From the NCBI GenBank assembly GCA_011109175.1, contig RDEW01000006.1, positions 967,232-1,031,231 of the forward strand: DNA of 64,000 nucleotides. Direction: 5' to 3'. The stretch comes from Dicyema japonicum (taxonomy: Eukaryota > Animalia > Dicyemida). A program made the translations under genes and the position numbers. The number at the start of each line of letters is the position of its first letter. Position 1 is the stretch's first letter. The notes beneath the pieces were generated by a model that made no database searches, was not told the origin of the DNA, and saw only the letters and a program-made list of their open reading frames with translations. Shown here one piece after another: positions 1 to 64,000 of the stretch.

Positions 1-1800
1 CGTCGACGTTTGTTCACGAGCTTTAAATCTCCGACGAGTGTTTCAGGTAGTGTAATACGCCGGCGTCAACGAAAGCACGGTCCCTATCTCATGAAGTAGT
101 CCTCCGTTGCTATATTTGCTTGAGCGCCCAAGTCCATATGCAAGATATGTCCAAATAGCCTCCAGCGCACATCAGCAAGTTCGAGACTCAGTGGACCCGT
201 GCAACATCTCTTGTACAGCGATTCCTTTTTATTCTTGCTGGCCAGTTCAGTCCTAGTATGGATCTAAGTTGTCTTTGATGGAAAGAGTCTAGTCCTAGTT
301 GTTCGGTTTAGGACGTTCCCCAGGTCTATGAATTGTACATTAGGATCGGCTTGACAAAGGTTTCATACAGTCTTAATCGAAGTGATGTGCAGGATCGTCG
401 TTTACCAATCCATTCTATCTTTAACTTGTTAATCGTTACCAAAGCGAGGGCCTTCCTTCTGGCAATATCTTGACTGTCTCCAAGTAAAGAGCCAAGTCTG
501 TTTGTTTTTCGTCATGTTTCACTTGATCTGCTTTCCATTCTCCTGATTTCCACAATGTCAGTTTTTGCGATTTGTTATCTGACACAAAGTCGACGTCGTC
601 CGCATAGGCAATTTCGACGATGTTGCCATCATAGAATTTCCGAAGATCTCGTTATGACGCCTCCAGATATGTGACAAATAGCAGGGGCGAGAGGGAATCT
701 CCCTGGGGAGTACAAACATTGGACGTAAATTCACGGGAATATGTCTTTCCGACCCGCACTCTGAGATTCGTGTTAGAGAGCAACACTCTGATCGTGCTGA
801 CAGAATTAGGGTCCACGAAGGACCGTGTCAAAGGCCCAAGAGAAATGCACTTTCTAATCTCTGGTTGATAGCGCAGCGCCACTTGTGGCTCCACACTACA
901 TTCGCAGAGGATCTTCCTGTCCTGAATCCACTGTGAATAAGGGATAGATAGTTGTCCACTTGTTCTCTGATTCGGTTCAGCGTAACTTATGCCAGATGTA
1001 TCAGTAAGGTGTTTTGCAGGATTATTGGACGTAGGTTCTCAACAGGGCCAGCATGCTTGCTATATTTTTGTATTGATATTAATAGTCCGGATCCAAGAGC
1101 GGGGTATTCTTTTTTTATAAACATGGAGCCAACTTGTCTGTTAGTGCAACTGGCCCGTATTTGTTTCCTGTCCGGATTAGACGTATTTTCCAGTTGTAAT
1201 CTTAGTTCCCTTTGTTCTTTAATAAGGGGGGAGATCTGGATGTATACATTTTTAAACAGTGCTAAGGACCAGGTTCCGATACTCCCATTTGCTGCCGAAA
1301 CGATCGTTTTCAGTCAAAGTTATCGTTGTGAACTTGGATGAGACTATCTTGTGATCACTGTCGATATTGCACCTCCGTAAGATCTCGAGTCACGTAGGAG
1401 TGATTTTTCTTTGACTTGGCAGATTATGTAGAAATTTGGTTGGAAATGTTGATAGAGCCTTTGGGGGGTAAGAATCGTTGCCCATTCCATGTCGTTTTAT
1501 GTCGTGCGGAATGTTGGAAACCAGTATTTCATAGGAACAGATCAAATGCTTGGCAAAACTCTGCCAAAATGGTTCCGGGGAAGTTTCTGATTCTTCTTCC
1601 GTGCTGGCCAATGAAGCATTCATTTCCTCAACGGGTTCCCACTTTCGCATTTCAGTCCCCTGCAATAATTATAAGTATGATGAACAGAGGTTTGTAAAAT
1701 GCCCTTCCCAATTTCTCGTAAAACAGGTCAAGTTCTTCTGGATTTTTTAGGATACATCCACTGTGTGGTGCGTAGACGTTGATAATTAATCTTAGTCTCA
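1..1800 (-). mobile_element. Degenerate RTE-clade LINE (APE endonuclease plus RT)
   Basis: Minus-strand ORF 652-894 carries the RT motif TPQGDSLSPLLFVTYLEA. 1390-1790 translates with frameshifts to an APE segment (NPEELDLFYEKL, IIAGD*NAKVG, RHKTTWNG) paralleling the element at 5790-8782. Truncated by the window edge. Confidence 0.85.
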
Positions 1801-2139
1801 TCGAATTTCTACTTGATGACTTCTCTCATTCAGGATTAACCTGTTTTCATTATCCAAGCATTGACCCAGTCCAAATTAATTTATAGATTAGGTCGTCAAT
1901 ATTTTTATTGATTGTTCTTACAAGAGTTGATCGATTTGATACTCCATATTTTTTGAAAGATAGATTATTTCTGGAGGGAAGTACAGGCCACAACAAAGAT
2001 GAAACCATAAGGAATTAATTTAATTTCGGCAGCGATTGGACAGTTTGTGAATAACCAGACAGGTACTTCAAAGGAACGTATAGATGCACGAGAAATGCCC
2101 ATGGTAAGGGAAATAAGACCTACAACCGACGTATAAGAA

Positions 2140-3850
2140 AACTTTTTTTATTGTCAATTGAACAGGTGCTCTAAACAATCTGAGTATAACTGTGGATAGT
2201 TTTAAATGAAAATGATTAAAGAAATCAGTAAATTAATTCATTAATTTTTTTCTTAAAATTATGGTTTTGGCTATTTTTTTAAATTTCGTGGATAATGTAT
2301 TGATGAATTCTCACAGTGATGTGAAAGTGTTCTCAGTTAGACCCTGTATATGTATTTAGAAAAATTTAACAAAAAATAATTAAAAAATTTCAAATATAAT
2401 AAAATATTATCTAAGAAAAAAAGTAAATTTGTGAACAGAATAATAATCAGCTACAATGAAACCAAATTTATCAAATTAAATAATCAATTTATTCGATTAT
2501 AGGATAAATAGGATTTTTTGGAAAATGACAGTTATTAATCTCCCGCGCCATTTTCATGTATCCTTGTATACCCCATGATTGGCCCCATCCATTTTTCAAG
2601 AGCCAATACTTTTCTCCTTTAGAAACCCCATAACCGACAACAGAAACTCCATGGTCAAATTTTAAATATAAACAATTTTTAATATGATATACTCCTAAAA
2701 ACTTTAATTGATATTTACCTCGAAAATATTTTTGAAACTTAACGCGAGAACTATCAACATTAACAGTAACAGGACCAAATTTGTTGAGAACATGCATAAG
2801 CATTTTTTCGTCACCATCTTTAAATTTTTTATAACCAGTCAAGGTAAATTTAATATCTGGTTGACTAGCATATTTGCATTTACCCTCCTATACGATTATT
2901 AAAAAGGTACTTTTTCTTTATATGGATATCGTTTTACAGAATTAATTCCTCCTTTTTTTTGTACGTATTTATACACAAGTTCAGCACACCCTCCATTGCA
3001 TCCTCTATTCTCTGAACAATCAATTATGTTTTGTTCGCTCATAGATATAAGTTTATTGTGTTTGATTGCAAAATGCGACTCCAATGTGGCCAACTAAATG
3101 CATTAAACAGTAGTTTACTGCACCAAATGCATAACATGACCCACATATACTTCCTTGATCTTTTATGCCAGTTACACAATTTCGTTTTATCCAATTAAAA
3201 GATGGATGATATCTTTTTTTATTTACATGAATTGAATAATCTTCAAGTAATTCATCTTCGTATGTATTCTGAGTATTATAAAAATCAAATTTTCTTGGTT
3301 TGCTAATTTCTCTTCTTGTCTACAAATATTTATTGTGAATTAACCATGTCAGCAAATTGAGTAATTCCCAATTCATATGAAAATATTCCTTGTTTTGATA
3401 GTAAATTGTGTTTGTCAGTCAATCTCAAGTTTTCAGTAAAAATAGCCATTCTAACTTGGAGTTCTACACCTGAATATGATTTATCTGTAAAAAGTGAAAA
3501 TAAACTTAACTATATTTTTCCATAAAATTATTCCATTGGATTTCATAATATTCATCCACTTTAATGGAATGATTGTTTGATTCGTATTTGAAATGAATTT
3601 TAGATGATATAACATAATTGAACAATAACAGAAAAACATGGATAATTAGGCCGATCATTTTAATTAATTCTGTCTATTTTTATTTAAATACTTTTATAAT
3701 ATTAATATATAAAATAATACATCACTAAAAGTGCAACTCCCAACATTACACAGCCACGACGTGTCTTATGAGAAAAACATACATCACCCCTCTCCAATTT
3801 ATATTCCCCAAACTACTTCTCCCATAGAGTAGTTGCTCAGAAATTTTAAG
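2140..3850. repeat. About 1.7 kb segmental duplication unit (cathepsin gene plus flanks), second copy at about 10375-12060
   Basis: Near-identical colinear sequence, including the downstream AT-rich block, the introns and the upstream LINE 3' fragment. Confidence 0.9.
2489..3658 (-). CDS. Cathepsin L-like papain-family cysteine protease, 348 aa, 6 exons
   Basis: Introns at 3485-3510, 3320-3344, 3094-3118, 2888-2910 and 2695-2718 (26, 25, 25, 23, 24 nt, all GT-AG) give an open 1047-nt CDS. It has a signal peptide ([19 protein letters not shown]), an ERFNIN-like [28 protein letters not shown], and catalytic C (QGSICGSCYAF), H (FDHGV) and N (LKNGW). Confidence 0.93.
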
Positions 3851-4182
3851 TTTAAAAAAGATTTGGTGAAGTTCACGTGCTTAGCTGTGATTACAGGAAT
3901 CTCGTACTTTGCCGCCCTGCATATGGTGAATTTTTATTATTTTACGTAATTGTAACAAAGATTATTTGTTTTTTCTTATAAGCCAATTTGGACTCTTTCC
4001 AGTGATTATATTCATCGTTTCAATATCATCAATAGTGGAGTCATACCACAATAATATGTCTAAATATATGTTATGTTGTCTAATTAAGTGGTTTCCGACC
4101 TTTGGAGATCTCATGAACGAGTTTCCTCCACTTTCCCCGATCCGTTGCAATTTGGAGTAGCCTTGATATAGGTAGGAAGTCG

Positions 4183-4283
4183 GAAGTGCTTCTCTCTTCA
4201 TGGACTTCCTGTGTTCCCTAACCCTAACCCTAACCCTTCTCTCTACTTTTCTAGACCTGTCGAAGTGCTTCTCTCTTCATGGA
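4183..4283. repeat. (CCCTAA)3 telomere-type tract within a 57-bp insert flanked by 22-bp direct repeats
   Basis: gaagtgcttctctcttcatgga at 4183-4204 and 4262-4283; ccctaaccctaaccctaaccct at 4216-4237. Confidence 0.85.
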
Positions 4284-4289
4284 GAAAAC

Positions 4290-5722
4290 TGAAGAAGAAT
4301 TCTAACCCAGTTTACTTCTCGGATGAAGACGTGAAGAATGCGCTGCGTTTTACAAGAACAACGTACTCTGCCGGTCCCGACAACATTCCAGTAGTGTTAT
4401 TGAAGAACCTTAGAGATATTGGAGTCGGTCTTACAACTATTCAATTAATTGTAATGTAATACCGTTGTTATGGAAGCAAGCCAACATCCGAACTATACTG
4501 AAACCTGGAAACCTAAGGAAGATCCGGCATCATTTAGACCTGTGTCATTGTTATGTTCCATATCGAAATCCTGGAAAGGCTTGTGCTTGGAAGAATAAGG
4601 CTTTCTCAGAAAAGGATTTTTAACACGGATTTAAGAGCGATTGTTCTACATCAACGTACCTACAGAAATTAACCAACTTTATTAGAGATGGATTTTCAAA
4701 CAACCAAGGCATTTGAAAACAGTCTTATGTTCCATTGATATTAACAAGGCCTTTGATTCAATTTCGAGAAAATATTATCAAAGAAAATTTTCCAGTCGAG
4801 ATCCCGGGGAAGTTTAAACTTTCGATAAAAATTCTTAAACGAAGGACGTGTATGCCTCGGAAGGACTGAAATCAGTCTCACGTATTCTCCCAAACGGTGT
4901 CCCCCAAGGATCTCCTTTATCCCCGCCTTATTCAATTTATACCTGGCAGACCTCCCGACACCGGAATCCAATAACGATGTTCTACTCTCATATGCGGACG
5001 ACATTGTTTTGGCCTCGCGTGATCGGGATATCCAAAATGCTACAGAAAGATTACAAATTAACCTGGACCGACTCAACGCCTGGTTAATGAAGAACCGACT
5101 CACGATAAATTCCAGAAAGTCGGTCACGTCTATGTTTACTTCGGTCAAAAGGTTGGAGAAGATGACTGTCGAGTTAAAATTGGACAACATTGAAATCCCC
5201 TTCACCAAATGTCAGAAGATCCTGGGCGTGACACTGGATGCACACATATGTTTGTCACCACACGTGGCAAACATTGTTCTAAAGTGCGAGAAGAGGATCA
5301 ATGTATTATAATTGTTATCTGGAATATGGAAGACAGGTACCCACCCAGTCTTGATGAACATTTACAAGCAATACATCGAACCATGCTTCTTGTACGCGTG
5401 TGCTTCGTGGGGACCTTCATTATCATGGACGAACACTAAGAAAATTGAGGACGTTCAAAAGAAGGCTTTCAGAATGACGGAGCGGTGGTCTTGTGGGAGA
5501 CACAGAACCGGACCGACTACTCTGGAGGCCCTCATTAAACAAAACTCCGGCATGCGGGAAAATGGCCCTGCAAATACAGTCAGCCGCCCTGTACGAGCTT
5601 ATGTGGGTACGAGGGAGGCACACCGGGAAAGAATGAGGATTTTGGCGGAGCGCATCTGGATCACGTGATAGTTAGTTTTGATTTTACCGTGGTTTTGGGT
5701 GTTAATTAAATAAATAAAAATT
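4290..5722 (+). mobile_element. 5'-truncated APE-type LINE (Jockey/I-like, here family A), RT plus 3' end
   Basis: AGPDNIP, GVPQGSPLSP and YAD(D) motifs with frameshifts. C-terminus RPVRAYVGTREAHRERMRILAERIWIT* is followed by the tagttag 3' UTR and an A/T-rich tail shared by many copies in the window. Confidence 0.85.
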
Positions 5723-5789
5723 ACATTTCTGAAGCTTTTCATTTATCTGAAATTATTAATTTTTTCCATAATATTAGTTTTTGGTTGAG

Positions 5790-8782
5790 CTGGTGACGTG
5801 GCTCTTGAACTCAATGTCTGGAAAACACAGTATCAAGCATTGGACTTCTCACGTTTAACGTCAGGGGACTCTCTAGCGTTTGGAAACGGAAGGAACTGGT
5901 CGAGGATCTTTCAAAATACAAGATTTCAATCGCCTGCCTTCAGGAGACTAAACTAATAAACGGGATCGAAGAACAACATGGGAACTTTCGACTAATCTTC
6001 CTTCCAGGTGGAAACAAGCACTATGGGCTAGGATTTGCCGTCAGGAATGATCTATCCAAGAGAGTCTGCCAATATTACAGTGTGAATGATAGAATCGGGG
6101 TGTTGCAATTGAAACTGGATGACCTCAACCCGTCGAAGAAATATCTAACTATAATAAACGTTTACGCCCCTCACAGTGGATGGCTTAATAAAAACCCTGA
6201 TGAGATTGATGACTTTTACATCAGTCTTTCTGCCGTTTTCTCCATGTATGCTCTCTCAACACTAGTAATGATCGCAGGAGACCTAAATGCGAAAGCTGGC
6301 ACCCAGGTTACGACCGATGAGACATTCATGGGAAGGCATGGTAGGGGGAAAAGAAATCTCCCGGGAACTCTACTAGCTAACTTCTGTCAAACGAACAACC
6401 TATTTTTATGCAATACAGCCTTCATGCATCCAGCCAGACATAAATCTACGTGGTCGGGACACAGAACAAACCCAGAAGGGCGAGTGATGAATATGTACAA
6501 CCAGATCGACTATATCATATGCAGGCAAAAAGATCGAGGAATTATACTTGATGCACGAGCTTATGGTGGATCGATTATCGACAGCGACCACAAAATGGTT
6601 ATTGCTAGACTTTCTCTAAAGAGATTTATGGTACTACAAAGAACGAAATGGAAGCACATTGAAACCACAGAACCCAACTATAGACGTTATAATTTGGAAT
6701 CCTTAATCAGTCAATCAGAAGGGGCCCTAGCATTCAAAGAATATCTGGATGCAGAACTAGAAAACATGCCTACAGATTTGCCGCCCGGAAAATCCTGGGA
6801 TTTTGTAAAGCAGTCAATACATAAAGGAGCCAATCTGCATCTATTGAAAGAAAATGAGAAAATCCCATCGCACAATGAAATTTACACGGTGAAGGACCTT
6901 GCCAATAAACAGAAGACCATATGGATGCTATATCAAAATACTGACGATTCGAACGTAAAATCAAAATTGCGGCTAGAAAGAAAAACTATCAAAGCAAAAA
7001 TAAGAAAAACTATACGCCAGCATAACAGAAATAGAGCACTGGACCAGATTAAGAAGATAGAATCTCTCAAGGACAACGCTAGATTCTACGAGGCTGTGAA
7101 ACAGATGAAAGGAAAGAGACCCCATCAACCGATAATGATAAGAGATGACAAAGGAACGCAGATTGTAGACCAAATGGAAGTGGCTGAAATTATCGCTGCC
7201 CACTTTGGAAAACTTTTTGACCCAAGGAACGACACTATCAACCTAGAACGAGGAAATCACACCATATGAAGTTGAACTTGTGAGTTCCAAGTTAAAAAAC
7301 AACAGGATTCCTGGCCCCGACGGACTCGGTGGTGAATTCTTGAAATATGGAACTTAAAAGCTGTATGAATGCATCGCTAGGATTCTGAATGAAATGTACT
7401 ATTACGGTCACACGCTGACCCTGGGAGAGGGAATTTTGATACCTGTACAGAAGGCGAATAAACCAAGATCTAAGGTGGAGAACCTCCGTCCGGTCATATT
7501 AATGAATTCACTTCGGAAAATTCTGGCGAAAATAACATTACAAAGGATGGAAGGACGCCTAGATACTTTTCTGTCGCCATACCACAGCGGATTCCGAAAA
7601 GGAAGATCTACTTCAGATGTTTTGTGGTCCCACAAGTGGAGATCTGAGGCCGTTCAAAAGTTCAAAATGTCTACAACCATCCTCGGAATCGACATTTCGA
7701 GGGCCTTCGACTCTGTCGACAGACGGAGGCTAATACTGGTTTTGGAAAGTTTCCTAGACGCTTCCACTGTCAGAATGGCCACCACCCTCCTAGCTGATAC
7801 TTGGCTCACTGTAAGAGTCGGGGGAGCCTTGTCTCGCCGATTTGAGACGACTGTTGGCACTCCACAGGGAGACCCATTATCACCTATACTTTTTGTCATA
7901 TACCTTGAAGCTGCTTTACGGGAGTCAAAACCGATAATGGGTGAAAAGACAAACATTATTGCGTATGCTGACGACGTAGACTTTATTTCAAATGACAAAA
8001 TACCGCTCACCCGCTTGATGGAAGAAGTGTCTGGAAGACTAGCCGAATGGTTCCTAACAGTAAATCCGGACAAGACTGACGTAACTGAACTCAAGAGGGA
8101 AGAAACAAGGACGGAGGAGTACTGGCGCAAATGCAAAAAGCTTGGCTCCCTCCTAGGAGACCATGAAGAAATTACGAGAAGGAAAACCCTAGCACAAACT
8201 GCCCTCTCCAGATTAAAGAACATCTGGCTTCACAAAAAGGGCCTTGACATTATAACAAAAACTCGATTATACAACTCGCTAGTGAAACCCATACTACTAT
8301 ATAACGCTGGTACCTGGGCCTGCTCAAGAAATGAACTGAAGAGGCTTAATGCGTTTCATAGAGACCAACTACGGCATATGATGTTCGAAAGAAGTGATAC
8401 GAGGATGTCATCTAATCTTCTTTATAAGAGGACGAAGACCTCAGAAATTTCTAATGAGATTCTGGATACACGATGGAGGCTTTTCGGCCATATTCTGCGA
8501 CTGGACCTAGATGCCCCCGCGAACGTAGCCATGGAGGATTACTTCATGTTGGAGGCCCCCCGTTTCCGTGGTCGCCCAAGGACGACACTGGCAGTCGTTC
8601 TCGACGAGGACCTCAAAGAAATGGGACGGCATCTTGGAAGTGGAGAGGATCTTGACTGGTTGCGCACTGCGGCTTTGAATAGGAGGAAGTGGATGAAACT
8701 AACCAGTGATTTGCTAACTCGTGTTGCACATGCTTTGTCAAGTCCTATGACATAGCGATAAGTGCTTATAATAATAATAATA
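5790..8782 (+). mobile_element. Near full-length RTE-clade LINE, single APE-RT ORF broken by one frameshift (about 7250) and one stop (about 7354)
   Basis: APE motifs TFNVRG, ACLQET, NVYAPH, AGDLNAK, NQIDYI, DSDH. RT motifs GIDISRAFDSV, TPQGDPLSP, AYADD. RTE-type C-terminal RWRLFGHILR and RGRPRTT, with a (TAA)n tail at about 8768-8782. Confidence 0.93.
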
Positions 8783-8970
8783 GTCATCAGTGGAACTGGA
8801 TTGTCTAGAAGGACCCACACACAAGAAAAAGAAAAAAAGAAGTGAAGATTATTCCTTGGTTCTACAATTAGTTAAAGTTTGCTGTTCTTTACTTAAATAA
8901 AATGTGTGTCCTGCCTATGCGGAGCTATAAATATTATGGTTCTCGTGAAAAGGCTGTTATTATTATTATT
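8783..8970 (+). mobile_element. 5'-truncated copy of the tRNA-derived SINE, fused to the RTE tail
   Basis: Matches the 3' 60% of 34228-34546 (ggaactggattgtctagaa...gtgtgtcctgcctatgcggagctataaa...ctcgtgaaaaggct) and ends in (TTA)n. Confidence 0.9.
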
Positions 8971-9299
8971 GTTAGGTCCGTGAAGCAGTATTAAAATAGA
9001 ACATATTTTCGTGCTAATTTCCCCTCCTATTTAAATTAATTTTCCATTTAGTATTTTGCTCATAAGAAGCCTTATTATTCGGCCAGCTTACTGAAAGTAG
9101 ATATATGCAACGGTATGTTTGATATCATTTTTTCAAAGAACACAAACCAAAAAATTAAAAATATCATATTTTTTTGACCCGCCTTATATGTATAGTGTAA
9201 ATTTCTTTATCTTAATTATCTTGAATTGTGATCATTTCTCTTTCGGTATTCGTTACTGTATATTTTTTCGTTGAAATTTGGTCGTATAAGGGGTATTTT

Positions 9300-9850
9300 C
9301 CATTAGCGTTCCCGTCGCGGCGCATTAAAATTTTATCACCGTCTTCAATTTGTCGTATTTCCATATTCTACGGTTTTTCATGAACTACGTTTTGCATTAT
9401 AAATAATAAATGCTAATAAACTATATAATTTATAACGTCCAAATTGATTTAGATTATGTTGAGCCTAATATAAGTATACAACTACACTGTATTTTTGTTT
9501 TAATTCAGCTCCTTGATGTTTGCTCATTCTCTCCAGTCAATAAAATCATCATGTCCCGTTTCACGGAAAATCTTAATTTTTTCAATTGCTTCTCGTGTTA
9601 ATCTTTCTAGTACCATATTTTATAATTATTATAATTATTTAAGCCAAAGAAATACCGTCTCTACCACTAACTAACTCTCATTAATCGTGCCAATTTTTCT
9701 CGATGCTCCAACCGCGACCCCACACATTTTCTATACGGACGGGGTCTTTTACCCCACCTCTTCTGAAATTGCCTCCATTTGCCTCTATGATAGACTCGAG
9801 TGTTCTGGGGGCAATTTCTTCATTTTGTATATTTTTTCAGTAATTTTATT
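9300..9850 (-). mobile_element. Possible Tc1-like transposase relic
   Basis: Minus-strand peptides IENVWG and LESIIEANGG resemble Tc1 DDE C-terminal motifs; heavily degraded. Confidence 0.3.
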
Positions 9851-10720
9851 GCTCTTGAATGGATGTCTTGAATATTAATTAGGTTAGTTGCCGACAGGTT
9901 AGATCCTCATGCAGCACATGCATAGCCTACTGTTGGCTCGATATACTGCTTGTAGAGGGTCCTGATACTTGGCGGATAAATTCCTCCACAGTTCCAAAGG
10001 AAGGCTTTTACACAATTGATCTTCTTTGCACAGGTTAACATGATGGATTCCACATGGGCTGAAAAGCAGAGGAAAGTATCAAAGTTACTCCAGTATCTTC
10101 GGCGAATTCTTTTGTATAATTGATATTTTCAAAAAAAACTATATAATAAGTTTTATTTTTAATTATTAATAAATTTCTTCCAATGAAATGTTTTCTGAAA
10201 AAAATATTTTTTAGTATTTTGAGCATTGACCTCACAGCTCTAGACTGTGACAAAAAATATTACTGAAATAACTGGACTTCGCAAAAATTTCTATCGCTAT
10301 ATTCGTCCATGCTGAACCAAATAGAAAACATGTTTTTCAAAATCGAAAAAGTAATGATCTAAAACTTACAAATAAAGAAACTTTTTTATTGTCAATTGAA
10401 CAGGCTCTCAAACAATCTGAGTGTAACTGTGAATCGTTTTAAATGAAAATGATTAAAGAAATCAGTTAAATTAATTCATTAATTTTTTTCTTAAAATTAT
10501 TGTTTTGGCTATTTTTTTAAATTTCGCGTATAAATGTATTGATGAATTCTCACAGTGATGTGAAAGTTTTCTCAGTTAGACACTGTATATGTATTTAGAA
10601 AAATTTAAAAAAAAATATTTAAAAAAATTTCAAATATAAAAAATATTATCTAAGAAAACGTGAAATTTGTGAACCGAATAATAATCTATGAAACCAAATT
10701 TATCAAATTAAATTGTCAAT

Positions 10721-11886
10721 TTATTCGATTATAGGATAAATAGATCTTTTGGAAAATGACAGTTATTAATCTCCCGCGCAATTTTCATGTATCCGTGTAT
10801 ACCCCATGATTTGCCCCATCCATTTTTCAAGAGCCAATACTTTTCTCCTTTAGAAACCCATAACCGACAACAGAAACTCCATGGTCATATTTTTTAAATT
10901 TAAACAATTTTTAATATGATATATTCCTAAAACTTTAATTGATATTTACTAGAATATTGTTGAAACATAAAGCGAGAACCATCAACATTAACAGTAACAG
11001 GACCAAATTTGATGAGAACATGCATAAGCATTTTTTCGTCACCATCTTTAAATTTTATATAACCAGTCAAGTTAAATTTAATATCTGGTTGACCATCATA
11101 TTTGCATTTACCCTCCTATACGATTATTAAAAAAATACTTTTCCTTTATATGGATATCGTTTTACAGAATTAATTCCTCCATTTTTTTGTACGTAATCAT
11201 ACACAAGTTCTACACACCCTCCAACACATCCTTTATCTACTGAACAATCGACCATGTTTTGTTCGCTCATAGATATAAGTTTATTGTGTTTGATTGCAAA
11301 ATGCGACTCCAATGTGGCCAACTAAATGCATTAAACAATAATTTACTGCACAAAATGCATAACATGAACCACATCTACTTCCTTGCTTTTTTATGCCAGT
11401 TACACAATTTCGTTTTATCCAATTAAAAGATGAATGATATCTTTTTTTATTTACATGAATTGAATAATCTTCAAGTAATTCATCTTCGTATGTATTCTGA
11501 GTATTATAAAAATCAAATTTTCTTGGTTTGCTAATTTCTCTTCTTGTCTACAAATATTTATTGTGAATTAACCATGTCAGCAAAGTGAGTAATTCCCAAT
11601 TCATAGGAATATATTCCTTGTTTTGATAGTAAATTGTGTTTGTCAATCAATCTCAAGTTTTCAGTAAAAATAGCCTTTCTAACTTGGAGTTCTACACCTG
11701 AATATGATTTATCTGTAAAAAGTGAAAATAAACTTAACTATATTTTTCCATAAAATTATTCCATTGGATTTCATAATATTCATCCACGTTAATGGAATGA
11801 TTGTTTGATTCGTATTTGAAATAAATTTTAGATGATATAACATAATTGAACAATAACAGAAAAACTTGGATAATTAGGCCGATCAT
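10721..11886 (-). CDS. Cathepsin L-like protease copy 2; last exon disrupted as assembled (pseudogene or assembly error)
   Basis: Same exon/intron structure as copy 1, with [13 protein letters not shown]. Three 1-nt deficits in or at runs (10890-10895, 10857-10859, about 10745) shift the frame just before the catalytic His. Confidence 0.8.
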
Positions 11887-11964
11887 TTTAATTATTTCTG
11901 TCTATTTTTTATTTAAATGTTTTTTAAATATTAATATATCTATAATATAAAATAATACATCACT

Positions 11965-12170
11965 AAAAGTACAACTCCCAACATTACACAGCCACGACGT
12001 GTCTTATGAAAAGGACATACATCATACCTCTCCAATTTTTATTCCCCAAACCACCCCTTCTACAGAGAAGTTGTGTTGGATCGCAAGAAGGCGCACGAGG
12101 AGATGAGAAATCTAATTGAGGCCTTCGAGATCACTCAATTAATTTAATAATTAAATTAATTATTGGTGTT
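11965..12170 (+). mobile_element. Family-A LINE 3' fragment upstream of cathepsin copy 2 (shorter copy at 3725-3850; inverted copy at 14060-14250)
   Basis: Ends VGSQEGARGDEKSN / EAFEIT-like, followed by the caattaattt tail; homologous to the C-terminal GIT* motif of family A. Confidence 0.75.
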
Positions 12171-12174
12171 TTTG

Positions 12175-12690
12175 GATTAATAAAAATAATAATAACAGAT
12201 CTGGATGTTGATTGTGACTTCCAGAATTTTCTGATGTTTGCTCAAATAGGTTTCGGTATTATCCAAATTAGCTCCACCGTCTTTCATAGTCTTTATCGAA
12301 AGTGAATAATGTGGTGACTGATTTCTCCAGGCTAATTCATAAGTGGTTATTCTATAACCAAACGTTAAGACGACCCAGGCGTTAATACAATCTTTATGTT
12401 GAAACCTGAATATCTTTATCATGTGAAGCCAAAAGAATGTCATCTTCATAAGTCAGTAGGATGTCGTTTTCGTTTCTTGGAATGGACGATCGGCCGTAAA
12501 TAGGTTGAACAGTAAAGGGGAGAGGGTGATCCTTGGGTGACGCCATTCGGTAGAAGTAGAGATGTTGTCCCTTACAACCAACATCAGAGGTCCTCTAGAG
12601 CCTGTTCTACGGCTGAGGTCAAAACGGGCAAAGTAGGCGGTCTTATAAAGGATTTTTTGTTTTTTCCCACACGCGGTTGTAGAATCTTGG
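12175..12690 (-). mobile_element. LINE RT fragment
   Basis: Minus strand GVTQGSPSPLYC / LFNLFTAD region; paralogous to 26880-27780. Confidence 0.75.
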
Positions 12691-12892
12691 AGATCCTAAA
12701 AAAAAAGTATTAAATGTTGGAGTATGAATTTATTCAAGGAACTAAAATGAATATATAAAAAATTAATAAAATAAAGATTTTTGAATTTAAAAAATATTTG
12801 TTAAAAAACTATAAGTGTAATCAAAAACTTGAATTATGAAAACCCAAAAATTTATTAACCATAAAAACAAATGTCATCCAATTAAACAATCA

Positions 12893-13030
12893 AATTATTC
12901 AATTATAGGATAAATGGGATTTAAAGGAAATACACAATCATTCATCCCACGTGCCAATTTTATGTAGCCGTTTATACCCCGGTCTTTGCCCACGCATTTT
13001 TTATGAGCCTATACTTCTCCCCTTTATAAA
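12893..13030 (-). pseudogene. Cathepsin last-exon relic (a second relic at 13812-13868 spans the catalytic-Cys exon/intron junction)
   Basis: With one frameshift it reads GEKYRLIKNAWGKDRGINGYIKLARGMNDCVFPLNPIYPIIE*, homologous to the copy 1 C-terminus. 13812-13868 matches intron 3 and SCYAFGA. Confidence 0.8.
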
Positions 13031-13044
13031 TTTTCGAAGACATA

Positions 13045-13965
13045 ATGAAGTGGTAAAGTACATCCATCTCATATTTGTCGAGTTTATGGAATCAAATAAA
13101 GCAGGAAATTGAAAGGACATTCGGTTCAGTCAATATTGACGAATCAAAATGTCGAAATTAGAGTTGACACGTCGATTTTGACAGAAACAAAATTACAATA
13201 CAATAAACCTGACATTTTTATGTATGACAAAACAAAGAAGGAAGTAACTTTAATCGAAGTGGGCACTACCTCACAAGACCGACTAAAACAAGTTGAAGTT
13301 GAGAAACTTCACAAATATGACTTGCTTGCAAATGAATTTTCGCTACTCTATGAATGCCAAGTGAATATTTTCCAGCGGGTTTGACATGGGATGGAGTTGT
13401 CTCAGATGCTTAAAAAATCATATGGATAAATTATCTATTGAAGAATCAACGAGGATTTACATCCAATCGGTTGTTCTGAAGAGAACGCTCGAAAGTATGC
13501 TCATTGAACATAAGTATGGGATTAAGGTATACGTTGAAGAGTACGCCTCTGCTACTCCCCAACTTGTAGAACTGGCATTCCGTCCACAGTCCACTGGACC
13601 CTAACAGAGATATTTCAACTGAATATGATGTGGAGATATGGAGTAACAGGGAGTTTATGGCACACTCTTCTTCTAAGAGAAGAAGGATTACTAGCATTCT
13701 GGACTAAAATCCGTTTAATTAGTTAATCTACTCATTAATTTTTTTATAAAAATATTATTTATAACTATGGAACGTTTTTTTATAAAAATATATTTATTAC
13801 AAAATACTACAATATGGCCAACTAAATGCATTAAACAATAGTTTACTGCACCAAATGCATAACATGTAACAGGAGGTTATGGCAAACTCTATATCGACTG
13901 AATCTGATGGGAGTGACAGGGACTCTTTTGGCACACTCTTCTTCTAAGATTATTATTATTAACTC
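13045..13965 (+). mobile_element. R4/Dong-like non-LTR retrotransposon 3' part with restriction-like endonuclease; 3' end duplicated
   Basis: HNEVVKYIHL, NKPDIFMYDKTKKEVTLIEVG, EKLHKYDLLANE, TWDGVV, YIQSVVLKRTLE. The 3' UTR gcacactcttcttctaag occurs at about 13660 and 13930, the latter with a (TTA)n tail. Confidence 0.8.
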
Positions 13966-14439
13966 AAGAACACTAATAGTTAATTTAATTACTAAATTAA
14001 TTTTTTTTAAGAATAACAATTTATTGAAGAATAAAACCAAATAACAATTTATTGAAAAATAAAACTAAATTAATTAAGTGATCTCGAAGGCCTCAATCAG
14101 AATTCTCATTTTCTCCTCGTGCGCCTTCTGGGATCCAACACAACTTCTCTGTGGGCGGAGTGGTTTCGGGAATAGGAATTGGAGAGGAGTGATGTATACC
14201 CTTCTCATAAGACACGTCGTGGCTGTGTATTGTTGAGAGTGGCACTGCTTGCACAGGGTAGCAAATCCCTTTCCATTTTGTCGGATAAGGTCTTCAAGTT
14301 ATGAGGGTATTAGTTTTTCTAGTTTCCCGAGATTACTAATAGTAGTGGCTGTTAAGGTCTGAATGTTGAGGATTTTTTGTTTGTTCGTCCAGGACAGATT
14401 GATTCCCCATGACGTAGAGGCATAGCTGACAGATGAATG

Positions 14440-17180
14440 AATTGTTTGTACAATAATTTCAAAGCTGGGAAAGGAGTTTTAATGCCACCGAAAATAGTTT
14501 TGATTAAGATTCTGGAGTTACGATGTTTATTAACGATGCACAAGATTGACATCTGCCTTATCCAGGAGTGAAAACTTTCTACAAAGAGTACAACCCCACT
14601 TTTTCCTAGATACATCTCTATCAGAAAAGACCGTATTGGACGCGGTGGCGGCTTACTCACCATTATTAAAACGGTTTATCCTTCCACGATGTGAGCTCGC
14701 AAGTGAATGATTTAATTCTACACGACAAGACCGCGGAATAAATTTCTATTGATCTTATTAATGAGTCAGAACTCCTTATTCTAATCAACATTTACATTCC
14801 ACCACCGGGATCCTGTCCTAATAACTATTTTCCGAAGCTCGACAAACTACAAGAAATTCGAAATGTGTTACCATGTGGGGATTTCAACGCCAAACATCCG
14901 CAATGGCTTAGTACCCAGTCGGCAGACAAGAGGGGGAGTCTAATTATCGACTCTCTCGAAAAAATGGTGATTCTGAATCACCCGAATATCTTCACAAGGA
15001 CACCTATCCGAAGAAATGACAACCCAACCCCCAACATATTTATTGCTTCCTCTAGGATTGCCCCGAAGATTTCATGGAACGTCTCCTACGATTTTCATAA
15101 TGATCATACTTTGATTATATTAAAACTGAACCGATTCAATAACTCACGTAGAATTAAAGCAACCTTCAAGGTCTACAAGAAAGCTGACTGGTCGAATTTA
15201 AAGCTCTTCATTGACCACAACCTAATAGATTTTGATCCCACCTCATTTTGCTTTATCGACAAAGCAGTGGGCCATCTAAACCATTTTTCTAGCTAAAAAG
15301 TTTTTACCACGTGCAGTTTACAAATCCTACAAGCCTACTCTGGACTCGGAGACTCGTCTTTTCGTCAAACAAAGAAACTCCCTGAAGATGAATCATCTGC
15401 AAACCTCTTCTGATTTGGAAATATAGAATGCTTAAATCAGAGAATTACTAAGCTCATCAGAGAAAAGAAGATAGGCGTGGAACCGCCTATTATCATCTAT
15501 TGGACATATGAAATCCACGAGTCTTTCATGGAAAACTCGAATCAAGCTAAACTTATCAGATGAATCTGAATCTTTTTTGCTCCAAATACTGTGCAAGCTA
15601 ACAACCTAATGAAATATTACGCATCCATAAGTCACAAGGACTTCTCGAAATCCCATTCTTGTCACCTTCGGAATTTAATGCCTAAACCAATTTCGTGGAT
15701 CAATTTATTTACGCATGCCGAGGTCACAAGCTATAAGATCGATGAAGAGATCTTATACATGTGGTCCTGACTGCATTCCGGGAATTTTGCTAAAACGACT
15801 TGGTAATGTTGCAATCAATTCGATTACGTCAATTTTTAATTTGTCTTCTAACATGAACGTTATCCCATGCAAATGGAAGAACTCACTTATAATACCCATC
15901 CTAAACTAGGAAAACCGAAGACCATACCTTCTTCCTACCGTCCAATTTCATTAACGTGCGCATTATCGCGCCTAATGGAGAAACTCGTACTCTGGAAAAT
16001 TACACCCCATTTGCTCGACTGCCACTTTCAACATGGTTTCAAATGTGAGTGATCAACTACGACACATTTGACTTACTGTCTCAATTTATATCAGAAGGGT
16101 TCAACGTACCGAAACGCCATTAACGGACAATAGTTGTTTCCTGGATATCCAGAAGGCGTTCGATTCTATCTCGAGAACATTACCACGAAAAGGTTTTTGA
16201 CACCACCATTTAGCAGGATTTGAAAAGATCCACAGCCAATTTTCTCTCCGGAAGAAGAGGACGTGTCTGTATAGCCACGCAAGATCGAGGTCCCGTCTCC
16301 TACCAAATGGCGTCCCTCAATGATCGCCCTTCTCTCCGGCGTTATTCAACTTATTCCTCAACGATTTACCCTGCCCTGGAGGACCAGATCAATGCTTCTT
16401 ACTTATGCTGACGATCTAATCATCGCTAGCAGGAACAAATACGTGGGTACAGCAAAATCAGAGCTTCAGTCACATATTTGACGACCTGGGAGCCTGGTTG
16501 AAGTTGAATTGTCTCTCCAAATCCAGGGATAAATCAAAGTATACAATCTTCACCACGGACAGAAAAGAAAAACATACACTCGATTTGAACATTTATGGAG
16601 ACTCCTTACCATTACAGATTCGTACAACTATCCTGGGAGTGACATTTGACCCTTTGATGATATTTTTCAACATGTGAAACGTTATGACAAAAGGTCTCAG
16701 GAAACTAAATATAATCAAACCGCTCAGGAATGCGCCCTCGTCTTGTTCAATCAAACCGACGATTTGAGTATGCTTGTGCCTCATGGGCCTATGGAGCTTC
16801 GATATCAAATTCATTCAAGATCAATTCCCTAATTGGCAAACTGGCACGTCTAACGAATCTACACCCGATCTTTCCCCCAATGCTTGACCACACCGCAATC
16901 AAAATTAATGGCTCCGGCTTCATCGGTCTGTGTGGCCAAGAAACAAGCCGTTTCTTCTATCCAAGGCTAGAGGCCTCAAATACACGAAATTTGGGGAAAA
17001 AACCCACCCCTCTTCAAACTCTAATGAAAGATGATCGTCGACTATTCAAGAGAGCGGTGGGTACTCTTGAGGAACATAGGAAAAATCTCTCGATCCTGTT
17101 GAGGCGTACCGGGATCACTTAATTAGTTGGTTTACTCCTCTTTCTTGGCGTTCCCTTTTCGGGGTTATTAAATAAATAAT
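14440..17180 (+). mobile_element. Degenerate near full-length family-A LINE ORF2 (APE plus RT)
   Basis: ICLIQE, RGGGLL, GDFNAKHPQW, GPDCIPG, SYRPISLT, DIQKAFDS, YADD; C-terminus GTLEEHRKNLSILLRRTGIT*. Many frameshifts. Confidence 0.85.
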
Positions 17181-17269
17181 ATATATTTATTAACCAAAAA
17201 TATTTTTATTGACGGAAACAAGTGAAATATGTGAAAATAAATTAATTCTATATATTACAAATTATGTTA

Positions 17270-17693
17270 TATTGGCTCGTGGGGTCCGTCCATATCTTGG
17301 ACAAATATGAGGAAAATTGAGGAAATGCAAAAGAGGGCTTACTGAGTAACGGAGCGTTGGATTTGTATAGATCATCGACCCGGACCTACGCCTCTGAGGC
17401 CCTTATGAGACTTGACTCCAGATCACGGGACGTTGGCCCTGAAAATTCAGGCAGCCGTCCTGTACGTTCATGCGCGGGCACAGAGGAAGAACAACGGGCA
17501 AAGATGAGATCTCTGTTAGAGTGATGCCGTCATCAGTGGACATTCACTGCGGAACTGGATTGTCTAAAAAGGACCCACACACAAGAAAAAAAGAAGTGAA
17601 GATCATTCCTTGGTTCTACGATTAGTTAAAGTTAACTGTTCTTTACTTAAATAAAGTGTGTGTCCTGCCTATGCGGAGGTATAATACTATGAC
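17270..17693 (+). mobile_element. Family-A LINE 3' fragment (17270-17522) joined to a 5'-truncated SINE (17523-17693)
   Basis: SWGPSISWTNMRKIEE and cgggcaaagatgagatctctgttagag are followed directly by gatgccgtcatcagtggacattcactgcgg. The SINE is interrupted at 17693 by the hAT element. Confidence 0.85.
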
Positions 17694-18049
17694 TAGGGCA
17701 ACCAGAAAGTTGTTCTTAAAAATGTAAAAAATTGACCTTAAAAGTCAACTAAATTGCTCTAAAAAATGAATTTTCGAATTCTACATATCTAAATATATCA
17801 ATTCTACATATCTACAGTTCTACACTAAAGTTCTACAGAATAAATGGTTAAGAAAACAATCACCAAGAGACCTGTATTAAAATCAGTAAAAAGCACTAAA
17901 GTGAAGATCTCTTCTCGTCCTCCGGGAAGTGCTACTGCTGAATCATTCTCTCCAGAGAACAAGACTCCGCATAAGGCTGAATTTGTTAAACCACCGAATG
18001 TCATTACAAAATACGATCCCAGGATATATCTAAATATACGGATGAACTA

Positions 18050-19126
18050 ATGAAACCCGATCATTCAGAGAACAAGACTATATTAATTACAGTGAATTCT
18101 ACTATGAATGCAATTAAAATCGCAAATGTTTTACAATACTATGACCAATATGGATCTATGAAAATGAATCACAGAGGACCGGGCTCTTTCCGACTGGATT
18201 TCCTGGATAACTCCCATTTAGCCACCTTTATAGAAGCGGTGAATGAGACCTGCCCCTTTGGTAATGACAATCACCATTTCAAGACAATCTCAACAAAACC
18301 GTCTGAGATTGTCCTCAGGAACCTCCCCTTCTGGGTAAAGGAGGACGACCTCTTGGACTACCTTCAGGAGATGGCTCCCTCAGTCACGAAGGTTACCCGA
18401 ATGTCAAGAGGATCACAGCCTATGCCTATGGCAAAGGCCTCAGTTAGTAGTAATGCGGAGGCCACATCGTTGATACGTTGTGGATTTTACATTGGATCAA
18501 ACAAGATCGAGTGTGAGTGGATGAAGAGGCCCCCTCCCATCTGCTACAACTGTGAACGCATCGGCCACATCGCGGCACAGTGTAAGGAAAAGAAGAGATG
18601 CATCAAGTGTGGAGGGGAGCACGATCTTCTTATGTGTGAATATCCATCGAACGTGAAGACCAAATGTATCAATTGTGGAGGTGCAGGACACAATGCCCGC
18701 TATAGAGGATGTCCGGCAATGAGAGATGCATCGAAGAAAATAATTTCCAGACAAACAGTGTCTAGAAAAGAAGGAATCAAGCCAATTCAAGAAATGAAGC
18801 GGACCAATACTTCACATACTCCAGATTGGCCGATGGAGAGGAGAGCTAAAAGGAAAAATTTGCAGAGAAAAATAGAAGTTTGCGAGATGGTCAAACAGAC
18901 GGAAGAGATTATGAAAACTGATAGTTCTCACATTCGTGATGGATCGGTGGATCTGGGCGCCAAACGTAAACATGAACAGAGCAAAACAGGAATCCCCGAG
19001 TCGGTATCTCGGGAGCTGAATGGTATTGTCTCTCGTCTGAACAATTTATGCAAAATGCTGAAAGTGGATTTTTGGAGTCTGGTGAACCTGGCTGTGGAAA
19101 GCGCAGGCCACCAACCAAACCGTTGA
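18050..19126 (+). CDS. LINE ORF1 gag-like nucleic-acid-binding protein with three CCHC knuckles
   Basis: CYNCERIGHIAAQC, CIKCGGEHDLLMC, CINCGGAGHNARYRGC; overlaps ORF2 (19048 onward) in another frame. Confidence 0.88.
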   Translation: MKPDHSENKTILITVNSTMNAIKIANVLQYYDQYGSMKMNHRGPGSFRLDFLDNSHLATFIEAVNETCPFGNDNHHFKTISTKPSEIVLRNLPFWVKEDDLLDYLQEMAPSVTKVTRMSRGSQPMPMAKASVSSNAEATSLIRCGFYIGSNKIECEWMKRPPPICYNCERIGHIAAQCKEKKRCIKCGGEHDLLMCEYPSNVKTKCINCGGAGHNARYRGCPAMRDASKKIISRQTVSRKEGIKPIQEMKRTNTSHTPDWPMERRAKRKNLQRKIEVCEMVKQTEEIMKTDSSHIRDGSVDLGAKRKHEQSKTGIPESVSRELNGIVSRLNNLCKMLKVDFWSLVNLAVESAGHQPNR

Positions 19127-20342
19127 AAAGTAAATTGAAAGTAGTGCTGGTGAATGCCCGCTCCCTGGTGAAAAGGCATGATGAACTAGTGCTACTTGTG
19201 AGGATTGCCAAGGTGGATTTCTTGGTAGTCAACGAGACGAAAATCAAACAAGGAAAAAAATATAGTATGGAAGGATATAACTCGGTGGGCATTCCATGGA
19301 AAGATGGAGCAGTGGCTGGAACTAGAACTTCAATCTTTTTTCGAAATGGTTTGCAAATACGGAATGATTGCATCGTACTGGCCGATGAGTCGGAATTTGT
19401 GTCCGTGGATATTCTATGTGGAGGGAAATGGATAAGCGTAGGAAAGCTATGTTCTAAGGACTTGGCCCGATCTTCTGCGAAAATTGTTTAATTTTTCGAA
19501 ACTAACCCGATGTCGATTTTGGTAGGAAACCTCAACGCTAAGAATACGAGCTATGGATGCTGCAAAAATAATGGGGACGGGCGACTCCTATCAGATATTG
19601 CTAGCGAAATTGGAGTTGAGGTCTTGACGTCTAAAGAACCTAACCATTTCTCATACAACGGAGCTGACATGTTGGGATTGGCTCTAGTGTCTCCACAGCT
19701 CCTGGATTATGTGGACGGACCTCGTTGCTTTGAGACATTGGGAGTGATCATATTCCGCCGGAAATATCTATAAACTTGGAACCAAACATTGCAGAAAATA
19801 TTTTCCTATACTATGATACTTCGTCGATAGACTGGGTACATTATCGTCATTATTTGTCTCAGAACTTGCTATCGAAGACTATCACTTGTTCTACACCAAA
19901 TGAGCTGGACGTTTTTGACAGGGTATTATCCAGCACTATGCTGACGTATCTTCAATTATATGGAAGGAAGGTTTACTCGAAGAGCTTTCTGAAGAGCGAA
20001 GATTCTTGCCCGCCTATAATACGGGATCTTATTCGCGAGAGGAATACTCTGAAGGCGAAGCACAGACGATGTATTGATATGTGGGACAGGAAAATCTTGA
20101 AATACAGAATTGATGTGATCCAAACAATGTTACAAGAAGCTTGGAGAGTAAACGCCGAAAATAAATTGAAGAGTGCAGCCTCTAAGGTTAACTGGAAAAA
20201 CCCTTGTTTTTGGAAAATGTACAGAAGGCTAACGAATGGGAGTTTAAAAGCAAAAAACATTGAGCTGGCCGATCAAAATGGAAGGACAATCCCATTGGAA
20301 AAAGTTCCTTCGGTATTCAGAAGTCAACTAGAGAATATACAG

Positions 20343-21921
20343 CAGAGCTTTTCAAAAAATAATTCTCGCGGCACACTAATCGTAAAAAAAATAATCCACG
20401 GCCCAAATTAAAAAATAAAAAAATTAAATTTTTAAAATGTGTAAAACTAAGTACAAAAATTAATAATTTAATGCCCAAATTTTTATTAATAAAAAAATGA
20501 ATTCATTATTATTGTTTTTGCATATATTTTCAATATCAGGTCGAATGGTTGACAAAGCCACTCGCATTTCAGCACAAATCGGACGAGAAACAGTATTATT
20601 TGAAAAAGGTATCTACATTATTATTTGTTCATATTTATGACCAAACATAGTCCGAGCAATAATACGACAAGCAGGGATTATCAAGTTTTCGCCAATAATG
20701 TGAGGTTTTAGTTGTTTTGCTATCACTTCTGAGATCAGGTAAACATTTCAATGATTCTTTTGTGTTTAAAAAAGTTTCACTGAACATCAGATCTACGATT
20801 CATAGTAAAAACTAAATAATACTTAAGTTGTTTTTTTTCAAATGGATAAAATAATCCACAGATTTTTCGGAATAGTCCGGATGCTTGGAAGTAAAATGTC
20901 TCTTTAGTTTGCTAGGAACCATAGCATCACTTGCCAAAACTTCCATGCAAATTAGACATTGAGGTAGTTTATTTTTATCTTTGCATATAAATCCAAATGA
21001 CAAATAAGAATCTTTATATGAACGACGAACTGATTTACCCATAAGCACGTTGATGCGCACGTTATTGAAAAATTAATAATAATGGTTAACCAATGTAAAT
21101 GTCATTTAATGTATACACTCAATCCCATAAATGTTGACCCAATTCCCATAAATGTTGACCCAATTCCCATAAATGTTGTCCCAATTCCCATAAATGATGT
21201 CCAAGTTATATATATAAATAATACACAAGTAAATCTATATTTTAAAAATTTTAATTTTTTAGATTGTTATCAACTAATACAGATATGAGAAGTCGCAAGG
21301 TTTTTATGAACGAAAGTCTATTTATCACTTCGATCAGTAAAAGAGTTTGAATAGGTGTATACAAAGTGTTACAAACATTTTATTTACCCCCTTATTCAAA
21401 CTGACTTGAACCCAATTGAAAACTTTTTTTATTGTGTGAAATCTCGCCTAAATGTAATTAGACCAAGAGTAACTGTAAGAGGAGAATTGCTAACAAATAT
21501 CGGATTTGTTATGAGTGGTCTCGAAACCGAGATTTGTCCTCATATTACAGTTTTTGGAAAGGGAAAATGGAATTAATAACAGATTAATTGAATAAAATAC
21601 TTTTTTCCTAAATTATTTATTAGTATAATATATATAATTTGGACACCATTTATGGGAATTGGGTCATCATTTATGGGATTTGGGTCATCATTTATGGGAA
21701 TTGGGACAACATTTATGGGAATTGGGTCAACATTTATGGGAATTGGGTCAACATTTATGGATTCAGTGTAATAAAAAATAATTATTTTAATTTTAGTAAT
21801 TATTTTAATTCGTTTATCTTTTTAAATTAATTAGGTCAAAAATGTATACAAATTTATTCAAATTTGTATTTGGCAGGCGGCACACTAGAAATTGTCTTGC
21901 GGCACACCGTTTGACACCCTG
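20343..21921 (-). mobile_element. Internally deleted Buster/SPIN-type hAT element inserted in LINE ORF2
   Basis: BED-like N-terminus YLSFGF...PQCLICMEVLASDAMVPSKLKRHFTSKHP and KPHIIGENLIIPAC on minus. Terminal cagggtgtcaaac..gtgtgccgc at 21921 and cagagcttttcaaa..gcggcacac at 20343. The LINE frame rejoins across it (ENIQ|GVDP). Boundaries approximate. Confidence 0.75.
21116..21768 (+). mobile_element. Non-autonomous Tc1-like element with long TIRs built of 21-bp tandem repeats
   Basis: TA TSD at 21114-15 and 21769-70; ends cactcaatccc / ggattcagtg. Unit cccataaatgttgacccaatt occurs about 4x on the left and about 6x inverted on the right. Internal LPPYS / DLNPIENFF DDE_3 motif. Confidence 0.85.
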
Positions 21922-23859
21922 TATATTATACAGGGTGTCGATCCTATTAGTGTTATAAATGAAAAATTTTCAGATGAGTTGCCTAATTTCATGGATTACT
22001 CTATGGAAGATCCGTGTTGTTTGGCAGAAAAAGTCTCAATGGCAGAAGTTAGAACAGCAATTCGTGAATGCAAGAACAAGGCACCCGGATTTGATGGGAT
22101 TCCTATGATTATGTTCAAAGAAGGTTCTGATGAACTATTGTCTGTTCTACGAGAGATGAACGACTCGAGTTTCAGGCTCGGACACGTGCCTCCTTTATGG
22201 AAACGATCTATTGTTAAGATGATCCTCAAGCCAGGAAAAGCAAGGAAGGATCCCCTCAGTTATAGGCCGATAAGTCTCATATGTTCTACATAAAAGATTA
22301 TGGAACGTATTGTATTTAAGAGACTGAATCGGTATATAGAGGGGAGCAACTTTCTACGACCTAATCAATTTGGTTTCCGTCCGAGAAGATCATGTGGAGA
22401 TTGTATCCACTCACTAAACTACGAAATTATAAATACACTGGAGAAGAAAAGCCAGTTGAGCCTTATTTGTCTCGACATATCAAAGGCATTTGACAGTGTA
22501 TGGCACGAGGCGTTATTTCGTCAACTAGTTCGGTCTAAAATAACCAGAGAAATGTTCCTATGGCTGAAAGACTATCTAACTGGGAGGATATCCCACGTGG
22601 TAGTTGGTGGAAGTTATTCGGATGGAATATCATTTAAAAGAGGAGTCCCACAGGGATCTATTCTTAGCCCTTTGCTATTTAACATATTTATGGAAGATTT
22701 TCCGTCTCCGCAGAACGCCAGAACCAAGCTAATGATTTACGCGGACGACATTCTAATCCTGGATTCATCTTTGAAGGCATACATCTCAGAGCGGCGACTA
22801 GGTGTTTTTATCGACAAAGTCCAGGGTTGATGCGATCAGAGAGGCATGAAACTCTCGACGGAAAAAATCCAGTTATTTGAGGATAAGCAGGTCGGGTAGA
22901 CATCAGGAAGAGCCCTACACTATCTGTATACCGAGAGTTTCGTAATTGAAATACCTAAGGATTTCAGTCGATGGAAGAGGATCATACATGAAGGACATTG
23001 AAGGGCAAAGGAAAAAGGCTTTGCAGGAACTGTACTGCACTAAAAGACTGAAGCTAGACGTCAATTCCATGCTCTTTATCTTCCGGAATGTGATTCTTCC
23101 CAGACTGATCTACGGAAGCGAGGGATGGTTCTACACCCCCTCGAGAGAAAGGATTCTCGCCCGACTGGAGAGAACACGGCAAGCGGCAATAAAACTAGCC
23201 CTCGGTAAGAAATTACAAGAAGCCCTGACGGAGGAAGAAAACAAACTTGTCAGGCCGATCAAGGAAGACATCCGAATCAGGACGTCAAAGTAAATAGACA
23301 TAGGATGGATTGTCAGAAAAAGGGTACTGGGATGAAGAGTCAAGGCCTAACAGCAGACTTATTAGTACCTAATTCGTAACATGTTGTTGTTGATCTTTCA
23401 TTTCATTTCTAAAAAATAAAAAGTTGCCCTAAGATATAGAAATTTATTTATTAGAACACAACATTAAATAATATTTAACATTTTCAGGTAGGAAATTTCT
23501 ATCTTTGGTTAAAATTTAATAAAGAATTGAAAATGATCTCTCTACTTCACACGATGTTGCCGGACAATCCAGTAATAATGAGTGATCAAATGTTGAAATT
23601 GGTAGTTTAGATGACTCCATTATTTCTAAAATGTCGTTTCTTAATATCCGTTTGCTTATGTAGTCTCCAATTTTACAGGAATCTTTTTTTAAATTTTTCA
23701 CAAAATGATATGCTTTTGAAATAGTAAATTTATTTGATTCAATTTTCATTAAAATATCTGTAAATGATATTCCCGGCTTATGTCTTTTAAATTCGTATGA
23801 AGTAATTGATTCATCACGGATTCTTTTGTAAAATATTTTTAAGCATGCCTGCGAAGCTT

Positions 23860-24990
23860 AGTCGCCACCTGAAACAGAAGATTTCCAATTCTTTAATAAA
23901 AGAAAATACGTCAGAAAGAAAAACTTGTCAATTATACAATATTGGAAAAGGAACTGTCTCACGAATTAAAAAGAAATCGGAAAAGGGATTCAGAAACACA
24001 AATATTCTCTGATGAACTCTCATCTAAGAAGTTTGAATCAGATCTTTCTATTAGAATTGATGGATAAGTATTCGAAGTCTTAAACATTTGAGAGAGGATG
24101 GTATTTCTTCAGGATTTCTCCTCAAAACTATTGCAAAAAATTGCAGCTAATCTTGGCTTCAATGATTTCAAAGCATCAAATGGATGGATCGATTTAAAAA
24201 GCGCCATGAATATTGTTCAAAGTAATTTCGGGTGAAAAGAACTCGTGACAGAAATAAAGTCGAAGATTTTTTTAACGATTACGACAATTTATTTGATAAA
24301 TACGAGAAAAAAGATTTTTTAACTGCGACGAAACCTCTCTTTTTGTTTAAAAAAATTCATGTAAATCATTTGTCTCTTCGAATGAATGATGATTGTTTTG
24401 GTAAAAAAGCAAAGAACGAGTTTTTCTTTATGCTCCAGTCTTGAAGGTGAAAAATTAAAGCCCCATGTTATCGGGAAATTTAAATTACCAAGATGCTTAA
24501 AAAATATACAAACTGAGGATTATGGGGTATATTTTATTAAATTATTTTTAGGTTTTGTACACAGCGTCAAAAAATGCTTGGATGACGACTGATATTTTTG
24601 ATAAATGGCTACAAAAAATAAACTTTGAATTGGTACAAAAAAAAGCAGAAAAATTTTTTTTATGGATAATGCACCCTGCCACTAATTTCAAAAATATTCA
24701 AACTTATCATTTCTTAAATTTCCTAAATATCTTTATTCAATACTTGCCCTGAAGGGCTCAAAGAATACTATGAATTCAGAATAAAAATTTCAAAGATTCT
24801 AAGAAATAAGTATAATACTGGGTTCAAAATAACTGATTATTTCTCATAAAATAAATTAAATCCTCTTTTTTATCGAAACAACATACTTTTTGTTATTAAA
24901 AATACAAATAATAATTTTAAAATGTAAGAATTATATACCCTCTATATTTGGGCACCTTCTATATTTGGGGCACTTTTCTATTGGGGTAGG
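23860..24990 (+). mobile_element. Degenerate pogo/Tigger transposase (CENP-B HTH plus DDE_1)
   Basis: FKASNGWIDR-like segment, GEKLKPHVIGK, KNAWMTTDIFDKWL, MDNAPCH across frameshifts. Confidence 0.8.
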
Positions 24991-26051
24991 GACGTAATGT
25001 ATGAAGCAGCATCAGAAATAAGTAAATAAAAATTTTTCCTATCAACATTGAGTTTGCGGATGACGTCATCAATAATTTGACATATAAAGGGATGTATTAA
25101 TTGCAATACAATCAATTAAAAAAATATTTTTGTGGATTCTTTAATGTTCCAAAAAGACAATTAACATACTTATCTTTGGCAACATCAGTTTCGTCAATTA
25201 TTAAAACAATTTGTTCACTTGAAATTGTGTTAATAATTTGTGAAACCATCCTTTCAGCAAGAATGTCTCTACATTTGGTTTCTGAAGGAACAGAATGTCC
25301 ATATTTATTTAAAAGCGAAATATCGTAACTTGTGAAGTGGAATATTTGCTGATAAAAATGCATTTGCAAGATCCATGGCAAAACAATCAGTAGTGACCTC
25401 ATTTTTAATATGAGTATCCAAAGTATTATTCGTATTTGAGATTCTCAGAATTTGCTTTTTGGAATTCCGATGCTTTTCAATAAGCCATTGCTTGTTAGCG
25501 GTCACGTAAGAATTGCAAAATTTTCAGAATAATTTTTTATCCAATGAAGATGAAAACTCTTTAGGATATTTATTAACAATAGAAGAAATTTGTTTTTAGG
25601 TATTATAGAAAAACAGACAACAAGAACCATGTGCAGTTTGAAATTATATCAATATTAAAAAATTGCTATAATATTTTATAATTCACGTGATTAGTTATTT
25701 GTGTAACCGTTGGTGTTATTATTATAATTTTTTTTATTATTAATAAATAAAAAGTTGCTNCATGTGCAGTTTGAAATTATATCAATATTAAAAAATTGCT
25801 ATAATATTTTATAATTCACGTGATTAGTTATTTGTGTAACCGTTGGTGTTATTATTATAATTTTTTTATCATTAATAAATAAAAAGTTGCTTATTCAAAT
25901 AAAAGTTGACGGTAATAGTAAAAAATTGACTTTGTTGCATTTATAACTTTTTATATAAACATTTTTTATTAAAATAATTTGATTAATAGAATTTTAACAC
26001 TATAATTGAACAAAGAACTCAAGTTGACTTTGTTGACTTTTGGTTGCCCTA

Positions 26052-26095
26052 ATTATGACTCTCGTGAAAAGGCTGTATTATTATTATACAAATTA
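26052..26095 (+). mobile_element. 3' remainder of the SINE split by the hAT element
   Basis: attatgactctcgtgaaaaggctgtattattatta continues the SINE consensus exactly from 17693. Confidence 0.85.
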
Positions 26096-26879
26096 TATTT
26101 GTTTCAATATTACACTGGAGTATAGGAGGCAGAGCCCTGAGATGCCATATGGGCAGAGGGTTCAATTGGACAAGGCGCTCTCGGAGTTGTTTCAGCAACC
26201 AGAATCGAACCTGCCTGAGAAGGCTGGCGAACAGGCAGGCGAGGAAGGTTGTTGATTATTAAATATATTAACTTTTTTATTGTTTGTTAAATAAAATTAT
26301 CTTTGTTTCAATATTATAGTTTCATTTTTTAAATAATGTATATAAGTAAAAATAAATATTTTTCACTTTTTTGGGCACTCGAATGCTCCACCCTGGGTCC
26401 GACTGTATTTACTTTAAAAAGTCTCACAACTTTTCACTAAGGACATTTGCTAACATATATTAATCATCCATGACAGGTTGATGTGATTCACCACCCAAGG
26501 GACTCTAGAAACTTAAAAACTATTTGATTTATCCCATTTGGTTGTAGTAGTCCTTGTTTTCCATTGGATCCATCAAAAGTCTTTATCGACAAACTATCCC
26601 ACCAAATGCAGAATTCTTCTACTAGGAAGGTCGCGGTTTAGGAATCAAACATCCAATCACGACTTGAGCGACAAACTAAAAACTATGCTACCTGGTCTGC
26701 CTTGAGAACAAACTGTAAATATCACGAATCGAGTACACAATCTGGAATTATCGATTCTCCGAAACGTTTACCGGCTGCACAGAAATGAGGTATTTCTAAA
26801 ATTCCAATTAGAAATTAAATGACAAAATTCCAAAGAGCATCAAACTAACTAGTGGCGTGATCCCAGCACTCTCCAAAAG

Positions 26880-27780
26880 AGACTTTAGTTTGACAGATGT
26901 CCTTTCCTCGAGCCCACCCAGGTATCCATCGGCCGTATAACTTTTTCTCACGGATTAAGCAACGACACGTTTCTCGGTTCTCACGGATTAAGGTTTTCAG
27001 AGGCATTAGAGACTAGGACTTTCCACAAGTCCATCGTTTTGTAATTTTAGAAGCCCTTTTTGGCTAGTTTGATTTTGATTTTCATAGAATTTGTCCAAGA
27101 GATTAACGTGTCTCAAGAATCACACGCAAATGAGATGGATGGTTCGACGTACTGCTTGTATAAGGTGTTCAAGACTGGATGGTTCCTTTCTTCCATATCC
27201 TTGAGATGCTTTCAGAACATTATCATTTTTCTCGCATTTGATGATCACTTTTTCGACAACATATGTGAATGTCGAATATGACTCCCAAAATTTTCTGGTG
27301 TTTGTTAAAATGGATTTTGGTATATCCACTTTTACCTCCATCGTCCGTCTGCTTAATCTTTTATCAAAAGTGAATGATTTAATGACAGATTTCTCCGAGC
27401 TAATTGATAGGTGGTTATCCTATAACCAAAGGTTAAGACGGTCCAGGCGTTACTTGATGCTACAACTTGAATATTTTGATCATGAAGCCAAAAGAATGTC
27501 ATCTTCATAAGTTATTTGGATGTCGTACTACTTTTCTGGAATGGGACGATCGGTCGTAAATAGGTTGAACAACAAAGGGGATAGGGGTGATCCTTGGGTG
27601 ACACCATTACGTAGATGTAGTAATGTTGCCCCTTATAACCTACATCAGAGTGCTTTTGCAGATAAAAGGCCGAGAGGTCAAAACGGGTAAATTAGGCTGT
27701 CATACCGAAGGTTTTTGTTTGTTCCGCTCGCAGTTGTGGGCACTGCTTGATATTTGAGCGAATCTCGTCGCCATCCTGAT
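26880..27780 (-). mobile_element. Family-A-related LINE RT/3' fragment
   Basis: Minus strand GVTQGSPLSPLLFNLFTTD; C-terminal RPMDTWVGSRKGHL. Confidence 0.75.
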
Positions 27781-27889
27781 AGGGAATAGTCAATCAGTCA
27801 TGGCTGTTGTATGACAATTTGTTTATTATTTTGTTTTATCATTAAATTTCAACAAAATAATGGAATTTTATTAAAGAAGAAAAAGAGAG

Positions 27890-28360
27890 TAAACGGTTAT
27901 ATAGCATCTGCCCTGATTGCGTGGATATTCCCTCTCAGGATAACGAGGATTCGCTAAAATAACCAGCAGCGCTCAAGAGGGTCTCCTGTTTGTGTAGCGA
28001 TCCGATTCCCTAGAAGATTCAAGAATTCCAGCGTCGCGGGCGCAAAGGAACCAGACGTCTCAACGGCGAGTGGAACAAACAAAAAATCCTTGGGTAGGAC
28101 CGCGTACTTTTCTCGTTTCATCTTCTCAGCCTTCTCAGTGGCAGAACAGGCTCCAGAGGCACTCTGGAAAAGGTTGCAAGAGGCAAACGTGTCGGTGCAG
28201 GTAACGTCTTAGACAAGAGGTTTCCCGGCTTCAAAAAGGAAGATTGTCATCCCATCTGGTTATCTACCGTCCGCCTGCAAAGGCCGACAGGTTCGAGCAT
28301 GGAGGGGTGTCCGGCGGCGTCCAAAGCTCGCCTAACGACTTCGTTCAAGGCCACATAAAA
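27890..28360 (-). mobile_element. CRE-type non-LTR retrotransposon 3' fragment (RLE domain)
   Basis: LEPVGLC, DVTCTDTFAS and PLAVETSGSFAP parallel 43400-43800. Confidence 0.8.
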
Positions 28361-28629
28361 AATTTAAAAAATTCTAAATTTTAAAGTTCCTATAGTCTAG
28401 GACCTAGACGTTTAAAATTACACTTATGTTTTAAGCTGCCAATTTAGTCTTTCAAGTTTGTTTGAACCTGAACGGAATTGAAGACAAAGCGACTATATAT
28501 AGCTTACCTTCAATTTTGGGGCACTTTTTGGTTGAGGGAAAGCCGCATTGAATTTTCTTTAATTACCTCCATTTTGGAAAAAGTCATCACAACAAATCAT
28601 AAACTCTCCCAGACCAATCATCTTGATAT

Positions 28630-29100
28630 AGATTAGGATTATTATTAAGAACATTCGAAAATAACTAATTGACAATTTTACTGTTCCCCTTTGCTTCAGA
28701 CTCATCGAAAAGATTAAGGACTGTGTCAGCTTACCAGAAGTACTCCACTAGCTTAAACTTTCCCCAATTTTCGACTGGTGGTCTCTTAGTTACTTCAGTC
28801 CATGGAGATAGTGAGAGAATCATACAAAAAGATCAAATTCATCGGTGCTTTCATTGCAGAATAATAGTGTCCCCAATTGCACCCTTTTATTTCTGTCAAT
28901 CGTTATATTATCCAAAAAGTCAGTTTTGACGACAGTGGAGTATTATTATAAAAGGCACTCCCTTGAAAACATAAAGTTAATAAGTTTCCCTTGTACCGTA
29001 TTCCAAATCATCCTCTTCGTCAGCCTCGACCATGATCTTCTGTTGCGGGCTAGTTATCTTCATGTAGTATTATCCCATATAACTAACATTTAGTGGCGTT
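28630..29100 (-). mobile_element. Possible L1/Tx1-like relic (related relic at about 38370-39760)
   Basis: The two loci share the end sequence cgaatgttcttaataa; FCNESTDEFDLFV resembles a zinc knuckle; no intact ORF. Confidence 0.35.
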
Positions 29101-29739
29101 AGTAATGTTTATTATTTTTATTGATGGATCAATAGAGTATCCATTGTACAATTGTTTGTATTAATAAAATGTCTTAAATTTAATTCGCTTAAACGGTCCG
29201 TTGCTGTCCGGTTCTGTCTGGCCCAAAATCGTGGAATCCTCTGTGGAAGAATGTGAGGACTAGGGTAGTGACCAGAGGATTGTAGGTGAAATGTAGTTGC
29301 TAGGTGAGTGTAGTCGATTATTTCAAAGTGGACCTGATTGAATTGGCAAATTAACATTTTCCTAATTAATCCTCATTCAGTTATGAATCAAGTACGTTGA
29401 AAGAATCTCAAATCAATACTGGATACACAAGTGATGATAATTGATGGACATGATGGGACACGATTAATTCCGAAATTTAAAGTTGTCTATTATGCACGTG
29501 GTATAATTTCATCGTAAGAATTTTAGCAATGTGAATACAATCAGATAAAATTGATTACTTTCACAAAATTCCCACATGAAATTATTTTCCCGCTGTTTCC
29601 GAGCTCAAAATTTACTAAAATTGTAATTTTAAAACCTGAAAATTAGAAATTTACAATTTTAAATTCAATTATATTTTCTGGATTTGTATAAACCCCGGAA
29701 TCTATCATCTCCACAGCCAAACTAAAAAGCTAAACAGTT

Positions 29740-29837
29740 GAACAATTTTATATAGATTTTACACGACGTTGCCATGCGTGAACAATAGCGCCTTTGAATT
29801 GTTCTTAACTGTCATTCACTCAGACAAACTAATTGTT
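29740..29837. promoter_or_regulatory. Cluster of four AACAAT/ATTGTT SOX core sites upstream of SoxB
   Basis: aacaat at 29741 and 29781; attgtt at 29798 and 29832. Confidence 0.4.
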
Positions 29838-29903
29838 TATCGCATAATGTGGGATTTGTAAGGTCTTCGATTAAATAGTTTATTAATTAGGTAATTGGGG
29901 CAC

Positions 29904-30971
29904 ATGAACAATTCAAATTCATACTCTAAACAGCCAATTAATCGACAAGCTTTTGATATTCAAGACAAAAGCATCAATGCATTCCAAATGGGGTATGAAT
30001 ATGGTCAATCGTCTTACTCTGCTAACCAGTTCGACCAGAGAACACTCTTCCCTCTAAATGCGACCTTTCAAGGGTCTCCTAGTAAAAGTAATGAAAAATT
30101 TAACTCCTTCTCCGCCTATAATGGAAAGTCTTTTAATTATTCTATGGGAAATGACTCAATAGAGAATTGTAATGACACAGAAAATGTCGACAATTGCTCC
30201 GAAAGAGTGAAGAGACCGATGAATGCCTTTATGGTTTGGTCTCGGGGACAAAGAAGAAAGATTTCCCAAGAGAACCCTAAATTACACAACTCTGAGATAT
30301 CACGACAACTTGGAAACGAATGGAAGAGCTTATCAGAAGACGAAAAGAGACCATTCATTGATGAGGCAAAGAGACTGAGGGCCATCCACATAAGAGAACA
30401 CCCAAACTATAAATACCGACCCAGGAGAAAGTCAAAGAATCGTGACAAAAAGGATAAATTCCTTGGTGAATTCAAGCAGTCATTGCCCCAGTTGTCAGTC
30501 GTATACGGAGATAAATACTCTCCCAATACGATGAGTCCTTACTTTTCACTTTCATCACAGAATTATAATGTCCCCCAATTGTACCCTTCTGTCAATCCGT
30601 ACTACCCAAACTACAGCACAATTGACTACAGTAGTTACTCAGGCTGTGATAAATCAACTGCAATCAACAATTGGGCGAATTATCCCTTAAATAGGCACAT
30701 TATTCAGTGTCCTTCCTTCATAAACCACTATGAACTGTTCCAACCTAATATTGTCACACAGTTTTTCCCAGACGACCACGGAATTACTGAGTACGAAACT
30801 TTTCCCCAGAATGATCACTTTAGTCTGTACTGTCCTCAGTCAAACTACAAGTTTTACCAAGAGCATAATAACCAAAGTTCGGTTCCCTCTGAGCTTCCTT
30901 CGACGACTGATGGGAAAAGTGAAGTAAACTCCAATATTTTTGAGGAACCATCTGAACAGGTATGTTCTTGA
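29904..30971 (+). CDS. soxB: SoxB-group HMG-box transcription factor, intronless, 355 aa
   Basis: HMG box [76 protein letters not shown] plus the group-B extension [11 protein letters not shown]. First ATG at 29904. Confidence 0.93.
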
Positions 30972-31734
30972 TAATCCTTCTAGAATGGGGGTCACCAATA
31001 GTAAACTAATGTTTGATACTAAATAACTTCGTTTTAGTTTGATTTTCTTTTAAAAATAAATTTCATTTTGTTTTATTGATTTCTATAACAAAGGTTCGAC
31101 TTGAATTTCCACACATGATCAACATTGAATAGTTATGTTAACATTAACGGGGCACTCAACAAATGGAGGTTACAAAAGTTCGCTGCCTATGAAATCGCCT
31201 ATTTTGCTGCATACTTTTTGCTTCTGTGTCCGGGGATTAGTACTTGTCATATCCAAACCAATAATTCCAAAAATCCAAGTATATTAATTTCGATGTTCCT
31301 TATGCTTGGGTCATTGTCGATGAGTGGAATGTCAAGTAGTTTGATAGTAAATGGTGCTTATTGAATACAATGTCTATATCGACTTTTTATTGTAGATATA
31401 TTCAAACCGCAATGATTATTTACTCAGATGATGTAAATGTGCCATGGCAGACTTTATTAGTTGATCATAAGGTGTGAGTTTAATAAGGGTAAAATTTGAG
31501 GGTATTATTGTGACAGCTTTTAATACTGATCGGCTTTTGTACAGGATATTTTGTGTTCTTCAATATACCTGATCTTCTAGTTATCGAAAAGATGCATAGA
31601 TTATTAAATACTTTGAAAGTATTATTTTTACAAAAAGGAATTTCTAGTTGTCAAATTAGACAAAAAAGTACCAAGAGGTTTGCATGACACTTTCCCATAG
31701 GTATTCAGATTTTAGTTAGCACCTTAATAGCTCT

Positions 31735-31900
31735 CCACGGGCAGGACAGACACTTTATTTAAAAGTAAACACCCGTCATGCCAATTAATTGGTAAAAGGG
31801 GCACATTCTTTTCTGTTGCGTGTGAATTTCTTTATACGATGCGGTTCTGCAGTAATGTATTCACTGATGATGTCACCAGGAATCTTCAACCAAAACTGAA
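31735..31900 (-). mobile_element. Old diverged SINE copy
   Basis: Reverse complement gacatcatcagtgaatacattactgcagaac...aaataaagtgtctgtcctgcccgtggagagctat. Confidence 0.7.
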
Positions 31901-32022
31901 AAGTTAGTGAGCTTTGGTTGCAACTACTGTCGTACTAGATTAAGCATAAATTAACTTTCCCGCCATACAAAAAGGGAACAGAATATTAAATTTAATAAAC
32001 AGAAATATATGTAAAAATAGTA

Positions 32023-33080
32023 TTACATAAAATAGTCACATAGCTGTCTATTACTACTAAACAAATCCTGCGAGTCTCCATCATCCTGTCTGGCCGACAA
32101 CTCTGACGTATCAAACTGAACACTGCTATAACAGAATAATAATCACAAATTCATGTTCATTTGATCGTCCAGTGTCATAAACGCAGCTTGATTCCCACTT
32201 CTATAACAGTAGTTGGGGGCTGAAAATATTGTGACCACGATTCCGTCGTGACACCAGTTATATCCCTTAACAGTCACCACTTATACTACCTTCATGGCCA
32301 GTTGGTGAGCACGTGCTATATACTTTATATCATTGAAATGAATGAATTGGGTGGTAATGTCGGGCCCAAAAGCAAAACCAGCCCCACGTGGAGAAATATT
32401 CCAGGAGGGAGAGTCATCGGGGTCAGACCATAAAATGTCACTCATGGGACCCTAACATTTATCTCACTATACAACCTCATGGGGGATCTCCTGAATCCGA
32501 TCCAGAGTCCGTATTTGGTCGATCGTGTCAATACATGGAGATAGTCCCCCGTGTACGCAGAATATCTTGGTCAGCAACCCCCTTACTTTATCATTTATGA
32601 TGGCACACAACGGCAGAAAGTCAAACACGTCAGTAAACAGTCTCCATGCCTCCAAATCTGAGTACTTCTGGGCACACTCATCATAGAACCCGTACACTTG
32701 AGTAATTTGCCTACACTCATGATTCCCTCTCAGAACTGTCACGCGGTCAGGGTATTTTGCCTATAGTTACCACCAATCACAACCTTCAAGGCAAATAGTA
32801 ATGAAACAGTCTCTATAGAGTGATAACCTCTATCGACGTAGTCTCCTAGGAACAGGTAGTTTCCGTTGAGGACATCACCGGATATCCTCAAGAGCTCTGC
32901 AAAATCATAGAACTGGCCGTGGATGTCTCCACAAACTGTAAGAGGGGCATAAACATGTTGCACGTTTAATTGTTCAGCCAATATATCCTTGACCATATGA
33001 CAAAGCATCCTAATCTCATGGATTTGAAGTATTTTGCATTGTCGTAGTGTTTCTATCCATTTATCCAAGTAGGGAGACAT
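32023..33080 (-). CDS. PP2A-type (PPP2/4/6 family) Ser/Thr phosphatase catalytic subunit, 314 aa, 6 exons
   Basis: Five introns (23, 21, 24, 24, 21 nt) give an open 945-nt CDS. Motifs [54 protein letters not shown]; ends CDYFM*. Confidence 0.93.
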
Positions 33081-33184
33081 AATAAAACCTTAAAATGGAC
33101 AAGTAACACAACAAAACAAACCCTAAAATTCAAATATAATTTATTTAATTTTTAAGAACTTTATAATAAACAAAAAAATGTTAA

Positions 33185-33400
33185 TATTTTATTAATATTT
33201 GCGGGCATACAGCACGGGTCGAGAGTTACCCCTTATGATCGCAAGGTCTATGTTTTGAAAGAGAGTCATTCGGGTCCAAACTTCAAGTTGCTCCATTGGT
33301 TTGATGAACTCCATACTGGTAGGACTAAAAACTACAGACGTTTCCACAGAAATCCGTCGGAAAAAATATCTGTCAGCCAACCACTAATAAAATTATATTT
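33185..33400 (-). mobile_element. CRE-type 3' end fragment
   Basis: ISVETSVVFSP and TLFQNIDLAIIRGNS match the CRE C-terminal AVETSG and FQRISLAIQRGN pattern. Confidence 0.65.
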
Positions 33401-33539
33401 TAAAAATTGACACATGAGTTAATTATTTTCTGGCAGTTAAAAACAAAACATATTTTACACAATATAGTATTTATAATTATAAAAATATAGCATTTGAAAA
33501 TATTTTAATTGTTATTGCAACAAAATCTGGACCGTCTTG

Positions 33540-34160
33540 AAGAATAGTTATGAAAGAATCGCCTAACTGCCTGCAGTGAGAAGTCCGTCACAACCCTATT
33601 TACTTCAGACAAGAGACTGGGAAGACGGACGGTCGAACTGAATGCAAACAATGAAGCTATTCCTTTTAGACGATCTCAAAGGATCCTTGGGGTGACTTTT
33701 GACATGTACATGTCATTTTGTCCATGTTGAAAACGTCATAACAAAATGCGAAAAAAAACTTATGTATTGAAATGCCTCACAGGCTTATAGAAGATCGGAA
33801 ATCTTACTGTATTGAGTACTATATACAAACAATACATTGAACCATGCATCTCTTACACATGTGGTATCTGGGGCCCACTCATCTCTTGGTCAAATGTCTT
33901 GAATATCGAGGCTAGCCGGAGAAGAGCCTCCAAAATCACGGAACGCTGGATTTTCCAACCACCAATGCCTCTTGAAGCCATGATAGGAATGAACCATGGA
34001 ACGCGCCGTCGTGATTGCGAAGATCCAGTCACTTGACCGATACGTGCTTGTATGGGGTCGAGGGAAGAGCATCGGGCAAGATGAGATCTCTGCTAGAGCG
34101 TGCTGGGAACATGTGATTAGTTAGTTTTTGTAACCGTGGTCTCTGGTGTTATTATTATTA
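33540..34160 (+). mobile_element. Young 5'-truncated family-A LINE
   Basis: Near-identical to 63270-63820; ends ttagttagtttttgtaaccgtggtctctggtg(tta)n. Confidence 0.88.
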
Positions 34161-34227
34161 TTCAAACAAAAAAATATATTAACTATTTATACTTTTTCAA
34201 GTAATTTCCAACGCCTTATTCTTTATA

Positions 34228-34546
34228 GCCGGGTGGCTTAGTGGTTAGGTGTCGGGATTAAGTGGCTTAGGCTACGGGTTCGAATCTCGCTGTTGTTCAC
34301 CTGGTGGAAGGTTTCACGCATCTACGATGCAGAAAGGGTTTGACGCCGTCATCAGTGAATACTCACTGCGGAACTGGATTGTCTAGAAAGGGCACTCACA
34401 CAATAAAAAGAAAAAAAAGAAGTGAAGATCATTCCTTGGTTCTACGATTAGTTAAAATTAACTGTTATTTACTTAAATAAAGTGTGTGTCCTGCCTATGC
34501 GGAGCTATAAATACTATGGCTCTCGTGAAAAGGCTTTATTATATTA
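34228..34546 (+). mobile_element. Full-length 319-bp tRNA-derived SINE
   Basis: Pol III A box tggcttagtgg (34234-44), B box ggttcgaatc (34277-86), A/T-rich tail, and a perfect 22-bp TSD ttccaacgccttattctttata (34206-27, 34547-68). Confidence 0.92.
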
Positions 34547-35979
34547 TTCCAACGCCTTATTCTTTATAAAAAATTATTTCTCAATAAAAAAAATACCCCT
34601 TTTTCTTTTATGGATGTCAGTGATAATGCACTTAGCCAATTGACCATCCAGCCAATTGGCTATTTACGGCTTTGTTAGATATTTATATAAATTTTAATTA
34701 TATAAATCGATAATTAAATTAAAAGAATTTATTTATCAAAAAGACAAAAATCAATCAAAAAATGATCCCCCCGTCATAATTGACGTTGAGTTGTTTTTCA
34801 CGATCGTAACAGAGATCAACTGGGGAAGCCACCGAGTTCACGTGCGTCCTAGCTTTTTAGTGTAGCTAGGCGTCCCAGTTTCTTTAGGAAACGAAGCGAT
34901 TTCCCTCCAACTGATTCATTTACCAAGGAAAGAAATTACTTCAAAATTCTGCAGAATCAATCTTGGGAAACCAGGGAGAGAATTTGATAAGAGATCAGAA
35001 ACAAGGCCAAGAAAAAGTAGGAGGGGTCAGGAATCACTCTGAGAAAGTTTAACACCTTCATATAATGTAGAATTCACTTTGTTGCTTCACCTACTTGGAG
35101 AGGACGCCTCGTGACTTTTGAGAAACCAATTTTAAAACCAAATCTAATTAAAGACTGAGCTTCTCCACGGTTTTCTATTATTAGTTTTGCCATGGGTAGT
35201 ATCTCTCCGCGTTTTTTAAATCTTTTGATAGTGAACTCTGAAAATATAATAGTATAACTTTATTGATGAGAAATCATATCCCTTATTGCTATTTCCTCTC
35301 TGAGGCGCGAGTAAAAATTTGCGTGATATTGGATTCAACTGTTCGGTCTCTCAGTTTATATGACCGTGAGAACTGAATACACTTAATTCGTTGTTGACTG
35401 ATCGGTGTATCCAAAAAAATGATATTCTTTTTTGATGTTTCCTAAAGAACCCATCACATTCACTCCACATTTCTGGTGACATGGAGTCAATTTTATCGCG
35501 TTTCTATCATTTATCAGTGAGATCAGTGTGCTATAGTCGGTAAAACACGGAACGGAAAATTTGCAGCTGGGAGCATCGAAATTTCTCTGCGATCCAATTA
35601 TCTGTTCATTAAGACTACTACCTTTGACTACCCAACAACATACAAGACTACTTTGGATCAAGAATGGACAATAACGAGAATCAGACTAAAATCACTATAT
35701 TTTGTGTAGAAAAACAAAAATCTTAAAAAGTGGATGAAAATAGCAAATAGGGTACGATCATGTTAAATATCATCACATATATGGTGACAGATGATCCCCC
35801 AAAACTTTCAATTTTGGACAGGACTTATACAAACAGTACGAGGGACTCCCCTATTGTAATCTGCCTTAAGGCTGTGTTGAGAAACTTGATTCCACAAAGA
35901 GCTGAGCACAAAACTACGTTCACTAATCAATTAATTCACATATTAATTAATAGCCATATTAATCAACAATTAAGAAATT

Positions 35980-36660
35980 TACTAATCACAGTAATAGCCT
36001 CTTCCCAACACAAATATGCCTTTATGCGCGACTCCACGATAAGACCAGAAACGAAGGAAAATTCCTCGTTGCACTCCTTAATTTTAATATCAGCACCAAA
36101 CTCGATAATTACGATAACTTGTGACCACCGATGAATCCCTGATGATCTAGATCTGATTCTGAATATAATTAGAGGTGTGGAAGGCAAACATGTTGAGATG
36201 GTTAACAACAATATAATTGCGGCTCTTTTTGTTTTCTCTAGGAGGGATAAGATATTCTCTTTTTTCGGAGATAAAAACCATCCCTCGCACCCATAAAGTA
36301 GGGAGAATAACTCCCTTGTAGATGGACTCTTCCTCCTCCCTTTATGTCATCTATGTAATCTCCCGCGTGTCCACAGTCCAACCCAAAATAACGCTGACTA
36401 CGTGCAATGTTCACTCCCAGTGGGTATTACTGTTTCTGGTGTTTTTTTCTAACTACTTATTCGGAGTGCGCGTGATTTTTCAACTGAGAGCTGTAACCCT
36501 CTCATGCCATTGCTCACTCTGGTCCACAACTCACGGATTTTTCCTTCATATATAGAATATTTTATGTATGTGTCCATCACAATAACGTTATCCGCATAAA
36601 TAAGAATACTAGTGTTAATATTCCTCGAACATGTCAAACTCGCCATGAATATATTAAACA
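35980..36660 (-). mobile_element. Jockey-like LINE RT/3' fragment
   Basis: FNIFMA, LIYADNVIVMD, LQLSVEKS and GCEGWFLSP parallel 22680-23150. Confidence 0.7.
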
Positions 36661-37109
36661 AAAAGCTGCTTCAAAGATTGTCTCGTGAAACCAACTACTT
36701 TAATGTTTTCTATTTCATGTCTCAATAATAACAAATAAATGTCTATTATTTTGATTATTTACAGTCATTTAGTCCTCCTCGTTCATCCAATTAACAACTA
36801 ATTAAGTGAATTCAGTTATCAGCGTCACAAACAGTCCTTCCAAGTCACACAAGTCCACCCAGAATCAGCATAAAAGGTATAAGTCCATTTCATGCAGTTG
36901 TGAGAACCCCACCAGTAGAGTAGAGCAAATATCCTTTAATGTGCTGCCCTAGCACTGTACACCACATGAAGAAGATGTATCGTATGACGCCACACTATTA
37001 GAAAAAGGGAAGAGAAGGATCAGAAGAAATAAACAGAAATCTTCATTCATGTAGCACATGGTACCACGTTAACATGGTATCGACCAATTCCAATAAAATA
37101 ATTAATTCC

Positions 37110-37950
37110 AAAGACCACTGTTAACTAAGTGATCCCGACGAATTGAATCAAGGCTCTTTGCTCGATGTTGATCCCTTGAGCCTACACAAGTTCGCTGAAG
37201 GCGAGCACTTCCTTCTTGGCATTGGTGTCCTGTTTTGTTTTTTTTTCAATTAGTGTCTCCAAGGCGGTCGGTGATTTGAAATTTTCCCCGGTATACCATC
37301 TTTCAGTTAGATTGAAGGCCCTTTTCTGGGTTGTAGAAATTTTCTGAGTGTTCGTATAAAAGGCCAATGGTCTCAATCAAGCACGCGCTTATGAAATGCA
37401 TGGCTCGATGTACTGTGAGTAGAGCGTTTTAAGTATAGGCTGATGTCCAATTTTCCATAGACCTGTAGACATTTCAGAAGGTTGATTTTCTTCTCACATT
37501 TGTTCAGCACGTTGGTGACGTGTCTCGAAAAGTTCATGTGCGTATCGAAAGTTACACCCAAAATTTTTTGCCATTTGCTGAAAGGCAATCCTCTTCCCTC
37601 CGCAGTAACTTCTATTGTCCTGTTCGACAATCTTTTGTCCGAGGTACAGAGAGTTGTAACAGATTTTTCGGTATTGATTGACATCCGATTTTCATTAAAC
37701 CACTCGAGTAGTCGATCGAGGTGTTGTTGTATTCTTCCCGTCGCTGTTTGGATGCTCTGATCCCGTGAGGCCAAGACGATATCGTCTGCATAAGCCAGAA
37801 GCAGGTCGTCTTCTCCATTCGGCGTGGCACAAAAATCCAGAGCGAATAAAGTTAGTCAGGGAGCTGAGGAAGCTTTTGTGGACCGATCCTTTTTGAAACA
37901 ATGCTGGAACAGTTTATCGGAAGTCCTTTCAGTGATTTTTGCGAGGATGA
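37110..37950 (-). mobile_element. Family-A LINE RT/3' fragment
   Basis: AYADDIVLASRDQSIQTATGRIQQHLD, QKILGVTFD, YIEPCIS; tail gggatcacttagttaa. Confidence 0.85.
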
Positions 37951-37974
37951 ACTTTGTTTTTGTGAGAGATTTTA

Positions 37975-38135
37975 GCGTAGTATTTTATTAAGGCGTTTAG
38001 ATCTTTTTAGCTGAATTCGTCATTTCCGGAAGGGGGTGAAGGAGTAAGAAATGTTCTTAACTTCTTTTTTTTGTTGCGTGTAAGTCCCTATAGACAATCC
38101 GGGGTATCACTGATGACGGTGTCACTAGTGAAACC
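37975..38135 (-). mobile_element. SINE subfamily copy with the shared core but a different 3' tail
   Basis: Core gacaccgtcatcagtga..ggattgtcta..aaaaaaagaagttaagaacatt is shared; the downstream ccttccggaaatgacgaattcagc tail is unrelated to that of 34228-34546. Confidence 0.7.
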
Positions 38136-40199
38136 AATAACATTGTAGATCCATGGAGCCTTCAGCTGGGATGGGCAATCAGACATTTTAATTGGTTCTG
38201 AGTATTAAAAGACTTAACGGTCAACGCTTTTAAATGTGTTTTTATTTTAACACAAACAATGGTTATATTTAAATTATTTTATGTCAATATAAAGAAAATA
38301 TTCCAATTATTTAAATGTTTTAATTGACAATAAAAACAATACATATGGTTTAATGTTTGGCCCATTTATTAAGAACATTCGAGAAGTAATAACCCTTTCC
38401 TTTGTTCTCCCCCTGGCGGATTTATCAAAGTTCTTCCAATTTGCCCAGACGGGATGCTAAAAGGGACATTATTGATGCTTATTTATTCTAAAACTTGGGT
38501 TTCTGAAGTTTAGGTTACCACCTCGATGGAATGAAGACACAGTATACTATAACTACCCCATAGTACAACAGAGCTATTAGCTCATCCTCCCTAAAACTAG
38601 TTGATAAATGGAAACTTGACTGAATGCGAACTTGCCCTCTCAATGAACTTTTCCAATTTAATGCGAAACAATTACCGTTTTCTTATCAACGTTTTTACGA
38701 AAGGGAAATTTCCATAAATTCAGTTTCAGTCTTATTTGCCGCATTTGAAATGGTTTTCCGTTCTGTGATTAATAGGTGTTGCCTCCTTCCGACTTTAATG
38801 CAAGAAATGACCAAGAAATGTATCGGTGTCCACTCGGAGAATGGCATAGACCAGGAGAAATCTGCAATCCAATACTAGCTTCGATTTTTGGGTAAATTTA
38901 GCTTTATTTTAAAGATCCGCCGATGACTGGGATCAGCTAAGAGTTGAGACTAATATTTAATTGTAGGAAAATATGAGGAAGGATGGAGGCAACTAATTCT
39001 CTTGGGTTTCTTTTCGGAGTCTAATAAATTTTCCACGTTTTTCAAGTTCTATTTATGATAACTTCATTCGTGTCAGAATAGCTGTTGATTGAAGGGTGCT
39101 TGGCTCACATCACCAAGTAAATCCTTGAGAGAACCCCGGTTTTCGTGGTTATTCCACCAATCTGGCTCAATGCTATATGGGGGAGGACTTTTGATCTCTT
39201 AAGATAGCTTCTCCGTTAATATTTTTGCATGCCTGTCCTGAGTGTATTAAGCAATCAGATAAGTTAATTGGGGTTTAATCTTATAAATTCCATTTAACCA
39301 ACATCAACCCACAAGTAGATAATTGTGAGAGATATTCTGACCACGACATAGAATGGGAAGCTACTTTGAGTCGAAACTAGTACACCATAGTTGACTTACC
39401 TTTATGATTGGGGGATTCAATATAGTCCACCATTTTTTGTTAATTGTTACTCAGAACATTCAATTCTACAAAGATATTGATTGTACCATGTTTTATCATT
39501 AGCACACTCTGACTAACTAGGGGATCTTCAGACAGATGACCCTCATGTTCTTTCAATTTTGGGCCCAACTGGATTTGAATCCGGATGTTTCCTCCATTTC
39601 CATTGTTCTTTATTTTCATATTTTCGTATGTCTCCTAAGTCGCCCATCATACCATTCTCACGAGAGGGAAGAGAATGGCTGTCATACATCATGAAGCTAA
39701 ATGGACACTGTGCAATTGAATTTCATCACCAGCCTTCTGCCAGTTAACCACAATGTTCGATATCTCGTCACTAATGATGACGATACAATATTTTGAATTT
39801 CTTTATTTCTAAGTAACTGTTGTTTCCCCAAACCAAAACTTATAGAAGGAACCCTTTTCGGATTATACCTTGTGACCCGATTTTTTTACTCCCGGTATCT
39901 TTTTGACGTCCGACTAGGAATGGAATTTTATAAATGAAACAAAAAGGTTAAATGTAAGCTGAAATAGAATAGATTCGCTCTATCGGTCTTATAATTAGTG
40001 GAAACGAGTCTGGTGGCGTCAGAGCATAAGTGGAACCTCATCTGAAACTTACAAGGCTAGATTATATGAAACGGGACAAGCTACAGATGGAAAGTGGGGG
40101 AGATATATAGGAACATTTGAATAATCTAGTTTATGTTGATTTTACCGCTAATTCTTTATATATTCCACTTTATTTTTTCGTAACTCACTTAGACATTTT

Positions 40200-40680
40200 A
40201 TGTCTCATTTTGGTCGGAAACAAGTAAATTTGTTAGTTTTTTCAGTTTCACTACTGATGTCAAACAACTCTGGGACCTGGGGCACCTCAAAAGAGAAATT
40301 GGAGAGGCTAGACTTGTTTTACAGGAATCATCTAAGAAACATAACTGGAATGTCCGAGATCTCGCAGAAAGGACTGTACATTAAGTGTGAGTGTACACCA
40401 TTAAGTCTCGAGATCATTAGCTCTCGTTGGAAACTTTTGGACACGTCCTGATGTTGGACCTGATATCCCCCCGAATATCCCAATGGAAGATTACTACTCT
40501 TCCAATGTAAAACGCTTTTGTGGAAGACCGAAAACTACCCTCCGGGTCGTTTTACAAAACGATCTTAAAGCCGTGAAGAAAACATTGCCATCTGATGACG
40601 ATCTGGATACACTGAGGACCTAGCTAAAACAGGAAACTTGATGCAAGCTAACTAATTCTCGTCAAAACTCATGGAGAGGT
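40200..40680 (+). mobile_element. RTE LINE 3' fragment
   Basis: NSGTWG, LERLDLFYRNHLR, RWKL, GRPKTTL parallel 8300-8750. Confidence 0.8.
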
Positions 40681-41399
40681 GAGAGATCACATCGACCTAT
40701 CTACTATTCTTGGCAAATTTCATGCGCTATGGGTTTTTCGCAGGCCTTAACATCTGAAGACTCAGCTCTATTGACATAGACATTTGACTCAGTATCAAAA
40801 AAGATCTTTAAATGGAAAAATTATGAACAGTAATCGCTGGTAAACTCAATCTCTAAATGGTTAATTACCTCGACGGTCAGAGGAGACTGACATTTAAAGT
40901 CTTCTTCTCAACTGCATAACCAGTCTTGAAAGGTCCGTCACAACTTTTTGTACATTGGACAAGAAACTGAATAGACCGAAAGTTGAATTAAAGATAAAAA
41001 ACTAAATTACTCCCTTCAACAGATCTCAAAAGATCCTTCATGACGTAGATATGGTGACAAAATGCAGAAAAAGTACCAAAGTCGGACGTTTTAAATATTA
41101 TTCCATTACATGTTATTGTAGTGTGGAAAGCAACATTTTAGTGGATTTTATACAAAATCAGTGAATTTGGATTTCAAATTATTATTATTGTAGACCAGGA
41201 AATCACCATTAAATCAAAAGTATCGTACGACGCGTTTATCTTAAAATGGACTTATTTTGTCTTCAATTATGAGCGAGACAGTTTATAAACACTAAAAAAG
41301 CTTTTATAAACAGATCTTATTTTTTTCGGACTCTTGTTCACTATTTTCTAAATCTTATAAAGAAATTTTCCTCCTCCTATTTCTAAATCTTATAAGCAC

Positions 41400-43850
41400 C
41401 CCATGAGAATCATTCGTCCATTTGGGCTCCATAAAAATGAGTAAAGCTTGCGCCGAAACGCTGTCGAGTTGGCTGTGCCTCTCTTGTATTGGAAAGGAGG
41501 TCCCCAGGCTGGAAAAATAGCTTAGCAAACTTTACACTACCACATACTGACCACATTCTCTTGAAGATCTCGAACCTCCGGAAAGCCAGGAAGATCCCAG
41601 TAAAAATCCCTAAAAGAGTACGAATTGTTGCAGCAACGTGTCTTTCAGATGCCATTGATCACGCACTATCTTCTGACAGTTGGGAATCCTGGCTAAAACT
41701 TATATGCTTTGCACCTGTCGCACTCGGAATACCTACAAAGGAATCTGAAGATAGTAATAGAGAAACAAATTCCCGGCTCAACTTATCCGAGAAACTGAAA
41801 CGAAACATAATCAATTTTAGCAGTAATAACATACACGCAATACTTGAACAGCCACTTAATGTCAATGAGGTCGAAACCAGAGGAGCATACACCAAAGATG
41901 ATCCCAACAAACTAAAGGAGAAAGTAAACCGAAAACTTCTAAAGGGCGACCTGCGGGCAGCTCTATGGGTTATCACGTCTGATGGCACAGTATTGTCTTG
42001 TACCCCGAGGTCTTGAATACCTTAATACTGAAGCACCCAGATGCACCGACTGACTATGAAAAGTTTTTGAATCCTGAAGGAACCCCGGAGATATCATTAC
42101 AGAATCCGAAGTGCGCCGCGGAATAGCTTCCTTCGCGCTAGCAGCGGAAGAGGCTTGGAAGGGTTACGTCCTGGGCATATTAAGGACCTTACGTCCACTT
42201 ACACCTCGGAAGCTGGACGCTGTCTTGTCAAATCAATTACGGACCTAATCAGAAAAATGGTTAACGGTGACATCCCAGAATATGCCAGAGAATTGCTCTT
42301 CTCCGCAAGGCTACTTGCATTCAAAAAACCAAATGGGGGAATCCGCCCCATTCCGGTCGGAAACTATTTTAGAAGACTTGCAGCAAAAGTAGCATCGACC
42401 CTGGTGAGCCGACAACTTGGAGAAGAGTTCTTTCCTAAACAAATGGGTGTTAGTATCCAGAACGGATGTGAAGCTGCGGTTCGCAGCAAGGCGTTTCTTC
42501 ACACACAGAAATATTTCAAATGAATGCATTGGAATCAAGTTGGACATAACGAATGCCTTCAATTCTCTCAGAAGAGATAAAATTATGAAACGTGTTGGAA
42601 GAGGGCTCCAAAGCTTTTCCTTCTTGTCAATTTATTCTATGGGGAAGATACGTTGATAAATTATATTTCCTCGGATGCCCACTCAGCGAAGAAGAACTCA
42701 AGAACCATCTACTTTCCAAAAATGAAGAATTAACACGCAACTCGCAAAAAGATTGTCATGTCTCGACTCTCACACATTATTCTTTCTTATAAGAAACAAC
42801 ATCGGACTACCCAAGCTTTTATATCTACTCCGATGTTCACCCTGCTACGAACAATACGACAGTCTACTCTCGATAGACAAATCTCTCAAACAAACTGTTG
42901 AGTAATTAACGTCCGCTTCGATGAACTTAGTTGGAAGCAATGTAAGCTTCCTTCTGGATTTGGGGGTATCGGTCTAAGATTTGCGCTGGAGGTTGCGTAC
43001 CCGGCATTTCTGTCTTCTCTCTCAAACTGCAGTCATTTGACACGGCAAGGACTTCGCTGGAATGAGTCATTTGACGAAGCTTGTTGGAAATGAAACGAGT
43101 CTGACTCAAAATCCCCGAAGACACAACGAAGCAAAGTAATTGGGATAACATTGTCTGCTCCAAAATTTTGGAAGACCTTAAAAAAAAAAATCAACATCGT
43201 CTGGCTTGTTTGGTGTCAGCTTCAAGTGGAAGGAGTGGAGCATGGCTTTGACGATTGATATCAGACAAAGGCTAGGACTAGATGTTTTTCAGGAGCTCCG
43301 ATGCCGATGCGGGAAAATAGTCGATACGAAGGGATTGTACCCGCTGTATTGCAGAAGAAGCGGCGGTCGAGGACCATGTCACGCAGCTCTGAACGATGTG
43401 ATCGTCAAAGCAATGAAGGCTACAGGCTTCCCATCGCATCTTGAACCAGTGGGTCTCGATCGAGGAGATGGAAAGAGACCTGACGGGATGACCCTTTTCC
43501 TTTACACATCCGGAAGATCTTTGTTCTGGGACGCAACTTGTGTTGACACATTTCAAGCACGAATCTTTTCAAATCGGTTCAGACACCTGGAGCAGCTGCT
43601 TTTAAAACCTAAAAATCAAGAAATATTCTTGCCTCGGGACCGCTATCGATTTACTTATGTTGCGGTAGAGTCATCGGGAGCCGTTGGTCCAATGACGGCT
43701 GATTTCTTGCGCGAACTCGGAGGAATGCTTGCCAGAAAGAAAAGGGATCAACGAGAATGGTTATAGCTGAGACAAAAGATTGGAATGGCCATACTCCGAC
43801 GGAACTCGTTTGCGATTCACGCAGCCGGATTCCTCAACTAACATTTGTTT
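41400..43850 (+). mobile_element. Degenerate CRE-clade non-LTR retrotransposon (RT plus zinc finger plus RLE)
   Basis: IPKRVRIVAA, GLRPGHIKDL, KKPNGGIRPIPVGNYFRRLAAK, KLDITNAFNS, CRCGKIVD, LEPVGLDRGDGKRPDG, WDATCVDT, AVESSG, IGMAILRRN. Confidence 0.88.
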
Positions 43851-43922
43851 TTTTGTAAAATAATTATAAATATATAAATAATTGAAAAGTATTTAAATAA
43901 AAAATAGACAGAATTAATTAAA

Positions 43923-44398
43923 ATGATCGGCCTAATTATCCTTGTTTTACTTTTATTTGATAATTATTTTATTTCATCTAAAATTCATTTCAAATACGAA
44001 TCAAACAATCATTCCATTAAAGTCGACGAATATTATGAAATCCAATGGAATAATTTTATGGAAAAATTCGGTTATCTTTATTTTCAAATTTTACAGATAA
44101 ATCATATTCGGGTTTAGAACTCAAAGTTAGAAAGTCTATTTTCATTGAAAACTTAAGAATTATTGAAAAACACAATTTACTTTTTAATCAAGGAAAATTT
44201 ACCTATGAACTGGGAATTAATCAGTTTGCTGACATGGTTAATTCACAATATATTTTGTAGACAAGAAGAGAATTTATCAAACCAAACAAATTTGATTTAT
44301 ATAATACTCAGAATGAATACGAAGATGAATTACTTGAAGATTATACAACGCCTGCAAATGGAAGTTCTCGAGATCATTTAATTAATTTAGATAATTAA
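43923..44398 (+). CDS. Propeptide-only (I29 inhibitor domain) cathepsin L-like paralog, 141 aa, 3 exons
   Basis: Exons 43923-44070, 44097-44236 and 44261-44398 (introns 26 and 24 nt, GT-AG) form an open 426-nt CDS. It has a signal peptide, ELKVRKSIFIENLRIIEKHN and GINQFADM, then stops before the mature domain. Confidence 0.72.
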
Positions 44399-44517
44399 AT
44401 TAACGATTGATGTTCTTGGGTATTAAATAAAAAATTTTAACATTTAAAATTTTTAAATCCCCAGATATTTTGGATGTTTCAATCTGGAGGAAAAATACGT
44501 AAAACCATAATATTTAT

Positions 44518-44626
44518 TGTGTGGGGTCAGGGAGGAGCATTGGGCCAAGTTTAGGTCTCTGCAGAGAGTGCTGGGATCACTTGATTAGTTAGTTTGGTGT
44601 AACCGTGGTCTCTGGTGTTATTATTA
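44518..44626 (+). mobile_element. 109-bp family-A LINE 3' insertion with TSD
   Basis: 18-bp TSD taaaaccataatatttat (44500-17, 44627-44). Confidence 0.9.
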
Positions 44627-44899
44627 TAAAACCATAATATTTATAGTTTCACCCACGTGTGTTTCAAACTAACTAAGCGATTCCACTTCGCAGTCATATG
44701 CACCTCTCTCAAATCATTCTGCTCATTTCATTTTCCTTTTGAAATGCTTGAGATCAGTATCTAGTATCCCAGGTATTGTGATTCGCGGGCTTTTACATAA
44801 ACGTAATCCAAGCACTTTTCTATCGCTATATTAGCTGGGGTATCCATTTTCAATCTCAGTATATGTCCGAAGAGCCTCCATCTAAATCAGTCATCTCGA

Positions 44900-45960
44900 G
44901 ACTCAAAGGATTAGTGGAGCAAACAATACTAAAAGCTTTTTTTATTTTCATTGGCCAGTTCAAACCGGACATTGTCCTCAGCTGTCTTTGATTAAATGAG
45001 TCTATGCCCTGTTCCTCAGCTTTGGACATCTCCCACGTTAATGAATTATATAATAGACTGGTTTAACAAGGGTATTATATAGTCTTAGCCTGAATGATGT
45101 ACTTGATCGTATTCCATCAATCCAGTCCTTTTTAATTTTGTTCAGCTGTAACGAGGGTCTTTCTTCGAAGAATGTCCTCACTGTCTGCAAGTAATGATCC
45201 GAGCTTATTGGTCTTTCTCCATTGTTAATCAGATCTTCTTTCCATTCTTCTACTATCAACTATTTACGTTTTGCAAACATTCATGGTTAGGTACCATTTT
45301 TTGAGTTCATTGTGAGCTACTTCCGATAGGCGAATATGGACTGATCTATCTCTCGATATAAAGTCAGTAGCGTAAATGGATTCTTCTATGTTACCTTCAT
45401 AAAATTTTCGAAAATCAAGAACTTTTTCATATTCAGAGTCAGAGTCCAGAAATCTTTCCACTGTCTTCATTCTACTACTGAGAGACCTCTACGCACTATG
45501 TTGAAGGTCCTCGATAATTCGATGCCGATGATTGTAGTAGCGTTTTGGTATCTCTGATTTTCAACGTTAGCCACTTTTGGATCCATACTATATCCTTCGT
45601 TGACCTCCCTGTCCTGAATCCACTATGTCAAGATAGTCGTCCACTCGATCCTTAGGCTGTTCAGTGTAACCAATGCCAAGATTTTACATGGAGTATTGAG
45701 CGAAATTATTGGGCGTAGATTTTCCACTGGGCCAACTGGCTTGTTTGGTTTCTGGAAGGGATTAAAAGTCTAGATCCAATCGATAGGTATTCTTTTCTGG
45801 AAACATAGATTTGAGAAGTTCTATAATTTTATCAATTTTCACATAGGTTTATATTTTAGGAATTCTGGGTTAATGTTGTCTGGTCCAGGGGAACGACCAC
45901 TTTTCGATTTGTCCATTGCTCTTACTTCCTCAAAGGTAATTGATTTTTCTCGTTCAGGTT
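44900..45960 (-). mobile_element. Degenerate RTE-like LINE RT fragment
   Basis: PGPDNI, DFISRD, LKKWYLTMN, RLYNTLVKP. Confidence 0.7.
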
Positions 45961-46049
45961 ATCCAGTGAATCTTGTAAGCGAGTACCCGCTGTGTGGATG
46001 CACTGATTTCTTTCCCAGAATAAAGTCGTCGACGTAAGCAAGGAATAAG

Positions 46050-46500
46050 GAATCGTCGCAACCGTAGGAGGGCATGTCGCTCATGAATAGGTCGAAGAGA
46101 ATCGGAGAGAGGGGGATCCTTGCGAGACCCACTCCGGCAGATATTTAGTGACTGAAGATGTGGAATGGGAGGTTACTCTTGGTCAAATCCAATTTTTCAG
46201 GTTGTTTGGAATGTTAGAGCCATAGATCTTCCTAATGAGCAGGTTTCTCGGTATTGAGTCAAATGCCTTATGTATGTCAATGGAGCACATAATGGTCTTT
46301 TGATGTCGAGGTTTGCGTTGAGGGTTATTGCAACTGGGACAATTTTTGGCGAAGATTAATATGTTTTAACCCGTCCTTATCGCAAAATGTCGGAAGGAAG
46401 GCTGTATGAACACCAGGAAAAGATGCGAAGACTGCTGAAGGAGGCCGGGATCACCTGAATTTTCTCATTCTGGTATAACGGTGGTTTTTGATTAATAAAT
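46050..46500. mobile_element. LINE RT fragment (minus, 46050-46390) abutting a family-A 3' end (plus, 46390-46500)
   Basis: PLSPILFDLFMSD and AYVDD on minus; RRLLKEAGIT* tail on plus. Confidence 0.7.
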
Positions 46501-47741
46501 TTAAATGAATCTATATAGAGCTGAAGACACAGTGAGAACGGTTAAGAATTAGGTCCACAATTAGCACTACCATATTATTTCATGAACAGGAAATTGATTG
46601 GAGAAGAGAACTTGTAAGCCGACTGACTTTCTTTCCCCGGACCAGGTATAGACAAATCGGGTTTGCCATCAAATGCTGATGCAACTAAAAGGGAAAACGG
46701 CGTCAAGGTCTCATAAAAAGAAAAAGGATTTTATTACTGTGACAAACTGAGAATGAATTCGATTGAATACAAGCCGTTGAATGTTGATACTTAATAGATC
46801 GTTTTAAAAAGTTCTAACAGAAAAACAAGCTTTATGGAAGCGGGAAATTTTATTACTCTTAAACTTGAAACGGTAAAGTTAGGGAGAAAACCAAAGGTTA
46901 AGAAACCAGTTTTGAGTTTGAAGTAAGGCTGACTGGGTCAGTATGTATCTTCTGCGGTGATGACCCTTTATTACATTTTCCATGAATTACGCATCCAAGT
47001 GATGTAACATTTCCCTAATGTTTTTACAGTATTTTTGTATCGAGGCAGCAATTTAAAATTTAAATCAAGTGGATAGCCAATTGATAGCATATCTTCTGGA
47101 TCTAATAATTAAGATCTGTTTTGATCTTATAGATTTATCTTGAAAAGCGTGGCAAGAGACCATAGGATTTTTATTAGCTCGCAAACCCAAGATTAATTAA
47201 AATTCATAAAATTCACTGGATTTGGATCTTTCGTCGGGGTTGTCATAATGAAACACTGCATTTCTCTTCCTTTTTAAGGACCCCACTTACCTCACACGTG
47301 AACAACTTTGAATAGTCTTGATTTCTATAGCTCAGTCTCAATTAATATCAAGACGTACCCTGATAATACCAACAGGCCCGCCTTTAAAAAAACGGGAATT
47401 AACCAGGGTTATCCTGGTCATCTCTGATTTGTTTGATGGAAGTTCTCTTTTTGAAGAGAGCCATCAGTATAAACTTAGCATGTTCTCTCATATTTTTATC
47501 TTCTATTCCGTCTTATTAAGAACTTAATCAGGCTCATTTAATACAAAAAAATTGTATGTGCAGCAAAAAATATAAGAGTTAGTTTGCTCGTTCCAGGCTT
47601 TTCTGTTCTTCAACAAAAATATCATATCAATTAAATTATAAATGTAAATAAAATATTTTTTTTAATATTCAAAACAAGTTTTTGGCGACCTCGTTGTTGA
47701 CTGTAAATTTCGCTATTTATACAAACAGGGACATTTGTTAG

Positions 47742-49822
47742 ATGAGTGAAATTTCTGAGACAATTAACGCTAAGAGGGAGTACAGAGGATGCAAGGTGAG
47801 GATAAATTCTCACATTAGATTGATGGACAACTATTACTCAACAAAGCCGACATTTCCTTTGTCCCGAGATCAAAAAAGGACTCTATAAGAATTGAAAGGT
47901 CGAAGATTTTAAAACTGGGTCACTACAAAACCACGAAAACTCTTAATGGTCTCCGAATTCTTACCCATGATGGTTCCGTGGAACGGTTCGACGATTTCAG
48001 CGAATCGGTATACTATAAATTTGCCTTATGATAGGATTTGGACAAAATCCGCAGATTTACCGCTAAAAACTACGGTTTCGAAGTCTCAGAGATTCTCCGC
48101 AGCTATTCGGGGACTAACTGTGGCCAAATCGATTTTGAAGGTTAGAAATATCCCCAACTACCAGGGAACTCTCTACTCTTCAAAGTCCAGGACAAACCGG
48201 CCTTCGAAATACCGTTGCACAACATCTCCCACACGACTCACAGTCGCTCTGAGGTGGTAACGGAATTCCATCAAAACGAAGACTGTTTGGTCTCCTTAGT
48301 GGAAATGCGGTTCCACGTGCCGAATGACCCCGAGTCTGAGGCTGCTGAGGTTACATATAACTCACATTCAGGCGATCTACAACACCATAATGGCCAAAGC
48401 CGACGTGATCAAAGCCACCAGCAGCGCTATCGTTACCTTCGCAGAGGCCTACTGTCTTACCCCCAGGGGACGGTTTGATCTGAGAATTTACAACCGCTTT
48501 CTGCAACTTCGAGGAAAAACGGTTGACTATAAGATTCCATATTCAACAATTTTACGAGGATATGTCCTCCCAAATTCAGAGAACCGAGGGATCTTCTATG
48601 TGGTTTTCATTATTGTTGACTATAGCTGAACATTGACCCCCCAATAAAGCAAGGACAGACGAGGTATCCCTTCCTGGTGTTTCAATTCGACCAAGACGAG
48701 CATACGGACGTAGAATTAGCCTTTAACGAGTACCATAGACTCTTATTTTAGTGAGATCGAGCGGAAGTGTGTCGACGGGAAGCTCAGCAGGCACATGAGT
48801 GGAGAGTTGTTCGACATCCTGAGCAGGATTATTTCCGTCCTCTCTGGTTCCAAGACAGTCCGACCAGAGACCTTTGAAAAGTCGGTTTCCTCTTATGCTT
48901 AGTTCCTCCCGTGGGAGATACATTGGCTGCTCATACAAGGCCAATAACGGTTATCTGTTCCCACTTGAGAGGGGGTTCATATTCGTTCATAAGCCTACGA
49001 TCTTCTTCCGATATGAGGATATTCTCCACGTATGCTTTGACCGCTCAGGATCAGAGGAGATGCGATCCTTTGACTTTATTATCGTGACCAAACAGGTCTC
49101 GGTCCCTTTCGTCTTTGGAGGGATGATGAAGTTACTGTTTTTAATGAGTTTAGAGTGGACTATGAGAATTTATACAATTTTGTGACAAAGAAGAACGTTT
49201 CCGTGGTTTCCGCGGAATCTAAACAAAAATCTATCGGGTTTTATGTTGTAGGGACTTTAGTGGAGTGGTTTCGGATAATGAAGTATATGAGGATTCGATT
49301 GGGGATCTCAGTTCAGGACTAGACTCTGACGATGAGGGTTAGGTTTTCTGGTGACCTAAGATGTCAATTCTCAGGAATTGGAGGCAAAAAGCAGTTCGGA
49401 AGAGTCCGATTCCATGATGTTGGAGGATAGCAGTCATTATGATGACGGCTCTATGAGGTCGCAATCACAGGGGAGGAAGTCTGTCCAGTCGTCAAAGAAG
49501 GGAAGCACTGCTCGAAAACGCAAGAAAAGAGACCCTACAATGCCTAAGAAGCCAATGTCAGCGTACATGTTCTGGTTGAATGAAAACCGTGCGAGGATTA
49601 AACGGGAAAATCCCTCTTTTTCTTCTGTAACTGAAATTGTGAAGCTCGCTGGTAAATTATGGAAGGAATTGACAAATAAGACTGTAATTTTTGTTGTTAC
49701 TTGATCAGAGGTGGGAAAATATGGCTTTTGCTGCTAAGGAGAAGTATGATGACGAGTTGAGGCGGTGGAAAGCGAATAATGGTTCTAAGGCTTCTAAAAG
49801 TTTCAGCGGATATTATGATTAG
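47742..49822 (+). CDS. SSRP1: FACT complex subunit SSRP1, 607 aa, 12 exons
   Basis: Eleven GT-AG introns (23, 27, 24, 22, 23, 22, 22, 23, 23, 23, 25 nt) give an open 1824-nt CDS. Motifs [59 protein letters not shown], an acidic region and the HMG box [16 protein letters not shown]. Confidence 0.95.
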
Positions 49823-50199
49823 TTAGACTGATTTTGTGTTTTTTGTAATTTTTCGTTAATTTCTTTTATTTATGAGGTCACATCTCACATAACTGCCAAA
49901 TTCATATTATGGAAGACCTATTGGATTGTTCATCGTTATTTCTAAGATATATTTTTACGATTAAATATTTTAATATTCACAGGTTCATATAAACAAAGTA
50001 GAAAATATGAACATTTTGAGACTTTTCAGAGAAATATAATTTATCGAATTAATAAATCTGGCTTGATTTCTTAATGGAAATCTCGGATTTGACTTGAACT
50101 ACAAGAGACCTCACTATGGTGGGAGTTTCAACGATTTATTTGAATAAGTAACACAAAAGCAAATAAAAATATCTACAACTCTCAAAAAGTATAAAAAAT

Positions 50200-50410
50200 T
50201 GGAACCAGATTCCATGTACAGCTCGTTACGTCGAAACAGGCGAGTTTTCGGGTCCAAGACAGTCCCTTTTCCAAGATCACTTGAGCTAGTGATATCGAAA
50301 GTCAGTAATGAGCGTCGGGAAACCTAATGGTCGTTCCAAAGGATTTCTCTGGCAGTTGTCAGGGGAACAGCACTCCATCCTATCAGCTGGATTTTTGATT
50401 GTTGCTTAAT
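50200..50410 (+). mobile_element. CRE-type 3' end fragment
   Basis: VETGEFSGP and FQRISLAVVRG. Confidence 0.65.
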
Positions 50411-52437
50411 AAACTGTTTTTGTTTTCAATCTTAATGATTCGCAGTGTTTATAAGCCCTTAATTAGATCAGTTAGTGGTTATCTGGTATTAAGGTTGGGA
50501 TAACAACATATTTTAACATAGCACAGGTCTTACTTTTTGGCAACCATGGATGAGGTGACAGACTCAGGCGACATTAAAAACAACATTCTAAACAAAAAAA
50601 AGCCGGACCCAAATAGGATCTTTGTATTGACAGAATTGAGCTATTTTTGAGGTTTTATTTTCATTCATTATAGATCTGAAAAAAAATTTGTTTTTATTTA
50701 TGAAACTAATATCCGGGGACAGAATTATGTCAATTCTATTTGAATAATTTCTGATCTCAAAAAAATATTTTTAATATCTTGTCGTCATTGTCTTCTGCGG
50801 CGAACTCTTCGGTTATCGTTCAGATAATTTTGCGATAGACGCTGTTGAACACATTCAGAAATTGCATTTCGGGGACGATTATGAGGAATCAGGAAGTACT
50901 GGAATCAAGATTAATTGTCAATCGAGTGCTTTCTATCACAAAAGTGAAAAAACATATACATATGTATATAACTATCTAAAAAAGTTTCCTTCCACGTCAT
51001 TAAAGCTGAGAGAAGTTTTTTTTATTGGAAAAATTACTATCTAAAGACCAAAATTTAAGCCCGAAAACGTTTTGAATTACATTATTCTGTATTTTAATAA
51101 AGAATTTGATTAGTTTTTTATATTAAAAATTTTTTTTGTAGATAAATTTATCATAAAGTCAAAAAAGGTCAAAATTTTGGAATTTTAAAGTCAATAAAGT
51201 CAATTTTTAGGTAAAAATTTACGATTTATAAAGTCAAAATAAAAATCGCCCTAATTATAAGTTATCGAGAGACATAGTATTGGCATTATACAGCAGAGGT
51301 TGAGATGAATCAGAAGTACGCCCTTTTCGCTAGGAATTGGGAGTAATGTACCGGCGAAAAGTCCCTTTATGCAAAAATACAAGCAACTGTATTCAAGAGA
51401 AAGTCTCCATTGACGCACGTCATTGGAATTCTCTCATCCAAACTAAGAGGACAATAGTAAAGAGTTTGAAAAAACATGAAGAAATTAGTTGATAATTCTT
51501 ATTCGACATTGAAAGTATAATAAACAGATTGACGACAATAATTTTGAACTATTAATTATTCTCTACTAACGTTGCATGTTTGTTCGCACTATAATTTATA
51601 AATTTAATTAATAAACTTCAAAATATCTTTTCGGTGTGAATAAAATAATGGGGATCACGTGGTATTAGATTCACTTTCAAAAAATTGAACAAAATGACAT
51701 TTTTGGGATCAAATCAAAGGTTTTAGACTAATCTCTGAGTTACCGAAAATGAATTTTGAATATCACACTTGAAGATATTGAGGTTTCTCCATCTGTCATT
51801 TAGCAAGACGAGAAGTCCACGTCTGCTAAAAGAAAAACGGCGTGGGTACAGGAACAGGATAGGAACTTTAAAGGAAAAGGAAAGATTCCAAATGACTATC
51901 ATAAAAACATAATCTCTTAATTTATTCAATTAAAGATCACAAATCGTCATTATATTAAGAGAGGTCTCTCCGGTCTCACTCAATATTCTCCGCTTCTTAG
52001 GTATGCTCACGTGAGATAAACTCAATTTTTTCATGAAAAAAACCTTTAAAAATTGGATGGATCACGGAACTAGAAAACTTGATAGCTGTGTATTGAAAGT
52101 CTTCGGTTTTCCATAGGTTTGATTTTTATTATCTAAAAGAAAATGCAGAGAGAATTAATTAATTAGGTATAAATTTAAATTAAATTTATTTAATCAGAAA
52201 AACATCGTCATGGCCAGAACTAAAATTCAGGTGATCCCGCCCTCCCTCAGCAGTCTTCTGCGTGCTCGGACTTGAAGGAAGTGCCGTCCAGGGGAATTCA
52301 AGGTTTGATTATATATTAGTCCAACATTAGGTGGTGCCATCATAAATAATGGTTAAAAATAATTTGTACTTTATAATTTGTAACAATTAAATCAAATTAT
52401 AAAAAAATAATTTAAATTAAAAAACGTGTTAGTGTTA

Positions 52438-52766
52438 ATGGTTCAATTCAATGATTCCTATGGAGGTGATAATACAATGTCATATGAGAAACGTGAAAAC
52501 TTGATGAATCAAGTCAAGGAGGAAGTGGCTATGGCTAATATGCAGACATTCCTGAAGGTAATCAGTTATAGTCATTTTATAGAATTTAACAGAAAAATGT
52601 TTTGTAAAGTGCATAACCAAACCCTCAGCTTATTTGGACAGTTCTGACAAGGTACTGCCTCATAATATTGTAGAAATGTTTGTCAAACTGTAATGACCGA
52701 TATATGGAGACATTCCAAATTGTGTCTAAGTCTTATGCTGAACGATTACTTAATTATCAACATTAA
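52438..52766 (+). CDS. TIMM13: Mitochondrial small TIM chaperone Tim13, 93 aa, 3 exons
   Basis: Introns of 25 and 22 nt. [33 protein letters not shown]...KCLSNCNDRYMETFQIVSKSYAERL carries the twin CX3C motif. Confidence 0.92.
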
Positions 52767-52890
52767 TTGCTATTTGAACAAAGGTTTTGAACACTTTTAA
52801 TTTTTACCATCAAAAGTGATTGTACAGTAGATTTCTGGATTACCTAGTGGTGGTGTCATACAGTAAATAGTCGTGATTTTGGCCTTTAAG

Positions 52891-53400
52891 TAGGCTTGCC
52901 ATCCGTCCCGGAATTGCCAGGGCAGTCTCGGGTTTGGAGCCTTGTCCTGGATTTTGTCTCAGATTATCATATTTATTATTATTCAGTAATATGGGATTGT
53001 GACAATCAAAAATTTATAAAATTCATTCAGTTCAAAAATATAATCGAATTTCTTAGTTAATTTTAAATAAATTTTTTGTTTTCTGTGATATTTTTTGTTT
53101 TCTGTGAAAATTTTTTGTCCCTGAAAGTCTTTTTTGATTATCAATAATGTCCCGGATTTTTATAATAATAAAATGGTAAGCCTATCTTTAAGCAAATACA
53201 TTCTGAGTGTTGTTAGGAGTAGAACCTCACTTATCTGGGAACCCCTGTTTTTTGTGCACTTAGAGTCACCAGAATTTGTTTCACAGAGAATAACCGAAAC
53301 CTCGAGGTGTTGTCAATTGAGTTGAATTTGTTATTCAATTGCTTTCACTGTTTAAAATTCGTTCGTGCATGCAGTAAAATAAAATTGCTAGATTTGGCTG
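52891..53400 (+). mobile_element. Possible hAT-like relic
   Basis: Terminus taggcttgccatccgtcccg and repeated gtccc/gtcct subterminal motifs; no intact ORF. Confidence 0.3.
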
Positions 53401-53987
53401 CAAGTATTTCAATGGGAGATTACTATGTGTCAGAGGTAGGTGGAAGTGTTACATTCGTTAAGTTCAATCCCATCATCTAAATGCTATTGACTGATCATGT
53501 CATCTTAATCGAGCTTTACTTCAAGGCACAGGGTTGGACAAGTTTGCGGCATTTACTATAAAATTTCAGTTTCAAGTGATGAATTGATGGTATTGGCTTA
53601 AATAACAGGAAATTGTAATTCAAATCTTTAAAACAACAAATAAGTGTTAACTAAAGAATATTATTAGGGTTAACCACTAACAACCGCAACTTCTAAGCAT
53701 ATGGTTATTTAATGAATTATTAAAGATTTATTCAAACGTTGATTGTACTTAACCGACTAGCAATTAAGTTTTCAGTCATTTAAAACCAGAATCACCACTA
53801 TTTATTAAAAGGATAAGGGGCATCACGTAATCCCGGGATTTTACAGTAAAATGATTCAATCCCTAAAAAATTTATTATTATTAAATTATTAATAATATTT
53901 AATATTGATAATTTTAATTAATGTAAAATAAATTTAGAAAAAAATTTCTCATAAATTTTTAATTTTACGTAACCACAGTTACTGAAG

Positions 53988-56426
53988 ATGGAAAATGAAG
54001 GAATAGACTTAAAAATGAGTGAACTCGTCGATTTGGCATTAAGTCCAGAATCTCCACATGTTGTTAATTTTGGAGCTCTGCGTAGTTGTCTGCTCGCTAT
54101 GCTTGACAATGGGGACAAAAAGAACATAACAGTCTCCTCAAATATATTAAAAGGACAAGAGTGCAGATTAGAGAGAGTCAACGAATTGTGGAGTAGATTG
54201 GAGATCACGGAAAAGGCTGTGGAGGAGCTAAAGGGGAATTCGAATGAAACAGAGGATCTGCTAAAACGAGCCGGATTTGGACAGAAACCAAACGTCAGTG
54301 AATTTGCGATAAGCGACATTTGGAAGACCATAGAAATTGATCACAGAGTGGCTGCCAATTCAAATGGAATAGAAAAAGTGATCCTCAATCTAAATTTAGC
54401 TTGGAATAATAATGGACGGAATTTCGAAAGTGATGAAGGAAACTGATCGTCGTCAGAAGGAATTAGATAAGGTACTCCTTAACAATCTAAAATATCGATA
54501 TCTTCAAAGTTATCCTTTCGTGCACTGAAAGGCTTAGAGTACATTTTTAGTTTGCATAATTCGTGCATTGATTATAATCTAAATTCCTGGATTTTGCTTA
54601 ATTTGGCACGAAATTTAATATCCCGCTAAGCAATAATTACTTTAGTTCATTGAGGATATTCAAAACTCTGTTAGAGATCTCAGGGAAGAGGTCGAACACC
54701 AAACAGTTCTTTTTACGCGGGAAATATTTTAGAGAGAATTAAATGATACAATAAGTAATCTTTCTGATAATTACATCGACAAATCACTTTTGAAAGCATA
54801 CGTCACGTGGAATCAGTTGGAGGAGGCTTTGAAGGGGGTAATGGCTAGGATCCCTTCAGTTGAGGCAGTTTGCCAAACTGATCAGGTTTGGGTAACACAA
54901 TATTAGTAGTCCATATCAAAGATGAGGTCTCGGTCTGTTTCGAACTGTTCCTTGGGGTCTGAGGAATTGACCGAGTTGCTCAGCAAAATTGGGAGTCTGG
55001 CGAGCGACCACATTGAATTTATCAAGAAAATGGAGACATTGGAGGTTGTCCAACCAAAATAATGTTTAAGGAATCCCTCCAGGAGAAGGCCAACTCGAAT
55101 GAATTAGAAAATTATAGTAAATTTTATTACAAGTTCAGTGTTGGCTGACGAAATTAACGGAAAGTTCGATTCTCTAACTTCAAAGACCTCTCAAGTGGAG
55201 ACAAATTTAGAAAACGTGATTTTACGGATTTATGGCATAGATCGCTGCAAATGTTAAAGAAGTGGCTGAAACGACCAAGACTACTGCCAAGGACGTTCTT
55301 GATCTTACTGATAAGTTCACTGAGATTGTCGATAGAGTGGGGTGTTGTGAGGGATCCATTAAGGTCGTAAATGTCAGGATTTTAATAGGACCTCCAGTCA
55401 CTCTGCGTCATCTTGGACAACACGAAGGCGGATCGTTGCGCCATGGACATTGCTTTGGCTGAGGTAATATGTCTATCATTTTGTAGAAAGCCGATAAAGC
55501 GCTCTTTGAGGATTTATTGAGCCTCGACGTATTTAAGGAAACTATAAAAGGCATCGAAGAAGCAATTTTGGGGGTTAATACTAGACTGGATGACCAAGAG
55601 GCGGTATTCATGGTGGTAAAGAACACAGAATAATCAACTTCGGGAAGCCATGAGATTACTGGCGGAAGAAGTCGACACAAAACTGAGTAATAGCGAGTTT
55701 TCAAGATTTAAAAACTTTATCGACAAAAAAATTAGGGAACTCAGGAAAATGTCCTCGACTTTAGTCACTCAACCATCACCGGACGAGGCAGCCATTATTA
55801 ACAAGTCATCCATTTTAATATAGTTAGACGACTCCCAACCAGTTTTCACTGTCTTTCTTGTGGGAGACCCGTAAACGTGGTTGTCCACAGGTACATGATA
55901 TTATTATCAGATACTTAAATGACTCTGCCTCAGTGAGAACATCTTCAGCCGTCGCAGAATTCCCGAAATGCATGCTAATTCATCGCACAGGACAGTTATA
56001 AGGTTGTCCCCTTATTGTCAGCAAGACCTTATTCGTCGTTGAGGGCTAAATCAAAGGATCGGAGATTAAAGTAAAAAAGTGATATTAGTCTTAGTGAGAG
56101 GTATAACATGTGGGAATCCGACCACAGCTGTCTCCAGCAAAAGTTATATTAATTTGTAGTGTAGAAAAATGCCCCCCGTAATTTATAGCAGTCTTTCAGC
56201 GTTGGTTTACTATTTATGTTATAGAACTGAAAGACCTATAATGGGCAAGGATGGACACATTTATAAGGGAAGAATCAATGAGGACATTCCAGAGGAGAGT
56301 ATCAAATATCGTGTCCCCCTTATCTCTCAAGGTAGATTGACTCCAAGCGATGTCGAAGATCACACTCATGTAATAAATGACCAGATTATATATCAAGAGT
56401 TTCACCAAGAAACTGAGTACCTCTAA
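53988..56426 (+). CDS. DUF4795 / QRICH2-C16orf96-like coiled-coil protein, multi-exon
   Basis: N-terminal LSELVDLAL...VVNFGALRSCLLAML-type motif, VTWNQLE, FHCLSCGRP and MGKDGHIYKGR. More than ten 20-27 nt introns plus one 174-nt intron. Exons at 55900-56200 not fully resolved. Confidence 0.75.
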
Positions 56427-56598
56427 AGTATTTATTCTTAGTATAACAAATTCAGAACATAAAAATGGTAATACGCAATCAGAATTGAATATTAACAAAT
56501 AATTAATAATTTAATAATTTATTAATTTTTTTGAATTAAAACCTTTATTCGATAATAAAAATTATAAAAATGCATATACGATTGGTTGTGGAATAGAT

Positions 56599-57713
56599 CA
56601 GGGTTTCTTAAGCTTTTTAGCTTCAAGTTCAAATCGATAATTTACCCGTCCCTTTGGGGCCGCAAAAAATTAATTCAAAAATTTAATTAATTGTTATCTA
56701 ATTTGTCATAACACGGGATAAAGGAGGCACACGTAGATCGAAGCAACTGACTTACTATCAGTCAATTTATTTCGAATCATTTTTATGAAAATTGATTCAC
56801 ATAAATATGTTGAGTTTATAAGCATTTGTATATTCGGATAATTCAATCTTGAGAACTGAGGAAATTCCACATCTGATTGAAGGTCTATCAATTATAATTG
56901 GAGTGATGGTGGAGCATTCTTAGGATTTATATTAAATGGTGCTGCAAAATTTTTAATTAATGGCAAAATTTCATCAAAAATCTTAAAATAAACTTAATTT
57001 AAATAAACCTTAGAATGTTTTTCAAATTCTACAATTAGGTGACTGATAAAGGCAGTATATTTTCAAAAGAACCGCTGGTTTTATTTTCTTAAAAAGTGAA
57101 ATGGGTCTTTTGATTGTGATGACAAAATTTGTATTGCCCCTGTAATTCAAAATTCAACGAGGATAAATGAGAGAATAGATCGACCCAAAAAGTTAACTCG
57201 GCAATCCACTCTTACTGTTTGACAAAACGTGATATTTATTGTTTTTAACAAATTTTCTTAAGGAGTAGTTCAAAAATCTACGTTTTATTCAAATAAATAT
57301 ACATTTTAAGACACGCGGAACGACTCGACCATCGAACCGTTGTATGACAAAGCACATCACTATGGACTGTGTCAATATCCATTAATGTTTTTTTTAATCT
57401 CCTGAGAAAAACTTGAAAAATCTCCTGTGATTGAGAGATTACCCAAGTATCCAATCATAATTACATTTGCATTTTAAGTGACTTTGCTATGAGACAATGG
57501 CGCCAAAATAAGGTCAAGATTTTTTTCAAGTCTCCATTCAGAAAAAAAGTCCACGAAATTCTTTATTACAACCAATCATATTCGGCCCCCATCAGTACAA
57601 ATAGAAATTAATTTGAAGGATCAATGTTAAATTCAATGTTAATATAAAATTTATTTTAAAGCCTGGAAGTCGGGGCCGCATGCGGACCCGAGGGCTGCAC
57701 TTGAGAACCCCTG
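56599..57713 (-). mobile_element. Internally deleted Buster/Charlie-type hAT element
   Basis: Termini cagggtttcttaag (56599) and cttgagaacccctg (57713) with the gcggccccg/gcatgcgg subterminal motif; dimerisation-domain relic STYLCESIF on minus. Confidence 0.7.
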
Positions 57714-58015
57714 GGCTGTCCCTCTAATCTCTTGGACGATTATCTTGAAGATCGAGGCTAGCCGAAAAGGAGCCTCTAAAATCACGGAATGCTGGATTTC
57801 TGGAGAGTTCCATCGACCAATGCCTCTAAAAGCCTTGATACGAATGAACCATGGAACGCGCCGTCGTGAGTACGAAGATCCAGTCACCCGACCGATACAT
57901 GCTTGTGTGGGGTCGAGGGAGGAGCATCGGGCCAAGATGAGGTCCCTGTTAGAGCGTGCTGGGATCACCTGATTAGTTAGTTTGTGTAACCATGGTCTCT
58001 GGTGTTATTATTATT
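57714..58015 (+). mobile_element. Family-A LINE 3' copy
   Basis: RPIHACVGSREEHRAKMRSLLERAGIT* plus (TTA)n. Confidence 0.88.
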
Positions 58016-58029
58016 AGATACTTACATTG

Positions 58030-58330
58030 CTCTTCTTTAATTCCTAAGAGTTGTCATGTGATCATCCTGTAAAAAAGGAATACCAGCGATTGGCCGGTAT
58101 ACAAAAAGGATCTTTTCTCCAATTTTACAGGAATCTTCCTTTAAATCAGCATTATTTAACAAATGCTTTATAAATTTTACAATTCCCTTTCAATTCCCTT
58201 TGAAAAATTTGCTAATAAATGATATCACCGATGAAGTAATGGATTATAGAATCCTTTACTTTTTGAATTAATAAAGATTCCCTTTCTGTAGCATTCCAAA
58301 TATTGATAATCCGTGTTAAATTTTTAGCGG
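58030..58330 (-). mobile_element. CGGBP1-like hAT transposase fragment
   Basis: LKEDSCKIGE parallels LKKDSCKIGD at about 23670. Confidence 0.55.
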
Positions 58331-59989
58331 TCTAGTTGGCTGCATTTAACCAACCTCCACCTAGTTACAACGTGTTCATGAGGATAGCCAATTTGTGTGA
58401 TTGATTGACGTCGTGAGTTATTTTTGACCACAAGTGCCTCGATAGATGGTATTAATTTATCCACCTCAGGATAATGAAATTAAATCCAAAAACACAATTT
58501 TATAACAAATGTGCCACAAAGTGAAAAAGGTTTGAATACAACTGTTTCCTTGTCGATCATTAAAACAACGTTCTAAATTGAAATTGTCTAATAATTTTTG
58601 ATCTTAAGGTTGAGTGAGTGACTCTTTTATCCAAAGTGTAACTTCTGCTCTAAAGAAAATGAAAATCCTAAATTTTTCTCAAAAACACTAAATTACCAAA
58701 CTGGGTGCCTTGCTACAGTTTATAAACATTTTATCCAACCCACGATGACGTATGCAAGTCCTTCGTAGACAAAACAGATTTTACGCTCCTCGTCCTTGAA
58801 ACTATCCGCATTCTTATAGACTGAAATAAAGTTAATTGTACCAGAACATAAAATCACCCATTGTAAATCTCTTAATAGAATTATAACAGAAACTCTTAAA
58901 GGCGGCTGGTCCACCGAGCTGCCTTTTGTTCCATGCACTCTCAAAATATCTACAATCATCAGAAAGTTTGAGTCGGTGCCATTTCCAATGAGAAGAGCTG
59001 TACATGATTCTAGAGCCCACCGGACTAGTCCTCTCCCTTGTCGGTCTGGATCACATAGTTAGTTGAGAACATTTACTTCTTTCTCTTTGACCCAGTGATC
59101 CTGGAGTAATAATAATTGTTGACAACTATCCGTTCAGTGATAAACTATAAAATATCACGGTTAGTTTTTAATTATTAATTTTAAAATGACTACAAATCGA
59201 CATAAAAAAAATTGTACCTATAAGATAAGTTGACATAAAAATTAACTTCACTTTTTATTAAAGTGCATTACTTAAATAGACGCGTAGCGACATGTGGTGC
59301 TTCGTGGCTAATTGATTAAAGTTTCTGTTTTTGTTTGTCTGAACCATTTGTCAACGACCATCCAGAGGAGTTCCCCTAGACGGCTCTTCCTACGCATCCG
59401 GGCACTTTTCCGGTGGAGACTCGTAATGTCAAGAGAATTCCCAGGAACGCAGTTGGAACACTGAGAAAGATGCGGAGACTGTGAGGGAGGCTGGGATCAC
59501 CTGAAAGTTTGTTTATTTTGGATATGACGGTGGTTTTGGTTCAATTAATTAAATTACTTAATATCACTTTTACAATCAAATAAGTTGACTTTTGATTGTG
59601 GACTATATTAGTTAACTAATGATTATCTCCTCTTACCATCAGAATCTCACCACTATTGAAATTCAATCTACAGTTTGTGTGAGTCTCGTGTGCTTAATTG
59701 ATATATTTGTCATTTGTCAAAGACAGTCAAAAAGTTGATGATAAGGTTCGGATGCTCGTAGAATCCGGAACAGAGTGCCCAATAATTTCTGATGTCCACA
59801 CTGGTAAAGTCCCAACGAAATGAACTGGGAATAGTAATATGTCTATGGTCATAACAGGTGCTTATCGTCAAATCTACAAAAATTATTCTTTTCTTTTTAT
59901 TCTGTTCGCCCAAAGGTTTTAATAGGCACGTGCCGAAATTCACAATTAAAGTGACACTACGTTATGTTTTTTAGAAAGAGGGGTAGAGA

Positions 59990-60869
59990 TTATTCAGATC
60001 CATAATACAGTCCAACATCGATTTGGATTAAACCTCATCTTGGTTTTTGTAAAACCTTCTGCTTTTGGAACACTTGGTCATTTTGGTGTAGGTTAATTTG
60101 AGAAAAACTTGAAAAGCTCTTCTATAAAAATCTATAACAGATTCTTAGCAAAAAAGTTCGGAAAGAGCATTGGAACTGTCATAACGTTATGTACTCATCA
60201 TCCCAGAACAAAGGATTTTTTTTAATTCATGGTTACGTCGTTTAAAAGAAAAAGCCTTATTCTCGACAATGCTAATGAAAAACAAATTCATTCAAACATT
60301 GAATTAGTCTTTCTGCAAAAGAATTCAACTCCCATTCTTCAGCCATTGGATGATGAAATAATAAAATATTGGATTCAAATTATGGAATTTATATGATTAA
60401 TCCACAAATATTCCTTAAGTTAATTCACGACACTAATAATATCTGAGGCATACAAAATATTAAAATGTTGGAACAGTATTTAAAACAAGAAACAATCTCG
60501 TCATCAAACGATGAAAAAGTATCTGAAATTACAGAGGAGTTATTACACGAGGAAGAAATCAATAAAATATAATTGTGAATCATAAATGAAACAATAAAAT
60601 TTACTTTCAAACATATTAAGGATTCGTAAGAATCCATTTTAGCTATGATCCGTATTCCCTGAGTTTTACTCGTTTAGGGAAAAACTAAACTCGAAATATG
60701 AAAATTTGTATTTGGGAGTAGAATTGAACATTTTTTACCAATATACCAAAATAAAATTTGTTAAGCTTTATTTATACATTATTATTTCATAAAGTTATAA
60801 TTATTTATAGCCATAAGTTAAACCTCGGTTTTTTGGACTCTTGGTGTTCCAAATCGAGGTCGGACTATA
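59990..60869 (+). mobile_element. pogo/Tigger relic
   Basis: IELVFLQKNSTPILQPLDDEIIK (DDE_1). Terminus cgaggtcggactata; a similar end gggtccgactgta lies at about 26395-26407. Confidence 0.7.
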
Positions 60870-61282
60870 GTAGATTTCACTAATAGTTTCACCAAATGAC
60901 CAGTTATCGTAGTGGGTACTGTTATCGCTCGCGTGTTGGATTACCACATCGTTATCTACACTGTTGAAGGATTTACTTTTTCGCTATTAAATCCACTAAC
61001 CAACTCAGGAAACCCCCAATGCCTGGCCAGCATTCCAAAAAATCCCACTTCCAGTATAGGGGCTCTCGTAACGGAGGATACTTGAAAATGATACGTCCCA
61101 CTCCGACCGGAGGAACTGGATAAAACCTATTCAATGTATACCCAGGGTTATTGAGAACCCTACAATGTCACTTATAAACAAAATGTGGGGACAAGGTATC
61201 ACAAACGATTGGTGAATTATTATGGTCTCCTTAAATACCAAAGACAGGTGTAACCAACTGATAACATTAATATATTGATAGT

Positions 61283-62060
61283 CTAAAAGGGGGGCAAACC
61301 AACACTCTCCGGACGAAAGTTCTCGAATGAATCAATCCTTGCTTTCACTAGAGAGGCAAGTTTATCATCCCTCACGTCCTTTTCAGGGATCCAAACGACT
61401 TGCATGCCAGCCCGCACACCAGCCCAGGCACCATTGACGGAATCTTCGAATACCACGACCTTACATTTAGTCAAATATGTACTGTTGAATTATCCGTGGG
61501 AGGATTACTGAACCTTTTGGCACATACAAGATAACAATCAGGAGCAGGCTTGCCGTTCTTTATTTCTTCCTCTTCAGGGACACACAAACCATGACTGAAC
61601 AAACTAAATAAATCTTCATGAGCCTTTTCCTTTAGTGAATGTGCATATCCCCAGAACTGGTAGCAAATGCCAATGGAATATTGTGTTTATGTAGATGTCT
61701 TATTAAATATTCAACTCCTAAGCAGTGATAATGAGGACTAACCAGGAATAAGTGCTAAATTACTGAAATATGCTGTCCCCAGTCTGTTCATTTCTTCACT
61801 TATTTGACGTTCGTCCAAATTCACACCAACGTCTTAGAATGATTAATTTAAATGTCAACCTTTGAAGACGTAAGAAGCTTCCTTTAGATTTTTGCCCATA
61901 ACTCTATAGCGGATATCATCGGTGTACTCTTTTCCCCAGGCAGAAAATATTTCAGAAATGATAGACTTATAAATCGACTCTGAGTCTGAAAATAATAAAT
62001 ACAATCACCGATTATTACTCCATCAACGTCAAAGATAACGTGTGTAACTGATGGGGACAT
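61283..62060 (-). CDS. PUDP: HAD-superfamily pseudouridine-5'-phosphatase (HDHD1/GS1-like), about 226 aa, one 1-nt deficit
   Basis: VTHVIFDVDGVIIDSE, ATSS, GKPAPDCY, VFEDSVNG; introns 23, 27, 25, 23 nt. The spliced length is 680 nt, one short of frame; the deficit is at the G4 run 61649-61652. Confidence 0.88.
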
Positions 62061-62189
62061 TATTTTGATAATTTTAAACTATTTAATAATAATTTTATAA
62101 TTAATTTTATAATTAAAATTTTTATATAAATAAATTATCGAATTAACATTTGTAGATTGAATTCCAATAACTCTTGTGAATAGCGTACC

Positions 62190-63000
62190 TCTGTCCATTG
62201 TAGTGAGATTTTGATGGTAGGAAGATAATTGGAAGGGGTCTGCTGGAAAAGGGGTCTTAATGCCACCAAAAATATATTTGATTATCCATACCTTTCTTGA
62301 ACAGCTTTTTGAGATGCTTTCAACATGAAAAGGACATTTATGTGTCGAAGGTGATCCCCAAGATTTTCAGTTTCTTCGTGAAAGGTATTTTTGTCTGGCT
62401 TATAAATATATCCACGGTCATTTGTCCAAGTCGTTGTCTGAGGTAAATAAGGAAGAATATGATTTTTCAGTAGATATATCAAGCCGGTTATAACCTAAGT
62501 TTGAATCTTGCGAAGGTATTCTTGTAGTCTTGATGTTTTTGGGAGATGTTGATCGCGGGATCCGACTAATAGGTCATCAGCACATGATTGGAGGAAATCG
62601 TCTTTATTATCTGGTTGTGGTAAATTGGACTTATATAAGTTAAATAAGGCGGGTGATAAAGGGGAACCTTTGGGAAACCATTGGGTAGTAATTTTGAAAC
62701 TGATTTAGTCCTATCCATGTTTACCCGAGCACTTCTTCCATTGAAGTTAGCAAGCCAAAGTTGTATTTTGGGGTTGAAGGAGAGGCCAAATAATTTTCGG
62801 GTTAGAATTTTCTTGGAGACAGAGTCGAAGGCCTTTTGTTAATCGACCAATCTAGCGACGGCCTACAAGGATAAATTGGTTGATAAAAAGAGGTAGTATA
62901 GATTAAATAACCCCTTCTGAATTCATGCTGTGAGGATGAAAAAGAAGGGGCGGGGTTATAAGATTAAGTATCAGTTTTTACAATAATTTTGATAAGGCGC
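62190..63000 (-). mobile_element. LINE RT fragment
   Basis: KAFDSV and GSPLSPALFNLY on minus; frameshifted. Confidence 0.7.
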
Positions 63001-63074
63001 ATAGTAAAGAGATTTGTCGAAATGATGCAGGATTGTCCTTGTATTCATGTTTATTGAATAGTTCAGGGATCGCC

Positions 63075-63820
63075 AATGAGGCTCTTTGAGTTTTGTGGAT
63101 CTTTCAATTTTCAAAAATTATTACTTACGTCTCCAATAATGGCGGATCTATTCATGGCGGATATCACCACACCGGACGCCGAAAATGATATTATTCTGAC
63201 TTATGCCGACGACATAGTAATTGCGTCACGTGATCAGAACATTGCAACAAAATCTGGACCGACTTGACGAATGGCTATCTAAGAATCGCCCAGCTGCCAG
63301 CAGTGAGAAGTTCGTCACAACCCTATTTACATCAGACAAGAGACTGGGAAGAGGAAGGTTGACCTGAAGGCAACAATGAAGTTATGTTGATAACGTCATT
63401 ACAAAATGCAAAAAAATAATGTATTGAAATGCCTCACAGGCTTATAGAAGATCGGAAATCATACTGTATTGAGTACTATATACAAACAATACATTGAACC
63501 ATGCATCTCTTACACATGTGGTATCTGGGGCCACTCATCTCTTGGTCAAATGTCTTGAATATCGAGGCTAGCCAAAAAAGAGCCTCCAAAATCACGGAAC
63601 GCTGGATTTTCCAACCACCAATGCCTCTTGAAGCCATGATACGAATGAACCATGGGACGCGCCGTCGTGACTGCGAAGATCCAGTCACTCGACCGATACG
63701 TGCTTGTGTGGGGTCGAGGGAAGAGTATCGGGCAAGATGAGGTCCCTGCTAGAGCGTGTTGAGATCACGTGATTAGTTAGTTTGTGTAACCGTGGTCTCT
63801 GGTGTTATTATTATTATTAA
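63075..63820 (+). mobile_element. Young family-A LINE 3' copy
   Basis: TYADDIVIASRDQ and YIEPCIS; near-identical to 33540-34160, with a (TTA)n tail. Confidence 0.88.
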
Positions 63821-64000
63821 CATGTCAAGTGAACAAACCTCTAAGTTACAAACTGTTGAATGGCAAAGAAGGAACTCTTGTACAATCAAAGAAAAACTTT
63901 CCGCATTAAAAAATTTGTCAGAGTGGAATGGAAACATTGCATTATCTTTCTTCTCAATTCATTTATGTTGAGTTGTATGTTGAAAAGAGATTTCGCTGGT

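Follow-up and report, generated by a model that had tools for sequence, protein, structure and literature searches.

A probable young truncated cathepsin L-like duplicate with an intact propeptide-only reading frame in Dicyema japonicum

A cathepsin L-like fragment in the genome of Dicyema japonicum, here called copy 4, is probably a young truncated duplicate that carries no evidence of selection, and it belongs to a family with continuing turnover of its copies, in a genome rich in repeats. The fragment lies at 43923–44398 (+) of the window, by which we mean the whole stretch of 64,000 nucleotides that was analysed (GenBank assembly GCA_011109175.1, contig RDEW01000006.1, positions 967,232–1,031,231 of the forward strand; Table 1). 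Its open reading frame (ORF) of 141 codons, spliced by homology, comprises a cathepsin L signal peptide and propeptide only. How the truncation came about, and that copy 4 has no selected function, are both conclusions that we infer from the comparisons described below.

Table 1 Cathepsin-derived and repeat features of the window
Feature	Position	Strand	Description
Copy 1, intact full-length cathepsin L-like gene	2492–3658	−	348 aa; five micro-introns of 23–26 nt
Copy 2, full-length by homology	10744–11886	−	Compared with copy 1, catalytic exons carry +2, −1 and −1 indels
Copy 3, two cathepsin scraps	13793–13866 and 12832–13032	−	Closest to copies 1 and 2
LINE-like repeat, 3′ end	43206–43865	+	ORF 43206–43766, then A/T-rich tail; abuts the cathepsin fragment
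Upstream block, ~60 nt	43863–43922	+	Putative core promoter and 5′ UTR; TATA-like TATTTAAATA
Copy 4, exon 1	43923–44070	+	ATG at 43923, signal-peptide-like N-terminus, start of prodomain
Copy 4, micro-intron 1	44071–44096	+	26 nt, GT..AG; position matches full-length copies
Copy 4, exon 2	44097–44236	+	I29-domain helices with the ERFNIN and GNFD motifs
Copy 4, micro-intron 2	44237–44260	+	24 nt, GT..AG; identical to the corresponding intron of L041
Copy 4, exon 3	44261–44398	+	C-terminal propeptide to G130 (44362), then 11 repeat-derived codons; TAA at 44396–44398
Dispersed repeat (‘family A’), 3′ tail, 5′-truncated	44364–44433	+	Supplies the stop codon; ATTAAA at 44394 and 44422
Short interspersed repeat	44517–44627	+	Copies at 57903–58014, 63704–63814 and 34048–34158, 87–90% identical
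Decayed LINE reverse-transcriptase remnant	44856–46132	−	SPILFDLF, YVDD and C-terminal LYNTLVKPV-type segment, read by eye

The gene model of the initial annotation, with an intact ATG, a signal peptide, both micro-introns and an open frame, was reproduced and gave a product of 141 aa; the retained part contains no stop codon and no frameshift and keeps all four splice dinucleotides. A complete I29 domain is present in the product (Pfam PF08246; residues 42–101 aligned to model positions 1–59 of 59, E=3.6 × 10−18; 66.1 bits against a cut-off of 24.4), including the two motifs found family-wide, ERFNIN (E57-R61-F65-N68-I72-N76) and GNFD (G89-N91-F93-D95). Read by eye, the N-terminus (MIGLIILVLLLF, then DNYFISS) resembles the signal peptides of the full-length paralogs. 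A GT..AG stretch of 27 nt at 44364–44390, itself of micro-intron size, crosses the end of the cathepsin sequence, and its splicing would give a 132-aa product ending in PANGNN; a non-homologous 23-nt intron proposed by a greedy intron finder was treated as an artefact of that method. The 141-aa product has no exact match in a collection of 15 billion proteins, which is weak evidence, and a word-indexed protein search for relatives of 78–247 aa returned none, a result that is uninformative given its 5-mer prefilter. A literature search found no paper that treats Dicyema together with cathepsin, and cathepsin is absent from the supplements of the D. japonicum genome paper (PMC6736024).

The limits of the fragment were defined by comparison with its paralogs. 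DNA homology to copies 1 and 2 spans 43863–44359 (88% identity), and that to the nearest paralog, L041, extends to 44363. The cathepsin homology therefore stops at 44359–44363, 4–6 residues before YHPSFNW at the start of the mature enzyme, which bears out the earlier claim that it ends shortly before the pro/mature boundary. In line with the earlier report that catalytic exons are lacking downstream, a tblastn search with the mature domain (E≤1) was blank on the + strand of the window beyond copy 4. A misjoin in the assembly at about 44363 would place catalytic exons after copy 4 in the real genome, and such an error might be suspected in an assembly that is repeat-rich and scaffolded from short reads, mate pairs and PacBio data (PMC6736024). 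We consider it highly improbable, as independent unitigs from three genomic libraries run through the junction at single-copy depth (28 versus ~24, 387 versus ~280–340 and 20 versus ~24, respectively) and no run of Ns lies close to it, the sole N of the window being at 25760, away from copy 4. All of these unitigs begin at 44334, the position of the first 31-mer that is unique to the junction and separates copy 4 from its near-identical paralog, and they reach 44577–44616. Because the unitigs of three libraries cross it, albeit with only 26–30 bases on the cathepsin side, the junction is taken to be real. The four sequencing runs compared with the window, all of one sample and study, have the character of genomic DNA: the introns are in place and splice joints are absent.

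On both sides the cathepsin sequence meets dispersed repeats, so that it forms a 500-bp island amid transposon scraps. The LINE-like repeat on the left has at least 883 candidate copies in the genome and a read depth hundreds-fold over that of single-copy sequence; most matches to it stop at 43865, its A/T-rich tail ends at about 43855–43865, and its other copies terminate in A-runs. The dispersed repeat on the right has at least 121 candidate copies, and every match begins at 44368, which fits a local copy that has lost its 5′ part; fuller units of ~140 nt are found at 12048–12187 (+) and at 4634–4773 of L045. A Pfam search of the flanking ORFs, including one piece of the reverse-transcriptase remnant, gave no match, and the repeats are labelled LINE-like on account of their A-rich 3′ ends, their copy numbers and the reverse-transcriptase motifs read by eye.

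The block immediately upstream of the ATG is common to all sampled paralogs, with homology in 39 of them beginning at 43843–43895 (mostly 43852–43870) at 75–97% identity. Similarity between paralogs starts ~55–70 nt before the ATG, and the upstream identity of 75–97% holds even where coding identity is ~77%. The 60-nt block is thus either a mini-promoter under tight conservation or the mark of a boundary that the duplicated units have in common.

The arrangement suggests how copy 4 may have arisen. A DNA-level rearrangement would have removed the catalytic exons and joined the remaining fragment near-seamlessly to a repeat. What is left measures 500 bp, with the 3′ end of a LINE to its left and the 5′-truncated tail of another retroelement to its right. 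It keeps the 60-nt upstream block, the signal peptide, nearly the whole propeptide and both micro-introns, and the AT-rich repeat tail closes its frame after 11 codons. The LINE-like tail of the initial annotation does close the frame with extra codons and a stop; these codons number 11 (S131–N141), the 13 given previously being the count from copy 1. An origin through RNA, as a chimeric retrocopy or by LINE 3′-transduction, would be compatible with an unselected duplicate and concerns the origin only; it would account for a 5′-truncated LINE tail fused nearly seamlessly to the fragment and for a LINE 3′ end immediately upstream in the same orientation. We regard this route as improbable, since both micro-introns are kept, the fragment includes the TATA-like upstream block, and no target-site duplication was found by eye around 43863–44435. 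An 8-nt match, TAACATTT, was discounted as a target-site duplication as it sits within the left repeat. DNA-level rearrangement is favoured over retroposition because both micro-introns were retained, and the homology limits, the repeat tail, the introns and the upstream block together support the proposal of a partial duplication with termination provided by a retroelement.

The other cathepsin copies of the window differ in their state of preservation. Copy 1 has the CGSC, DHG and NGWG motifs that contain the catalytic Cys, His and Asn. Unless its introns have moved, copy 2 reads out of frame for ~50 codons about the active-site His, and this copy may itself be a disabled pseudogene. Copies 1 and 2 share 98.2% DNA identity over the pro part and 93.9% over the mature part; the pro region is thus better conserved than the mature region, whereas the opposite is usual, and 5′ gene conversion may account for the contrast. 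The region upstream of copy 2, including its repeat tail, is present as an inverted duplication (11968–12186 (+) and 14246–13962 (−)) that brackets the copy 3 scraps. Copy 3 was rejected as the missing half of copy 4: it is encoded on the other strand at a distance of 30 kb, amounts to a pair of short scraps and is nearest to copies 1 and 2.

Genome-wide, the cathepsin L family proved to be large and to include many fragments. A DNA search with copy 4 gave 42 matches, 40 of 187 candidates were scored, and the loci were compared with the copy 1 protein. This census identified at least 41 cathepsin L loci, 31 of which extend to the C-terminal region, while 10 are truncated or scrapped (L019, L025, L039, L041, L043, L044, L045, L047, copy 3 and copy 4). 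The truncation of L039 coincides with an assembly gap, and several of the truncated copies (L041, L045 and L047) contain stops or frameshifts. L043 (G000:C334:946654–947143, −) provides a second intact propeptide-only ORF, of 139 aa, with a prodomain identical to that of copy 1; it originated when an A-run at the pro/mature boundary lost 1 nt, a change that leads into KDIIHLLIG and a stop, with physical truncation soon after. L042 (G000:C334:952827–953320) is otherwise full-length and has lost the acceptor of micro-intron 1 (ACAT for ACAG) together with one intron nucleotide. Propeptide-only ORFs thus arise repeatedly (copy 4 and L043) in the D. japonicum genome, which has been described as 49% repeats with very short introns and for which stranded RNA-seq (BioProject PRJNA496385) and an assembled transcriptome (GHAB00000000) are on deposit (PMC6736024).

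The closest relative of copy 4 among the loci scored is L041, which lies ~107 kb away on the same contig and is 92% identical overall. L041 is a pseudogene with a 13-nt deletion in exon 2; it has lost the CGSC motif and ends at residue 196. The two loci differ at 3 of 223 bases over 44141–44363 (1.3%); exon 1 has 12 differences in 148 bases and the upstream block 9 in 60. Because the divergence is so uneven along its length, copy 4 is a recent mosaic, with its recombination point near 44140, in which exchange with a paralog took place recently. In the 3′ half the divergence is about that between two alleles, the reported heterozygosity of D. japonicum being 1.24% (PMC6736024).

This relationship also bears on the prodomain motifs, which had been described as more canonical than those of the full-length copies. 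The description is literally true against the two full-length copies of the window, and the states concerned turn out to be those of the family majority or to be shared with a pseudogene. GINQFAD is the majority state across 40 paralogs, GITQFAD being peculiar to a small clade with copies 1 and 2; the Ile of ERFNIN occurs in all paralogs except copy 1 and L043; and the IIEKHN of copy 4 is also found in L041. The motifs accordingly place copy 4 within its family and are not evidence that it was tuned as an inhibitor.

We compared the substitutions of copy 4 with those of the family. For the prodomain of copy 4, pairwise omega (Nei–Gojobori) came to 0.94 with L041 and to 1.01 with L042, relative to a family baseline with a median of 0.40 among 152 pairs of apparently full-length copies. 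The replacements confined or almost confined to copy 4 are L/F13D, Y49F and N50D in exon 1, and Q59K, A63S, T66I and T/A115E, accompanied by two silent changes. At the nucleotide level the copy-4-specific changes amount to ~10 replacement and 2 silent, for which the neutral expectation is 9.8 and 2.2 (318 replacement and 72 silent sites). Four of the copy-4-specific changes affect bases on which the 39 paralogs all agree, or all but one do; N50D abolishes a NKS sequon found throughout the family, and position +5 of micro-intron 1 is T in copy 4 and A in 39 of 39 paralogs. The substitution pattern is thus neutral-looking, with omega about 1. With only ~12 changes, 10 or more replacements would also arise under an omega of 0.4 with a binomial probability of ~0.14. 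A singleton test at invariant sites did not cleanly separate intact from degenerate copies.

The copy-4-specific differences lie mostly in adjacent doublets or triplets (43959–43961, 44068–44070, 44075–44076, 44087–44088 and 44315–44316), and the number of independent events is therefore smaller than that of nucleotide changes. Such clustering suggests multi-nucleotide events or micro-conversion from unsampled paralogs.

The intact frame was evaluated by simulation, in which 33% of copies remained intact after 12 random substitutions and 21% after 16; a copy counted as intact if its homologous part had kept its ATG, an open frame and all four splice dinucleotides, and indels would lower these figures. 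Among the approximately ten fragments of the sampled family, one or two are expected to be intact and two were observed. Since 21–33% of neutral copies as young as this one stay intact, the open frame of copy 4 is unsurprising, and it would be owed to youth rather than to demonstrable selection.

A different reading sees in copy 4 a gene of recent birth that is expressed as a secreted inhibitor of the I29 propeptide-like type, with a retroelement tail as its terminator. Its targets would be the expanded cathepsin L enzymes of the parasite itself or host cathepsins in the cephalopod renal sac. The full I29 domain, the signal-like N-terminus, the intact splice sites and the conserved upstream block are what such a gene would be expected to have; ATTAAA signals follow the stop, the junction is present in the k-mers of the raw reads, the top solved-structure match is the free inhibitor crammer, and free propeptide-like proteins are established as potent cathepsin L inhibitors (PMC4089206). 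Several of these points count directly against an unselected duplicate. The ORF, ATG, splice dinucleotides and upstream block are intact, unlike those of several other truncated copies; the propeptide is kept almost to its natural end, with the segment that occupies the active-site cleft; and the ATTAAA after the stop, the compatibility with an omega of 0.4 (P~0.14) and the crammer match point the same way. We nevertheless judge the inhibitor reading unlikely. Purifying selection was not seen, with omega about 1, altered family-invariant sites and the NKS sequon lost; the nearest relative is a pseudogene, only 1.3% diverged in the 3′ half; an intact frame is expected by chance, and sibling fragments are numerous. 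The absence of the exact product and of relatives of 78–247 aa from the protein collection adds weak evidence. The initial proposal of a selected inhibitor paired with its enzymes thus gained no positive support, as omega is about 1, the motifs are ancestral or pseudogene-shared, intactness is expected and about one-quarter of the loci are truncated.

Rather unlikely, too, is that copy 4 has been caught at birth, ~1–8% diverged, with transcription already driven by the 60-nt promoter of the family and the free propeptide already secreted. If so, it might buffer the cathepsin L arsenal of the dicyemid or act on host proteases, and sibling ORFs such as L043 would imply that the family repeatedly spawns such inhibitors. 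A young unselected duplicate, the reading that we prefer, could yield a similar molecule: if the upstream block that it has kept drove transcription of copy 4 and the transcript were spliced, the result would be a free propeptide of ~120 aa for secretion, and this product could, as cathepsin L propeptides in general can, occupy the active-site cleft of its paralogs. Such predicted binding is not evidence of a selected role, because the capacity would be inherited with ancestry.

Stand-alone inhibitors of this type (MEROPS I29) include mouse CTLA-2 alpha and beta, Drosophila crammer, Bombyx BCPI and salmon salarin (PMC4089206). Like CTLA-2, crammer and BCPI, the copy 4 ORF is a cathepsin L proregion with a full Pfam I29 match and no peptidase C1 domain, and its best solved-structure match is crammer (2L95, E=2.9 × 10−11). 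The Y49F and N50D replacements recreate the KFDK of crammer, which may be coincidence. Unlike these inhibitors, copy 4 diverges by only ~1–8% from a pseudogene paralog. In place of the Gly critical to crammer (G73) and to BCPI (L77–R80 region), alignment by eye shows Lys in the Dicyema family; since this is a trait of the whole family, it is not specific to copy 4. At copy 4 residues 104–107, in the propeptide segment turned towards the active site, all paralogs have PNKF, PRKF or PSKF, where human procathepsin L has NGF.

The procathepsin L zymogens offer a second comparison, as residues 33–103 of the copy 4 prodomain align to the propeptides of human procathepsin L (1CS8) and Fasciola cathepsin L1 (2O6X). 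The Cys, His and Asn motifs of the enzyme are found in the full-length paralog, copy 1. Unlike these zymogens, copy 4 lacks the mature domain entirely. If it were expressed and selected, copy 4 would be an unusually young and mechanistically transparent inhibitor born from the propeptide of its own enzyme; it would have followed the route of CTLA-2, crammer and BCPI in a poorly studied, endocytosis-feeding parasite with an expanded cathepsin L family. The loss of 3′ exons, the transposon flanks, the sibling fragments and the neutral-looking substitutions are features that it shares with the truncated or processed pseudogenes of tandemly amplified protease families, although its frame, splice sites and upstream block are intact, unlike those of typical pseudogene fragments. 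On present evidence copy 4 is better read as ordinary debris of the expansion of its cathepsin family, and the useful outcomes are the family census and the recurrent propeptide-only ORFs of this genome.
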